From an uncultured Methanosarcinales archaeon (GTDB lineage: Archaea > Nanobdellota > Nanobdellia > Woesearchaeales > ARS49), in assembly GCA_964637115.1 (NCBI GenBank), contig CAZWVL010000006.1, positions 23,696-87,695 on the forward strand: a DNA stretch of 64,000 nt, read 5' to 3'. Positions 1-64,000 of this stretch are shown here, piece after piece. A program made the position numbers and the translations under genes. A model generated the notes under the pieces. It was not told where the DNA came from and ran no database searches. It saw only the letters and a program-made list of their open reading frames with translations. How positions within the stretch are numbered: position 1 is the stretch's first letter; the number at the start of each line of letters is the position of its first letter.

Positions 1-604
1 TATCTGGCTGGCCAAGAATGGCAAAAGACAATTATATTTTCTGATGATTCCAGTGTTTGCATTCCTGATTTTCTTCATTTTTTACACCCAAAAGAACATA
101 GGCCTACGATACGTCCTGCCTATCTATCCATTTTTGATGGTTATTGGAGGTACAAGCATAGAATTTTTCCAGAAGAGGAAAGCATTGCTATTCTGCCTGG
201 GAGCATGGTATGTACTTTCTGCCTTTATGATTTCTCCACACAATCTCGCATATTTTAATGAAATTGTTGGCGGACCGAGTAACGGCTACAAATATTTGAT
301 TGACTCAAACATAGACTGGGGACAGGGTAATAATGTGCTTAATACATATCTGCACAGTATTAACACCAGCGTACAAGACAACATTTACAGCTCATACCTG
401 AATGGCATCAATACAACAATAAAGCCAAACCCTGGCTGCGAGTACACGGAAGGGAAAATAATAATTGGTGTCAATGTGTTATATGATTTGTTCGTCGGCA
501 ACAAGAAATGCCACGAGTGGCTCAGAAATCTAACGCCAACAAGATATATTGGTTATTCTATTTTTGTGTATGATATTCCTGAGAAATCAAATGAAACAAC
601 ATGA
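1..604 (+). CDS. GT-C fold (ArnT/PMT, GT39-like) membrane glycosyltransferase, C-terminal part, truncated by window edge
   Basis: Frame is open from nt 2 (IWLAKNGKRQLYFLMIP...). RYVLP motif and LAYFNEIVGG...LIDSNIDWGQ motif typical of lipid-carrier-dependent GTs. Confidence 0.7.
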   Translation, partial: IWLAKNGKRQLYFLMIPVFAFLIFFIFYTQKNIGLRYVLPIYPFLMVIGGTSIEFFQKRKALLFCLGAWYVLSAFMISPHNLAYFNEIVGGPSNGYKYLIDSNIDWGQGNNVLNTYLHSINTSVQDNIYSSYLNGINTTIKPNPGCEYTEGKIIIGVNVLYDLFVGNKKCHEWLRNLTPTRYIGYSIFVYDIPEKSNETT

Positions 605-2214
605 TTAAACAAACAAATAAATCAACTATGCCTAGTAAGCTGTCCGGTTTTCAGATGGCTATCCTGATTGCCATCTTGCTATTGGGATTTGCAGTCCGTA
701 CATACAAGCTTGCAGAAATCCCTCCTGGATTTTTTGCCGATGAAGCAGTCACAGGAGTGGATGCGTATGACTTAATAAAATATGGAACAGACCTTTATGG
801 CCGCCGCATGCCCATTTTCTTTCAAGCGCTTGGCGAGTATAAGAGTGGCATGCAAGCATATCTGACAGTTCCGTTTGTATTGATTTTTGGACTAAATGAG
901 TTTTCAGTGCGATTTACCTCGGCATTCTTTGGAGTACTCAGCATACTTATGCTGTACACACTAGTGAAGGAATTGTTCAAAGGCAATTCTCAAAATACGT
1001 GGATAGCTATGTTTTCTGCCTTATTTCTAGCAATTTCTCCCTGGCACATTCACTTTAGCCGCATTGGCTGGGATGCATATATGCCGTTCCTATTGCTCAC
1101 AATGCTTGGCTTGTATTTCCTTCTTAAAGCTCAAAATTCGCCAAAATTCATTGTCCTTGGCGTGATTTCATTTGCCTTGGGAGTTTACAGTTATTCTCCG
1201 TCCAGAATATTCATACCCTTATTCGGCCTGGGTCTTTTCCTTTATTATTTCAAACTCTTCTTGAGAAATAAAATAATTACAATCATCTGTTTTGTGCTGC
1301 TCATCTTTTTGCTCAGACCGTTTATAGGCTTCCATCTGGGCCCAGAAGGCTGGCTGCGCTGGCATCAGGCAAGCATATTCTCAAATCCTCCGAGCGATCA
1401 AAGCGTATTGCGTTATATATCAACCAATTACCTTAGTCATTTTTCCTTAAGCTTTCTATTCCTTAAAGGTGATATCGACATGCCAGGCCAGTCCGTCATG
1501 AGGCATTCTGTCCGGGGTATTGGCGAACTATATTTATTCCAATTGCCACTGATTCTTCTCGGCATATGGTTCCTGTGCAAGAAACAATATCGGCCCGTGT
1601 TGTTCATTCTTGGACTATGGCTTTTATTGTATCCTTTAGGAAGTGCAGTGGCTGCGACCAAAAGCGCACAAGCCACACGCTCTTTCATAGGAGTTATTCC
1701 TTTCCAGATTATTTCTGCAGTTGGACTCATTTTTATCTGGAATTTGGTACCTAAAAGAAAAATGTGGCAGTATGGTGCAGGAGCAACCATTGCATTAATA
1801 ATTTTGTTCTCATTCACACATTATCTCAATCTTTACTTTGTGAAATATCCGAATTACTCTGCTGACTTTTGGGGATGGCAATACGGCCCGCGTGAAATAA
1901 TTACATACTTTATGTCTGTTGAGAATCAATATGACGAGCTGCTAATGCCGACAGCTTGGCCGATTATCAAGATTCCTGCTTTCAATGCCCCCGGAATTTT
2001 CATACCATTCTATACGCAGAATACTGAGAAAGGATGCAAAAAATGCAAATTGGGGTGGGTTGAACAATATAACGCTTCATTGAAGCAGTTATTTGCTGTG
2101 GCACCTTCAGAATTGAATCAGTCAGCATACAACGCAACTTTTACTGTAAATCATACTGTATATTATCCTAACGGATATCCTGCATTCTTAATTGGAGAAA
2201 TTGTTAAGTCCTAA
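601..2214 (+). CDS. GT39/ArnT-like polytopic glycosyltransferase
   Basis: 537 aa, many TM helices, first-loop PPGFFADE acidic motif, SPWHIHFSR motif. Confidence 0.85.
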   Translation: MIKQTNKSTMPSKLSGFQMAILIAILLLGFAVRTYKLAEIPPGFFADEAVTGVDAYDLIKYGTDLYGRRMPIFFQALGEYKSGMQAYLTVPFVLIFGLNEFSVRFTSAFFGVLSILMLYTLVKELFKGNSQNTWIAMFSALFLAISPWHIHFSRIGWDAYMPFLLLTMLGLYFLLKAQNSPKFIVLGVISFALGVYSYSPSRIFIPLFGLGLFLYYFKLFLRNKIITIICFVLLIFLLRPFIGFHLGPEGWLRWHQASIFSNPPSDQSVLRYISTNYLSHFSLSFLFLKGDIDMPGQSVMRHSVRGIGELYLFQLPLILLGIWFLCKKQYRPVLFILGLWLLLYPLGSAVAATKSAQATRSFIGVIPFQIISAVGLIFIWNLVPKRKMWQYGAGATIALIILFSFTHYLNLYFVKYPNYSADFWGWQYGPREIITYFMSVENQYDELLMPTAWPIIKIPAFNAPGIFIPFYTQNTEKGCKKCKLGWVEQYNASLKQLFAVAPSELNQSAYNATFTVNHTVYYPNGYPAFLIGEIVKS

Positions 2215-2279
2215 GAACATATTTGAATCACTATTTCACTTCCACAATCTTTAAATCTCGAACAATATACCTGATGATC

Positions 2280-3230
2280 ATGAAAGCAGTGGTTACAGGG
2301 GGAGCAGGGTTTATCGGAAGCAACCTGGTAGACAAATTGCTCGAACAGGGACACGATGTTACAGTAATAGACAATTTTTCTTCAGGCAAGGAAGAGAATT
2401 TGGCACAGCATAAGAATAACCCGCGCTTGACTGTTCATAGAAAAGACATAAATGAGAATATTGTGGATGAATTCAAGGATGTTGAAGTTGTATTTCATCT
2501 TGCCGCAATTCCTCTTGTGCAGTTTTCAATTCAGCATCCCAAGGAAACGCATCATAATAACGTGACTGGAACATTGAATGTCCTTGAAAACGCACGTGCT
2601 GCAGGTGTAAAAAGACTGGTTTTTGTTTCATCCGCATCAATTTACGGCGACCAGGAAAAGCTGCCCTTTACTGAGGAGATGCTTCCAAAGCCAATGTCAC
2701 CTTATGCCTCTCACAAGATATCAGGAGAATATTACTGCAAGCTTTTCTATCAACTATATGGCTTTGAAACCGTTTGCTTGCGTTACTTCAACGTCTTTGG
2801 GCCTAGACACGATCCTAATAGCAATTATGCCTGCCTGATACCTCGTTCAATTGTAAGAGTGCTGAACGGCCAGTCAATCACCATTTATGGTGACGGAGAG
2901 CAGACAAGAGACTTCATCTATGTTGGAGATATTGTTGATGCCACTATCGCGGCAGGATTTACTCCTTCAAAGAATTGTCTTGGGCAATCAATCAACATAG
3001 CTTCTGGCAGGGAAACGAGCGTGAATGAAATAGCCAAAAACATTCTTGCCCTGCAAACTGGAAAAATTGAATATCTCCCTGCAGTTAAAGAACCACGACG
3101 CAATGTCGCAGATGTTACAAAAGCACATCAATTACTTGGCTGGACGCCTCGCATTTCGCTCAAAGAAGGAATCATGCTAACATTCAACTCATTCAAGACA
3201 TCAGTACTTAAACCAGAAACGCGTTCGTAA
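2280..3230 (+). CDS. NAD-dependent nucleotide-sugar epimerase/dehydratase (extended SDR)
   Basis: VTGGAGFIGS Rossmann motif, SSASIYG, YASHK (YxxxK), RYFNVFGP. Start moved to ATG 2280 (2274 possible), downstream of CTTTAAAT box. Confidence 0.93.
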   Translation: MKAVVTGGAGFIGSNLVDKLLEQGHDVTVIDNFSSGKEENLAQHKNNPRLTVHRKDINENIVDEFKDVEVVFHLAAIPLVQFSIQHPKETHHNNVTGTLNVLENARAAGVKRLVFVSSASIYGDQEKLPFTEEMLPKPMSPYASHKISGEYYCKLFYQLYGFETVCLRYFNVFGPRHDPNSNYACLIPRSIVRVLNGQSITIYGDGEQTRDFIYVGDIVDATIAAGFTPSKNCLGQSINIASGRETSVNEIAKNILALQTGKIEYLPAVKEPRRNVADVTKAHQLLGWTPRISLKEGIMLTFNSFKTSVLKPETRS

Positions 3231-3926
3231 TTTCATCAAACTCCATACATAATCAACAATAATTCTGCCAATCTTGACCTTGCTTTCCTTTCTTTCTGCC
3301 CACGCAACAGGAATTTGTGCTATGTTAAACCCGCAGTGCTCTGAAAGCAATATTAGCTCCGTGTCAAAGAACCATTTGTTGTCCTGCACGTGAGGCAAAA
3401 GCAATTTTACAACAGGTTTTCGGAAGAATTTGAAGCCGCACTGGGCGTCTGTGATGCGAGTTGTAGGGAAAAAAATTCTGATTAGAACGTTATATCCGCG
3501 CGACAACAGCTCTCTAAAAGGAGACCTCTCAACTTCTGATTGTGCAGTTAATCTGTTTCCGATTGCAACATCAGCTTTCTCGTTTACAATCGCGTTAAGG
3601 CACTTTGGAACTGCATCAAGTTCTGTTGACAAATCAGCATCCATGTAACCAACAATGGAATTTTTGCTTCCTAGCCAGGCTAGCCTGAGTGCTTTTGCCC
3701 TGCCTCTTTCAGGTATGTGCAGGAATTTGATATGCTTGAATCTTTTACTGAGCTTTGTTCCGATTTCAACTGTTCTGTCAGTGGAGCCATTGCTGAAAAT
3801 TGTTATATTCCACGGAATGCCACAATTTTTAGCCATGAAATTATGCAAAATACGCATATTCTTTTCGAGCAGTGCTTCTTCATTCAAGCACGGTATTACA
3901 ACGGAAACGCTGTGTTTTGCCCCCAT
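3201..3926 (-). CDS. GT2 polyprenol/dolichol-phosphate glycosyltransferase
   Basis: VVIPCLNEE, NGSTD, DADL (DxD), DAQCGFKFF, WFFDTEL motifs. Confidence 0.9.
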   Translation of the reverse strand: MGAKHSVSVVIPCLNEEALLEKNMRILHNFMAKNCGIPWNITIFSNGSTDRTVEIGTKLSKRFKHIKFLHIPERGRAKALRLAWLGSKNSIVGYMDADLSTELDAVPKCLNAIVNEKADVAIGNRLTAQSEVERSPFRELLSRGYNVLIRIFFPTTRITDAQCGFKFFRKPVVKLLLPHVQDNKWFFDTELILLSEHCGFNIAQIPVAWAERKESKVKIGRIIVDYVWSLMKLRTRFWFKY

Positions 3927-3951
3927 GATTAAAACCCTTTAATGATGATAT

Positions 3952-5238
3952 TTAAAGTTTTATAGCATCCAATGTTTGTTTTACAATTTCTTTTGCAAAT
4001 GATACAGATTTGTCGATGCTTCGCTCAGGATAGGAGTTGAACATTCCTGCTACAAACAAGTTTGATACGGGCGTGTTTACTGGCACCATGTGCTTTAAAA
4101 TGCCCATATGATAAATAAGTCCTGCTGCCGGAAGTCTGAACACTTTGTGCCATTTGACTTCTTGTTTGCCGAAAATCCTGTCCATGTCTGCAATATAAGC
4201 TTCTCCAACTTCCTTTTCGCTCATCTGCCACACTTTGCTCTGTTTATCGGGATAACTTGCAAGGTATACAAAATGGTCGCCTTCATAATTTGAAGCTGAA
4301 ACGAAGTTTGTCTGCTCGATTACTGCACCGAAATGTGCCTTTTCAAGAATGTTCGTCCAATAGTAAGGAGTTAATGGTTTGTTTAAACCAACAAGCACAC
4401 AGCAGGCTCCTTGATATTCTAGACTTTCCAGTTTTTTTGAATATTCTTTTGGAAATTTGACAAATTGCAGCAAGATTCGTGGCGGCAGTGTTGAAACCAA
4501 TGTTTTTGCCTCAACTTCCATGTTATCGTATTTGACGCGTACAATATTCTTCTCCATTTCTACTTCTTTTACTGTCGCATTTAATTCTACATTACTGCCC
4601 TGCTTTTCGATTGCGTCAACTACAGCACTTGTAAGAACTTGGAATCCACCGTGAATGTAGCCGAGTTTTTCGCCTTTCAAATTTCTATCGCTTCGCAATT
4701 TGATGCGTTCAATCATCCAAGCTGCTGAAATTCTTGCAAGGTCTCCGCCGAACTTTGACTGCAATAAAGGCCGGAAGAATCTTTCATATGTGCTATTGTT
4801 GCTATATTTAATCAAAAAATCTTTTGCACTGACATTGTCAAAGTTCGGATAGTCTTTTTCTTGAATAAGCTTGATCTTCAGCATCAAGCGACCAAGCGCG
4901 AACTTGTTCTTCAGTGAAAGCGGCTTGAAAGTTAGCAAATCGTGCGGTTTTGTAAGGCGGTAAAACCTGCCTTCTTCAAAAAAGGCTGTTGTCACGTAAT
5001 CCCAGTCTATTGCAACATTGAGCTCTTCACACATTTTAATCGTAAGTTTATCGCGCGGAAACACATGATGGTAAAAATCGTCTACGTAGAAGGATTTAAC
5101 TTTGGTTGCGTGCAACGCTCCTCCCGCTTCAGCTGATTTCTCTAGAACTAATACTTTCTTTCCTTTCTTGCCAAATTCATACGCTGCCGCAAGGCCTGCT
5201 ATACCTGCCCCCAGTACTACTACATCATAGTGTCGCAT
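3952..5238 (-). CDS. FAD/NAD(P)-dependent oxidoreductase (HemY/amine-oxidase/UGM-like superfamily)
   Basis: N-terminal GAGIAG dinucleotide-binding motif, EK..EAGG, YHH motif. 428 aa. Confidence 0.85.
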   Translation of the reverse strand: MRHYDVVVLGAGIAGLAAAYEFGKKGKKVLVLEKSAEAGGALHATKVKSFYVDDFYHHVFPRDKLTIKMCEELNVAIDWDYVTTAFFEEGRFYRLTKPHDLLTFKPLSLKNKFALGRLMLKIKLIQEKDYPNFDNVSAKDFLIKYSNNSTYERFFRPLLQSKFGGDLARISAAWMIERIKLRSDRNLKGEKLGYIHGGFQVLTSAVVDAIEKQGSNVELNATVKEVEMEKNIVRVKYDNMEVEAKTLVSTLPPRILLQFVKFPKEYSKKLESLEYQGACCVLVGLNKPLTPYYWTNILEKAHFGAVIEQTNFVSASNYEGDHFVYLASYPDKQSKVWQMSEKEVGEAYIADMDRIFGKQEVKWHKVFRLPAAGLIYHMGILKHMVPVNTPVSNLFVAGMFNSYPERSIDKSVSFAKEIVKQTLDAIKL

Positions 5239-5387
5239 TCAATAAGGGCGTACATAAGTAGCTTTTTTAAAGTTTGTGTATTGTATGTCGCTTACACTTC
5301 AGGTACTTTGGGGTGCCGTTGCAAGGATTAACTCTTGTTACTGATGCTATCAATAAACTTAAAAGCATTAGAATGCTCTTATTATAC

Positions 5388-6248
5388 ATGAATATTATTC
5401 GACGCGTTATACGATGTGCACACATACCGTTATATGCTGCTAAATTGTTGTGGGAAACATACATTGCTTGGGGTTTTAGAAGATGGTTCGTTTTCTGGTT
5501 GTCGCGCAATGAAAGCATTTCATTGAAAATGAATGATTTGCACTTCTTGGTTCGCGGATCACCAATAACTTACAAGATGACAGACACTTTTGCAATTATG
5601 GAATCGCTCTATCATAATTTGTATAATCGTGAGTTTTTCAACAAAAAGCTTACCATCAATGAAAACGACACAGTTATTGATATTGGTGGTTACATCGGCT
5701 CTTTTGCGATTCCTGCCGCGCAGCACGCAAAAAGTGGCATTGTCTATACTTTTGAGCCTGCGCCAGAAAATTTTGTGCAACTTCAAAAAAACATTAAACT
5801 GAATGGAGTGAAAAATATCAGGGCCTTCAATCTTGGCATAACTGCGCACGACAGCAATATTAGTTTGTTTATGGACAATTTTAATCCAGCATCAAACAAT
5901 ATCTACATAAAACGAGGTCGTGCTGTTGAGACGCAGGCATTATCACTTGAAACTGTTTTTAAGAGGCATTATATTCAAAAATGCAATTTTCTGAAAGTGG
6001 ATTGTGAAGGTTCGGAATATGAAATTATTATGAATTTAAAGCCACAAATTTTGAAGAAGATTGAAAAAATTGCGTGCGAATACCACTGGCCTTCCTATTA
6101 CGGAGTTGATAATCCACAGCATACTCCGCAGAAATTGGTCGCATTTCTCCGTAAAAACAATTTTTATGTCGTAATGAAGCGAGTTAATCCTTATATAGGC
6201 ATGATATACGCCATTAAAATGTTTAAAAACAGCCATGCGCAAACTTAA
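5388..6248 (+). CDS. FkbM-family methyltransferase
   Basis: VIDIGGYIG, FEP, LKVDCEGSE motifs. Start uncertain (5274, 5373 or 5388). Confidence 0.88.
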   Translation: MNIIRRVIRCAHIPLYAAKLLWETYIAWGFRRWFVFWLSRNESISLKMNDLHFLVRGSPITYKMTDTFAIMESLYHNLYNREFFNKKLTINENDTVIDIGGYIGSFAIPAAQHAKSGIVYTFEPAPENFVQLQKNIKLNGVKNIRAFNLGITAHDSNISLFMDNFNPASNNIYIKRGRAVETQALSLETVFKRHYIQKCNFLKVDCEGSEYEIIMNLKPQILKKIEKIACEYHWPSYYGVDNPQHTPQKLVAFLRKNNFYVVMKRVNPYIGMIYAIKMFKNSHAQT

Positions 6249-6265
6249 TAAAACCCTTCACTTCT

Positions 6266-8317
6266 GTGCAGTCAATGTTCGAGTTTGGTTGGGTGGTATT
6301 ATGGTATATTGGGAGCTTGCTACTAGCACTCATATCTTTCCCTATAGCGTTTTATTTTTGCACGAAGCTGCCTGACAGGGGTTTTTCAATCTGCAGGATA
6401 ACTGGCTTTGTGCTGGCAGGATTCATCACTTTCTTCTTGGGCTATCTAAAAGTTCCAGTAAATTTCAGCTGGCCTTTTTCATTATTAGTGCTGGCCGGAT
6501 GTTCATTCTGGATTGCGCGCAAACAATGGGCTGAGTTAAAGGCATTTGTTCATGAAAAAAGAAAGTTTTTGATATGGCTTGAAGTTGTTTTCCTTGTCTC
6601 GTTTGTCGCATTCTGCTTTGTCCGCTCCCTAACTCCAGCAATCAGCGGCGGAGAGAAGTTTATGGACTCGGGCATCTTCAATGCCGCACAAAGAACTGAA
6701 AAATTGCCAGTTTATGATTTCTGGATTTCTGGCGAACCGTTAAGGTATTACTGGTTCGGTCATTTGTTCTTGGGCAGGTTTTCAAAAATGCTCTTCACCC
6801 CTCCGGGATTTGGCTACAATCTCTCAATAGCACTGCTTTTTGCCTTGACTGTGCAGATTATGCTTAGTCTTGGCATTGCTCTTTCAAAGAAATGGTATTG
6901 GGCATTATTCGGCATTGGCTACATTTCTATATTCGGCAACCTTGCAGGCGCGATACAGATTATTGCCACGCATTGGGAGAAGTTTGACTTTTGGTCGCCA
7001 ACCAGAGTTATTGACGGTGCAATAGCAGGAACTATCAACGAGTTTCCATTCTTCACTTTCTTCTTTGCGGACTTGCACGCTCATCTTATTGCGATTCCAA
7101 TGGTTTTGGCAATCGTGTATCTGTTCTATCAAATTTATCAGGAAGGAGCTACGAAAAAAAATAGCATCTTGACAACTATTCTTTTGGGCTGCATCCGTGT
7201 TACGAATGCCTGGGACTGGCCGTCGCTGGTTGCCCTGCTTGGTATTCTCTTGTTTGCGCGCTGGTGGCAAAATGGAAGAAAAGAAGCCCTTTTGAAAAGT
7301 GTAGTCTTCCCATGGATTATCATAACTGGAGTTTCATTCGCTCTCTTTTTCGGATTCCCTCAGCCGCAGCCATTGAGCGTTAAGATAGCAACGCTTCATA
7401 GTAAAATCAGTGAATGGTTGTTGGTATTCGGAGCATTTTTCTTCATTTTAACAGCATACATTCTCAGTAATTTCAAGTGGGCAGGCTGGGCGCTGCTAAT
7501 CATGCTCCTTGTTACAATGTTCGCATTGAAAGTGTGGATTTGGCTATTTTTGTTCATCATATTGCTCATCTTTATTTTATTGTCAACAAAGCCTGACAAA
7601 GAATTATCTTTCGGAATTCTTCTTGTCATTACAGCGTGCTTTATACTGATCGGAATGGAGCTAATTTACATCCACGACTGGCTTGCAAATTCGTGGCAGA
7701 GAATGAATACGGTTTTCAAGTTCGGCCTGCATTCATGGTATCTTCTGAGCATGGCAGCGCCTGTGCTTTTGGCGGCAGCGTGGAAAAACACAGAACACAA
7801 AAAACTGGTGTTGAGTTGCCTTTTAGGGCTTCTAGTGCTCGCAGGACTTGTGTATCCTACTGTAATCATTGCCCAGCGCATTAAATGGGCGCCGGAATTC
7901 ACGCTCTACGGCTTCAAAGAACTGTACCTGAGGCATCCAGGAGATTATGACGGCGTTATGTGGCTGGCAAGTCATAAAGACAATCCTGTAATCGTGGAAG
8001 CTCCTGGTGATGCTTACAATTACAATGGCAGAATATCCTCATACACTGGCCTGCCGACAGTAAGCGGCTGGCCCGGCCATCTGTTCCAGCACGGCATTCC
8101 CTGGGATGTTATTTTCAAACGAAGAGAGGACGTGACGAAAATCTATAGCAGCACTAATATTGAAGAAGCAATGCCGCTGTTGAAACATTACAACGTCACG
8201 TACGTGTACGTTGGCGAGGAAGAACGCAGACAATTTAACTCAAGCAGTCTTGAAAAATTCAATGCACTTCCAAAGGCATTTGAGTCAGAAGGTGTGGTGA
8301 TTTATCGTGCCGGATAA
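6266..8317 (+). CDS. DUF2298 / Chlor_Arch_YYY-type polytopic membrane protein
   Basis: GEKFMD, YYWFGH, INEFPFFTFFFADLHAH, NAWDWP, RMNTVFKF motifs. Confidence 0.85.
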   Translation: MQSMFEFGWVVLWYIGSLLLALISFPIAFYFCTKLPDRGFSICRITGFVLAGFITFFLGYLKVPVNFSWPFSLLVLAGCSFWIARKQWAELKAFVHEKRKFLIWLEVVFLVSFVAFCFVRSLTPAISGGEKFMDSGIFNAAQRTEKLPVYDFWISGEPLRYYWFGHLFLGRFSKMLFTPPGFGYNLSIALLFALTVQIMLSLGIALSKKWYWALFGIGYISIFGNLAGAIQIIATHWEKFDFWSPTRVIDGAIAGTINEFPFFTFFFADLHAHLIAIPMVLAIVYLFYQIYQEGATKKNSILTTILLGCIRVTNAWDWPSLVALLGILLFARWWQNGRKEALLKSVVFPWIIITGVSFALFFGFPQPQPLSVKIATLHSKISEWLLVFGAFFFILTAYILSNFKWAGWALLIMLLVTMFALKVWIWLFLFIILLIFILLSTKPDKELSFGILLVITACFILIGMELIYIHDWLANSWQRMNTVFKFGLHSWYLLSMAAPVLLAAAWKNTEHKKLVLSCLLGLLVLAGLVYPTVIIAQRIKWAPEFTLYGFKELYLRHPGDYDGVMWLASHKDNPVIVEAPGDAYNYNGRISSYTGLPTVSGWPGHLFQHGIPWDVIFKRREDVTKIYSSTNIEEAMPLLKHYNVTYVYVGEEERRQFNSSSLEKFNALPKAFESEGVVIYRAG

Positions 8318-9743
8318 AGCAGAGAAATGGACAATCTTCATATTTGTGCTAATACTCTTGCTGGCGACCAGCCTGAGGCTCTATAACCTGCCATTACGCG
8401 CAATGCATCACGATGAAGTCTCAGGCCATCATACTTTTACAAATGACTTGTACACGCACAAGAAATATCATTACGACCCTGTTTATCACGGACCGCTTCT
8501 TTACCATTTCATGGCATTGTCTTACTACATGTTTGGCATCAATGACATCAGCATCAGATTATCTTCTGCATTATTTGGCATTGCAATCCTGTTTTTGGTC
8601 TGGCAGCTGCGCCGTTGGGTAGGCAATGCAGGAATGCTGCTTATAGCTGCAATAATTGCAGTTTCCCCTGTCAACGTGTACTTTTCACGTTTTGCAATTC
8701 ACGATCCCTTGTTTGCGTTTTTCACTTTAGCAACAGTTTTGTGCATATTGCAGTTTATGAGGACGCCGACCAAGAAATGGGCGTTCATGATAGGAATCGC
8801 GCTCGGATTTGTGTTTACAGTTAAAGAAGCGTCATTTATCTTCGCCGGAATACTTGGTTTTTACGCTGCAATTGAATTGTTCTTTTTTAACAAGGCAACC
8901 ACCATTAAGACCAAGATAAAAACTGGCCTGCAAAAATTATATGATAACGAAAAACAGATTGGAATTGGCATAGTTGGCTTCCTCATTCCATTCAGCGTCT
9001 TTTATTCATCATTCTTCCGTTTTCCTGGGGAAATACTCAAAGGCTTTACATTGCCTATTACAAAGTGGGTTGAGCTTGCAACAACTTGGAGCGGCCATTT
9101 CAAGCCTGCCTCATATTATTTCCATTTACTCTTCACGTATGAAATAGCAGCTATTGCTATTGGTGTTGTTGGCCTTGTAGTGTGCTGCTTTTATTTCAGA
9201 AAAGCGCCTTACTATCGGCTGATGATTGTCTGGATTGTTTGCAACACCGCAGCTTACTTTTACTTGAAATACAAAATGCCGTGGCTCTCAATGCACATTA
9301 TGCTGCCTTTTGCAGTTGCTGCCGGCTTCGGCTTGCAGGCAATTTGGAATGAAAAGTGGAAATATGCAATCGTTGGTATTTGCGTCATTCTTTTGTCGCT
9401 TTCATTTGCAGGTGCAGTCAAGCAAAGCTTCTATGATTATGATGATCCTTCAAACAAGGAGTTTGCGTATGTGCAGACTAACAGGGATATTTTCAGGATG
9501 ATATCAGATGTAGAATCACGAAACAATAAAGAGCACGTCAAGGTTGTTTCGCCTGATTACACCTGGGCGATTTACTGGTATGGCGCGAGAAAAAACATTT
9601 CATTTGGCCATTATAAGGACATACCGAATGATTTAAATGGAAGAGTTATACTTTCAACATTCCAGTTAAATTTGACAGATTACAGGGTAGAAGATTACAA
9701 TCTGGGGCATCACGGGATATATCACGGATATTACAGAAAGTGA
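8307..9743 (+). CDS. TIGR03663 / Agl23-like GT-C membrane protein
   Basis: LRLYNL..RAMHHDE, YHYDPVYHGP, SRFAIHD, YKMPW motifs. Confidence 0.8.
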   Translation: MPDKAEKWTIFIFVLILLLATSLRLYNLPLRAMHHDEVSGHHTFTNDLYTHKKYHYDPVYHGPLLYHFMALSYYMFGINDISIRLSSALFGIAILFLVWQLRRWVGNAGMLLIAAIIAVSPVNVYFSRFAIHDPLFAFFTLATVLCILQFMRTPTKKWAFMIGIALGFVFTVKEASFIFAGILGFYAAIELFFFNKATTIKTKIKTGLQKLYDNEKQIGIGIVGFLIPFSVFYSSFFRFPGEILKGFTLPITKWVELATTWSGHFKPASYYFHLLFTYEIAAIAIGVVGLVVCCFYFRKAPYYRLMIVWIVCNTAAYFYLKYKMPWLSMHIMLPFAVAAGFGLQAIWNEKWKYAIVGICVILLSLSFAGAVKQSFYDYDDPSNKEFAYVQTNRDIFRMISDVESRNNKEHVKVVSPDYTWAIYWYGARKNISFGHYKDIPNDLNGRVILSTFQLNLTDYRVEDYNLGHHGIYHGYYRK

Positions 9744-11536
9744 CTATACAGATGAAAAAGAGAGTGTTAAAGCACATCAGAAAAGACTGGAAGACATATG
9801 TACTTCTTGCGTTGATATTAGCACTGGCAGCTGGGCTGCGATTTACAGGCATTGACTGGGACAGAGGGGCGCAGCTGCATCCAGATGAAAGATTCCTGGC
9901 AATGGTCACAACCGACATAAAATGGCCTGGAAACGTAACAGAATACTTCAGCACAAGCACATCGCCGTTAAATCCTGCAAATAAGGGCAAAACATTCTTT
10001 GTTTATGGAACATTTCCGGTCTTTTTAACAAAACTGATCGGAGACTTGACAGGCAACGGGCATTATACCGCATACACTTTGATTGGGAGAAGACTTTCCG
10101 CAATTTTTGACATTCTAACTATACTCGCAGTGTTTCTGATTGCAAAGAACCTATTTGACAAAAAAACAGCACTACTAAGCGCTTTCTTCTTGGCAGTTAC
10201 TGTTGTCCATATCCAACACTCCCACTTTTCAGTCGTTGACTTGTTCGCCACTTTTTTTGTTGTCCTTTCCTTTTATTTTCTTATCTTATATGTTAAAACC
10301 CAGAAAATAAGATATGCAGCATTGCTTGGAGCAAGTATGGGATTTGGATTAGCATCAAAAATAAACGCGAGTTTATTAGCGCCAATTATTGCCTTAGGAC
10401 TGCTCATTGTTTTCATAAATTTAATTAGGAATAATCTGAAATCGAAACATAAACTCTTCAAAGCAATCTTCCTGTCAGCACGTACTGTGATATTAGCAGG
10501 AATCTTCATCGTCATAATTGCCGGAATTATATTCCGCATTCTACAGCCCTATGCTTTTGCGGGCCCATTGAACTTGTCTTTCTCAGACAGTTTTATTCAC
10601 AGCATGCAGGAAGTGGCAAGATTAACGAGCAAAGAGAGCGGAAGCGGATATGTTCCATCATTCCAATGGATCGATAGGCCAGTATATTTTCTACTTAAGA
10701 ATCTAACACTTTGGGGAATTGGAATACCACTAAGCATAATCTGCTGGCTCGGGTTGCTCTACAGCATTTACCGTCTCATATTTAAGAAAGACTACAGACT
10801 GTTTTTAATGGTAACTTGGGTTGTCTTTATTCTTACATACCAGTCATTGAAATTTGTCAAAACACAAAGATACGTCCTGCCGGCGATTCCATTTCTGATG
10901 ATCCTGGGAGCATTTTTTATAGTTTCCATCATACAATCTCATGAAAAATTGAAGAACAAACGCGCACGTTATTTCTGCAATACAATTATAACAATCGTGG
11001 TTATCAGCTGCCTCATCTGGCCCCTTGCATTCATGCAAATATACATTAACACACACCCAAGAATTGCAGCATCAATCTGGATTCATGAAAACATACCAGC
11101 AAACAGCACCAACACAATGGAACCATGGGATGACGCAATCCCATTCTATCTCGACTTCATGCCTCCAAGAAGAGACTACAAAACAATTAGTTTGGAATTA
11201 TTTGGCGCTGATGATGACAAGAAAATGACCAAACTAAGCAAGCAGCTAAGTGGTGTTGACTATGTCTTCATCACAAGTGGCAGGAATTACAAAGTCCTTC
11301 CAAGATTAGGCAATCTGCCATACATCACACGATATTATGAACTGCTGTTCAATGAAGAACTAGGATTCCAGCTTGAAAAGACATTTACAAATTACCCATC
11401 CATTTTTGGAATTGAAATAAATGACGACGAGTCCGAAGAACAGATAACGGTGTATGACCATCCCAAGGTTCTAATATTCAAGAATACCGAAAGACTGAGC
11501 AGCGAAGAAATATTCAACCGAATTACAGGCACATGA
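9740..11536 (+). CDS. GT39-like polytopic glycosyltransferase
   Basis: LRFTGIDWD...HPDERFL, FFVYGTFP, HIQHSHF, VYDHP motifs. Confidence 0.82.
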   Translation: MTIQMKKRVLKHIRKDWKTYVLLALILALAAGLRFTGIDWDRGAQLHPDERFLAMVTTDIKWPGNVTEYFSTSTSPLNPANKGKTFFVYGTFPVFLTKLIGDLTGNGHYTAYTLIGRRLSAIFDILTILAVFLIAKNLFDKKTALLSAFFLAVTVVHIQHSHFSVVDLFATFFVVLSFYFLILYVKTQKIRYAALLGASMGFGLASKINASLLAPIIALGLLIVFINLIRNNLKSKHKLFKAIFLSARTVILAGIFIVIIAGIIFRILQPYAFAGPLNLSFSDSFIHSMQEVARLTSKESGSGYVPSFQWIDRPVYFLLKNLTLWGIGIPLSIICWLGLLYSIYRLIFKKDYRLFLMVTWVVFILTYQSLKFVKTQRYVLPAIPFLMILGAFFIVSIIQSHEKLKNKRARYFCNTIITIVVISCLIWPLAFMQIYINTHPRIAASIWIHENIPANSTNTMEPWDDAIPFYLDFMPPRRDYKTISLELFGADDDKKMTKLSKQLSGVDYVFITSGRNYKVLPRLGNLPYITRYYELLFNEELGFQLEKTFTNYPSIFGIEINDDESEEQITVYDHPKVLIFKNTERLSSEEIFNRITGT

Positions 11537-12357
11537 GAAAGCTTGAGTATTTGCTAAGGAATGAACCAGATATCGCATTTCGTAATCGGGTTAATTTTAT
11601 CGTCAAAGAATTGAAATCAAAGTCAACTGACAAAATACTCGAAGTTGGATGCGGCAGAGGATTTATTCTTAATATTTTAAGCGAGCTTTATCCTGCAGAG
11701 TTTCACGGAGTTGATATCGAGAAAGAGCATCTTGCAATAGCACGGAAGCAGCTCAAGGGCAGAAATGTAAAAATAAGATATGCAAGCGCGTACGGGCTGC
11801 CATACTCAAACAATACTTTTGATGCCATAGTATTCACCGAGGTGCTTGAGCACTTAGAACATGAAGATAAGGCACTGAGAGAGATTTGGAGAGTTTTGAA
11901 GCCAAATGGGAAGCTGGTTATGACTGTGCCAAACAAGAAATATCCTTTTTTATGGGATCCAATCAACAAAACACTTGAGACGGTATTCAACACGCACATC
12001 AAAAAAGGGCTGTTCTCGGGCATCTGGGCTTACCATGTGCGTTTATATGGCAAAGAGCAGCTAAAAGATGTTCTGCAGCGCAATAAGTTTCATGTCAAAA
12101 CACTTACTGGCAGCACTTATTTCTGTTTTCCATTTGCACACAACATAGTTTATGATATCGGCAAGACACTGATGGAAAAGAAAGCGCTGCCTGGATTTGT
12201 TGTGAATTCCACACATAGATTTTCATATAACAAAAAGAAAAGCGCGCTAAACCCAATCAATTGGATTTTAGGCACGTTCGGTGCTATAAACAAGCTCAAC
12301 AAAGACAAAGATTTTAAAACGTCAGTATGTTTGCACGTTACAGCATATAAAAAGTAA
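11533..12357 (+). CDS. Class I SAM-dependent methyltransferase
   Basis: ILEVGCGRG, FDAIVFTEVLEH, LKPNG, HVRLY motifs. Confidence 0.9.
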   Translation: MRKLEYLLRNEPDIAFRNRVNFIVKELKSKSTDKILEVGCGRGFILNILSELYPAEFHGVDIEKEHLAIARKQLKGRNVKIRYASAYGLPYSNNTFDAIVFTEVLEHLEHEDKALREIWRVLKPNGKLVMTVPNKKYPFLWDPINKTLETVFNTHIKKGLFSGIWAYHVRLYGKEQLKDVLQRNKFHVKTLTGSTYFCFPFAHNIVYDIGKTLMEKKALPGFVVNSTHRFSYNKKKSALNPINWILGTFGAINKLNKDKDFKTSVCLHVTAYKK

Positions 12358-12366
12358 AGGGATGGC

Positions 12367-13515
12367 ATGAGAATCTTATTTTTGTCGGAATATTTTCACC
12401 CACACTGGACAGGACTGGCTAAATCAATTCTGAAGACCGCAATAGTATTGCAGCAGAAGGGACATACCTGTGCTGTTCTTACCACCAGGTACGATAAAAC
12501 GCTTTCTACTTACGAAGTTTACAAAGAACTGCCTATTTATCGCTGCAGTCCATTATTCAATGTCAGCCGCACAAAATATTCGCTCAGCGTAATATTTAAA
12601 TTTGCCAATATGGCAAAAAATTACGATCTTGTTTTCATCAACTGTCCCAACTCAAACGTCCTGCCTTTCACTGCAATTGCTAAACTTTTAGGAAAAAAAG
12701 TACTTATTTTCCTAAATGGCGACCTCATACTGCCATCAGGGCTTGGCAATAGAATGGTGGAGAAGATTTTTGATGCCTCAATGCTTGCAAGCTGCCGACT
12801 GGCTGATGTAGTATCCACGTATACAGAGGATTACGCACAGCACTCAAGAATCCTGAGCAAATTCATGCACAAGTTCAAAACACTTCTCTTACCAGTCACC
12901 TCTTACGAAAAGAAATCAAGCAAGAGGATTGATATCCTAATGAAAAAAATAAGGTCTGAAAAGAAAGCAAAACTGCTTGTTGGCTTTGCCGGCAGATTTG
13001 TGGAAGAAAAAGGGTTTGATATCCTTCTTTCAGCCATTCCGTCGATCATAAAATTGCATCCGGACACCCATTTCGTCTACGCCGGCTCCGAAACCATTGC
13101 TTATGAAAAATTCTTTGAAGAACACAAAGAAAAATGGAATGCTGTTGACTCGCACATTACCAAGACAGGGCTGCTTGAGGGCGAAGCAGAAATGAATGCC
13201 TTTTACGAGAATCTGGATTTGATAGTATTACCAAGCAGATCGGATTGCTTTCCGAACGTGCAAGTTGAAGCAATCGAGCACGGCGTTCCCATAGTAGTCA
13301 GCGATATTCCAGGAGCGAGGTGGCCGGTGAAAGAGAGCGGGTTTGGGAAGATAACTGAGCCTGAAAGCACTGATTCACTATCAGATTCCATCATTTATTG
13401 TTTGATGAATAAAGAACAGCTTAAAGATAGGCGGAATTCGGCACAAAGGCTGTTGGACGGATCAATATTCTTTGAGCAGTTTCAGAACATTACGAAGGAA
13501 TTGCAAATCAAATAG
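12367..13515 (+). CDS. GT4 (GT-B) glycosyltransferase
   Basis: FAGRFVEEKG, LPSRSDCFPNVQVEA (Ex7E-like), SDIPG motifs. Confidence 0.9.
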   Translation: MRILFLSEYFHPHWTGLAKSILKTAIVLQQKGHTCAVLTTRYDKTLSTYEVYKELPIYRCSPLFNVSRTKYSLSVIFKFANMAKNYDLVFINCPNSNVLPFTAIAKLLGKKVLIFLNGDLILPSGLGNRMVEKIFDASMLASCRLADVVSTYTEDYAQHSRILSKFMHKFKTLLLPVTSYEKKSSKRIDILMKKIRSEKKAKLLVGFAGRFVEEKGFDILLSAIPSIIKLHPDTHFVYAGSETIAYEKFFEEHKEKWNAVDSHITKTGLLEGEAEMNAFYENLDLIVLPSRSDCFPNVQVEAIEHGVPIVVSDIPGARWPVKESGFGKITEPESTDSLSDSIIYCLMNKEQLKDRRNSAQRLLDGSIFFEQFQNITKELQIK

Positions 13516-13567
13516 ATTCGCCCTTAACTAGTTTTTGATAACTTTTTGCGTCAAATAATATGTACTA

Positions 13568-15538
13568 TCAGATACTTGACGGAAGACAATTTGAATTATT
13601 CAATAACTCGTATGAAACAAACGTCTTTTCGCCTTTTCTATCATTAAAAGACAATAAACTTCCCCCTGGACATTCAGATTGAAGCTTGCTCAATTCTGCT
13701 ATCCTATGATTATGGAAAAATACAAAAATTCTCGGAGAATTGGTGATTGTTGATGGCGGACTTACTCGCCCATCTTGTAAAACATCAAAATAAGAATAAT
13801 TATGAGTGGAAAGTATGAGTTTTGACGTCGGATGCGCTATATAGAAATTAGGTGAGTCGTAAAAGAACACAACAGTATTGTTTGGCAGCGACAAAGCGTG
13901 TTCACTGATTTGGTACGCAAAGCGGGTATTCCAGTCCGTGAAATAATCCCCATTTGCATAATCATGGAAATAAAACCAAAGATTGTAAATTGATAATATG
14001 GCAATAGCACCAAGCGCAAAAGTGACTAATAATTTTTTCCTAAGATGAAAAATCTTAGCCAGACTAAACATGCCTATGCTAACCCACGCGGCTACGGGAA
14101 AAGAAGTGGACAAAAGCCGCGAAGTGCTTACGCCGACCGTCAACGTGGCGCCTGCAAATACCACACCGATAAACACCATCAGTAAAATCAAATTGCGGGG
14201 TTTCCAGAAATTCACCAAAGAATATAGAAAGCCGATAAGAAATGGAACAAGACTCAGCTTATCCACAAGAGGGATCGGCGCATTATATCCGGGACCGTCT
14301 CTGTGTGAAAAGCCAAAGATTCCGAACGAATCCTTTATCCTGTTGGCGAAGATTACCAAAAAAGGCTTACCACTTGCTTCTTGTTGTTGCCACCATGATG
14401 ACTTGAATATCAAATTGGAACTTGACGCCGTCATAAACTCATTTGGATATTTTGCCCAAAATAAGCCAAGTGGAAAAGCTGCAACAATTAAAGCAAGAAG
14501 AAACAGGCCTGAATAAGCGTAATGCTCTTTTAAAAAACCACGTCTCATGATGGAAACAAATGCCAAGAAAAAGAGAACAAAAGGTAGAAGTATTCTGGCA
14601 CCGACGTAAAAATATATGGCCATCCCTGTTGCGAGTCCAAGAAAAATGAAATCACTTTTCTTTCCATGAGCCATTACACGATAGGCAAAGTATAAACCAA
14701 GAGTTACGATGAGCGGATCTCCAATAACATACATCCCAAATCTGCTGTAATGATGATGGAAATGGTATCCAACTAGATACAAAATTGCTCCGAACGCTAT
14801 ATATTTATCCCACATTTTCCTGAGGAATACATAGACCACTGGAAGCGTCAATGTTCCCAAAATAACTGATAACAGGCGCTGTGCAAATAGTGGTTCAAAA
14901 AAGTGATGCGAAATTGCTAACGCATTAAAGTACATTTTTGGATGTCCCTGGATCCCTGACACAAACATGTTTTTTATGGAGTCTGGATTAAAGATCACTT
15001 CGTAAGCAATTGACGCCTCATCGCCAGCGAATGGACTTGGCAGGGTAGCCAAGTGTATAACTCGAATGACAAAAGCGACAATCGTGATCATACCAACGGC
15101 AAGAATTTCCCAGCGGTGAAGGGAAATGCCCCTGGTTAAGCTATGCCAAAATTCTTTCCCATCTTGAAAATAATTTTTGAGCGCCCACAATGCAACGGAC
15201 AGCATGGCAACGAGCCACATAATAAATGGAACAGCGTAAGACTTCAATGTCGGTCCAACAACACTTAGCATTCCGACAACAATTGAAGTAACAGCCGCAC
15301 AGGATAAAAGGTACCATGCAAAGGAAAGGTTTCGAAAAAAGACAAAGAATTTAATGTTTGAAAACTCTCCTGTCAGACCGATTACAACAAAACAGGGTAT
15401 AAGCCAAAGAAAATATGTCCATGCGGGCATGTTAACTACAATGAAACCGTATACCAGTGCCAAGCACACTAAAAGTAATAATACTGACTTATACAATATG
15501 GCGGGCCGCGCAACCAACTTTGACACAGACATAAACAA
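13568..15538 (-). CDS. GT39/ArnT-like glycosyltransferase (tandem paralog A)
   Basis: LPSPFAGDE, HHHYSRFG, multiple TM helices. Collinear with 15582-17558. Confidence 0.82.
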   Translation of the reverse strand: MFMSVSKLVARPAILYKSVLLLLVCLALVYGFIVVNMPAWTYFLWLIPCFVVIGLTGEFSNIKFFVFFRNLSFAWYLLSCAAVTSIVVGMLSVVGPTLKSYAVPFIMWLVAMLSVALWALKNYFQDGKEFWHSLTRGISLHRWEILAVGMITIVAFVIRVIHLATLPSPFAGDEASIAYEVIFNPDSIKNMFVSGIQGHPKMYFNALAISHHFFEPLFAQRLLSVILGTLTLPVVYVFLRKMWDKYIAFGAILYLVGYHFHHHYSRFGMYVIGDPLIVTLGLYFAYRVMAHGKKSDFIFLGLATGMAIYFYVGARILLPFVLFFLAFVSIMRRGFLKEHYAYSGLFLLALIVAAFPLGLFWAKYPNEFMTASSSNLIFKSSWWQQQEASGKPFLVIFANRIKDSFGIFGFSHRDGPGYNAPIPLVDKLSLVPFLIGFLYSLVNFWKPRNLILLMVFIGVVFAGATLTVGVSTSRLLSTSFPVAAWVSIGMFSLAKIFHLRKKLLVTFALGAIAILSIYNLWFYFHDYANGDYFTDWNTRFAYQISEHALSLPNNTVVFFYDSPNFYIAHPTSKLILSTHNYSYFDVLQDGRVSPPSTITNSPRIFVFFHNHRIAELSKLQSECPGGSLLSFNDRKGEKTFVSYELLNNSNCLPSSI

Positions 15539-15581
15539 TGCTCAGAATTGCTTATAATATTTGCGGTTGCACCCAAACAAA

Positions 15582-17558
15582 CTAAGATATGACTGCTGGC
15601 AAGCAGTTGCTTCCATTAAGAAGTTCATATGAAGTGAACATAGATTCATTAAATTTATTCCTAAATATGTACACTGCCCCGCCAGGACAATCCTCCAGAA
15701 GATTTTTGAGTTCAGCGTCCCTGTAATTTGAAATAAAGACAAATACGCGTGGCGACAGCCCAGCTGGAGATGGTAGAGTCGTCCGACCTTCTTTATCTAC
15801 ATCAAAACCAGCATATTGATGCACTTGTATATAAAGAGCTGGATGCCCTATATACATACGGTCTAGGCCGTAAAAAAAGAAACTTGTATTTTTGGGCAAA
15901 GTGTTTATGTACTTTCCAATTTCTCCCGCTGCTTTGGTATTCCAATCACCATAATAATCCCCATTTGAATAAACATGAAAATAAAACCAAAGATTATACG
16001 CAACCAAAATGGAAATGAAACTCAAAACAAACACAAAAGCGTGAACCTTCTTAAAATTAAAGTATTCGGTAATGCGCTTCAATCCAAATGCGATCCAAAT
16101 GCAAATAACAGGTATTGTAGCAAGAAGTCTGTGCGACTCAATGGGCTTGTTTAAAGCGCCTCCGAGAACCACTGACGATACAAAAAGCAGCAACAAAACA
16201 CAATGACGTGTTTCTTTTATGCTTACAATTGATAAAATCAAACCCAGCAAAAAAAGAGCAAGACTGAGCCCATCCACAAGTGGGATTGGAGGATCGTAAA
16301 AACTAATGCCACCTTCTTTCCTAAATCCAAACAAAAGGAATGCATCCTTAATCCGTTCCAAAATATCCTTAAAAATAGGGATGACACCAGTGTCTTGATC
16401 CTTAAACGAACCTGCATTGAATACGCTAACAGTATTAAATCTGTTCATAAATTCATTTGGATGCATAAACCAAAAAGTTGCCAGCGGAAGGGCTACGACA
16501 CAAAAAACGCAGATGGCCAGAATTAAATTAAGGATGTGCTTTTTCAAAAAAGTTGGATTTTTGAGAATGTAACACAAAAATAGAATGAACAGAACAACGA
16601 AAACCAACCTCGCGCCAGCATAAGCGTACACTGCAAGGCCGCTTATTAAGCCAAGCAGAACAAAATCACTTTTTTCTTGATTGTGAATAACGCGCCATGC
16701 GAAATAGAGAGCAAGAACCATGATAAGCGGATCACCGATGTTATTCATTCCAAACCTGCTATAATGATTATGCAGATGAAATCCAACCAGGTACAAAGTG
16801 GCACCTACTGCCACTAATTTTCCAAAAAGCCTCCTAACAAAGATGTAGAAAAAAGGCACGGTCAAGGTGCCTATTAAAACAGCAGGCAAACGCGTAGTTA
16901 ATTCAGGCCCAAAAAATCTGGCAAAGAAAGATAATAAGAAGAAGTACATAGTCGGATGCCCCTGCAAACCTGAGACGAACATATGTCTTAATGACCCCGC
17001 GTTTACCGCCTGTGCCTGCATAGCAAAAGCTGCTTCATCGCCTGAGAAAGGCGCAGGCAACGTCGCAACACTTGCAAAGCGAATAATGAACGCTGCCAAA
17101 GTCAACGCCAAAACAACAAGACATTCCAGCTTATTTTCAGAAATGAAAGAATACCATTTTTTGCCTCTGTTTTGCGAGTTTTGAAAATAACGAATCATAG
17201 CATAAGCAGCCAGAGCTGCTATGCTCGCAACCCAGAGATAAAAAAATGGCCAATAACTTTCAGGCGCAGAACCGAGAACAGTACTTGCAGTAGCTGTAAA
17301 GGAAACCATTAGTGCACACAGTATAATGTCCCATACGAAGTCCACTTTGTTAATTTGATTTATCATAGAACTGAGTATTTTATTTTGACTCTTTGTGCAC
17401 ACGTATGCAATGATCCGCACAAGTAATAAGACATTTATTAAAAGTGAAGGGTAAAAAAATACTGAACCGAGCTTGCGGGCAAACGTTAAACTAAATAGAA
17501 GCATGGCTACAAATAACAGCCCTGACAAAAAAATCTGTGTACTTGACTTATTGGACAT
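15582..17558 (-). CDS. GT39/ArnT-like glycosyltransferase (tandem paralog B)
   Basis: LPAPFSGDE, HNHYSRFG. Shares the C-terminal CPGG...SYELLN.SNCLP with paralog A. Confidence 0.82.
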   Translation of the reverse strand: MSNKSSTQIFLSGLLFVAMLLFSLTFARKLGSVFFYPSLLINVLLLVRIIAYVCTKSQNKILSSMINQINKVDFVWDIILCALMVSFTATASTVLGSAPESYWPFFYLWVASIAALAAYAMIRYFQNSQNRGKKWYSFISENKLECLVVLALTLAAFIIRFASVATLPAPFSGDEAAFAMQAQAVNAGSLRHMFVSGLQGHPTMYFFLLSFFARFFGPELTTRLPAVLIGTLTVPFFYIFVRRLFGKLVAVGATLYLVGFHLHNHYSRFGMNNIGDPLIMVLALYFAWRVIHNQEKSDFVLLGLISGLAVYAYAGARLVFVVLFILFLCYILKNPTFLKKHILNLILAICVFCVVALPLATFWFMHPNEFMNRFNTVSVFNAGSFKDQDTGVIPIFKDILERIKDAFLLFGFRKEGGISFYDPPIPLVDGLSLALFLLGLILSIVSIKETRHCVLLLLFVSSVVLGGALNKPIESHRLLATIPVICIWIAFGLKRITEYFNFKKVHAFVFVLSFISILVAYNLWFYFHVYSNGDYYGDWNTKAAGEIGKYINTLPKNTSFFFYGLDRMYIGHPALYIQVHQYAGFDVDKEGRTTLPSPAGLSPRVFVFISNYRDAELKNLLEDCPGGAVYIFRNKFNESMFTSYELLNGSNCLPAVIS

Positions 17559-17706
17559 TTGACTTTTCTTTAGTTATCCTTTCTGGAATACCCACTTAAT
17601 CATCATCTTGTAAAGGCGCCCAGCCACCCTAAATTCTTACATTATAGATTCTGATAATTATTTAAAAAACCTTTGTATCGTGAGGCACATTTAAACTTCA
17701 ATCCTA

Positions 17707-19020
17707 TTAAGGCCATATAAATGAAACCAAGTACTTTCTCACTCTTAAGAAATCTTCTCGAACATTGGAAAGAAAGTTCCTGAATATTCCTGTTGCATTA
17801 AAGTAGAGGAACAAAATCGTGTTTAGAATGGCAATCCATTTCGCTACTTGAATGAATGATGAGTTTTTAACCATAAAACTGATAAACAATTGAACCGCAT
17901 AAAAAACAGAACTGCTTTTTAGATCTCCAAATGACATAATCATCATCAGATTTAACAAAAATGTGAAAGTAATGGCTACATAACAGAAGAGGTATTTTCT
18001 CTTGTCAAAAATTGCAAAGGAAAGAAGTGCAAAAAATGGAAAAAGATATCTCTCATGAATTTCTGTTGGCAGCATGAAAAACGCAAAAGCCACCCCGGCA
18101 GCGGCCAGACTGGCATCGCTTTCATGCTTGCTCTTGATTAACTGGTACATCACAAGAATGCAATAAAGAATGAAGAGTCTGGATCCTATGTACAAGAAAC
18201 TCATACCCCAGATTGAGTCGAAGTCAGACCTTGCCGGTACTCCGGGAGACAGCAAATACCAGGGATTGTAGGCGTTCATTGTGACATGTGCAAATTTACC
18301 AACTGAGCCTTCGATTGTTGCAATAACATTGCTATACACGCCACCGTACAGAAACGGGATGAAAACAATAAAGACGATGAGAGCCGTTGAAAAAATAATG
18401 GAGAATAGCTTCTTAAAATCAAATTTCTTAATTACAAGTTCTTTAAAGATGACAATCGCCAATATTGGGAAAATTACAATAGCTTGAACTTTGGTCAAAA
18501 TTCCAAGCGTGAAAAAAACTGTCGATAATACATAATGCCGGTGCATTAACATTAATAGGCTAAAGAAAATGAAACATGCATAAACCGAATCAATCTGACC
18601 CCAAATTGCCGTGTTGTATATTACTCCTAAATTAAAGAAATACAATGACATGGCAATGATTGCTTTGTAGAAGCTCGCTTTCTTAAAATGCCAGAAAAGT
18701 CCGATTCCTATGAGTAAATTGCAAAGCGTGGGCACAATTTTTGAAATATAAATGTAAGAGTGTGAGTTCGCTATTAAATTTCCAAACAATTTGAGATGCA
18801 ACCATGCATTAAATCTCAAAACATACATGTAAAGAGGAGGATAAGTAGGCAGTCTTTGCTTATACAATTCTGCCAGACCTTTTTCTAATGCAGTATTGCC
18901 CCATCCTTCCAACTCCAGCATATCTGAATGATACCGACTGAAGAATAAAGGCAAATTGAACATTAAGAACATAACAACTAATAGACAGAATATTATTGCC
19001 TCTTTTTTTTCAAATTTCAT
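17707..19020 (-). CDS. GT-C membrane glycosyltransferase (GT87/PIG-M-like)
   Basis: YPPLY, NTAIWGQIDS, KVQA, NAYNPW, HERYLFP motifs. Confidence 0.8.
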   Translation of the reverse strand: MKFEKKEAIIFCLLVVMFLMFNLPLFFSRYHSDMLELEGWGNTALEKGLAELYKQRLPTYPPLYMYVLRFNAWLHLKLFGNLIANSHSYIYISKIVPTLCNLLIGIGLFWHFKKASFYKAIIAMSLYFFNLGVIYNTAIWGQIDSVYACFIFFSLLMLMHRHYVLSTVFFTLGILTKVQAIVIFPILAIVIFKELVIKKFDFKKLFSIIFSTALIVFIVFIPFLYGGVYSNVIATIEGSVGKFAHVTMNAYNPWYLLSPGVPARSDFDSIWGMSFLYIGSRLFILYCILVMYQLIKSKHESDASLAAAGVAFAFFMLPTEIHERYLFPFFALLSFAIFDKRKYLFCYVAITFTFLLNLMMIMSFGDLKSSSVFYAVQLFISFMVKNSSFIQVAKWIAILNTILFLYFNATGIFRNFLSNVREDFLRVRKYLVSFIWP

Positions 19021-19113
19021 GTATTTGCTTGCGATAAAAGGGATATGTTAATAAGCTTTTTCCATCGAAAGAATTTCAAAAGATTTTTAAGGAGAAGACC
19101 AGTCGGGAAAGTC

Positions 19114-20355
19114 ATGTGGAATAAAGAGGAATGGGCAATTTTTATTATTTCTTTCTTCATTATTATGTTATTTACAAAAACGGGTGTTGGGAGTGGAAAT
19201 GATGCATCAAGAATGGGCGCCATACAATCAATTGTTGAGTTCAACACTTTTGCGATTGACAATTCTCAATACAATTACACCAATGACAAGGTTTTTGTAA
19301 ATGGTCATTTTTATTCTGACAAGCCGCCACTTTCTTATCTGTTAGGCGTTCCGCCGTATTGGGTTCTGAATAGATTAAATATTGGAACTCAACCTAGGTA
19401 TTATTATTTTGTAACGTTATTTAGTGTCGGCCTTTTTGTAAGCATTATGTTGGTTTACTTCTTCAGATTGCTCGCTTTTTACGGACTTGAGCCCCTTACA
19501 AAGATTTTCTACGTTGCATCACTGGGCTTTGGAACACTGCTATTCACTTATTCTGTTACTGTAAACAATCATGCAGTTGCTGCAGCGTTTCTGTTTTTGG
19601 CTTTTTATTTTATTTTGAAGGAAAAACACTACATTTTGGCCGGATTTTTGGGTGGCCTGTTATCTTCCATAGACTTAGTTGCTGGAAATATATTTTTAGG
19701 TCTCTTCATCATTCTGCTTTTAATTCGTAGAAGCTTTAAACAACTCCCATTCTTTTTATTAGGTGCAGGTGTCCCTATATTCATTCATTTGTTGCTAAAT
19801 TGGATTATAAGCGGCAGCATAGTACCCATGTCTTTCAGGCCGGAATTATTCAACTATCCAGGTACCCCCTGGACTAGCGGCATACCACTTCGCACACAGG
19901 AATTATCAGGAATCCAAAATTACACATATGGCATACTATTTGGTGTCGAGGGCGGTTTCCTATCTTACGCGCCAGTCCTATTCTTTTCACTGGCGGGTTT
20001 GATATACACTGCAGTGAGAAAGAATAAGCTTCAAAAAGAGAGCATTCTTGTATTCATGGGAACGATTGGCACTTTTCTGTTCTATATATTTAGAACAGAC
20101 CCGTATCATTATGACGGTTGCGCGATAGGATACAGATATGGTGTTGCTCTCATACCTTTGCTATATTTCTTTACGCCTTCATTATTCAAGGTAAAAGACA
20201 AGCGGTTGGCTACTATTCTAGGCGTGTTATTTTTCATCGCTGTTTTAATATCAGCATTCTACTCATTTGAAAACATGACAAAAATCTGGAGTTGTTATTA
20301 CGGCCATTTTGCGCTTTTGGGACCGTTTCACTGCGGCGTGGTGCCAATAGCATAA
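19114..20355 (+). CDS. Polytopic membrane protein, probable GT-C
   Basis: GNDASR...FYSDKPP luminal motif, about 10 TM helices, G.RY motif. Start moved to ATG 19114, about 25 nt after TTTTTAA. Confidence 0.6.
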   Translation: MWNKEEWAIFIISFFIIMLFTKTGVGSGNDASRMGAIQSIVEFNTFAIDNSQYNYTNDKVFVNGHFYSDKPPLSYLLGVPPYWVLNRLNIGTQPRYYYFVTLFSVGLFVSIMLVYFFRLLAFYGLEPLTKIFYVASLGFGTLLFTYSVTVNNHAVAAAFLFLAFYFILKEKHYILAGFLGGLLSSIDLVAGNIFLGLFIILLLIRRSFKQLPFFLLGAGVPIFIHLLLNWIISGSIVPMSFRPELFNYPGTPWTSGIPLRTQELSGIQNYTYGILFGVEGGFLSYAPVLFFSLAGLIYTAVRKNKLQKESILVFMGTIGTFLFYIFRTDPYHYDGCAIGYRYGVALIPLLYFFTPSLFKVKDKRLATILGVLFFIAVLISAFYSFENMTKIWSCYYGHFALLGPFHCGVVPIA

Positions 20356-20410
20356 AATTAAAGCTTGGTGTTGCATTAAACCATTTGTCAGCACACCACA
20401 ACATCGTTTT

Positions 20411-22126
20411 TTATTTTATTTTATGAAAAATTAAGAATAGCATGCAAACGAGTGACAGAATCGAAATAATCCCACCTATTGCAAATGTGCGGGGTAAATA
20501 ATAAAACTCTAGTTTCCTATCAGATTCAGTTACATTTGCTGATAACAAACCATTAAAGCTTTCAGCTTGCCCGCCTCTCACCCTCCACCCTTTATCATAA
20601 TTTTGATTAATAACCACTCTATTTGGAACTTGTGTCTCAACATTCACTATCAGTTTGTTTGGAGACCAACAGTCGTATGACGCTTTCCCTTCAAGTTCAA
20701 GATAGACCTCTCCTTTGTAAGATGGATCTGTGATTGGCTTTGCAAAACTTACAATATTCGGTGTTCCGGCATCAACGTCCACTGTACCAGCATTAGAGAG
20801 GAAATTCCTATAAACATTGCCATAAGCCGCATAAGAGACTTGCCGGAAATCGACATTCTTTTCAACAGTTAGAGCTTTGTCAGTAAAAGATGCGTGAAAT
20901 GGTGTGGAATTAACCAGAAGCAAATCAACAATAACAAAAATTACTATCGCATATATCAAAATTTGCCGAGTTGAATGCTGTGTTTTCTTAAGCAGCCAAT
21001 CGACTGCCAACCCGCTTATGATCGCAAGGCAGAACACAAACAAAATTATAAATCTTGAGGGCACCCTAATTGACATGAAAAAAGGCAGTTTATGTAGAAT
21101 ATGCCATGGGGACCATGCACCCCAATCGCCAAGCGAAATGAAGAAAGTCATAAACCCAGATAACATTAATGGAAATTGATTTTTCCATAGTAAAAATAAA
21201 CCAATCGCGAACAAAATTAGCGGAATAATTCCTGTATAAGCGCCATATTCCGGCCAACCCCAATGTTGGTCTTCGAAATTTTGCGAATTTCGATTTTGGT
21301 TTCTATTTAAAAAAATGTGATATAAACCTTTAATTGTTGTCTTATCAGAAGCATCAATAATACGCGGGTTTTCTTGGATGAAATCTAACGCCGGTAGGAC
21401 TTTTACAGCACTTAAAACAAAAGAAAAAATAATAATAAGTGCAAGATATAGGATTGGCAGCATATCTTTCCTTTGAAAAGAATAAACAGCGCTGAACATA
21501 ACAAGAAAAAAGAATATTGGAATTAAAGCATGTCCTGTGCCTCCGCCGAGGATAATGAATGCAAAGACTATTCCTGTGAATAATAGATACCTTTTCTGAT
21601 CAAATGATTTCAAAAAAAATAGAAATACAAAGGGCAATAGAAAATAATTTGAGAATACGAAATGGCCTCCTCCAACATGCAATGAAAAGAAACTTGACAG
21701 CCCAAACACAGAAGCTGCAAATATCCCGGTTGCAAATTCTGTTTTGTAATGTCTCGATACCAAGAACATTCCAACCAATCCTATCCACATCATGAGAAGG
21801 AGTTCAATTTTCAGACCCACTGTGCAGCCAAAAATGAACGGCAGAAAAAAGGTCGGCCTTAAAAAACCAGACTGTGGATGGCCCAACATCGGCCTTCCAC
21901 CATTAGAATAAGGATTCCATAATGGGAACTGTCTATGATGCAAAATACTCTCACGGGCGATTTCGTCCATTTGACAATATATACTCCAGTCGCCATACCC
22001 TTCATTGCGCATACTAAAAAATATGTTAGATGTGAACAGATAAGCAATCACAAGAAGGATGACATAAGGCACGCAAAATTTAATCAATTTGGGGAGAGCA
22101 CTCAGAATTTTTTTAAATTTCAGCAT
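20411..22126 (-). CDS. YfhO-like GT-C membrane protein (paralog 1 of 3)
   Basis: GDW, FPLWNPY..GGRP, R.PSRF motifs and C-terminal NQNYDKGW...YYLP. Confidence 0.7.
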   Translation of the reverse strand: MLKFKKILSALPKLIKFCVPYVILLVIAYLFTSNIFFSMRNEGYGDWSIYCQMDEIARESILHHRQFPLWNPYSNGGRPMLGHPQSGFLRPTFFLPFIFGCTVGLKIELLLMMWIGLVGMFLVSRHYKTEFATGIFAASVFGLSSFFSLHVGGGHFVFSNYFLLPFVFLFFLKSFDQKRYLLFTGIVFAFIILGGGTGHALIPIFFFLVMFSAVYSFQRKDMLPILYLALIIIFSFVLSAVKVLPALDFIQENPRIIDASDKTTIKGLYHIFLNRNQNRNSQNFEDQHWGWPEYGAYTGIIPLILFAIGLFLLWKNQFPLMLSGFMTFFISLGDWGAWSPWHILHKLPFFMSIRVPSRFIILFVFCLAIISGLAVDWLLKKTQHSTRQILIYAIVIFVIVDLLLVNSTPFHASFTDKALTVEKNVDFRQVSYAAYGNVYRNFLSNAGTVDVDAGTPNIVSFAKPITDPSYKGEVYLELEGKASYDCWSPNKLIVNVETQVPNRVVINQNYDKGWRVRGGQAESFNGLLSANVTESDRKLEFYYLPRTFAIGGIISILSLVCMLFLIFHKIK

Positions 22127-22216
22127 TAAAACAAAGACCTGAATTGATTATTTAAATATTTGGTCATAAAGAAGACAATTAAGTTTAAATATTAAGGTAA
22201 TGATTGTTTACTTCTA

Positions 22217-23833
22217 ATGGTTAAGCTGCTTGATTACTTTTTGAGAAGCGATATTCCACTTTTAATTGCCGTTTTTTTAATCATATTTCTTTTAAGATTG
22301 CCCTGGGCAGGACACGTCGTAATTGATTGGGACGAATCTGTGTTTTTTACGGTGGCACAAGATTTAGTACATGGCGGAAGCCTATATCAGACTACCTGGG
22401 AAGGCAAGGGACCACTACTATTCTTCATTCTTGCACCAGTAATAAAAATTTTCGGTGCTAATATTGTTGCGTTGCGCATTTTCACTACATTTTATGTTAT
22501 TTTGTCAATGCTTTTCATTTATTTAATAGCCAAAACCATCGTAAAAACAAAAGCAAGCATTCTTGCACCTTTATGCTATGGAATATTTTTTATGAAATTC
22601 GGTGGTCTTTCGTCAAATCGCGAGTTATTCATGATGTTGCCAGTCATAATAGCAACTTTCTTTTTTGTTAAATATGTGGAAGATGAATTTACAGGAAATT
22701 GGAAACTTTTCTTTTGCGGGCTCTTTTCTGCAGCAGCAGTGCTTACTGTACAAACCGCTTTCTTTAGTGTCGTTATATTTCCCGCTGTTATTGCCTTGCG
22801 AAAATTGACTTCTAGAAATTATTTATGGAAAAGTTTCGCAAAAGACATTGTGTGGTATTCTGCGGGCGCCATCATGGTGAGTGTTTTTGTCTTATTATAT
22901 TTCATTATCCACAATTCATTATACGATTTTTACTTTGCAGTCTATGGATTCAATCAGAGGTATGTTAGCAGAATACCGATTGAAACTGGGTTGCAGAAAT
23001 TGTGGGAATTTTTGAAACTTGAGGGGTTTAGGGATCTTATCACTATTTTTGCCTTAATTGGCGCGGTTATTTGTTGTTCAAGGTCCAAACTTAGGAAATC
23101 ACAAGTTATGACGAGCTTCTTGTGTGGATTGCTTTTGCTCTCTTTAATTGGAGTTTTCTGGGCACGAAACATGTACCAACATTATTATCTGCAGATGTCC
23201 TTGCCATTTTCTTTAATAATCAGTTTTGCAGTTTCGCTTCTACCTTTAAATAGACTGGAATTGAATAAAATCATTTATTCTATCGTCTTAGCTATAATTG
23301 CTATAATTGCCCCTAATCCACTAATAGTGATTTTTGTGGGAATTTTCATACTGCTAATATTATTGGCCACAGATGAGAATCAGATAAAAACATTTAATTG
23401 TGTAGTATGTATAATGATAATCATGTTAACATACTATAGCACCTCATCAGTTATGAACATTTTAGGCCAACCAAGGAATGAAAATGATGAACTAATCAAA
23501 ATTTCCGCACTTGTCGCAAATCAGACCCTTGTTAACGACACCATTTTTGTGTTGGGAGGAGAACCAGTAATATATTTCCTTTCTGATAGACGCCCGGCGG
23601 TGAAATATCTAGTGTGGTATTTTTACAGAGACCACCTCGCATATATTGGAATGACAATGAACGAAACACTGAATGAGTTCAAGATCAAGAGACCTAAGTA
23701 TTTTGTTTATCACATTGAACAGGGGCGAGAAGTTCCAGCTATAGAAGAATTCATGCTCAATAATTATCATCCGGAAGAAAAATATGGGCATTACGTGTTG
23801 TATAGAATAAATAGCACTCGTTTTGAAGTATAG
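22217..23833 (+). CDS. GT39-like polytopic glycosyltransferase
   Basis: IDWDES, WEGKGP, N.E, HYYLQ motifs. Confidence 0.8.
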   Translation: MVKLLDYFLRSDIPLLIAVFLIIFLLRLPWAGHVVIDWDESVFFTVAQDLVHGGSLYQTTWEGKGPLLFFILAPVIKIFGANIVALRIFTTFYVILSMLFIYLIAKTIVKTKASILAPLCYGIFFMKFGGLSSNRELFMMLPVIIATFFFVKYVEDEFTGNWKLFFCGLFSAAAVLTVQTAFFSVVIFPAVIALRKLTSRNYLWKSFAKDIVWYSAGAIMVSVFVLLYFIIHNSLYDFYFAVYGFNQRYVSRIPIETGLQKLWEFLKLEGFRDLITIFALIGAVICCSRSKLRKSQVMTSFLCGLLLLSLIGVFWARNMYQHYYLQMSLPFSLIISFAVSLLPLNRLELNKIIYSIVLAIIAIIAPNPLIVIFVGIFILLILLATDENQIKTFNCVVCIMIIMLTYYSTSSVMNILGQPRNENDELIKISALVANQTLVNDTIFVLGGEPVIYFLSDRRPAVKYLVWYFYRDHLAYIGMTMNETLNEFKIKRPKYFVYHIEQGREVPAIEEFMLNNYHPEEKYGHYVLYRINSTRFEV

Positions 23834-23918
23834 CATTTATTCTTGATTATCTTATTTCTCAAAAACTGCCAAAAATCCCAGCCAAATTCGCGGTTATTGC
23901 ATGCAAGACTTATAAAAA

Positions 23919-25682
23919 CTATGTTTTCATCTTGAATCCGTCTCTAATATAAAATATAACACATACACTTGTTGATACGAGTGAAATAATTGCGCCTATG
24001 ATAAAAGAGCGTGGCAAATAATAAAACTCTACTTTCTTGTCAGATTCGGATACGTTTGTTGATAACAGACCATTAAAGCTCTCAGCTTGCCCGCCCTTAA
24101 CTCGCCAACCTTTATCGTAATTTTGGTTGATAATAACCCTATTTAGTTCTTGAGTTTCTACATTAACAATTAGTTTGTTTGGAGACCAGTACTCGTATGA
24201 TGTATTTCCTTCAAGTTCAAGATAGACTTCGCCTTTGTAATTTTCATCATTTAATCCGCGTGCATATGTAGGATGAAACACCGGATCATATGCATCAAGC
24301 GTACCGTTATGGCCAATCAGGTTCATATACATGCTGCTATCCGCTCCACTTCTTCCAACATTATAATCATTTATTTGCTTGAAATCTGTACGGTCCTCAA
24401 ATTCTATCGGCCTGTTAGGGAATGCCTGTGCAAATGTCTTGCTGTCAACGACCAACAATTCCAGTACGGCCAACAGCACCACTATAACACAGATGTATTT
24501 TAGGTGATCCTGCTTTTTGAGAATAAGATTAAGCATCAAGCCTGCAATAATGGCAAGTGCGAACACGAACATAATGACAAACCTAGAAGGTACATGAGTT
24601 GACTGGACAAAAGGCAATTGATGCAGCACATGCCATGGTGTCCAATTGCCAAAATCGCCTATCGAAACTATAAACGTAAAAATGCCTGCGCCAATCAATG
24701 CAATTTCTGACTTAAAAAAGAACACTAAACCGACAACGAAAAAAAGCGCCGGTAGCCAACCCACGTATGCGCCATACTCGTGCCAACCCCATACCTGACC
24801 AACAAAACGATTCATGTCTAAACCCTGTTCTGTGCCAAAAAAGATGTGATACAAACCTAAAGGTCGAGTAAGCTCATTCGACACTTTTAAAATAGGATGT
24901 GACATTGTGTACACAATTGTAGGAATCAATTTAACTGCGGCAAAACCAAACGCTAGCAGGAATATGAATGCGAGATTTGTCAACGGGCTCACATTGGTTT
25001 TTTTAATAGCTGAAATAAGTGCATACGTCCCAAGAAAGACGATAAGAGGAATCATGACGTATGCTGAACCTCCTCCTAATATTATGAGCGCCACACAAGC
25101 TGCCGAGAGAATAGCCCACCACAACCTTTCGAATGATTTCAAATAGAATAGAAAAACGTAAGGCAGCATATAGAATGAGAGGAAGATAAAATGACCTTCG
25201 GTAATGTGCAATGAGAAAAAGCTTGTCAACCCGAAGATACACGCAGACAGTACTCCTGCAAGAGGATGCATTCTATAATGCATGGAAAGCAAGAACATTC
25301 CTACCATTCCAAATGCAACGGTGATGAAAATCTCAAGCTTTGAGGCAACCACGCAACCAAAGGCAAGGGTAAGAAGAAACAAAGGCCGCAAAAAACCGTT
25401 CTGATGATTGGCTATAAGCGGTCTTCCGCCACTTGCAAAAGCATTCCAGAGAGGGAACTGGTGATACTCAAGAATTGTCTGGCGAGCCACTTCATTTTGG
25501 AAACACACGAAGTCCCAATCACCTCCGCCAAAATTATTGATCCGCGACAACGAGGGCACGGTCAGCTTAAGTGACTTCCAGTCGCTCGCGTTGTTCAAGC
25601 TTTGTAAACTTGATAGAAGCGGAATCACAAAAACGAATGCAATCAGAATTATAAGAAACACATACTGCCAATTTTTCATCAA
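23919..25682 (-). CDS. YfhO-like GT-C membrane protein (paralog 2 of 3)
   Basis: GDWD, FPLWNAF..GGRP, WHEYGAY, NQNYDKGW motifs. Confidence 0.7.
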   Translation of the reverse strand: MMKNWQYVFLIILIAFVFVIPLLSSLQSLNNASDWKSLKLTVPSLSRINNFGGGDWDFVCFQNEVARQTILEYHQFPLWNAFASGGRPLIANHQNGFLRPLFLLTLAFGCVVASKLEIFITVAFGMVGMFLLSMHYRMHPLAGVLSACIFGLTSFFSLHITEGHFIFLSFYMLPYVFLFYLKSFERLWWAILSAACVALIILGGGSAYVMIPLIVFLGTYALISAIKKTNVSPLTNLAFIFLLAFGFAAVKLIPTIVYTMSHPILKVSNELTRPLGLYHIFFGTEQGLDMNRFVGQVWGWHEYGAYVGWLPALFFVVGLVFFFKSEIALIGAGIFTFIVSIGDFGNWTPWHVLHQLPFVQSTHVPSRFVIMFVFALAIIAGLMLNLILKKQDHLKYICVIVVLLAVLELLVVDSKTFAQAFPNRPIEFEDRTDFKQINDYNVGRSGADSSMYMNLIGHNGTLDAYDPVFHPTYARGLNDENYKGEVYLELEGNTSYEYWSPNKLIVNVETQELNRVIINQNYDKGWRVKGGQAESFNGLLSTNVSESDKKVEFYYLPRSFIIGAIISLVSTSVCVIFYIRDGFKMKT

Positions 25683-25768
25683 GACGTTAGCACCGCTCGA
25701 GTTATATAAATCTTACTCAAGATGAAAAAATCACGCATATAGAAGGATGTTTCCTTCCATTAATAGAC

Positions 25769-26455
25769 TCATTTTTCAAAAATGGCGAGGATTATCAAAC
25801 CGAATTTGCCCGTTATTTCTTTTTCTAGTTTTACTAGCTTTTTTGCTAATCCATAAGAGATTAAAGCTATGAATGGAGTGAATAGAAATAACGTCTTCAT
25901 TTCGATAAGTTTAAAGCCATTAGTTTCTCCTAATTTCTTGAGACTTGCTAACGTTTGTGGATTAATGTGCTGTTCCTCGTACTTCACAGGACTTATAAAC
26001 TCCCACATGTGCTCTACAATAGGCCACATGCTTCTATAATTGGGTGTTGTGATAATAAGTTTCCCTCCTTTGCGAAGCGCTTTGTAAATGTTTTGCATTA
26101 TTTTTGTATCTGGATTCAAGTGCTCAAGCACCTGAGACAAAATAACATAATCTGCTTTTGGAAGTTCACAGTTTTCTATGTCCGAACATATCCATTTTAC
26201 GTCTGGCATTATCTTTTTAACATAGTCAATTTGCGATTGCGCTACGTCTATACCAATCTTCTTTGCTCTCTTCTTGTGTTGGAAAAAGAAAGCACCAGGA
26301 CCACTCCCCAAATCTAAAACTGTAAGAGCAGGATTTTCAGGTATACGTGCAGAAATCTGGGAAAAATGATACTGATGCCAGAAGCGCTGAAGATTGCCAC
26401 CTTCGGTCATAACTTTGAGATAATAGCCTTCAGGAATAGAGTCGTAAATGTCCAT
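25769..26455 (-). CDS. Class I SAM-dependent methyltransferase
   Basis: VLDLGSGPG, QVLEH, GGKLIITTPN, HIN motifs. Confidence 0.88.
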   Translation of the reverse strand: MDIYDSIPEGYYLKVMTEGGNLQRFWHQYHFSQISARIPENPALTVLDLGSGPGAFFFQHKKRAKKIGIDVAQSQIDYVKKIMPDVKWICSDIENCELPKADYVILSQVLEHLNPDTKIMQNIYKALRKGGKLIITTPNYRSMWPIVEHMWEFISPVKYEEQHINPQTLASLKKLGETNGFKLIEMKTLFLFTPFIALISYGLAKKLVKLEKEITGKFGLIILAIFEK

Positions 26456-26478
26456 ATCTGACAGGTCTAAATGATGAT

Positions 26479-28215
26479 TTAAAAACTTTTGGATAGAAAA
26501 GGTGGCATTTTTTCCTTAAAAATCAAGAATGAGATTGTACCCACGACAGACAAAATTGAAATTATGGCACCTTTGACAAACGAGGAAGGCAAATAATAAA
26601 ATTTTATTTTCTTGTCAGATTCAGTAACATGTGCTGATAACAGACCATTAAAGCTTTCAGCCTGACCACCCTTGACTCGCCACCCTCTGTCATAATTTTG
26701 GTTGATAACCACCCTGTTTGATTTTAAAGTTTCTACGTTAACTATTAGTTTGTTTGGAGACCAGTACTCATATGATGCATTTCCTTCAAGTTCAAGATAG
26801 ACCTCTCCTTTGTAAGATGGATCTCCTACTAGAATAGCAAACGCTGGGTGTGGAACAGGATCATAAGCATTTAAAGTGCCATTATTAGAAAGGAAATTGG
26901 AATAAAGCGTGCTATAATAGATTGGGTTATGGGGGTACACGTAATCATAACCTTGACTAAATTCCTTATTACGCTCTATGATGGGAGGAGAGATTTCAAA
27001 TACATTTGTGAATGGTTTTCCATTCACCAAAAACAAATTTGCAACAATTAAAATAACCAACAAAAATAAAAAACGCTTCAATATAATTGATCTTTGAGTT
27101 TTTTTACACATCCAGCCAAATGCAAGGCCTGCAAAGATAGCTAGACAAAAGACAAAAATAATAATTAGGCGCGATGAAAGACGAACCGAACTAAATATTG
27201 GGAGTGAATGTAGCAGTCTCCAAGGAGACTCGCGTGCAAAATCGCCTATTGATAAAAATAGGAAAATTAAGCCGGTGATTAATATCGCTGGCTCTCTCTT
27301 CCAAAAGAGCAACACTCCAAGTATGAATAACAATAATGGTAATATGCCTGTGTATGCGCCATACTCGTGCCAGTTGTACACTTGTACATCAAAATGGTGT
27401 ACAAGCAAATTTTGTTGCGTATTAAGAAAAATATCATACAACGCTTTGAAGTTTATCCTATCAAGGCCTGTTGGCCTATCGTGTTCTGAAAAATATTCAA
27501 ATGCTGGCAGAAGTTGAACAGCGCCTAAACCTCCGACTATCAGAAGTACACATGCCAAATGGATAACTGGCTTAATACTTCTTTTCTGAAAAGAATAAAA
27601 AAATGTGAAAACAGAGAGAAATAAGGTTACGTATACAATTACATGAGAAAGTGAACCAAATAAGATAACAACTAACACTGCGGATGTTAAAATTATGTAT
27701 CTATATTGTGCAAAAGATTTTAGAAAGAAAAGAAATGCAAAAGGAAGTAAATAAAAGGAAAAAAAAGGAACCTGCCCCGACGCAATACGAAGTGAGAAAT
27801 AACTCGAAAGACCAAAAATCGAGGCGACTACGACTCCGGCGAGTGCTCCAATTCTAAAATGCAATGCAAGGAAGAACATCCCGATTACACCCATTGCAAT
27901 CATTATGAATGCTTCAATTTTCAATCCCATAAGGCAGCCGAATGGCAATGTGAACAAATAAAAGCCCGGCCTGAGAAATTTATTGTGAGAATTAGCGAGC
28001 AATGGCCTTCCGCCATTGGCATAGGAGTTCCATAAAGGAAATTGATGATATTTTAAGATGGTTTCTCTTGGTACTTCGTCAAAAAAGCAATTGACATCCC
28101 AATCGTGAGGTCCCACATTATGGAAATTTTTCAGTAACGGAAAACCAAATGAAAATGATACGACTATCAGAATTAATATAAAATATAGCTGTTTATGCAT
28201 ACGGAAAATTTGCAC
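26479..28215 (-). CDS. YfhO-like GT-C membrane protein (paralog 3 of 3)
   Basis: HDWD, FPLWNSY.NGGRP, WHEYGAY, NQNYDRGW motifs. Confidence 0.7.
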   Translation of the reverse strand: MQIFRMHKQLYFILILIVVSFSFGFPLLKNFHNVGPHDWDVNCFFDEVPRETILKYHQFPLWNSYANGGRPLLANSHNKFLRPGFYLFTLPFGCLMGLKIEAFIMIAMGVIGMFFLALHFRIGALAGVVVASIFGLSSYFSLRIASGQVPFFSFYLLPFAFLFFLKSFAQYRYIILTSAVLVVILFGSLSHVIVYVTLFLSVFTFFYSFQKRSIKPVIHLACVLLIVGGLGAVQLLPAFEYFSEHDRPTGLDRINFKALYDIFLNTQQNLLVHHFDVQVYNWHEYGAYTGILPLLLFILGVLLFWKREPAILITGLIFLFLSIGDFARESPWRLLHSLPIFSSVRLSSRLIIIFVFCLAIFAGLAFGWMCKKTQRSIILKRFLFLLVILIVANLFLVNGKPFTNVFEISPPIIERNKEFSQGYDYVYPHNPIYYSTLYSNFLSNNGTLNAYDPVPHPAFAILVGDPSYKGEVYLELEGNASYEYWSPNKLIVNVETLKSNRVVINQNYDRGWRVKGGQAESFNGLLSAHVTESDKKIKFYYLPSSFVKGAIISILSVVGTISFLIFKEKMPPFLSKSF

Positions 28216-28274
28216 GCTATGTTAAGAATTTGCCTTATTTATAAATCTTAGTTATAACACTGATAATTATATTT

Positions 28275-28414
28275 TTACTGAACAGATTTTTCAAGGACCG
28301 ACAGAATTATCAACCAACTGCTCCTGTTATCTTTTCTTCAAATTTTGCTAGCTTTTTTGTTAAACTATAAGAAATCATTGCAAGAAATGACGAGATCCCA
28401 GTAAATTTCAAAAG
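28275..28414 (-). pseudogene. 3' remnant of a methyltransferase paralogous to 25769-26455
   Basis: Manual translation FLAMISYSLTKKLAKFEEKITGAVG/LIILSVLEK aligns to FIALISYGLAKKLVKLEKEITGKFGLIILAIFEK (21 of 34 identical) after correcting a 1-nt deletion. Confidence 0.7.
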
Positions 28415-28415
28415 G

Positions 28416-29969
28416 TTACCTTGCTTTCTTACCTTTTCCAGAAATCTCGATTACATCCACACTGTAGAAGATTGTGGGGCTATTGTGACTTCCGAAACCA
28501 AGATACTTTTCATTGCGAAGTTTTAACAAATTATTCAAACCAAGTTCCTTATATTCGGCTTTCCATTCTGTTAATAGTGTATTATCTAGATATGCCTTTA
28601 TACCATTCTTACGTACCTGAATTAGTGATGCGTATCTTTTCCCATTTTCAAGGCGACCTTTTTTAATCGATGGATTATCGCTTCCATCACCTTTTAATAC
28701 TGTAAACCCAAATAAATTGCCGTCGTCCCCGGCAGACATCTGCCAGTGGAAAGGTTTTCCTGAACGTGATAAACACTGAAAAACATCATGACTTCCTTGT
28801 TGTCTCGCAAATGCTAACCTAAAATCGTACTCTTCAGGCGGCTCGTATGGAATTTCTATTCTCGCCAAGCTAGAACCATCAGAAACTAGTTTGCCTTCTT
28901 GCAATTTCCATTCTCCGCTGATGACGTCCTTTTTAAGATCAATCATCTTCAACAAATCAACCAGATTTCCTTTGGTTGCTGACTGTTTGACTTCCTTCAA
29001 CAGTTCATCAATCTTTTCCTTCTGAATTGCATTTGCGTTTGGAAGGGCAGTGTTGCACCATCTAACAACGCCATCTTCGTACAACCCTTTGTCTGCAAGG
29101 TTTTTCTGCTTCTTGGAAATTTCAAAGTATTTCCCTGCAAGAGCAAACTGCATATCGGACGTTTTGGGGCTCATAACTTCCAAGTTGATGAGAGTTTTCA
29201 AATCCTCGTTATTTCCATTGGCCATTGTTTTCTTGGCATCGTCCCATTTGCCGCATCTCAAGCCCCGATATTGAGCCCAAACATTGCTTGCGTTTGCGTC
29301 TTTCTCATCAACTGACAATTTAAGCTCTGCAGTCTTGACCTTTTCAGCGTCTGCACTCAAATCCATGCTTTTTTGCTTCAATTCCTTTGAAAGCTTTGGC
29401 AAACCCTTAATATCAGAGGATAATTTGGAAACAGAAACGAAATCACCAACACGATAAATCCCTTCGGCCAATTCAAACCCTGACTCGGCAACCGCAGCTG
29501 CCTGCTCTTCACTCGTAACAAACCTGCGTGCAACGTTGAACATTTCGTACTTCAGGTTAAGATCTCTAATTTTGTATGACTCCACGATTTTCGTATCAAC
29601 AATACCAAAAGCTTTTGACAAATCAGTAGCCTCGGCAGCAACGCGCGCTGCTTCCTTGAAATAGGAAAAACGAAGTTTTGAGTCATTCTTAGGATCTTGA
29701 GCTTTTTCTATTAACAAATCAGCAAGCTTGACCTTTTCCCCTTTAACATACGCTTCCCTGTAAGACGCGCTGCCTTTAATCTGAGACTCGTTATAACGCT
29801 GAGTGTTCTCATCAGGAACTTCATCCTTTTGTTTTTGCTCCTGTGCAGGTTTTTGATCCTGACCAGGCTTTGGATCCTGGGCTTCAGAACTAAGTGACGG
29901 TACAACGACGAGGCCTACGAATGCGAGGCCCCTTAATACATCTTCCAAACTTTTAATGAATCCACCCAT
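28416..29969 (-). CDS. Secreted hypothetical protein: helical solenoid plus C-terminal beta-sandwich domain, Planctomycetota-like
   Basis: Signal peptide ending EAQ, helical repeats, C-terminal VDLLKMID...GEWKL...ARIEIPYEPPEEYDF. Start moved to ATG 29969 from the TATA position (ORF track start 29996). Confidence 0.65.
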   Translation of the reverse strand: MGGFIKSLEDVLRGLAFVGLVVVPSLSSEAQDPKPGQDQKPAQEQKQKDEVPDENTQRYNESQIKGSASYREAYVKGEKVKLADLLIEKAQDPKNDSKLRFSYFKEAARVAAEATDLSKAFGIVDTKIVESYKIRDLNLKYEMFNVARRFVTSEEQAAAVAESGFELAEGIYRVGDFVSVSKLSSDIKGLPKLSKELKQKSMDLSADAEKVKTAELKLSVDEKDANASNVWAQYRGLRCGKWDDAKKTMANGNNEDLKTLINLEVMSPKTSDMQFALAGKYFEISKKQKNLADKGLYEDGVVRWCNTALPNANAIQKEKIDELLKEVKQSATKGNLVDLLKMIDLKKDVISGEWKLQEGKLVSDGSSLARIEIPYEPPEEYDFRLAFARQQGSHDVFQCLSRSGKPFHWQMSAGDDGNLFGFTVLKGDGSDNPSIKKGRLENGKRYASLIQVRKNGIKAYLDNTLLTEWKAEYKELGLNNLLKLRNEKYLGFGSHNSPTIFYSVDVIEISGKGKKAR

Positions 29970-30000
29970 TCTCGTCACTGGATAGTGTATATGCACTCAC

Positions 30001-30015
30001 GTATATAAACCTTTC
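30001..30015 (-). promoter_or_regulatory. Archaeal BRE-TATA promoter
   Basis: Minus strand GAAAGGTTTATATAC about 30 nt upstream of ATG 29969. Confidence 0.6.
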
Positions 30016-30062
30016 TATTGAGAAGTGTATAAGTTCGGGCTAAACGAAAGGAAGCACAAAAC

Positions 30063-30107
30063 GTAACATTTATATAACAGTTGTTATTATTTAATTACAA
30101 ATGTTAC
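30063..30107. promoter_or_regulatory. Inverted-repeat operator over the promoter and start of the MNT-HEPN pair
   Basis: GTAACATTT (30063-71) and AAATGTTAC (30099-107), with nested ATAAC-agtt-GTTAT and a TTTATATA box. Confidence 0.5.
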
Positions 30108-30625
30108 AAAATAATAACAAATATAGGGTGCTGAAGCTCTTTTTCGAGCAGCCGACAACAGACTTCCAATTGCGGCAAATCAGCAGGCTTGTGAAGATTG
30201 CCCCGCCTTCAACAAAGAAGTATCTTCAGGAATTGGAGGCAGAAGGACTTGTCGCGAAATCAAAGAAGGGAATCTACCCAAGTTATCGCGCAATACGCGA
30301 TGCTAACTTGTTTAAAGGCCTGAAAAAATGGTCGCTGGCAATCGAGTTTACTAAAAGCGGATTACTAGACCATATTGCGGACAAATGCGGCCCTGATGCC
30401 ATCATCCTATTTGGAAGCGCAAGCCGCGGCGAAGACATCGAGAGCAGCGACATCGACCTTGCCATCCTTGCTGAAGAAACCGAGCTTGATCTTAAAAAAT
30501 ATGAAAAGCTCATCAGCCGCAAGATTTCCCCGCTGTTTGTCAAAAAATTCAGCGAACTCAGCAACGAACTCAAAAATAATATTTTAAACGGCATCATCCT
30601 TTACGGCTATCTGAAGGTGTTTTAA
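30101..30625 (+). CDS. HTH plus minimal nucleotidyltransferase (MNT/MntA-like antitoxin)
   Basis: N-terminal wHTH and LFGSASRGED.ESSDIDL (GS..DxD). Confidence 0.88.
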   Translation: MLQNNNKYRVLKLFFEQPTTDFQLRQISRLVKIAPPSTKKYLQELEAEGLVAKSKKGIYPSYRAIRDANLFKGLKKWSLAIEFTKSGLLDHIADKCGPDAIILFGSASRGEDIESSDIDLAILAEETELDLKKYEKLISRKISPLFVKKFSELSNELKNNILNGIILYGYLKVF

Positions 30626-31035
30626 TGGAAGACCTCATCAAAATGACCCCAAACCCTGAACGAGCAAAGAACCTGCTCGCACAGACTGAAATCAGACTAA
30701 AAGATGCGAAAAACAAAGATCCTGCAGAGTACGCCACACTCATTATTGAAGCATACTATGAAGTCATCAAGGAACTTCTGACTGCGCTTCTTGCAGCAGA
30801 TGGCTACAAGACGCTAAGCCATACCACGCTCATCGATTATCTCCGCGCGACATACAACAAGCAAATTACTGAACACGAAACCCAAAGTATTGATGAACTC
30901 AGGAAAACCAGAAACCGTATCGCCTACGAAGGATTTGTCATCAAGAAAGATTATCATGACCGCAAGGCACCGATTGCGCTTGAAATCATAACAAAATTGA
31001 AAACACTAGTAACAAGTAAAATCAAAGAAAAATAA
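30625..31035 (+). CDS. HEPN-domain protein (toxin partner of MNT)
   Basis: AYYEV.KE, G.KT.SH and RNRIAY motifs (Rx4Y in place of Rx4H). Coupled to the MNT gene. Confidence 0.75.
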   Translation: MEDLIKMTPNPERAKNLLAQTEIRLKDAKNKDPAEYATLIIEAYYEVIKELLTALLAADGYKTLSHTTLIDYLRATYNKQITEHETQSIDELRKTRNRIAYEGFVIKKDYHDRKAPIALEIITKLKTLVTSKIKEK

Positions 31036-31040
31036 AAACT

Positions 31041-31385
31041 CTACCCCAGCCCAATAAACGAAACCCCTGCTATAATGCACACTATGCCGGCCCATTTCAG
31101 CCGGTTCATGCGCTCCTTGAGCATTATGATTGACAAGATGCACACAACTGGGTAAGTAATGGAAACAAGCGGGTAAAGCAGGGAAAGCTCGCCACCGCGC
31201 AATGCAAGAAGATAAATGATTGTTGCAACACCATACAGGAAGATGCCTGCAATCAGGTGCTTGTTCCTCAAAATATGTTTAGGATGAAGCGAGCCATCAG
31301 TGCCTTTCTTCAGCAAGATGGGCCCAAAAGCTCCAACAGCTACAGAAAGCAACGTCAAACCAACAGCCCACCATTCAGTTGCCAT
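31041..31385 (-). CDS. EamA/SMR-like 4-TM transporter (ArnE/F-like), subunit 2
   Basis: GELSLLYP, LKERM motifs. Start moved to MATEWW, overlapping the upstream stop. Confidence 0.8.
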   Translation of the reverse strand: MATEWWAVGLTLLSVAVGAFGPILLKKGTDGSLHPKHILRNKHLIAGIFLYGVATIIYLLALRGGELSLLYPLVSITYPVVCILSIIMLKERMNRLKWAGIVCIIAGVSFIGLG

Positions 31386-31728
31386 TTTTCCTGCTCCCGA
31401 AACCAATCAAAGAGATTCCGACAATAATTGCAGCACTGCCAACCCAGCGCATTGGAGATACTTGTTCATTCAGATAAATAATCGCAAGAATGTTCGTCCA
31501 AATGTACGAAGTGGCAATAATTGGGTACAAAACACTCACTTCGCCATTGCGCATTGCAAGCAAGAACAACATCAAACCAAAACCATAACTTGCAAAACCA
31601 ACAAACAACTGCCAGTTTGTAAAGATTGCCGGCAGAAGGTTTGCGCCAAGCTTGTAGAACAATTGGCCAATTGCAGTAAATACGGTGCAAAAAATCATAA
31701 TAACAATTGCACGCCCTTTTGTCGCCAT
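31375..31728 (-). CDS. EamA/SMR-like 4-TM transporter (ArnE/F-like), subunit 1
   Basis: GQLFYKLG, GEVSVLYP, LNEQV motifs. Confidence 0.8.
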   Translation of the reverse strand: MATKGRAIVIMIFCTVFTAIGQLFYKLGANLLPAIFTNWQLFVGFASYGFGLMLFLLAMRNGEVSVLYPIIATSYIWTNILAIIYLNEQVSPMRWVGSAAIIVGISLIGFGSRKNGN

Positions 31729-31848
31729 GCACAGAAGGCGAGATATAAGCTATTTAAAGATAACGATTGTGCGCAAGAAACTATTAGAAACAAACGACTT
31801 AACGAAACACAAAATTTATATATTAGATGTTATATATACTTATATAAT

Positions 31849-32115
31849 ATGGAACAAACAACCATTTTACACAGCCCAACATTAGAATCCGTGATTATGG
31901 TAGAAAAGACAATACAAAAGTACAGCCAAGAATGTGGAAAATATCAATTATGGAAAAAGCTGCCCAAAAAAATGATGTATCAGACTTTCCAAACAATCCT
32001 TGCATATTTAGAAGAGTCCGGAAAGATTATGATAGATAAAGATGGTTGCATCATTTGGACCTACAATCCTGAAAGAATCAAAAAGCTGATTTCTAGTGGA
32101 GTTAAAATACGGTGA
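31849..32115 (+). CDS. Small winged-helix protein, probable antitoxin
   Basis: 88 aa from ATG 31849 after TATATA boxes (HSPTLESVIMVE...YLEESGKI). GTGA overlap with the RelE-like gene. Confidence 0.65.
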   Translation: MEQTTILHSPTLESVIMVEKTIQKYSQECGKYQLWKKLPKKMMYQTFQTILAYLEESGKIMIDKDGCIIWTYNPERIKKLISSGVKIR

Positions 32116-32450
32116 ACAATAAGCCAGTACACGTCACTTTTGGCGAAAAGAAAATTGAGAAAGAATTTGAAGAGTTGAAAGAAGGCAAATTTGAGGACAA
32201 GCAATTATACAATTTTATTGACAGGGCGATTAAAGATTTGAAATCCAACCCGATGTGTGGAACAAAAATTCCAAAAAATTTGTGGCCACAAGAATATATA
32301 CAAGAATACGAAATTACTAATTTGTGGAAATATGATTTACCCAATGGCTGGAGGTTGATTTATACAATTCAGACAAATGAAGTAATGATTTTGAATGTAA
32401 TTCTTGAGTGGTTTAATCATAAGGATTACGAGCGCAAGTTTAAATACTAA
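32112..32450 (+). CDS. RelE/ParE-superfamily toxin
   Basis: 112 aa, LWKYDLPNGWRLIYTI and C-terminal HKDYER motifs. Confidence 0.72.
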   Translation: MNNKPVHVTFGEKKIEKEFEELKEGKFEDKQLYNFIDRAIKDLKSNPMCGTKIPKNLWPQEYIQEYEITNLWKYDLPNGWRLIYTIQTNEVMILNVILEWFNHKDYERKFKY

Positions 32451-32491
32451 CATAAGAAACCATTAAAAGTAGCTGATTTCTTGCGGCATAT

Positions 32492-33928
32492 ATGAAAGTC
32501 ATTCTTGCACTCATCGTCTGCTTATTTGCAGCCATAGCATACGCACACGAAGCAGACAACATAATTCACATCACTGACGTAGGGTTTGTACCGTCAAAAC
32601 TGGAAATAGAACAAGAAATGACGGTAGAGTTTGAAAACATTGGCAAGAATCCGCACTGGCCGGCATCAAACATACACCCAACACACGAGATTTATTCAGA
32701 ATTTGACCCGAAAGACGTCATACAGCCAGGAGAAAGCTGGAGTTTTACTTTTGACAAGGCAGGCGAATGGAGATTCCACGACCACGCTTATCCGGAATTC
32801 ATAGGAACAATAATCGTAATTGAGAAGGACAGTTTCCTGAATTCTGTCAAAGGCTTCTTTACAGACATCTTCAAATCGCCGCTAATAACCGCTTTGATTT
32901 TCTGGGACGGTGAAGAAATCAGCCCATACAACGAATCAATTGAAATAACTTCTGAAGACATCTTCCGCAATGACAGCCAGCTTTACTCTTATATCAAAAA
33001 GTTCGGAGTGAAGCAAACAACAGCGTTCCTGCACCAGCTTGAAGGAAAACATGGTGATTGCCATCAGACCGCACACCGGCTGGGCAGATTTGCGTACCAG
33101 TTATACGCCAATGATGTATTCCAGCAATGCTCGATTGAATGCCACTCAGGATGCTACCATGGCGCCATAGAGTATTATTTCAAAGAATACGGCACAACAG
33201 ACATACCAACAGCCCTGAACACGATATGCGGAAACCAAGAAAACGGGTTTTTCGCACACCAATGCTTCCACGGAATAGGCCACGGGCTAATGGCGTGGAC
33301 AGACTATGAACTGCTAGAAGCATTACAAAAATGCGACTTATTGCAAGATGGCAAAAATTCCTGTTACACAGGAGCCTTCATGGAAAACGTTGTTGCATCA
33401 CTCGCAGAAAATAAAAGCACGCACGTAAGCAAATACGTAAATGACGATCCTCAATATCCGTGTTCAATAGTGGAAGACAAGTACAAATGGGACTGCTACT
33501 TCTTCCAAACAGCAAGAATGAAAGAAATATTCAACAATGACTTCAGGAAAGTGGCAGAAGCGTGCGCTGACGCGCCGGAAGCATATCAACGAAACTGTTT
33601 TGAAAGCATGGGAAGAGACATCAGCGGAAATACCATAATGAATGTTGACAAGTCAATAGAACTCTGCCAGTCAGCTCCGCCAAAAGGACCGAGAATCGCC
33701 TGCCTAAAAGGAGCAGTGCAAGACATGTTCTGGGATTCATCAGGACAAGACAAATCACTCAGTTTCTGCAAAAAACTCACAGATTTAAACGAGAAATCCG
33801 AATGTTATAATACAATATTTGAACGAGCGCCGCTTGTAATAAGTTCACAAGAAGAATTGAAAATGTTCTGTGAAAAGGCAGAAGAAAGATATCAAAACTC
33901 TTGCTTAACACAGACACACCTAGAATGA
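32492..33928 (+). CDS. Secreted cupredoxin-like domain plus Cys/His-rich helical repeats
   Basis: Signal peptide, GFVP..L.I, HWPAS..HPTH, FHDH, then CHQTAH, CHSGCYHG, CFHGIGHG. Confidence 0.7.
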   Translation: MKVILALIVCLFAAIAYAHEADNIIHITDVGFVPSKLEIEQEMTVEFENIGKNPHWPASNIHPTHEIYSEFDPKDVIQPGESWSFTFDKAGEWRFHDHAYPEFIGTIIVIEKDSFLNSVKGFFTDIFKSPLITALIFWDGEEISPYNESIEITSEDIFRNDSQLYSYIKKFGVKQTTAFLHQLEGKHGDCHQTAHRLGRFAYQLYANDVFQQCSIECHSGCYHGAIEYYFKEYGTTDIPTALNTICGNQENGFFAHQCFHGIGHGLMAWTDYELLEALQKCDLLQDGKNSCYTGAFMENVVASLAENKSTHVSKYVNDDPQYPCSIVEDKYKWDCYFFQTARMKEIFNNDFRKVAEACADAPEAYQRNCFESMGRDISGNTIMNVDKSIELCQSAPPKGPRIACLKGAVQDMFWDSSGQDKSLSFCKKLTDLNEKSECYNTIFERAPLVISSQEELKMFCEKAEERYQNSCLTQTHLE

Positions 33929-35652
33929 GAATATCACTTGCATTGCTCATTGGAGGCATACTCTCAGGGATTGTTTCTTCAACACTTTATTATTTGCGTG
34001 GTTATCATCATGGAATACTGGGCCTTTTTTTAGCCTCACTTTTTCTAACAGGAGCTTACTTTTTCCTGAAAAGAACAAGAAAAAAATCACGATTCAATAA
34101 ATACGATACTGCAGCAGTCGCAATTTTGCTGCTGATATTTGCGCCACTTTATCTTGCGTTTATTTACACCATTCCATGGCAAGTTGGTTCGGATGAAGTA
34201 ACGATTATGATAACAGAAAGGAATACGATCTATAGAGATAATTTCGATCCTTTTGGAATCAGCTCCTACTTCGGGTTTCCCAGTCTAGTATTTCTAACAT
34301 TTGGGTGGCTAGGGAAGATCACTGGGGGAATTGACTTGTTGCACATGCGAACAATTCACGCTGTCAGTGGACTGGCAGTCATCCTATTGGGTTATTTCCT
34401 GTTCCGAACAGGCCTGTCAAGACCGCTTTCATTTGTTGGAGCAGTAATCCTAGGCTCAAACCACTCACTCCTTGCAATAAGCAGAATGGCAATGAGAGAC
34501 AATACCGGACTTCTCATCGAAGTTGCTGCCTTAACAGTCTTGTTAATTGGACTTCAACGAAAATGCCAATTTTATACTTTTCTAGGAGGACTCATCGCCG
34601 GACTCTCATTCTACGTCTATTATCCAGGCAGGATAACCATAATCGCGTGGTTTGCGTTCTTGGCAATGACTGCGTTATTTATCCGCAAGACCTCATTTAG
34701 AGAATTAACCAAACTAGGCATAATAGCGCTTCTTGGATTTGCCATGGTTGCAAACCCAATCATGCTAGCTACAGTGAAGGCGCAAGATTTAGCACTTAAG
34801 TTTCAAAGAGAACAGCTGCTGATTTTTCCTGAAGGCAGAGAATTACTGAAACCGTGGTATGCAACAAATACAACCTATGAAGGGGTCAAAACTAACATGA
34901 TTTATGGACTCACCGCATTTAACAATGAAGTAGACGACCACGGCTGGATTTACTCAAACTACAAGCACGGCTTTGTTGACCCATTAACCGGAATTCTTAT
35001 CTGGATCGGACTGGCAACAATCTTGTTCGAGTTATTCTCTAAGAGAGAATTGCAAAATATTGAACTGTTGTCAGTGGCAGGATTTCTTATTTTATGGTTA
35101 CTACTAAGCTTTGTCGTGGGCAAAAGCCCCAATTATACACGCCTTCTCGTGATATTACCTTTTGTTGCAGTACTTGTTACCAAAGCCATAGGCACGATAT
35201 CAAATTTCACCAACGCCAAAATAGGAAAATTGCGCGCGAGCAACGTTTTATTCGCATTATTTGTCATAATCATCTTTTTCTGGAATCTGGGAATATTATC
35301 TGATTATGTCAAACGCGTATTTTCTGAAGGCAATGACATAGGCGGAACAGCCAGATACATAGAAGAACGAAAAGGCATTGCGAACTATACTTTTTATTTC
35401 GCGGAGAGCGGTCAATACACATACTATGTCTGGGGTATGAAATGGCACGAGTTTTTTGTTGATCCGACACAACAATCAATAATAATTTCACCAGAATCTG
35501 CAATTGAGTCGATAAGACAACTGCCTTTCACTATTTTCACATCTGAAAGCGGCTGGAAATTGTTTGAAAACCAGACGAGAAACCTTTATCCAAATTTAAA
35601 CATTCAAAACATTAAAGCGGATGGAAGTTTGCTTGCAATAGAAGTACAGTAG
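33925..35652 (+). CDS. GT39-like polytopic glycosyltransferase
   Basis: QVGSDE, NHSLLAISR, PNYTR motifs. ATGA overlap with the previous gene gives start 33925. Confidence 0.8.
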   Translation: MRISLALLIGGILSGIVSSTLYYLRGYHHGILGLFLASLFLTGAYFFLKRTRKKSRFNKYDTAAVAILLLIFAPLYLAFIYTIPWQVGSDEVTIMITERNTIYRDNFDPFGISSYFGFPSLVFLTFGWLGKITGGIDLLHMRTIHAVSGLAVILLGYFLFRTGLSRPLSFVGAVILGSNHSLLAISRMAMRDNTGLLIEVAALTVLLIGLQRKCQFYTFLGGLIAGLSFYVYYPGRITIIAWFAFLAMTALFIRKTSFRELTKLGIIALLGFAMVANPIMLATVKAQDLALKFQREQLLIFPEGRELLKPWYATNTTYEGVKTNMIYGLTAFNNEVDDHGWIYSNYKHGFVDPLTGILIWIGLATILFELFSKRELQNIELLSVAGFLILWLLLSFVVGKSPNYTRLLVILPFVAVLVTKAIGTISNFTNAKIGKLRASNVLFALFVIIIFFWNLGILSDYVKRVFSEGNDIGGTARYIEERKGIANYTFYFAESGQYTYYVWGMKWHEFFVDPTQQSIIISPESAIESIRQLPFTIFTSESGWKLFENQTRNLYPNLNIQNIKADGSLLAIEVQ

Positions 35653-35656
35653 GCGG

Positions 35657-36688
35657 TTACTTGCCGTCAAACTGATATTTCTTGACGAGCTCGGGATCGT
35701 AAGCAACGATTGCTCCTTCCCATGGCAGGTATTTGAAGCACCAGATTCTTGCCATCGAATCTGAGTTTATTTCCCTGTGTGCTATGCTTCTAAGCTGCGG
35801 AGCCTCTGCCAGATTCTTTTTATGGGAAGCAACTATGTGTTTGAATTCAGAAGAATTCTGCCAGTCACTTGACATTGCCTTTTGATATGCTTCACTTGCC
35901 ATTCTTTTCTTTGCAACAATATTTTCTGCTTGTGCGCCAAACCACCTATTTTTCAACACAGCAGTCCAATCATCTTTCATACCAGGGATAACGCCAGTAT
36001 AGAAAGCACTTATTTTCGTTTCAAACCTAATACTTGTCCAGACTTCCTTTGCTTTCGTATTGCTAAATTGATCGGATGCTTTCAGCCCAACATTATCAAT
36101 CAAATAACTTTTCCTGTCTTCTGCGGTTTTGTAATTTTCATCTTCAAAGAATTGTTTTGTCGCGATGCCAATGGCTTTAAATCCAGAACCCCACAAGCTG
36201 AACTCAAGATAAGCATCTGCCCCGCTGTGCTGCATGATGTTAACTTTATCAGTTTTCTTGTTTTCTGCGCGGTCAATCAGCTCAGCGACGATGATTCCAA
36301 ATGCCCTAACGGTCTCTTCTTTCAGCGTGTTCGGGTTAGAATTATGCGCTTTTGCATAAGCCTCTACGTGCTTTTGGACTTCATCACACAACTCTTTCTC
36401 CAATCGTGAATCGTGGCATCTAAGCTGCTTGTTACCCCAAATCAACGCACCTTTTTGCCTGGTTGACTTAACATCAGCCACATAAACAGCATAAAAACGG
36501 GAAACAGATTTTTGAACTTCCGGAGATGATTTCAAAGTCTCATCAAGCGCTTTTTGATACGAGGATGGCTTCTTACGTGCCTCTTCCCATAGTTCGTCTT
36601 CCTTGCTCTGCGCATAGGCCAGCTCTTCAAGAACTAACGGAATGGCTGCTGAATACCCCAAGAATGCTCTTCGCGAAACACCCACCAT
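35657..36688 (-). CDS. Hypothetical protein with twin-arginine-like N-terminus
   Basis: SRRAFL motif, ...AYAQ cleavage-like site, charged helical body. Start 36688 or 36697. Confidence 0.6.
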   Translation of the reverse strand: MVGVSRRAFLGYSAAIPLVLEELAYAQSKEDELWEEARKKPSSYQKALDETLKSSPEVQKSVSRFYAVYVADVKSTRQKGALIWGNKQLRCHDSRLEKELCDEVQKHVEAYAKAHNSNPNTLKEETVRAFGIIVAELIDRAENKKTDKVNIMQHSGADAYLEFSLWGSGFKAIGIATKQFFEDENYKTAEDRKSYLIDNVGLKASDQFSNTKAKEVWTSIRFETKISAFYTGVIPGMKDDWTAVLKNRWFGAQAENIVAKKRMASEAYQKAMSSDWQNSSEFKHIVASHKKNLAEAPQLRSIAHREINSDSMARIWCFKYLPWEGAIVAYDPELVKKYQFDGK

Positions 36689-36710
36689 GAAAGGCAATAT
36701 ATATACTGGA

Positions 36711-36726
36711 GAATATAAATCTTTTG
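36711..36726 (-). promoter_or_regulatory. Archaeal BRE-TATA promoter
   Basis: Minus strand CAAAAGATTTATATTC about 25 nt upstream of ATG 36688. Confidence 0.55.
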
Positions 36727-36731
36727 CTGCC

Positions 36732-39700
36732 TTACATCTTAAACCGCTTCTTAAGCTTGCTTAATGCTTCATCAAGGCTTGGCAGGGGCTTTGGCTTCCT
36801 AAAGTGCAGTAAAGCAATCATAATCATAATAATAATTAATACGAGCAGGAAGAGCGCGAGCGCCAAGAGGAATCCGCACTTCAAATAGAACATCAACACC
36901 ATCAGGAATACAATGGCAACTATTATCATGATGACCATAAAGCCCTTGCCGCGCTCGTGAGTCTTTTCCTTGCGGTAAATGTACATTCCGCTTGCAATGA
37001 GCAAGATTAGCAATAATGCATTAATCACCCACGGCAGATACAAGCACAAGTTGAATTTCTGCACGACTGTTGCGCAATCCTCTGGACAGGTCTTGGCATC
37101 TTCATCAATACCGCACACGCCATCGCCACACGAGCACGGATGCGGACGCTCCTTGTCAGGAATCCTCTTGCCAACAACCACGATAACGTCACCAGACCTG
37201 CATTTCCTGTGGGAAATATCAACACTCTGACTATAGCCAAGCAAAGCAGCCATTGGGTCGGCTTCTGACTTCTCCCTGTTAACAACCTTGTAAACAAAGT
37301 CTCTAACCGGCCATACTCCTGGCAGCTGGTCGTGCGTCACAGGAACAAACAAGACGTTAGGATCACAATACTTGCGCTCAACATACCAAGCCGGATATGC
37401 GTCCGGAACCTGCACGACACCATCGTTTATCGTCGTAAAGAAGTCCTTGAAGAACTTCTCAACCCACGGATACGTTCTTGTACCAATAACAAGACCATAC
37501 TCTGCCTGCACGCTTGGAGCACTCTCCTGCTTGCCCTTAACCAATAAATCAACAATTTCAGGATGCATGCTTGGAAGACTGAACAATCCCGAAGGAATTC
37601 TCGTGTTCAACATGTAAGCAAAGAAATTATTCCAGGCGCCAAGCAACGGACTGCCGCCAAACGGAGTGCCAATGTAGACAACCTTCTTGGTGAGAGTTGC
37701 AAGAGCAAGACCATTATCTTTTGAATATCTTAAAGCATCCTGAGCAACAAGACCGCCAAAGGAATACGGAACAAGATAAAGTTCGCTGACTCCATCCTGC
37801 AAGAGCGTGGACGAAGCTTGCTCTGCAAGATCCTTGGCTATGCCAGCCAATGGCTGCGTTGGGGTGTAATAATACGAATACACCTTCGAGCCATCATCAG
37901 AAGCCCTATACTCGTGCACAAACTTGTTAACGCTTACGCGGCTTACTGTCAAGCCCTGAACAAATATGACGGCGGTTGAACCGCCACCATCATACTCCTT
38001 AATCAGCTTGTCAGCAACAGACTGCGGATTGTCAATTGACAATACTGCAAAGAGACCAACATACTTGGAACCCTGCTTGACAAAGTACGCCTCAATTGCA
38101 TCAGACGACAAAGTAGCAACCAGCCTGTTTCCAACATGACGACCATTCAAATCAACCCAAACTTCGCCGCTTCTAATGTAAAGACCAGCAGTGGAATCAT
38201 CGACAGGCACGGGAATGCTCAATTCAAGAGTTTCAGGAGATGCAAAATTATCAAGAGTCATGTCAAATGCAGTTACGACCAACATTTCCGGATTGCTTAC
38301 AGGAACAGGGCTTGAAGGATGCTCAACGGTAATGGTCACAGGAAGCAGGATATTATCCATCGTGATTTCCATCGATTGGCCAAGAGTTGTTCCAACGATA
38401 AACAACGGATTCTCTGGAGTTATCTGGCCAACAATCCTTTCCTGAATCAAACGAGTTTCCAGCTGCTCAACGGTGTAGTCCACGTAATCATAACAGTGCG
38501 GCTTGCACTTGCCCGCACCACGCACATTGTATTCTGTTCTAATTTCTTCAGCAGTAAGCGAACGGTTGAAAATCTGCACTTCATCAATGAGACCATAGAA
38601 GTGTTCGGATTCAGGAGGACCCATGCTTGAAGATCCAATGTACAACGGATCCATAGTTGTTGCAATCAATCCATATGCTGACTGATTCTTCTTTAACACG
38701 CCATCAACATAAATCCTGATCATCTCGCCATCATAAGTTCCAGCAATGAAGTGGAACGGTATTTCAGGCGTTGTCTCGATGGGAACAGGAGTTGTAATCG
38801 TGCCATCTCTAACACCTGCAAGAGAGAACTTAATGAAACCAGAATCGGCTGAGAGACTATATTGCTGGCCAGACGCGCTCTTCTGAACAACAACACCATT
38901 TCTCCACTCTTCAGGTTTCACCCAAGCAGATATCGTGATTTCCTCAACAGGATTCAAGTCATACCAGTGCTTGACATAAACATAGTCATCAACACCATCA
39001 AGCTTGAACGCCTTTCCAACGATGCCCCAATCATACGCCAGAGCAATAAGAGTATTGCCTCTAGTACCTAACGACAAGTTTCCGTGATTGAAGCTTTCCA
39101 AATCATTTGCGTGAGCATCACCAGGCCACCAGCTGATCAAACCGTAAGGAGCTTTCATGCACGTGTCACAATCACCGCCAGCATCAGCACCTTCAGCTGA
39201 TTTTGCAAACAACTCATCAGTGGATAGACCTCCACAAACAACACCCTGATCTTCAGATGAGTCAATTGGTGTAGCCGTGTTGCCGCTCAGCAAATACGTT
39301 TCGATGTCAACATAATTGTTCGGCAAGCCCTGAGTAAACTGCAACGGAGTATCTTCGCAGCACGCAGCGACTTCAACAACCGACAACACTTCTTTACTAG
39401 TAACAGTACCCAAAGCAGTTTCCTGCTCAGTTGTAAGAGTGGTAGTTTCAGTGTATTTTGCAGACGCGCACTGCGAAGTACACATGATTCCGGACTTAAC
39501 CGGGTACGTAATCTCCGGCCGAGGAGGTGGAGGTGGGGGAGGCGGAGGCGGACCTACAGGCGGTGGCGGAGGTGGAGGCGGACCTACAGGCGGAGGTGGG
39601 GGAGGAGGTGGTGGCGTAAATGGCTTGCAGAACTGGCAAGATGACTGCATGCCCGGAACAGATTCATCGCAAGTCTCTCCACAATCAAGCTTGCTATTAC

Positions 39701-42700
39701 CACAGCAGTAATTGCAATCTAGACCACAACCAGGAGTACCATCACATATCTCATTCGGACCTTTCTTGCCATCGCCACAAATGCCACACGAACAGTCAGT
39801 ATTGCACGTGCCTACACCTGCGGGCTCGCAGCACTCGCTGGCCTGATTTTGAATTCCATCGCCGCATATCGGGACACGGCACTTGCATTGAAGATTGCAC
39901 TTGCCCTGAACATTATTTATCGTGCAAACGCTTCCCGGAGGCTCGCAGTCCTCGCCAGGACCAAGCTCACCATCGCCGCACGTGCAATCTTCAGGACAAA
40001 TTTCAAAGTTCTCAGGACCTTCGCACACACCATCGCCACACACATAACACTTGCAAGTAACAGTATTACACTTGTAGCCTGTCGGGCACTCGCTATCACG
40101 TTCGCACTCTTCAGGCGACTGCTTTATACCATTGCCGCAATACGGCAGCTTCCACTTGCAATCCTGAGAGCAAATGTAGTCTTCCATAATTGAGCCTGGA
40201 GGATCACACTCCTCACCGTATTCTATCTGGACTTCTCCATCACCACAGAACGGAGTCCTCTGCCTGCAGCCTTCAAAGCAAGTAATTCCATTTGGAGGAT
40301 CGCACTGCTCACCATTTTCTATTTGAGTAATTCCATCACCACACCATTTCCACTTGCAATCCCTGCCGCAATTTCTGCCTTTTTCAGTTGCAGGAGCGAA
40401 CAACTGACTGCCTTCCGGAAGATTGTAACGGTCAGCCGCGCTAAAGATTAATGGCGGTTGGATATTATTGATGTTCGTAACAGTCGGAACAATCATCGGG
40501 ATTGGAACAATACCCGGAGCAGTCGCAAACACATTTGGAATTGGGAAAGTAATTGAGGGCGGCGTGAAAATGTTAACAATTGGATTTGGCAGACGCGTGT
40601 ACTGTTCAGGAACGTAAGTACCAACGTCACATTGCTCACCCGGATCAAGCTCGCCGTTGCCACAGAATGGTGGAACACATCTGCAATCAAAAGTGCAAAC
40701 CGTATCAGCAGAACAATCTGCGACCGATTCCTCAGCAGCACCAGCACCAGGACAGCAATATATGCCTGTGCTTAATTGCGTACAACCAGAACCAGGACCA
40801 ACATTCGGAGTGGTTGGAGCCTGGTAACCAGTACCTGGCAACAAATAACCAGGAACATCAGCTGAGGACTGATAACCAGAACCTGCAACCTGTGCACCAG
40901 TTATTACTCCGCCGGTTGAACCAGACTGATAACCACTACCAGGCACGTTGTAACCAGCAGGACCAGAAGCTTGGTAACCAGAACCTGTAACCACCATATT
41001 CTGGCCAGCAGGACATTGCCCGGGAGGAGTTTCAGCCTCTTCAGCTGTTCCAAGATCGCACTCCTCATCTCCTTCAATTTTGCCGTTTCCGCAATTCTCT
41101 TTCGGACAACATATGGCATCCCAAATAGGATCCAAGGGCTCTTCAATACTGGCAATATTAGTAATAGTATTTGCTATGCAATTCAATTGTGCACTCACAG
41201 TCGGACCAGTCTGGACGACATTCGGCTGAGTGACAAAAGGAACACCAACAGGAGGTCCAAATAACGGAGCGTCTTCTGCACACGGATTTTGAGAGCAGGT
41301 GTTAAGCAAGTTTGTCAGCTGACTCATACATTGACAGGGTTCCAGATTGCACGCTTGGCAATGCTCTGGATCACCAGCAGCATTAACAGGCCCACCAGCA
41401 GGATACTTGAACATATCACATGAAATAGAATTGTCCGCAGAATCTCCCTCAATCACTCCAGGGCCAGATCCTGTCACCATAGAATCGCAATCAGACTTAC
41501 ACTTGCCATCCTCACAATGCATTCCGCCGCCAAAGTTCGGCCCAGTTGCAGCAGTTACAGGATTAACTCCACTGCCACTTAGACCAGCACAATCGCCTTC
41601 ATCACAATATGGAACATCGCAATAGATGATTTCACAGGTGAAATTGCAATAGGGGTCGGCTCCATTGACAGGTCCAGTTCCATATTCACCATTCGACAGT
41701 AATTTACCCAGATGGGGATTTTCGCACTCTTCACACTGGAAATTGCTGTTTAAACATTGAAGTACACCATCGCCGCAATGATTTCTTTCACACGCGCCCT
41801 CATCATTATCTGGGCACGTCTGCTGGTACCATTGAGGGCAAACCAAATTACATTTATTGCAGTCATTAACATACTGGAAAGGTCCTGCGTGAGCTGGCAA
41901 GACGCCTCCATTAACAATCGGTGGACCACCCGCTTTCTCACAATCACAGCATTGCTGGTTACATTCTGCCGCAGCTACACATTCAGGTTGATCATACCAC
42001 GGTCCAGGAGGCGGAGGACATTTATCAGGACAGGGGTTGACAACTCCATCGAAAAACGGACCTGTCGGCTTCGGGTCCCCAACATCTCCACCCACAGTGT
42101 CTTTCAACGGATATTTGCAGCAAGCAGGCTGGGGTGTTGGAGTTGAAGTTGGTGTTTGGGTTGGACCACCGCATTTTGACAAATCTTTCTCACATTCAAT
42201 AAATACATACCCCTCAAGCGGTTCAGGACAATTTTCTTCGTTGCAATCCTGAATCGGGCCTTCATAATGTTCACTACCAGGCTCTTCTCCGGCTGCAACA
42301 AGCTTATACTTGCAGCACGCCAAATCAGGAGTTGCAGTAGGAGTAGGAGTTTCGGTGGGAGTTGGAGCTTCGTAACATTCTTCAGCAGATACGCACGGGG
42401 ATTCAACCGATCCGCATCCCTCAGGAGCGGAAGGACATTCATCAGGACACGGCTCAGCAAGGCCTTCATAACAATACTCCTTTGGCTCAGTTGACTGCTG
42501 ACCAGTGAGGTCATTCCAGAGGGAGCTCAGCCAAGCCCAGAAACCGCCTTCACTCTCCTCTTCAATCTCCTCCTCACTTTCCTTTTCACTCTCCTCTTCA
42601 ATCTTAGGATACCTGCAACATCCTGGCACCATTTCAGTTGGAGTGGGAGTTGAAGTTGGAGTTGAGGTTGGAGTTGAAGTTTCTTTAGGCGGAGGAGGCG

Positions 42701-43817
42701 GAGGAGGCGGAGGAGGAGGCGGACTGACGAAGCATTCACTGCCTATGCTGCCGTCTTCGTCGCCAGACATAAAGTTTTCATTATTGACATCACAGTAAAC
42801 ATCCGCCTCATCGGCACATGATTGCATTCCACCTACTGTGTAATGCGCAGGCTTGCCATCTGCACCACAGCAACAACAACATTCCTTGTTATCATTCTTG
42901 TTATGAACCAGGACGCCTTCAGCAAAATAATTGCGCGTGTCTTCTGTATGAACATTATAGACAGTTACGTCTGCAGGAATTCGCTCGATACTATCGATAA
43001 CGTCAGCTATGGCATCTTTATCCTTCAACACGAATACCAAATCACCAACACTCAAATTCTTTACCGTAACGTAGCCACGAAGCGTGTACACAGGATGTTC
43101 AGCAGTGATGAATATCCGCCTGCCATTTGATGTCTTAATATCATAATAATGGTCTGACCCTCTTACAAAAACATTAACCACTGAAACATTAACCACGCGT
43201 TTGGCTGCAGTATTGTAACCAAGCAATACATCATCAATTACTACATCCTCGATGTTCTTAGTTCCGCCAGCGGTCATAACTTGTGTGCCAGCCAAGAAAC
43301 TACCACCACCAATAGTAATTGTAGTTGGCGGTGGAGGCGGCGGAGGAGGAGGCGGGGGTGGAGGTGGTGAAACAGAAGTTGGAGTAGCGGTAGGAGTGCT
43401 TGTAGGAGTTGAGGTAGGTGTAGAAGTTGGAGTTGAAGTTGGCGTTGAAGTCGGAGTACTCGTAGGAGTTGAAGTCGGAGTTCTTGTAGGAGTTGAAGTT
43501 GGCGTTGAAGTCGGAGTACTCGTAGGAGTTGAAGTCGGAGTAGAAGTAGGAGTACTAGTGGGCGTAGAAGTAGGCGTTTCAGTAGGCGTTGGAGTCTGCA
43601 TCAGCCCAAACACTGGAGGACTTATGACTTCTGGCTCACTCACCTGCGCGCCAGTAATACTTGGAGACGATTTGAAAAAACTTACAATCCAACTAAAGAA
43701 TCTGGAAATAAATCCGCCTTCCAAAGGACTGGATTGTTCTGCAGACACTACAGTCATACTTAGAACTAACAAAGTAAATACAATGGCAACAATACCCACA
43801 AACTTCTCTTTTTCCAC
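36732..43817 (-). CDS. Giant (2361 aa) surface protein: signal peptide, PTST/poly-Pro linkers, Hint domain, Cys-rich CGDG repeats, LamG, alpha/beta-hydrolase, 3 C-terminal TM helices
   Basis: SFLAGT...TAEHP...VHN (Hint), about 12 CG(D/N)G..E.CD repeats, GLISWWPGD...IDEVQIFNRSL (LamG), PYSFGG...DGVV...THD (hydrolase triad). Confidence 0.85.
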   Translation of the reverse strand: MEKEKFVGIVAIVFTLLVLSMTVVSAEQSSPLEGGFISRFFSWIVSFFKSSPSITGAQVSEPEVISPPVFGLMQTPTPTETPTSTPTSTPTSTPTSTPTSTPTSTPTSTPTRTPTSTPTSTPTSTPTSTPTSTPTSTPTSTPTATPTSVSPPPPPPPPPPPPPPTTITIGGGSFLAGTQVMTAGGTKNIEDVVIDDVLLGYNTAAKRVVNVSVVNVFVRGSDHYYDIKTSNGRRIFITAEHPVYTLRGYVTVKNLSVGDLVFVLKDKDAIADVIDSIERIPADVTVYNVHTEDTRNYFAEGVLVHNKNDNKECCCCCGADGKPAHYTVGGMQSCADEADVYCDVNNENFMSGDEDGSIGSECFVSPPPPPPPPPPPPKETSTPTSTPTSTPTPTEMVPGCCRYPKIEEESEKESEEEIEEESEGGFWAWLSSLWNDLTGQQSTEPKEYCYEGLAEPCPDECPSAPEGCGSVESPCVSAEECYEAPTPTETPTPTATPDLACCKYKLVAAGEEPGSEHYEGPIQDCNEENCPEPLEGYVFIECEKDLSKCGGPTQTPTSTPTPQPACCKYPLKDTVGGDVGDPKPTGPFFDGVVNPCPDKCPPPPGPWYDQPECVAAAECNQQCCDCEKAGGPPIVNGGVLPAHAGPFQYVNDCNKCNLVCPQWYQQTCPDNDEGACERNHCGDGVLQCLNSNFQCEECENPHLGKLLSNGEYGTGPVNGADPYCNFTCEIIYCDVPYCDEGDCAGLSGSGVNPVTAATGPNFGGGMHCEDGKCKSDCDSMVTGSGPGVIEGDSADNSISCDMFKYPAGGPVNAAGDPEHCQACNLEPCQCMSQLTNLLNTCSQNPCAEDAPLFGPPVGVPFVTQPNVVQTGPTVSAQLNCIANTITNIASIEEPLDPIWDAICCPKENCGNGKIEGDEECDLGTAEEAETPPGQCPAGQNMVVTGSGYQASGPAGYNVPGSGYQSGSTGGVITGAQVAGSGYQSSADVPGYLLPGTGYQAPTTPNVGPGSGCTQLSTGIYCCPGAGAAEESVADCSADTVCTFDCRCVPPFCGNGELDPGEQCDVGTYVPEQYTRLPNPIVNIFTPPSITFPIPNVFATAPGIVPIPMIVPTVTNINNIQPPLIFSAADRYNLPEGSQLFAPATEKGRNCGRDCKWKWCGDGITQIENGEQCDPPNGITCFEGCRQRTPFCGDGEVQIEYGEECDPPGSIMEDYICSQDCKWKLPYCGNGIKQSPEECERDSECPTGYKCNTVTCKCYVCGDGVCEGPENFEICPEDCTCGDGELGPGEDCEPPGSVCTINNVQGKCNLQCKCRVPICGDGIQNQASECCEPAGVGTCNTDCSCGICGDGKKGPNEICDGTPGCGLDCNYCCGNSKLDCGETCDESVPGMQSSCQFCKPFTPPPPPPPPPVGPPPPPPPPVGPPPPPPPPPPRPEITYPVKSGIMCTSQCASAKYTETTTLTTEQETALGTVTSKEVLSVVEVAACCEDTPLQFTQGLPNNYVDIETYLLSGNTATPIDSSEDQGVVCGGLSTDELFAKSAEGADAGGDCDTCMKAPYGLISWWPGDAHANDLESFNHGNLSLGTRGNTLIALAYDWGIVGKAFKLDGVDDYVYVKHWYDLNPVEEITISAWVKPEEWRNGVVVQKSASGQQYSLSADSGFIKFSLAGVRDGTITTPVPIETTPEIPFHFIAGTYDGEMIRIYVDGVLKKNQSAYGLIATTMDPLYIGSSSMGPPESEHFYGLIDEVQIFNRSLTAEEIRTEYNVRGAGKCKPHCYDYVDYTVEQLETRLIQERIVGQITPENPLFIVGTTLGQSMEITMDNILLPVTITVEHPSSPVPVSNPEMLVVTAFDMTLDNFASPETLELSIPVPVDDSTAGLYIRSGEVWVDLNGRHVGNRLVATLSSDAIEAYFVKQGSKYVGLFAVLSIDNPQSVADKLIKEYDGGGSTAVIFVQGLTVSRVSVNKFVHEYRASDDGSKVYSYYYTPTQPLAGIAKDLAEQASSTLLQDGVSELYLVPYSFGGLVAQDALRYSKDNGLALATLTKKVVYIGTPFGGSPLLGAWNNFFAYMLNTRIPSGLFSLPSMHPEIVDLLVKGKQESAPSVQAEYGLVIGTRTYPWVEKFFKDFFTTINDGVVQVPDAYPAWYVERKYCDPNVLFVPVTHDQLPGVWPVRDFVYKVVNREKSEADPMAALLGYSQSVDISHRKCRSGDVIVVVGKRIPDKERPHPCSCGDGVCGIDEDAKTCPEDCATVVQKFNLCLYLPWVINALLLILLIASGMYIYRKEKTHERGKGFMVIMIIVAIVFLMVLMFYLKCGFLLALALFLLVLIIIMIMIALLHFRKPKPLPSLDEALSKLKKRFKM
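39520..39615 (-). repeat. Poly-Pro (VGPPPPPPPP) coding tandem repeat
   Basis: GGCGGACCTACAGGCGG occurs twice on the + strand within GGA/GGC/GGT runs. Confidence 0.85.
43378..43595 (-). repeat. 12-nt tandem repeat encoding (PTST)n
   Basis: Degenerate 12-mer array containing an exact 53-nt duplication (43429-43481 = 43489-43541). Confidence 0.9.
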
Positions 43818-43960
43818 TATACTTCACTCTGCTGGAAGCCAATACAGCCCCTAATATACAATCAACCCATTTTTGTATCTGTTTGAATATATATGGCATT
43901 TAAAAACATTGTGGTTAGAAATTCGTGATATTTATTAATGACTTGTCATCTTGACAGCGT

Positions 43961-44665
43961 ATGCAAGCAATAATAATGGCGGCAGGAAGAGGAACAAGAC
44001 TACAGCCATTGACGGATACTACTCCAAAAGCAATGCTGCTCATAAATGGCAAACCAATGTTGCAAATAATTATTGAACAGCTAAAGACTGTAGGAATAAC
44101 GGAAGTCGTGATTATAGTAAACTACCTGAAAGACCACATCATCAATTATTTTGGCGATGGCACGAAGATGGGGCTCAAGATCACATATGTAGAGCAGCCA
44201 GAGCTCAAAGGCTCAGCAGATGCAATTGCACGAACAGAACCATACATCAAAGACAAAAGATTCATTGTAATCGCGTGCGATTCATTGTTTGAAACACACC
44301 TGCTAAAGCGTTTGCTCAAACACGACTCACCGGGAGTTTTCACGTGCACAGAAGTAGAAGATGGAAGAAGATACGGCATTCTCGTGACAGAAGGAAAGAG
44401 AGTAAAACAAATCATAGAAAAACCAGAAAATCCACCAACAAACCTGGCAAATCTTAGCGTATATATACTGCCGCGCGAGATATTCAAGGCGTGCAGAGAA
44501 GTCAAACAAGGATTAAGGGGAGAGTACTGGCTTCCAGAAGCAATCCAAATGCTAATCGAACAAGGAATTGTGTTTGAATATGAAATTTGCAGCCACATTC
44601 TAGACATAGGAACGCCAGAACAGCTGCAAGAAGCGCAAATTCTCGCGAAGAAACTGGGGTTGTAG
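43961..44665 (+). CDS. Sugar-phosphate nucleotidyltransferase (RmlA/GlmU N-terminal family)
   Basis: MAAGRGTRL.P...PK, EQPE..GSA, EKP, DIGTPE motifs. Confidence 0.9.
   Translation: MQAIIMAAGRGTRLQPLTDTTPKAMLLINGKPMLQIIIEQLKTVGITEVVIIVNYLKDHIINYFGDGTKMGLKITYVEQPELKGSADAIARTEPYIKDKRFIVIACDSLFETHLLKRLLKHDSPGVFTCTEVEDGRRYGILVTEGKRVKQIIEKPENPPTNLANLSVYILPREIFKACREVKQGLRGEYWLPEAIQMLIEQGIVFEYEICSHILDIGTPEQLQEAQILAKKLGL
44594..44665 (+). repeat. 72-nt direct repeat, copy A (3' end of the nucleotidyltransferase)
   Basis: 63 of 72 nt identical to 46627-46698 by manual alignment. Confidence 0.9.
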
Positions 44666-44667
44666 AA

Positions 44668-45420
44668 GTGAAACTTGACGGCGTATATTGGGACAAAATT
44701 GCTAAAGCACCCTTTCATTTAGACCCTCAAATTGCCAGATACAAACGCGAAGAACACATACGTCTTATTCAAAAATGGGTAGACTTGAGTGGCAAGACCG
44801 TATTGAAAACCGACTGCTATGAAGAAGCAAAAGGCCAGGACTATTTCTTAGATTGGCTCTCCAAAAAGAGCAAATTAGCCACAGGAATGGATATATCACC
44901 ATACCTCATCAGCATGGCCCAAAAAAAATTTAAACGCCTTTCCTTTGTTACAGAAGATGTAAGAAAACTGACATTTAAAAGCAAATCTTTCGACATAATT
45001 ATTTCAAATTCAACCTTAGACCATTTTCCCACATCAGACTTGCGCCTGGCATTAAAGGAGTTTCACAGAGTGCTTAAGAAAAATGGCACGCTTATTTTAA
45101 CGTTGGACAACAAGGACAACCCTTTTTATCATACTGGATATCTCATAAATAACCTGATAAACACCAACCCATACCACCAAGAGAAATGTTATTCACTCAA
45201 AGAAACAACCAAGCTGGCAGAAGAGGCAGGATTCAAAGTAAAAGATAGCACTTCGATAGTCCACGTCATAACTCCCTTCAACAAAATAGCGAAGATGCTT
45301 CCACGGAACATGCTTTTTAGTTATTTTGTAAAAATGTCGCTGAACATTTTCAAAAAATTGGAAACTTTTCCAACTAGGCTTCGTACGGGCTGGTTTATTG
45401 CCGTTCTCTGCACAAAATGA
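44668..45420 (+). CDS. Class I SAM-dependent methyltransferase
   Basis: LKTDCYEEA variant motif I, FDIIISNSTLDHF, LKKNG. GTG start at 44668 inferred (ORF track start 44587). Confidence 0.8.
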   Translation: MKLDGVYWDKIAKAPFHLDPQIARYKREEHIRLIQKWVDLSGKTVLKTDCYEEAKGQDYFLDWLSKKSKLATGMDISPYLISMAQKKFKRLSFVTEDVRKLTFKSKSFDIIISNSTLDHFPTSDLRLALKEFHRVLKKNGTLILTLDNKDNPFYHTGYLINNLINTNPYHQEKCYSLKETTKLAEEAGFKVKDSTSIVHVITPFNKIAKMLPRNMLFSYFVKMSLNIFKKLETFPTRLRTGWFIAVLCTK

Positions 45421-46598
45421 AAACACCATTCGTACATCGGTTGAAAGATGCGCGACACGGATTGCTAGGATATTTAGTGATAGACAGCAAGTTAAACAAC
45501 TCTTCTGCTGGCGGACTCCGAATGGATGCTCACACATCAGTCGATGAATTAAAAGCATTGGCCAGAACGATGACTCTAAAGTATGCCTTTACAGGATTTC
45601 CCTTCGGCGGCGCTAAAGCTGCGCTTCTCTTCGACTCAGAAAAAATTAGCCAAACTGAAAAAAAAGAAGTCATCATAGCAGCAGGAAAAGCGTTGTCATC
45701 TTACGTTAAAGGATACAAATACATGATTGGAACCGATTTAGGAACAACTCATGAAGACATAACTTTGCTTCTCAAGGCAGCAGGAGCTCCATATAACATC
45801 AAAAATAACAGGTCTGAATTCTATACAGCATTAACGCTTTTTCTTTTTGCCGAGCGAGTCTCACAAGAAATAAACTTAAATCTTCGCACCGCCACGGTCG
45901 CAATCGAAGGTTTTGGCAAAGTAGGCTCTAACGTGGCAAAGTTGTTCGCTGAAAAAGGAAGCAAAATTGTTGCAGTCTCAACAAGCGAAGGCGCGATTTA
46001 CAAGAAAGAAGGTCTTCCAGTATCAAAACTGATTGAACTGCGAAATAAGCATGGCTCGCAATTTGTCAACCACGTTCCGGCTCAAAAGATAAGCAAGGAA
46101 GAATTGCTAACTTTACCTATTGACATTTTGTGCCCCTGTGCAAAATCGTGGAGTGTGCATGAATTGAATGCTCACAAGATAAAAGCCAAACTGGTTGTTC
46201 CTGGAGCAAATATACCCCTTACAAAAACGGCTGAAGAAATCTTGACAAAAAGAGGAGTTACCGTCGTGCCTGATTTTGCAGCAAACTGCGGAGGCGTACT
46301 CTCCGCACCCATTGAAAAGTTGGTTCTATCGCAGGAAAAAACTGAAGCTATAATCAGAAAAGAATTCCTAAAGAAAATCGAGAAAGTTCTGCGGGTAGCA
46401 AAGGAGAAAAAACTCAGCTTGCCAAAAGCCGCACTTGAAATTGCCATAAATAATTTTGACAAGGCCAAGGCTGATGAAAAGAAGATCAAAAGTTCTTTTT
46501 ACCGAATGTGTTTAGCCTGGCTTAGGAAAGGAATTGTACCCAAGTGGTTCATTCGGTTAGTGGGGCCTTATTACGTCAAATGGAAATTGCGCCATTAA
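45417..46598 (+). CDS. Glu/Leu/Phe/Val dehydrogenase family protein
   Basis: GGLR, MTLK, GGAKA, EGFGKVG, PGAN, PDFAANCGG motifs. Confidence 0.9.
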   Translation: MKTPFVHRLKDARHGLLGYLVIDSKLNNSSAGGLRMDAHTSVDELKALARTMTLKYAFTGFPFGGAKAALLFDSEKISQTEKKEVIIAAGKALSSYVKGYKYMIGTDLGTTHEDITLLLKAAGAPYNIKNNRSEFYTALTLFLFAERVSQEINLNLRTATVAIEGFGKVGSNVAKLFAEKGSKIVAVSTSEGAIYKKEGLPVSKLIELRNKHGSQFVNHVPAQKISKEELLTLPIDILCPCAKSWSVHELNAHKIKAKLVVPGANIPLTKTAEEILTKRGVTVVPDFAANCGGVLSAPIEKLVLSQEKTEAIIRKEFLKKIEKVLRVAKEKKLSLPKAALEIAINNFDKAKADEKKIKSSFYRMCLAWLRKGIVPKWFIRLVGPYYVKWKLRH

Positions 46599-46626
46599 GC
46601 ACAAAAATGTGTTTGCGCTTTAAAAA

Positions 46627-46698
46627 CACATTCTAGACACAGGAACGCCAGAACAGCTGGCAGAAGCACAAATTCTTGCGAAGAAAATAGGCTTGTAA
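46627..46698 (+). pseudogene. Orphan 3' end of a nucleotidyltransferase (repeat copy B)
   Basis: Translates HILDTGTPEQLAEAQILAKKIGL* versus HILDIGTPEQLQEAQILAKKLGL*. Confidence 0.85.
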
Positions 46699-46807
46699 AG
46701 AAAAATAAGGTAAAATAAAGCTTCTTTAAGCGTTATCAAGCATTATTGAACGTTTTTTCTGGCACACATAAAAGCATGTTTAAAAGAAAAATTACCATAA
46801 CATTACT

Positions 46808-46906
46808 TGACAATCAAACCGGAATTCCCCGGGGGTGGAGGCAATGCCTCTACCCTGATTGTCACGATCTCCCAGCATCACCTCAATTCCCTCCGCGCGG
46901 CCGTCA
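46808..46906. ncRNA. Candidate structured RNA (three-way junction), identity unknown
   Basis: 58 of 99 nt are G+C in an AT-rich intergenic region. TGACAATCA/TGATTGTCA closing stem, GGGTGGAGGC/GCCTCTACCC hairpin, CCGG/CCGG hairpin. Confidence 0.4.
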
Positions 46907-47089
46907 TTAATTCTCGCGCGGAGCAGATTCGTTCATACGCGGCAGAATGAAGTATGCAAAACCGGCAATTAGGATAATTAACGCCCAGAACAAGCGCCAG
47001 GTAATTGCGCCGATTCCGATAAGTATGAGTAGCAGAATACAAATAATAACGCCGGCAAGGCCCAGAATTTTCTTAATTGACAAGTTCAT
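46907..47089 (-). CDS. Small 2-TM membrane protein
   Basis: 60 aa, hydrophobic, ATGA-coupled to the DUF1385 gene. Confidence 0.6.
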   Translation of the reverse strand: MNLSIKKILGLAGVIICILLLILIGIGAITWRLFWALIILIAGFAYFILPRMNESAPREN

Positions 47090-47913
47090 TTTGCCTTATT
47101 TACAGCAGCAATTGCAACTTCAATCTGCTTTGCGTTCGGCTGTCTAGTGGTAAGTTTTTGCGTCCAAATGCCTGGATAAGTCAACCACTTCAGCCACCGG
47201 TATTTTGCGCTAAACTTTAGGAGCTCATAAGAAATTCCTGCAATAACTGGAATAAGCAGCACTCTGACTGGCAGGTTAAAGTACCAATGAGGGGTACGGA
47301 TTAATGAAAATAAAATAATGCTGACAGCTACGACAAAAATTAACAAACTTGTGCCGCAGCGCGGATGCTCTGGAGGAAATTTTTTCACGTTACTGACTTT
47401 CAAAGGAAGTTTATGCTCGTAACAATGAACTGACATATGCTCTGCGCCATGATACTGGAACATTCTTCTCACATCGCCCATAAAGCCGATTGCGAATAAA
47501 TAAGCAAGAAAAACCAACAAACGCACAACGCCGTCAAGAAAACCAAAACGCACTGTGCTAGGATCGTAGACGAATTTTGCAGCATAATAAGGCAAAAGAA
47601 CAAACAAACCAATTGTCAGCAGAATTGCAAGACCAAAAGTAATAACCCATTCCATTGGACCAAGCTCTTCCTCATCACCCTGCTGGTTGGCACTCCACGT
47701 CAAAGCCTTAATGCCAACAACCATCATCTCAAACAAATGAATAATTCCGCGAATGAAAGGAAGATTCAGCAATTTATGACGCTGCGTGGCTGAAACAAAC
47801 TTGTCACGCTTTATTTTGATTTTTTTATTCGGCAGGCGGACTGCAATGGAAATGTTGTCAGGCGCCTTAATCATAACGCCTTCTATCAATGCCTGGCCGC
47901 CAAGAGGTTTCAT
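47086..47913 (-). CDS. DUF1385 family membrane protein
   Basis: GGQALIEGVM, PFIRG, FQYHGAEH, HPRCGTS, LTTRQP motifs. Confidence 0.92.
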   Translation of the reverse strand: MKPLGGQALIEGVMIKAPDNISIAVRLPNKKIKIKRDKFVSATQRHKLLNLPFIRGIIHLFEMMVVGIKALTWSANQQGDEEELGPMEWVITFGLAILLTIGLFVLLPYYAAKFVYDPSTVRFGFLDGVVRLLVFLAYLFAIGFMGDVRRMFQYHGAEHMSVHCYEHKLPLKVSNVKKFPPEHPRCGTSLLIFVVAVSIILFSLIRTPHWYFNLPVRVLLIPVIAGISYELLKFSAKYRWLKWLTYPGIWTQKLTTRQPNAKQIEVAIAAVNKAK

Positions 47914-48539
47914 ATTTCCACACTACTCCCCGGCTCCAATATCTTCACAGGAACATTGGCAAGTTCACGGAACAGGTCTGCATCATCACGAGTGCCGACT
48001 ATTCCTCCCCAATGGATGGGAATTGCAAGCCTTGGCTGAATATGAGACGCGATCTGCGCGGCTTCTCTCGAAGCAGCAGTATAAGTGCCTCCAACAGATA
48101 TCAAAAGAACGTCAGGCTTCATGGCCTCCAATTGAGGCATGAAATCAGAATCAGCCATGAAATAAACAATCTTGTTTTCTGCAAGCAATGTGAAGCCAAG
48201 AGCGCTTTCACTTTCTTTATGACGGATAACATCAACGTGCGGGTTTGCAACAGGCATGCCAACAACTTCAATACCGTCAAACTTCCTGCTTTCTCCAACA
48301 TTCAGGATACTGCAAGGAAAAATTTCCCTGGCAACTTCCAAAGTACCAAGAATGTGAGTATTATCGCTTGAAGCTTTCCTGACTTTTGCAATACTGCAAT
48401 GGTCAAAATGAAAACGCGAAATAAGAACCAACGTACCAGGCTTGTACCAGTCATCAGAACCTGCGTAAGGGTCAATGTAAATAACTTGGTTGCCTGTTTC
48501 AAGCTTGACAGAAGAATGGCCGAGCCATGTAAGACGCAT
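47910..48539 (-). CDS. MBL-fold metallo-hydrolase
   Basis: WLGHSS, IDPY, SRFHFDH (variant of THxHxDH), PIHWG motifs. Confidence 0.85.
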   Translation of the reverse strand: MRLTWLGHSSVKLETGNQVIYIDPYAGSDDWYKPGTLVLISRFHFDHCSIAKVRKASSDNTHILGTLEVAREIFPCSILNVGESRKFDGIEVVGMPVANPHVDVIRHKESESALGFTLLAENKIVYFMADSDFMPQLEAMKPDVLLISVGGTYTAASREAAQIASHIQPRLAIPIHWGGIVGTRDDADLFRELANVPVKILEPGSSVEI

Positions 48540-48577
48540 ATAGAAAGAAGCTTTCGAGTATTTATAAACGTTTGCGC

Positions 48578-48850
48578 TTATTCTGAAAGTGAGTAAATAT
48601 TATCGTGGTGATCATAATATCTGAAAATGATTAAGTCGCCCTCAAGCCTGAATAAAAGAACAAAGCTTGAGTGAATATGAACCCTCTTGTACTTTTGAAG
48701 CGGGGCTTTCAGGTTTTTGTAGTGATCGATGTCATCGCACTTAACGATTTCGTCAATTTTGTTAAGAATTGCATCACGCTGCACTTTATCCCGCTTGGCA
48801 AGTTTTAAGAGAATCTTATCCAGATCGGGATGAATCTCATACTCACGCAT
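48578..48850 (-). CDS. RelE/YafQ-like mRNA interferase toxin
   Basis: 90 aa, YKNLKAPLQKYKRVHI..SFVLLF and YDHHDNIY motifs. Confidence 0.85.
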   Translation of the reverse strand: MREYEIHPDLDKILLKLAKRDKVQRDAILNKIDEIVKCDDIDHYKNLKAPLQKYKRVHIHSSFVLLFRLEGDLIIFRYYDHHDNIYSLSE

Positions 48851-49076
48851 ATCTCTTTCTCAACTCATCCACAGATTTGAATCTTATTCCCTTCAGATGC
48901 TCGGTTTTCTTGATTTTCTTAACGAAGTCAGGGCGCAGCTCAGGTTCCATATGTTCTTTCATGTAGACCGTCACAACCAGAGTTATAGCTTCGACTTTGT
49001 TCTTTAGCTTGTGCTGAGCTTTGACTATGTTCAGAGTCTGGTTTATTTCATCCGGAATATCAAGCAACGCTTTCAT
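48843..49076 (-). CDS. DUF2683-family antitoxin
   Basis: LNIVKAQHKLKNK.EAI and EPELRPDF motifs. Directly upstream of the toxin. Confidence 0.78.
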   Translation of the reverse strand: MKALLDIPDEINQTLNIVKAQHKLKNKVEAITLVVTVYMKEHMEPELRPDFVKKIKKTEHLKGIRFKSVDELRKRYA

Positions 49077-49084
49077 TTTTCACC

Positions 49085-49135
49085 TTGTTAATAGTTGTTA
49101 ACAACTGTTAACAGTTGTTAATATTTAAAGGTTTC
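49085..49135 (-). promoter_or_regulatory. TA operon promoter with four tandem 10-bp operator units
   Basis: TTGTTAATAG TTGTTAACAA CTGTTAACAG TTGTTAATAT, followed by minus-strand GAAACCTTTAAATAT (BRE-TATA). Confidence 0.65.
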
Positions 49136-49142
49136 TGTTAAA

Positions 49143-49231
49143 TAGTAAACGCCAAATGTAATAGGACGAGAATGTGGCGTTTACTAGTTAGTGAAGGACA
49201 CAAATGTCCAATGAATAATGTCCTTCACTAA
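49143..49231. repeat. Two adjacent perfect inverted repeats
   Basis: TAGTAAACGCCA/TGGCGTTTACTA (12 bp) and TTAGTGAAGGACA/TGTCCTTCACTAA (13 bp). Confidence 0.8.
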
Positions 49232-49255
49232 AATGAAGAAAAAAAATTAAAAAAA

Positions 49256-49609
49256 TTAATTTTTGCTCAAAGCCCACTTGCCTGGGCCAGAAAGCCAGAT
49301 TGATATGAGACCAGACAAGATGCTGATGCCAGTTGTTACCTGATTTGTAGTGGAGATAACTACAATCATAACAATCGCCAACGGAATTGTTGTCCACTTG
49401 GCCTTGAAACCAAGCAAAACTGAGGCGCCACACAGAACTTCAACCAGGATTAACAGCCACGCCCAGAATGATGCTCCTGGAAAGCCCATTCCATCAAGCA
49501 TTCCAACAACCATTGAAGGATTTAACAACTTCATAATGCCGGCGTATACAAAAATTCCACCAACACCCAATCTCAGCACAAATGGCGCATATCCTTTCAT
49601 TAAAACCAC
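49256..49609 (-). CDS. DoxX family membrane protein
   Basis: LRLGVGGIFVYAGIMK, VEVLCG, GPGKWALS motifs. Confidence 0.9.
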   Translation of the reverse strand: MVLMKGYAPFVLRLGVGGIFVYAGIMKLLNPSMVVGMLDGMGFPGASFWAWLLILVEVLCGASVLLGFKAKWTTIPLAIVMIVVISTTNQVTTGISILSGLISIWLSGPGKWALSKN

Positions 49610-49652
49610 CCTACTTCAGAACAGAGATTCCTGTTAATAAAGATTGTTGCGA

Positions 49653-50510
49653 TTAACTATGCGTTTGCTTCTCAAGCTGATGGAAGACGTGAGCTGCGGC
49701 AATAATGCTCAAAGGAATAGTAATTATAATACCAATCCCAAGCGCGATAACACCAAGCAAATTGACACCAAGCAAAGCAAAAGAAAAAACGATAAGCTTT
49801 CCTTTCACACCGGCTGTCAGGGCAGAACTCTTCCTCAAGGCTGCCAAAGGACCCAAACGCTCCTTCACGATAACAAAAGGATAAAATCCAAATTGAACAG
49901 CCCAGATGATTCCAGGAATGACAAACAACACAAGACCGACAGCAACGACAACAGAGTATAAAACTGCCGCGACTAAGTATTTCAACAGCAAGGCAAAACA
50001 GGAAAACAACTCCTTGAACTCGGGAGCTTTCCCATCAACCACGTCAACTGTCAGTTTGATGTAGCCAAGACTTATCCCGCTGAGAAACAGGCCAAGCACT
50101 ACCCGCGTGCCAATAGCACGCGCGCCAGAAGTCATGAAAGAAAGCGCACTGAAAAGGAAAAAAATGCCAACGAAAAACCAAAAATGAGACTTGACAGAAT
50201 TCCAGCCAAACTCCATTGCATCGCCGATAATTATTTGTTTGTGCGATTCACTGGATTCAGGCTCTTCGGGCTCTTCCACTTCTTCAACTTCCTTTTGCTC
50301 TTCAACCTTTTCAGGCTCTTCCACAGGCGTTTCTTCTTTAATTTCAGGAACGCTTTCCTGAACAGGCTGCGGAGGAAGTTCACGGGTAGCTATAGGAACA
50401 ATGGCTGGAGCTTCCTGGTGCTTACCAGCAGTTTTTCGCGGGCTAACGGCCTTTGATTTCCTCAATTTAGGCTTGACCGCTTTCACCTTCTTTTTCTTAG
50501 GCATAACCAT
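49653..50510 (-). CDS. Integral membrane protein (DUF975-like) with basic/acidic disordered N-terminus
   Basis: AMEFGW, FKELF, PGIIWAV.F.F.P, ALRKS..LT.G motifs. Start moved to 50510 or 50504 from TATA position. Confidence 0.7.
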   Translation of the reverse strand: MVMPKKKKVKAVKPKLRKSKAVSPRKTAGKHQEAPAIVPIATRELPPQPVQESVPEIKEETPVEEPEKVEEQKEVEEVEEPEEPESSESHKQIIIGDAMEFGWNSVKSHFWFFVGIFFLFSALSFMTSGARAIGTRVVLGLFLSGISLGYIKLTVDVVDGKAPEFKELFSCFALLLKYLVAAVLYSVVVAVGLVLFVIPGIIWAVQFGFYPFVIVKERLGPLAALRKSSALTAGVKGKLIVFSFALLGVNLLGVIALGIGIIITIPLSIIAAAHVFHQLEKQTHS

Positions 50511-50687
50511 TTTCAAGACGGAGGCATTTATAAAGGTAATGAACGATTTCGCATACATTAACTGCACGGAAAGATTTATATTCTGCACAATACACTTTAA
50601 TCGTTATGAAACGAGTTGGTTTAGTTCACAAATAAACGAGATTCTTCTAGTTATATTTATAAAGAAAATACGACCAAACAGAAAGCT

Positions 50688-51956
50688 ATGCAGTTCCAAC
50701 GCATAAAAGGGGCAGAGGACTTTTATCCAACAGAGCAGGCAATACGCGAAGCGATATACAACAAACTGGAAGAGCAATCAAAGAAATTTGGATTCCAAAG
50801 AGTGGATATGCCCGCGATTGAAACAATAAAGTTGCTTACTGCAAAAAGCGGCGAAGAAGTCAAGCAGCAGATTTTTGTTTTGGAGCAGAAAGGTTCAGAA
50901 GAACTGGGATTGAGGTTTGATTTAACAGTTCCAATGACCAGAATGTTTGTAACAAAACAAAAAGAACTGCAAAAGCCGGTAAAGTGGTTCTCAATCAACA
51001 AAATGTGGCGATATGAAGCACCGCAGGCAGGAAGGCAGAGAGAGTTTTCACAATTATCTGTTGAGTTATTTGGGTCTGAGAAACCAGAAGCAGATGCGCA
51101 GTGCATTAATTTGATAATTGCATGCCTGGAAAGTCTCGGGTTGACGAACAAAGACTTTGCCATTAGAATCAACAACAGAAAATTGTTGGAAGGATTGTTG
51201 CTTGAAGTGGTTTCACAAGACAAACTACCTGATGTTGTGAGAATTGTTGACAAGTCTGCAAAAATTGGCGAGATAGAATTTGCACAAGAACTCAAAAAAC
51301 TAGGAATTGAGATGCAGAAAATCGAAGTCATCAAAAAAATAACAAAATGCCAGGGAAATCCAAGCATTCTAACAACAATTAAGAACGAATTAAAGCCAAA
51401 TGCCTTGGCGATGGAAGGATTGACTGAATTAGAAAATACGCTTTCTTTTGTCGACAAAAAGTATATCACGGTAAACTTGAGCATTGCAAGAGGACTCGCG
51501 TATTACACTGGAAACGTCTACGAGTGCTATGACAAAGAGGGAAAGTATAGAGCATTAGCTGGAGGCGGACGATATGATCAGCTCGTGCAATTATTAGGCG
51601 GGGAACCAACACCAGCAACAGGATTTGCAATCGGAATGGAAACATTGCGGTTAGTGCTTGAAGAAAAAGGAAAACTGCCGAAAGTTGAGATAGCTCCGGA
51701 ATATTACATTGCACCAGTTAATGAGACAATGATTCCAAAGGCACTTGAGATTGCGCAAAAATTAAGAGAAAAATACACGGTTGACATCGACCTGATGAGA
51801 AGAAAATTAGTCAAGCAGTTTGAATACGCGAATGCCTTGGGCGCGAAGAAAATAATCATTGTAGGCGAGAAAGACCTTGCGGAAGGCAAGGTAACAATCA
51901 GAGAACTTGCGAGCGGGAAAGAGGAGAAGATTCTTCTAAGCAATCTGATTCAATAA
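50688..51956 (+). CDS. hisS: Histidine--tRNA ligase
   Basis: IKGAEDF, LRFDLT, RYE.PQ.GR.REF.Q, ARGLAYYTG, GGGRYD, GFAIG motifs and anticodon-binding C-terminus. Confidence 0.97.
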   Translation: MQFQRIKGAEDFYPTEQAIREAIYNKLEEQSKKFGFQRVDMPAIETIKLLTAKSGEEVKQQIFVLEQKGSEELGLRFDLTVPMTRMFVTKQKELQKPVKWFSINKMWRYEAPQAGRQREFSQLSVELFGSEKPEADAQCINLIIACLESLGLTNKDFAIRINNRKLLEGLLLEVVSQDKLPDVVRIVDKSAKIGEIEFAQELKKLGIEMQKIEVIKKITKCQGNPSILTTIKNELKPNALAMEGLTELENTLSFVDKKYITVNLSIARGLAYYTGNVYECYDKEGKYRALAGGGRYDQLVQLLGGEPTPATGFAIGMETLRLVLEEKGKLPKVEIAPEYYIAPVNETMIPKALEIAQKLREKYTVDIDLMRRKLVKQFEYANALGAKKIIIVGEKDLAEGKVTIRELASGKEEKILLSNLIQ

Positions 51957-52116
51957 CAGGAAGATCAAAGACTTCTGCGGTGTTAAACTCAATAAAATCA
52001 CCTTCTATTGAATAAACTGAATTAGTCGTCACTGCATTTTTCTGGACTGCACTGTACAGAAAAATTACTGCAATAATAAGCAATAATACCAATCTGAAGT
52101 CCACACGTTTCTTCAT
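51898..52116 (-). CDS. Small membrane-anchored hypothetical protein
   Basis: N-terminal TM helix and upstream GAAACCTTTAT box. Overlaps the hisS 3' end. Confidence 0.45.
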   Translation of the reverse strand: MKKRVDFRLVLLLIIAVIFLYSAVQKNAVTTNSVYSIEGDFIEFNTAEVFDLPVIESDCLEESSPLSRSQVL

Positions 52117-52162
52117 GCTTCGACAATAGTCTGTATGCTCTCATAAAGGTTTCGATGCTAAA

Positions 52163-53317
52163 TTACAAATCCACCACTCTATGAATATCGCCAGCAAGAG
52201 GCCTCACGTAATCGAGATACGAGTCATTAATTATGCCCGGAGGGCCGAGGAATTCCTCAGGCAGCATTTTCATCACTTTTTTACCAGGAGTAGCAACACG
52301 TTCCAAATCAACAGCCACGTAATCAGTAACGCAAGGATTGTTTGAAATGCGCTTAATGGAAACCATGACTGGCCTGTCATTCTCAAGAACATATCTGGCA
52401 GCCATCTTGCCAACCATAAATGCGTCACGGCTGTCTTTTTCAGAATAAGCCAGAGGAGAACAACGCTGAGGATAGCCGTATTTGTCAATCCTTGCCTCAC
52501 GCCTCATCCGCGCTAGAATTGCGCCACTTAAAAACAATTCAAGACCAAAACCTGAAGAAAGCTGCGTATCTTTGCTGCCGATAAACTTCTCACCATAAGA
52601 TTCAGAGATAACGACATGAGCAAATCCGTGCTTGGAATAAACATCCTCAATATCATTCAGGATTCCGCCAAGATTTGCATTGTGCTCGCCAACATAAATC
52701 AGATGAGGGCCCTTAATCCCGGCATCACGTGCCAAAAGAGAAGCAGCAGTCAGCCAACCGCTCACGCGCCCCATAACAACATCCACGTGAATATGTTTAC
52801 ATGCCTTCGCGTCAAGATAAGTTCCGACAGCATTATTTGCAACATACTGAGCAGCAGTTCCAAAACCAGGACAATGGGCTGTTTCTGGCAAATCATTGTC
52901 AATTGTCTTAGGAGCATGGACAACGTTCAGCCGCAAACCTCTTTTGCGCGCCTCACGATATAACGTCAATGCGGTTTCTGCAGTGTCACCACCACCATTG
53001 GCAATAACATGCGTTATCTCGTGCTTGCGAAGAACATCGCATACTTTGTCAACAACTTCCGGCCTCTGCCCATAAAGCTCCATGCGCGAAGTGCCAAACG
53101 CAGCAGAAGGTGTGCGGGCAACTGCAGCCATATCAAGCCGATCCATATCAATAAAATCTTCCTTCAGTATCCCTTCAATGCCGTGACGCGCGGCAAGAAC
53201 TTTGCCGAACTTGACATTAGAATTCATCCTATCATGAGACACTTCTGTGTAAATTCCATAAGCTGTTTCATTGATGACGCGGGTTGGACCGCCGGACTGA
53301 AAATAAAGCAGATTCAT
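52163..53317 (-). CDS. pfp: PfkA-family phosphofructokinase, probably PPi-dependent
   Basis: QSGGPT, GGGD, PKTIDNDL, MGR, GYPQR motifs. GGAGG SD before ATG 53317. Confidence 0.8.
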   Translation of the reverse strand: MNLLYFQSGGPTRVINETAYGIYTEVSHDRMNSNVKFGKVLAARHGIEGILKEDFIDMDRLDMAAVARTPSAAFGTSRMELYGQRPEVVDKVCDVLRKHEITHVIANGGGDTAETALTLYREARKRGLRLNVVHAPKTIDNDLPETAHCPGFGTAAQYVANNAVGTYLDAKACKHIHVDVVMGRVSGWLTAASLLARDAGIKGPHLIYVGEHNANLGGILNDIEDVYSKHGFAHVVISESYGEKFIGSKDTQLSSGFGLELFLSGAILARMRREARIDKYGYPQRCSPLAYSEKDSRDAFMVGKMAARYVLENDRPVMVSIKRISNNPCVTDYVAVDLERVATPGKKVMKMLPEEFLGPPGIINDSYLDYVRPLAGDIHRVVDL

Positions 53318-53356
53318 ATTACCAACCTCCACACATCCATCAACCTGTCTGAACAC

Positions 53357-53926
53357 TCAACCATATGGTTTCACCATCAACTGCTGAAATCTCTCTTTTT
53401 TTGCATCCAGAATAAAACCGAGCACCAACGTGTAATGGTCGCGCCAGCCAGCAGCATGCTTCTTAGCCCAGTCTAACGCAACACTCTCATGGTCTGCTGT
53501 TCCACGATACAAAGCCTCCTTTCTAATCTCATCCAACTGCATCTTCACTTCAGTTGGCATGTCGATAGACTTGCGCTGAAGCAATAACAGCTTGAGCGCA
53601 ACCAAACGATCGGTTGAAAACTTTTTTTGCACACGCTCAATCATTCCACTGTTCTTCTCAACAAAGGAAACAAGCTTTTCCTCAAGCGCGCCGTATTTTC
53701 CTGACTTATACTCGCGCTCTATCCCGATAATTTCAGGATTTCCAAACTTCCCATACCTTGCGGTCCAGTCAGCAATCGCAACATCATAGCCAACATCCCT
53801 GCCAACTTGCTCGGACAGATACCATTTGTGCTTGTCAATGTCGCCGCAGAGACACCTTGCCTGCTCAATGAAAGCAGCTCCGTGCTCTTTCAACAAACCA
53901 CGCAATGCGAGCTCGAGCTTAGACAT
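53357..53926 (-). CDS. Hypothetical protein with DUF4032-like HKWYLSE motif
   Basis: HKWYLSEQVGRDVG..VAIADW plus a degenerate second copy ...HESVALDW. Confidence 0.55.
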   Translation of the reverse strand: MSKLELALRGLLKEHGAAFIEQARCLCGDIDKHKWYLSEQVGRDVGYDVAIADWTARYGKFGNPEIIGIEREYKSGKYGALEEKLVSFVEKNSGMIERVQKKFSTDRLVALKLLLLQRKSIDMPTEVKMQLDEIRKEALYRGTADHESVALDWAKKHAAGWRDHYTLVLGFILDAKKERFQQLMVKPYG

Positions 53927-54785
53927 CTTTGCCAGCTCTCCTCAGAATATCTGCAATATTTTGCTTGATTTTTTCGTGCGGCTGAGGACCAAGCGACCGG
54001 ATGGTTTCTACCACCACATTGTAATCAAGCCTTCCCAGTTCAAATTTAGACTTAAGATTGCCAACATATTCACACAATTCGGGAAGTTTGCTGATTTCCT
54101 CCTTGTATATGACTTTTGTATTAGCCCATATACTCGTGTTGAAAGAAATATCATCACCTATTCGCGGATCTCCAAAAGGCCCTCTGATATTCAGCTGCTG
54201 ATTGACAAAGCTGAATTTCATATCACCCGTTTCAACCACCTCGTCATCACAATCAACGTAATTTGCGCTTGCTATTGCACCATAAGCGACAACAGAACCC
54301 TTTGCCTCAAAGCCAGAATCGATTTCACGTAACTTCTTATTTTCAACATAATTGATGACCAATCCCTTGGCCCGCGTTCCGCTCCTATCATAGCCATTGC
54401 CTCTGTTTACGAATACCTTATCCGGCGGCAACTCATAGGCAAGATTGGAAACTTTAATTTCCAGATTGTAAAATATTTTCTTTTCTTCAGACTTGTTGTA
54501 GACTGCTGATATGAAACAACCTGCACGCCCTATTTCCACCTCACTCAATTCCCGATTAAATAAAAGACCGTGTGCCTCCTCAGACGTCGCTTGAATACCT
54601 TCCAGAAGACTGCTCGCACAATCATACAGGCCATAACCACACATATAATCATAATAAAAGCCTGAATAATCCCTTCTTTGAGAAATGTCCAAGTACTTCT
54701 CAAACAAATCCTTCAGCTTTTTGTCAGGTTCGGCGTAGTTTGGACTTGCGTGACCTGCCAAATCATCAAACGGCTTTTGGCTCAT
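53919..54785 (-). CDS. Hypothetical protein
   Basis: Long ORF in the operon frame, overlapping both neighbours. No recognised motif. Confidence 0.6.
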   Translation of the reverse strand: MSQKPFDDLAGHASPNYAEPDKKLKDLFEKYLDISQRRDYSGFYYDYMCGYGLYDCASSLLEGIQATSEEAHGLLFNRELSEVEIGRAGCFISAVYNKSEEKKIFYNLEIKVSNLAYELPPDKVFVNRGNGYDRSGTRAKGLVINYVENKKLREIDSGFEAKGSVVAYGAIASANYVDCDDEVVETGDMKFSFVNQQLNIRGPFGDPRIGDDISFNTSIWANTKVIYKEEISKLPELCEYVGNLKSKFELGRLDYNVVVETIRSLGPQPHEKIKQNIADILRRAGKDV

Positions 54786-55740
54786 TGGCTTCCTTTTGCT
54801 GGCGTTCAATCACGGGCTTCAGCATCTCTACAAATTTATCCTTCATTCCTTTCCTGGCAACTATCAGAGTCAGCGGGTCGTCGTTACTCTTATAAGTGTC
54901 CAACGAGTTTCCGTGTATATCAGAAACTTCCAGACCACAGCCGAGCGCTATAGGAATGACTCCTGCAACATCATATGGATAGAGCATTGCGCCATGTCCA
55001 GGCCAGAGCGCTCGCGGGTCGATATACGCGTCAGACTGATTCCTGATAATGTTCAGAATATCCTGTGCTGTCGCGCGGCAACCTTCATACACCCGGTAAT
55101 ACTTCTTGTTCTTGTCGGCATCAACGATTGCCTGTTCAATCTGCGCCTTCTTTCCTCTCTCAGTATGACAGTAGCCGGAAACAATTATGCGCAAACACGA
55201 ATCACCCTTTGGCTCGGCAAAATCTTTCGGATCAAGCAATTTCCCGTTATGAAACGCCATATAGCCACCTTCAACCCTCATTCCCGACCACACACTCTGC
55301 TCGTACATGTCAAACAAGGTTCCAAGCACAATGGAATTCAGGCTCAAATCCTCGGACAACGCCATAGAAACAGCCGACAAAGGCGGATAGTTAAATTTTG
55401 AAGCAGATTCTCTCTTTACATTGGTCGTTCCGTCGACCTCATCAATACGCAAATAACCTTTGACGCTGCCAATCTTACCCTTAAGATCCTGCAACTCATG
55501 CGATTCAAAAAAATATTTTCCAACGAACCTGTCCTTTTCTGGCAAGCTCCGCATACGCTCCTCAAGAGCACCCAACACGGTTTTAAACGCAAAGATGTCG
55601 ATTTTGGACTCTTCACTGCCATGCACGTGCCTGGTATCACCCACTGGGCCTTCATATCTCAAAATCTCCTTGCCAGCAGTGCTCGCCACATCCTCCAATA
55701 AAAACATATATTCTCTTTTCAATCCAAATGAATTAAACAT
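54766..55740 (-). CDS. Inositol monophosphatase / archaeal FBPase (FIG superfamily)
   Basis: IDEVDGTTN (DPxDGT variant), YDVAG (WDxAA variant). GAGGTGG SD before ATG 55740. Confidence 0.8.
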   Translation of the reverse strand: MFNSFGLKREYMFLLEDVASTAGKEILRYEGPVGDTRHVHGSEESKIDIFAFKTVLGALEERMRSLPEKDRFVGKYFFESHELQDLKGKIGSVKGYLRIDEVDGTTNVKRESASKFNYPPLSAVSMALSEDLSLNSIVLGTLFDMYEQSVWSGMRVEGGYMAFHNGKLLDPKDFAEPKGDSCLRIIVSGYCHTERGKKAQIEQAIVDADKNKKYYRVYEGCRATAQDILNIIRNQSDAYIDPRALWPGHGAMLYPYDVAGVIPIALGCGLEVSDIHGNSLDTYKSNDDPLTLIVARKGMKDKFVEMLKPVIERQQKEANEPKAV

Positions 55741-55875
55741 ACAGACCACCTCGCGTTGCATTTTTTGGACGCACCATCTCAAACATATTTTCCAAACTTC
55801 CAAACTGCGGTTTTGTCATTTTCTTTCCTCCAAAGCTAACGCTAACTTGATGCGTTCGCTCGACTTAATTACACG

Positions 55876-64000: not shown

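Follow-up and report, generated by a model that had tools for sequence, protein, structure and literature searches.

The window analysed here is a 64,000-nucleotide stretch from a genome of 1.27 Mb (98% complete), and all features given with coordinates below lie on its minus strand. Positions 36732–43817 hold a single open reading frame with a GTG start and no internal stop, encoding a protein of 2361 residues (P0001, hereafter the giant protein). On sequence grounds the source organism is a DPANN (Woesearchaeota) archaeon, and the genes near the giant gene show 85–90% identity to a Ca. Woesearchaeota MAG.

The frame of 36732–43817, as delimited in a preliminary description of this DNA, proved to be intact over 2,361 codons and is tiled by independent metagenome contigs. 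Logan contigs from four runs of two studies cover it, one corresponding to 36700–39782 and another to 39565–43458. Assembly chimerism at the low-complexity repeats had been named in that description as something that would overturn it; the contigs of the two studies carry the joins, which were the same in all four runs with equal depth on either side of the TPTS array, and the gene of a congener is collinear with the giant protein from aa 477 to the C-terminus. It is therefore very improbable that the gene is a chimera joined at such repeats, or a pseudogene, even allowing that both congener genes end at contig ends and that one stretch of the TPTS array (43452–43541), alone within the gene, was bridged by 31-mer overlaps only. 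The TPTS copy number is uncertain, because the array is resolved solely by short unitigs. A scan for sigma-70 promoters and terminators performed no better than on shuffled sequence; the sigma-70 model does not apply to archaea. No RNA run was listed as covering the stretch.

Immediately downstream, after a gap of 34 nt, lies P0260 (35657–36697), which encodes 346 residues with a Tat-like SRRAFLG N-terminus. A copy with 70% identity directly follows the giant gene in the congener, whereas a search of 200 further genomes from the order gave no homologue; P0260 is a partner within the genus only. It had no Pfam match and its Atlas look-alikes were limited to matches of the Tat signal. A role as lipase foldase found no support.

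The giant protein opens with a Sec-type signal peptide (aa 1–26, 43740–43817) comprising a MEKEK n-region, a 19-residue hydrophobic core and the junction VSA/EQ, with cleavage probably occurring after VSA; a prepilin-type [KR]G site is absent from the signal region. As read from the sequence, the mature N-terminal tip (aa 27–62, 43632–43739) contains an aromatic amphipathic segment, EGGFISRFFSWIVSFF, and a second segment of this kind, EGGFWAWLSSLW, is found at aa 424–437. The tip is followed by a TPTS stalk, a P14 run and the sequence TTITIGGG (aa 63–172, 43302–43631), delineated by TRF and by inspection, with TRF detecting a 12-nt period in about 16 copies at 43375–43595. Further poly-Pro runs (P12 and P9/P8/P10) occur along the protein. 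Both the signal peptide and the Pro/Thr stalks had been anticipated in the preliminary description.

A Hint domain, likewise expected from that description, occupies aa 173–306 (134 residues, 42900–43301) and is the sole Hint in the source genome. The segment matched the Pfam models Intein_splicing (PF14890; E 1e-14, 55 bits) and PT-HINT (8.6e-10) together with the NCBIfam intein N- and C-terminal models. Its closest solved structure is 2lwy, a ‘bacterial intein-like domain’ (BIL), matched end to end (residues 4–138, E 3.5e-8). Besides the Hint fold, the following features of BIL type A were found: a block A nucleophile (S173), a block B TxxH (T238-A-E-H241), a block G HN (H305-N306), no Cys, Ser or Thr at +1 (K307), and a location in an exported, Cys-rich, non-housekeeping protein. 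A canonical class 1 intein, which has Cys, Ser or Thr at +1 for extein ligation and interrupts a conserved site of a housekeeping protein, was rejected on account of the Lys at +1 and the flanking poly-Pro/Gly and CCCCC low-complexity sequences. A polymorphic-toxin PT-HINT, which would directly precede a short C-terminal toxin domain with an immunity gene downstream, was also rejected, as the Hint comes early (aa 173–306 of 2361) and leads into structural repeats and a TM anchor; neither Pfam nor NCBIfam revealed a toxin domain in the giant protein.

A-type BIL domains (structure 2lwy), reportedly described by Amitai and colleagues in 2003, have in common with this segment a mini Hint of about 135 residues in a secreted, variable protein, an N-terminal nucleophile, a TxxH, a terminal HN and the absence of a +1 nucleophile. 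The Hint of the giant protein differs in its archaeal host, in a Ser rather than Cys nucleophile and in a recurrent Lys at +1. BIL domains lack a +1 nucleophile and yield mainly cleaved products (PMC7664689), and by analogy the present domain is expected to cleave rather than splice. Relying on Ser173, TAEH, His-Asn306 and the Lys at +1, it would self-process once folded: an N-O acyl shift at Gly172-Ser173, together with cyclisation of Asn306, would cut from the body a 146-residue tip made up of the aromatic amphipathic segment and the TPTS stalk. Less likely, the two pieces might be re-joined by aminolysis.

Similar Hints elsewhere in the order were found in secreted Cys-, Gly- or Pro-rich proteins at 10 of 11 fetched loci, and Lys follows the Hint in seven of the 10 secreted non-intein relatives; one relative (G124) belongs to an ORF whose C-terminal end is the hydrolase module described below. 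BIL-type Hints, usually followed by Lys, are a recurrent feature of exported proteins in this archaeal order, which would widen the range of the self-cleaving domain and provide new candidate self-processing modules.

Beyond the Hint, a KNDNKE-CCCCC sequence, a small Cys-rich piece, the P12 run and a PT linker (aa 307–399, 42621–42899; read from the sequence) lead to four Cys-rich units of about 60 residues (aa 400–680, 41778–42620; regular expression and alignment by eye), each opening with CC(K/R/D)(Y/C) and joined by PT linkers. These units also occur in P0002, a partial protein of a congener, and had no Pfam match, nor had the irregular Cys-rich region that follows (aa 681–1051, 40665–41777; from sequence), with its two CG[DN]G units and an SGYQ-type Gly/Tyr stretch. 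By motif count, nine CG(D/N)G...E.C(D/E) units then extend over aa 1052–1399 (39621–40664). The total of 12 units (11 strict CG[DN]G and one CGNS variant) agrees with the dozen or so repeats previously noted and compares with a mean of 0.11 and a maximum of three CG[DN]G in composition shuffles; the E.C[DE] part is present in eight of the 12. The earlier comparison with DUF4215 holds at the level of the motif only, because the scores for DUF4215 (9.6 bits, cut-off 27) and for TIGR02232 (myxo_disulf_rpt; 14.0 bits, cut-off 20.8) are both sub-threshold. With these myxobacterial repeats the giant protein shares the tandem CG(D/N)G-x-E-x-C-(D/E) pattern with two more Cys after it, whereas its units are irregular in length and two of them are of the CGDGVC...CPEDC knot type.

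A poly-Pro spacer, P9-VG-P8-VG-P10 (aa 1400–1433, 39519–39620; sequence and TRF), follows, at which run X1 displays a strain bubble with identical flanks on both sides. The last ∼900 residues of the giant protein form a conserved membrane-proximal module, arranged in the order small domain, beta-sandwich, lipase/PGAP1/DUF676-like hydrolase, CGDGVC knot and TM helices. Its first piece (LPNNYVDIE...CGG), with a disordered linker, spans aa 1434–1560 (39138–39518), as defined by conserved alignment columns, and was modelled by AF2 with moderate confidence (pLDDT 50–85). The beta-sandwich (aa 1790–1930, 38028–38450) is all-beta, with an AF2 pLDDT of about 90, and is conserved in the family alignments.

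In the window's genus only, a Laminin_G_3 (LamG) domain is inserted into the module, one other of 42 short family members having a LamG. The domain (aa 1607–1759, 38541–38999) matched PF13385 with 87.1 bits against a cut-off of 27.6 (E 1.7e-24), and its AF2 model is a jelly roll that Foldseek matched to ConA-like jelly-roll subdomains, the model of aa 1436–1800 being of moderate confidence outside LamG. Among the Foldseek matches were jelly rolls of clostridial neurotoxin binding domains; a toxin meaning was rejected, since the match is to the generic ConA-like fold. What had been called a LamG lectin-like domain is consequently confirmed in family and fold, while lectin function is suggested at the level of the fold only. 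From the model, the domain may bind a ligand.

The hydrolase (aa 1940–2190, 37248–38000) contains the motifs IFVQG, PY-S2019-FGG, N-D2132-GVV and T-H2162-D, with the nucleophile elbow (Sm-x-Ser-x-Sm), acid and His in that order. Its triad, S2019, D2132 and H2162, does not vary among 21 long relatives and reaches at least 90% conservation in 42, and the oxyanion motif, HG in the family, is VQG here. The AF2 model of the region (pLDDT 85.7) gave at least 500 Foldseek matches at E≤0.001; the 50 listed were nearly all α/β hydrolases, with the esterase BlEst2 at the top. In parallel, the family profile of the hydrolase matched BlEst2 (E 8e-14) and the Atlas look-alikes were DUF676 and Lipase_2 clusters. 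The giant protein's own domain passed no Pfam family cut-off (best DUF7379, 12.6 bits against 33, E 0.13); among 42 family members, 24–28 matched Abhydrolase_6, DUF676, DUF7379 or PGAP1, with relatives' E values of 1e-7 to 1e-9 spread over several families, none dominant, and 12 also touched a peptidase-type model (Hydrolase_4, S33). As modelled, the domain belongs to the lipase-like branch (PGAP1/DUF676/Lipase_2/DUF7379) of the α/β-hydrolase superfamily, in keeping with the α/β hydrolase of the preliminary description.

The fold is common to BlEst2 of Bacillus licheniformis (PDB 6wpx/6wpy), PGAP1, DUF676, Lipase_2 and DUF7379, and the BlEst2/PGAP1/DUF676 group has the same succession of oxyanion loop, nucleophile elbow, Asp and His with an adjoining beta-sandwich. 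However, identity to this group is only 13–19%, and its members are small secreted or ER enzymes, whereas in the giant protein the domain links a giant ectodomain to the knot and TM helices. Literature searches on DUF7379, and on DPANN with lipase, returned nothing relevant.

A small beta piece and the CSCGDGVCG...CPEDC knot (aa 2191–2250, 37068–37247; by alignment) separate the hydrolase from the membrane segments; all of 21 relatives retain the Cys, Gly, Glu, Pro and Asp of the knot, and the knot with TM is also carried by other ORFs of the order. Three TM helices (aa 2257–2279, 2293–2313 and 2316–2338; 36804–37049) were found by hydropathy, as described earlier, and appear in the AF2 model as three long helices. 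They enclose the K/R-rich loop YRKEKTHERGKG and are followed by a basic tail of 23 residues (36735–36803), loop and tail being placed inside on the basis of the positive-inside rule. The predicted topology begins with an N-terminal Sec signal and places about 2,230 residues outside the cell, ahead of the three TM helices and a short basic cytoplasmic tail. With every part listed in the preliminary description present, its wording “adhesin-lectin-esterase chimera” is a fair one.

We defined a Woesearchaeal ‘hydrolase-anchor’ family as signal-bearing proteins with the beta-sandwich, a Ser-Asp-His hydrolase, a CxCG(D/N)GxC...CPxDC knot and at least one C-terminal TM helix, to which the giant protein belongs. 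At 50% identity the family has 222 representatives, of 500–7,646 aa and with N-terminal signals, in which the module lies ∼100–190 residues from the C-terminus. The hydrolase is part of a conserved membrane-proximal module that ends about 220 giant-protein clusters of the order, a module not described in the literature searched. It was detected in 63 of 201 genomes of the order (about 50 strongly), and a phylum-level sample gave 44 matches in 301 genomes, all within the window's order. The preliminary description had held that finding the architecture to be common in free-living taxa would count against it; the named carriers, from a list keyed on the CxCG(D/N)G(V/I)CG knot motif and biased towards knot-bearing relatives, were all Woesearchaeota/Nanoarchaeia MAGs. 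Some of these carriers are labelled ‘Methanosarcinales’, including one in the window's genus.

The ectodomains, by comparison, vary. Orthologues from the same family of genomes carry Beta_helix, FG-GAP, NosD or Phosphodiest/Sulfatase domains, with neither Hint nor PT repeats, and the ectodomains placed on the module are swapped between lineages. Among 5.8 billion proteins, the ectodomain of the giant protein is shared only with P0002 (53% identity overall from aa 1046 to the C-terminus, with the TM block among the best-conserved stretches), and when full-length relatives were sought with the N-terminal half, P0002 and unrelated Hint proteins were the only matches. The view that this combination had not been characterised before is borne out, and the domain mix is unique to its genus. 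The Hint was absent from all 150 hydrolase-module family representatives inspected and may for this reason be a recent, dispensable insertion; it was also not seen in two congener genomes, in which the 5′ end of the gene is cut at a contig end. The probable reading, which includes a membrane-proximal esterase and Hint self-processing, is that the giant protein represents, in this genus, a family of giant cell-surface proteins spread across the order Woesearchaeales.

Some 40 residues separate the hydrolase from the first TM helix. This proximity, in a module kept under unrelated ectodomains, points to a task at or near the archaeon's own membrane. On balance we favour a self-anchored surface protein with a proximal esterase at or near its own membrane and a self-cleaving N-terminal tip. 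Once the protein is exported, its poly-Pro, TPTS and Cys-repeat segments would keep the putative ligand-binding parts, namely the LamG jelly roll and Cys-rich units, at a distance of tens of nanometres from the cell, with the hydrolase within a few nanometres of the membrane. There it could remove ester-linked acyl groups from lipids or acylated glycans, supplied by a tightly apposed partner cell, by particles or by the cell's own envelope. Its role would be one of salvage or remodelling, not of distal attack.

The preliminary description had instead proposed a host-attachment and envelope-breaching device, in which stalk and lectin-like parts bind a host and the esterase opens an ester-lipid membrane or acylated wall. 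A lipase-like hydrolase with an intact triad would suit such a device, as would the aromatic amphipathic tip segments, which could touch membranes. The ether lipids of archaea would be spared. Moreover, DPANN giant surface proteins with LamG and enzyme domains have been proposed as tools of host interaction, as with SPEARE (PMC6642349) and the murein-hydrolase giants (PMC8204110). Yet the esterase is the part nearest the cell's own membrane, which argues against a distal weapon, and is separated from the tip by LamG, a Pro-rich spacer of ∼31 residues, about 1,100 Cys-rich residues and the Hint. The same module ends proteins with unrelated ectodomains, no host was found, and Pfam revealed neither a murein hydrolase nor a pore-forming domain. 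Nor do accessory genes accompany the family: across 30 family loci no neighbouring gene is kept, the best case being small-ORF pairs that recur in five. We consider an envelope-breaching function unlikely.

Evidence of another kind bears on envelope maintenance, whereby a housekeeping esterase, deacylase or peptidase remodels the cell's own glycans, S-layer or lipids beneath an ectodomain that is mainly a structural or protective coat. Nearly all genomes of the window's own family have the module (20 of 24), for the most part in one copy, as in the source genome; its enzyme is near the membrane, and PGAP1/DUF676 relatives act on membrane-bound acyl groups according to the Pfam family descriptions. 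The genes for a sugar nucleotidyltransferase and a PMT_2-type glycosyltransferase near the giant gene would fit as well, but they are not conserved beside it in relatives. The fast turnover of ectodomains between lineages, as expected for proteins facing other organisms, also speaks against this reading, which we regard as less probable still than envelope breaching.

For the favoured surface protein with a membrane-proximal esterase, activity on ester lipids would provide a link to the bacterial-type lipid genes of these archaea. The source genome encodes two PlsC-type acyltransferases, and bacterial fatty-acid genes have been reported in Woesearchaeota (Castelle et al., 2021, PMC8204110). 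In a more specific scheme, the family would serve to obtain acyl or ester lipids from a partner bacterium: the variable ectodomain would dock the partner, the lipase-like domain strip acyl chains or lysolipids where the contact is tight and the PlsC-type enzymes re-use them, with the Hint, in this genus, releasing a membrane-active tip or transferring it in a Hedgehog-like manner. We place this scheme below both alternatives, as a doubtful extension.

The gene is of interest for how DPANN archaea hold on to partner cells and acquire membrane material from these; we know of no Woesearchaeote that has been cultured with a host. It points to an object amenable to testing, a conserved serine-hydrolase anchor close to the membrane that most genomes of one Woesearchaeal family encode. 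Should neither the esterase nor the Hint activity hold, it would be one more large lineage-specific surface protein.

Among known giants, the SPEARE proteins of Nanohaloarchaeota (Hamm et al., 2019, PMC6642349) are likewise DPANN proteins of great size, mostly extracellular, with a C-terminal TM anchor, at least one laminin-G, other adhesion-type parts and an enzyme domain, and combine a variable ectodomain with a conserved anchor end. No sequence relation to the giant protein was found, however. The conserved part of SPEARE is a cytoplasmic type III restriction-enzyme region, whereas the tail here has 23 residues and no such Pfam domain; the SPEARE enzyme is a serine protease rather than an extracellular α/β hydrolase, and SPEARE has neither a Hint nor a Cys-repeat stalk. 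The murein-lytic-transglycosylase giants of Woesearchaeota and Pacearchaeota (Castelle et al., 2021, PMC8204110) are closer in lineage and similarly join an exported giant to a hydrolase. No SLT or NlpC domain was found by Pfam in the giant protein, which differs from these giants in its esterase-type enzyme and in its conserved anchor module.

The giant, predicted surface protein is encoded at 36732-43817 on the minus strand, where its gene is the sole long frame, with a GTG start, 2,361 codons and zero internal stops; in DNA of 40–48% G+C, a frame of this length rules out a chance origin. The neighbouring genes are 81–90% identical to their counterparts in a Ca. Woesearchaeota metagenome-assembled genome (MAG), which bears out the DPANN assignment made in the preliminary description. 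The label ‘uncultured Methanosarcinales’ is unreliable, since one such record falls in the window's genus. The genome (1.27 Mb, 27 contigs) is 98% complete. Chimeric assembly at the low-complexity repeats had been raised as a possible objection and was examined using Logan contigs, which tile the gene in four runs from two sediment studies, with a single contig across 36700-39782 and a second across 39565-43458. At the poly-proline site (39474-39594) two alleles form a bubble with identical flanks, and the TPTS array (43452-43541), the sole stretch bridged only by short unitigs, has equal depth on either side in all four runs. Sequencing runs X1 and X2 are possibly the source samples, so X7 and X8 provide the more independent support for the assembly. 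It is highly improbable that the gene is an artefact.

The predicted protein starts with a Sec-type signal (residues 1-26), followed by a tip with the aromatic amphipathic segment EGGFISRFFSWIVSFF (27-62), a TPTS array of about 16 copies with a 12-nt period and, after it, a run of 14 prolines (63-172), an intein-type self-processing (Hint) domain (173-306) and a stretch comprising K-NDNKE-CCCCC, a run of 12 prolines and a PT linker (307-399). Beyond these lie four Cys-rich units of about 60 residues each, starting CC(K/R/D)(Y/C) (400-680), an irregular Cys-rich region (681-1051), nine CG(D/N)G units (1052-1399), the spacer P9-VG-P8-VG-P10 (1400-1433) and, from residue 1434 onward, the C-terminal module. 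CG(D/N)G-type units number 12 in the whole protein, where shuffles average 0.11, in agreement with the count first proposed; the myxobacterial link proposed with it is one of motif resemblance and not of membership, as the DUF4215 and TIGR02232 scores on the repeats are both under cut-off. For the N-terminal half, the sole relative found is P0002, a partial protein of the congener, which alone shares the four 60-residue units. EGGFISRFFSWIVSFF (residues 34-42; 43692-43718) and a second aromatic amphipathic segment, EGGFWAWLSSLW (residues 424-437; 42507-42548), both begin EGGF, the latter preceded by an acidic run. Both may be membrane-active, and none like them was seen in 260 related proteins checked.

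Searching 1.8 billion representatives with residues 1770-2250 matched 222 proteins (186 at E<=1e-10) of 262-7,646 aa, with the match sitting near the C-terminus. The majority show a hydrophobic signal at the N-terminus, a CxCG(D/N)GxC knot and, beyond the match, one or more transmembrane (TM) helices. Their alignments give the consensus LVHGL...HSLGG...GTPNxGSP...NDGIV...THTEL, in which Ser2019, Asp2132 and His2162 are invariant among 21 long members. The alignment of these long members also contains a further conserved upstream piece, LPNNYVDIE...CGG (residues ~1490-1530), and in the window's genus a LamG jelly roll (PF13385, 87 bits) sits as an insertion between this piece and a beta-sandwich. 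The AF2 model (pLDDT 85.7) consists of the beta-sandwich, an alpha/beta-hydrolase domain and three long helices; Foldseek places the esterase BlEst2 top among the matches listed, with further lipases, esterases and thioesterases ranking next, and the family profile matches BlEst2 at E 8e-14. Atlas look-alikes of the module concur with a lipase/esterase-type assignment, and family members match Abhydrolase_6, DUF676, DUF7379, PGAP1, LCAT and Lipase_2 in Pfam. The query's own hydrolase, with VQG in place of the HG found in most relatives, passes no single Pfam family. The name ‘adhesin-lectin-esterase chimera’ is accurate as anatomy. The analysis establishes the gene, its predicted topology, the folds, the catalytic residues and the distribution; export, cleavage, substrate and ligand are inferred. 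A CGDGVC...CPxDC knot with TM helices also terminates hydrolase-less ORFs of 600-930 aa (e.g. in G148:C6, G078:C6, G099:C16 and G189:C45 of the sampled genomes), spotted as matches to residues ~443-570 of the query used in the order-wide scan, so this element may serve more generally as a membrane-proximal anchor in the order.

The module is present in one copy in the window's genome and, always within large ORFs, in 63 of 201 genomes sampled from its order (about 50 at E<1e-20). In a sample taken at phylum level 44 of 301 genomes match, all within the window's order and including 20 of 24 from the window's family; these tallies include the unpublished genomes G132, G359 and G360, which enter as counts alone and whose removal alters the figures by one or two. 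Those relatives that carry a name, from a scan keyed to the knot motif, are MAGs of Woesearchaeota or Nanoarchaeia. Full-length orthologues from the same family (2,489-3,756 aa) have few CG(D/N)G units and neither Hint nor PT array, and their ectodomains carry Beta_helix, FG-GAP, NosD and Phosphodiest/Sulfatase domains. Two same-family relatives have the module (G210:C5:51521-53113; G217:C7:15920-17488) at the end of open frames that, at 8,477 and 8,713 aa, rank with the largest ORFs in archaea.

What is conserved is the membrane-proximal esterase, while the distal parts vary. The proposal of a host-attachment and envelope-breaching device gains no support from position, as the esterase is the ectodomain part predicted to lie closest to the cell's own membrane. 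Our preferred reading is a surface protein that is self-anchored and whose esterase, at the proximal end, would act on acyl esters near that membrane, in salvage or remodelling, with the spacer-held distal parts possibly binding something external. Distal attack on a host appears unlikely, and maintenance of the cell's own envelope, with which the esterase's position is compatible, slightly more so. The window's genome encodes two PlsC-type acyltransferases (G000:C2:140309-140668 and G000:C2:88831-89262), a family with no match in any of four archaeal genomes used as controls, and a CDP-archaeol synthase (CarS; G000:C2:94684-95178); no PcrB-type GGGP synthase was found in it. This set fits the bacterial lipid genes reported in Woesearchaeota (PMC8204110).

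Among known proteins, the nearest in kind are giants of DPANN archaea that are anchored at the C-terminus, bear LamG and join enzyme to adhesin, namely SPEARE (PMC6642349) and the murein-hydrolase giants of Woesearchaeota (PMC8204110). The overall plan is common to these and to the protein described here, but none of their conserved parts is present in it. No description of the hydrolase-anchor module as a family was found in the literature searched, in which journal coverage was partial.

The Hint domain is matched by Pfam Intein_splicing and PT-HINT and by the NCBIfam intein N- and C-terminal models; its best solved relative, 2lwy, a domain of the bacterial intein-like (BIL) type, aligns end to end (E 3.5e-8). 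Every class-1 catalytic position is kept (Ser173, T238-x-x-H241, H305-N306), and Lys at +1 excludes canonical splicing. Products of BIL domains of this kind are mostly cleaved (PMC7664689), and the Hint may sever the N-terminal tip. It is the only one found in the window's genome, was absent from 150 hydrolase-module family representatives and was not found in two congeners, whose gene 5' ends are cut at contig ends. Similar Hints occur in 34 of the 201 genomes sampled from the order. Of the loci fetched, 11 in all, one holds an ordinary intein (HN|C), and ten have the domain in exported proteins rich in Cys, Gly or Pro, with Lys next in seven; one of the ten, in G124, is in an ORF that also ends with the hydrolase module. 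The mini Hints at these loci (L015-L025) start C|F..GT and end VLVHN, mostly followed by Lys, and in L018 the domain lies ~75 residues into the open frame, directly after a signal-like segment. Our search of the literature, with partial journal coverage, found no account of archaeal exoproteins that carry BIL-type HN|K Hints.

No conserved neighbour gene was found across 30 family loci. Directly 3' of the giant gene in both genomes of the genus lies a 346-aa gene (P0260; 35657-36697, minus strand), 70% identical between them, conserved in the congener only and matching no Pfam family. Its product has a Tat-like (twin-arginine-like) SRRAFLG motif at the N-terminus; TatC was not found in the 98%-complete genome. 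Relative to the congener locus (L026, JAWCRZ010000013), with the nucleotidyltransferase as reference, the block that runs from a 271-aa ORF (at 31300) up to the giant gene has the opposite orientation. The congener locus lacks the cupredoxin-like (32492-33928) and PMT_2 (33901-35652) genes, and in the congener the methyltransferase and Glu/Leu-dehydrogenase genes (44587-46598) are absent between the nucleotidyltransferase and DUF1385 genes. In five of the 30 family loci (L034, L035, L038, L039 and one more), two small ORFs, each of about 100 aa, lie downstream of the giant gene.
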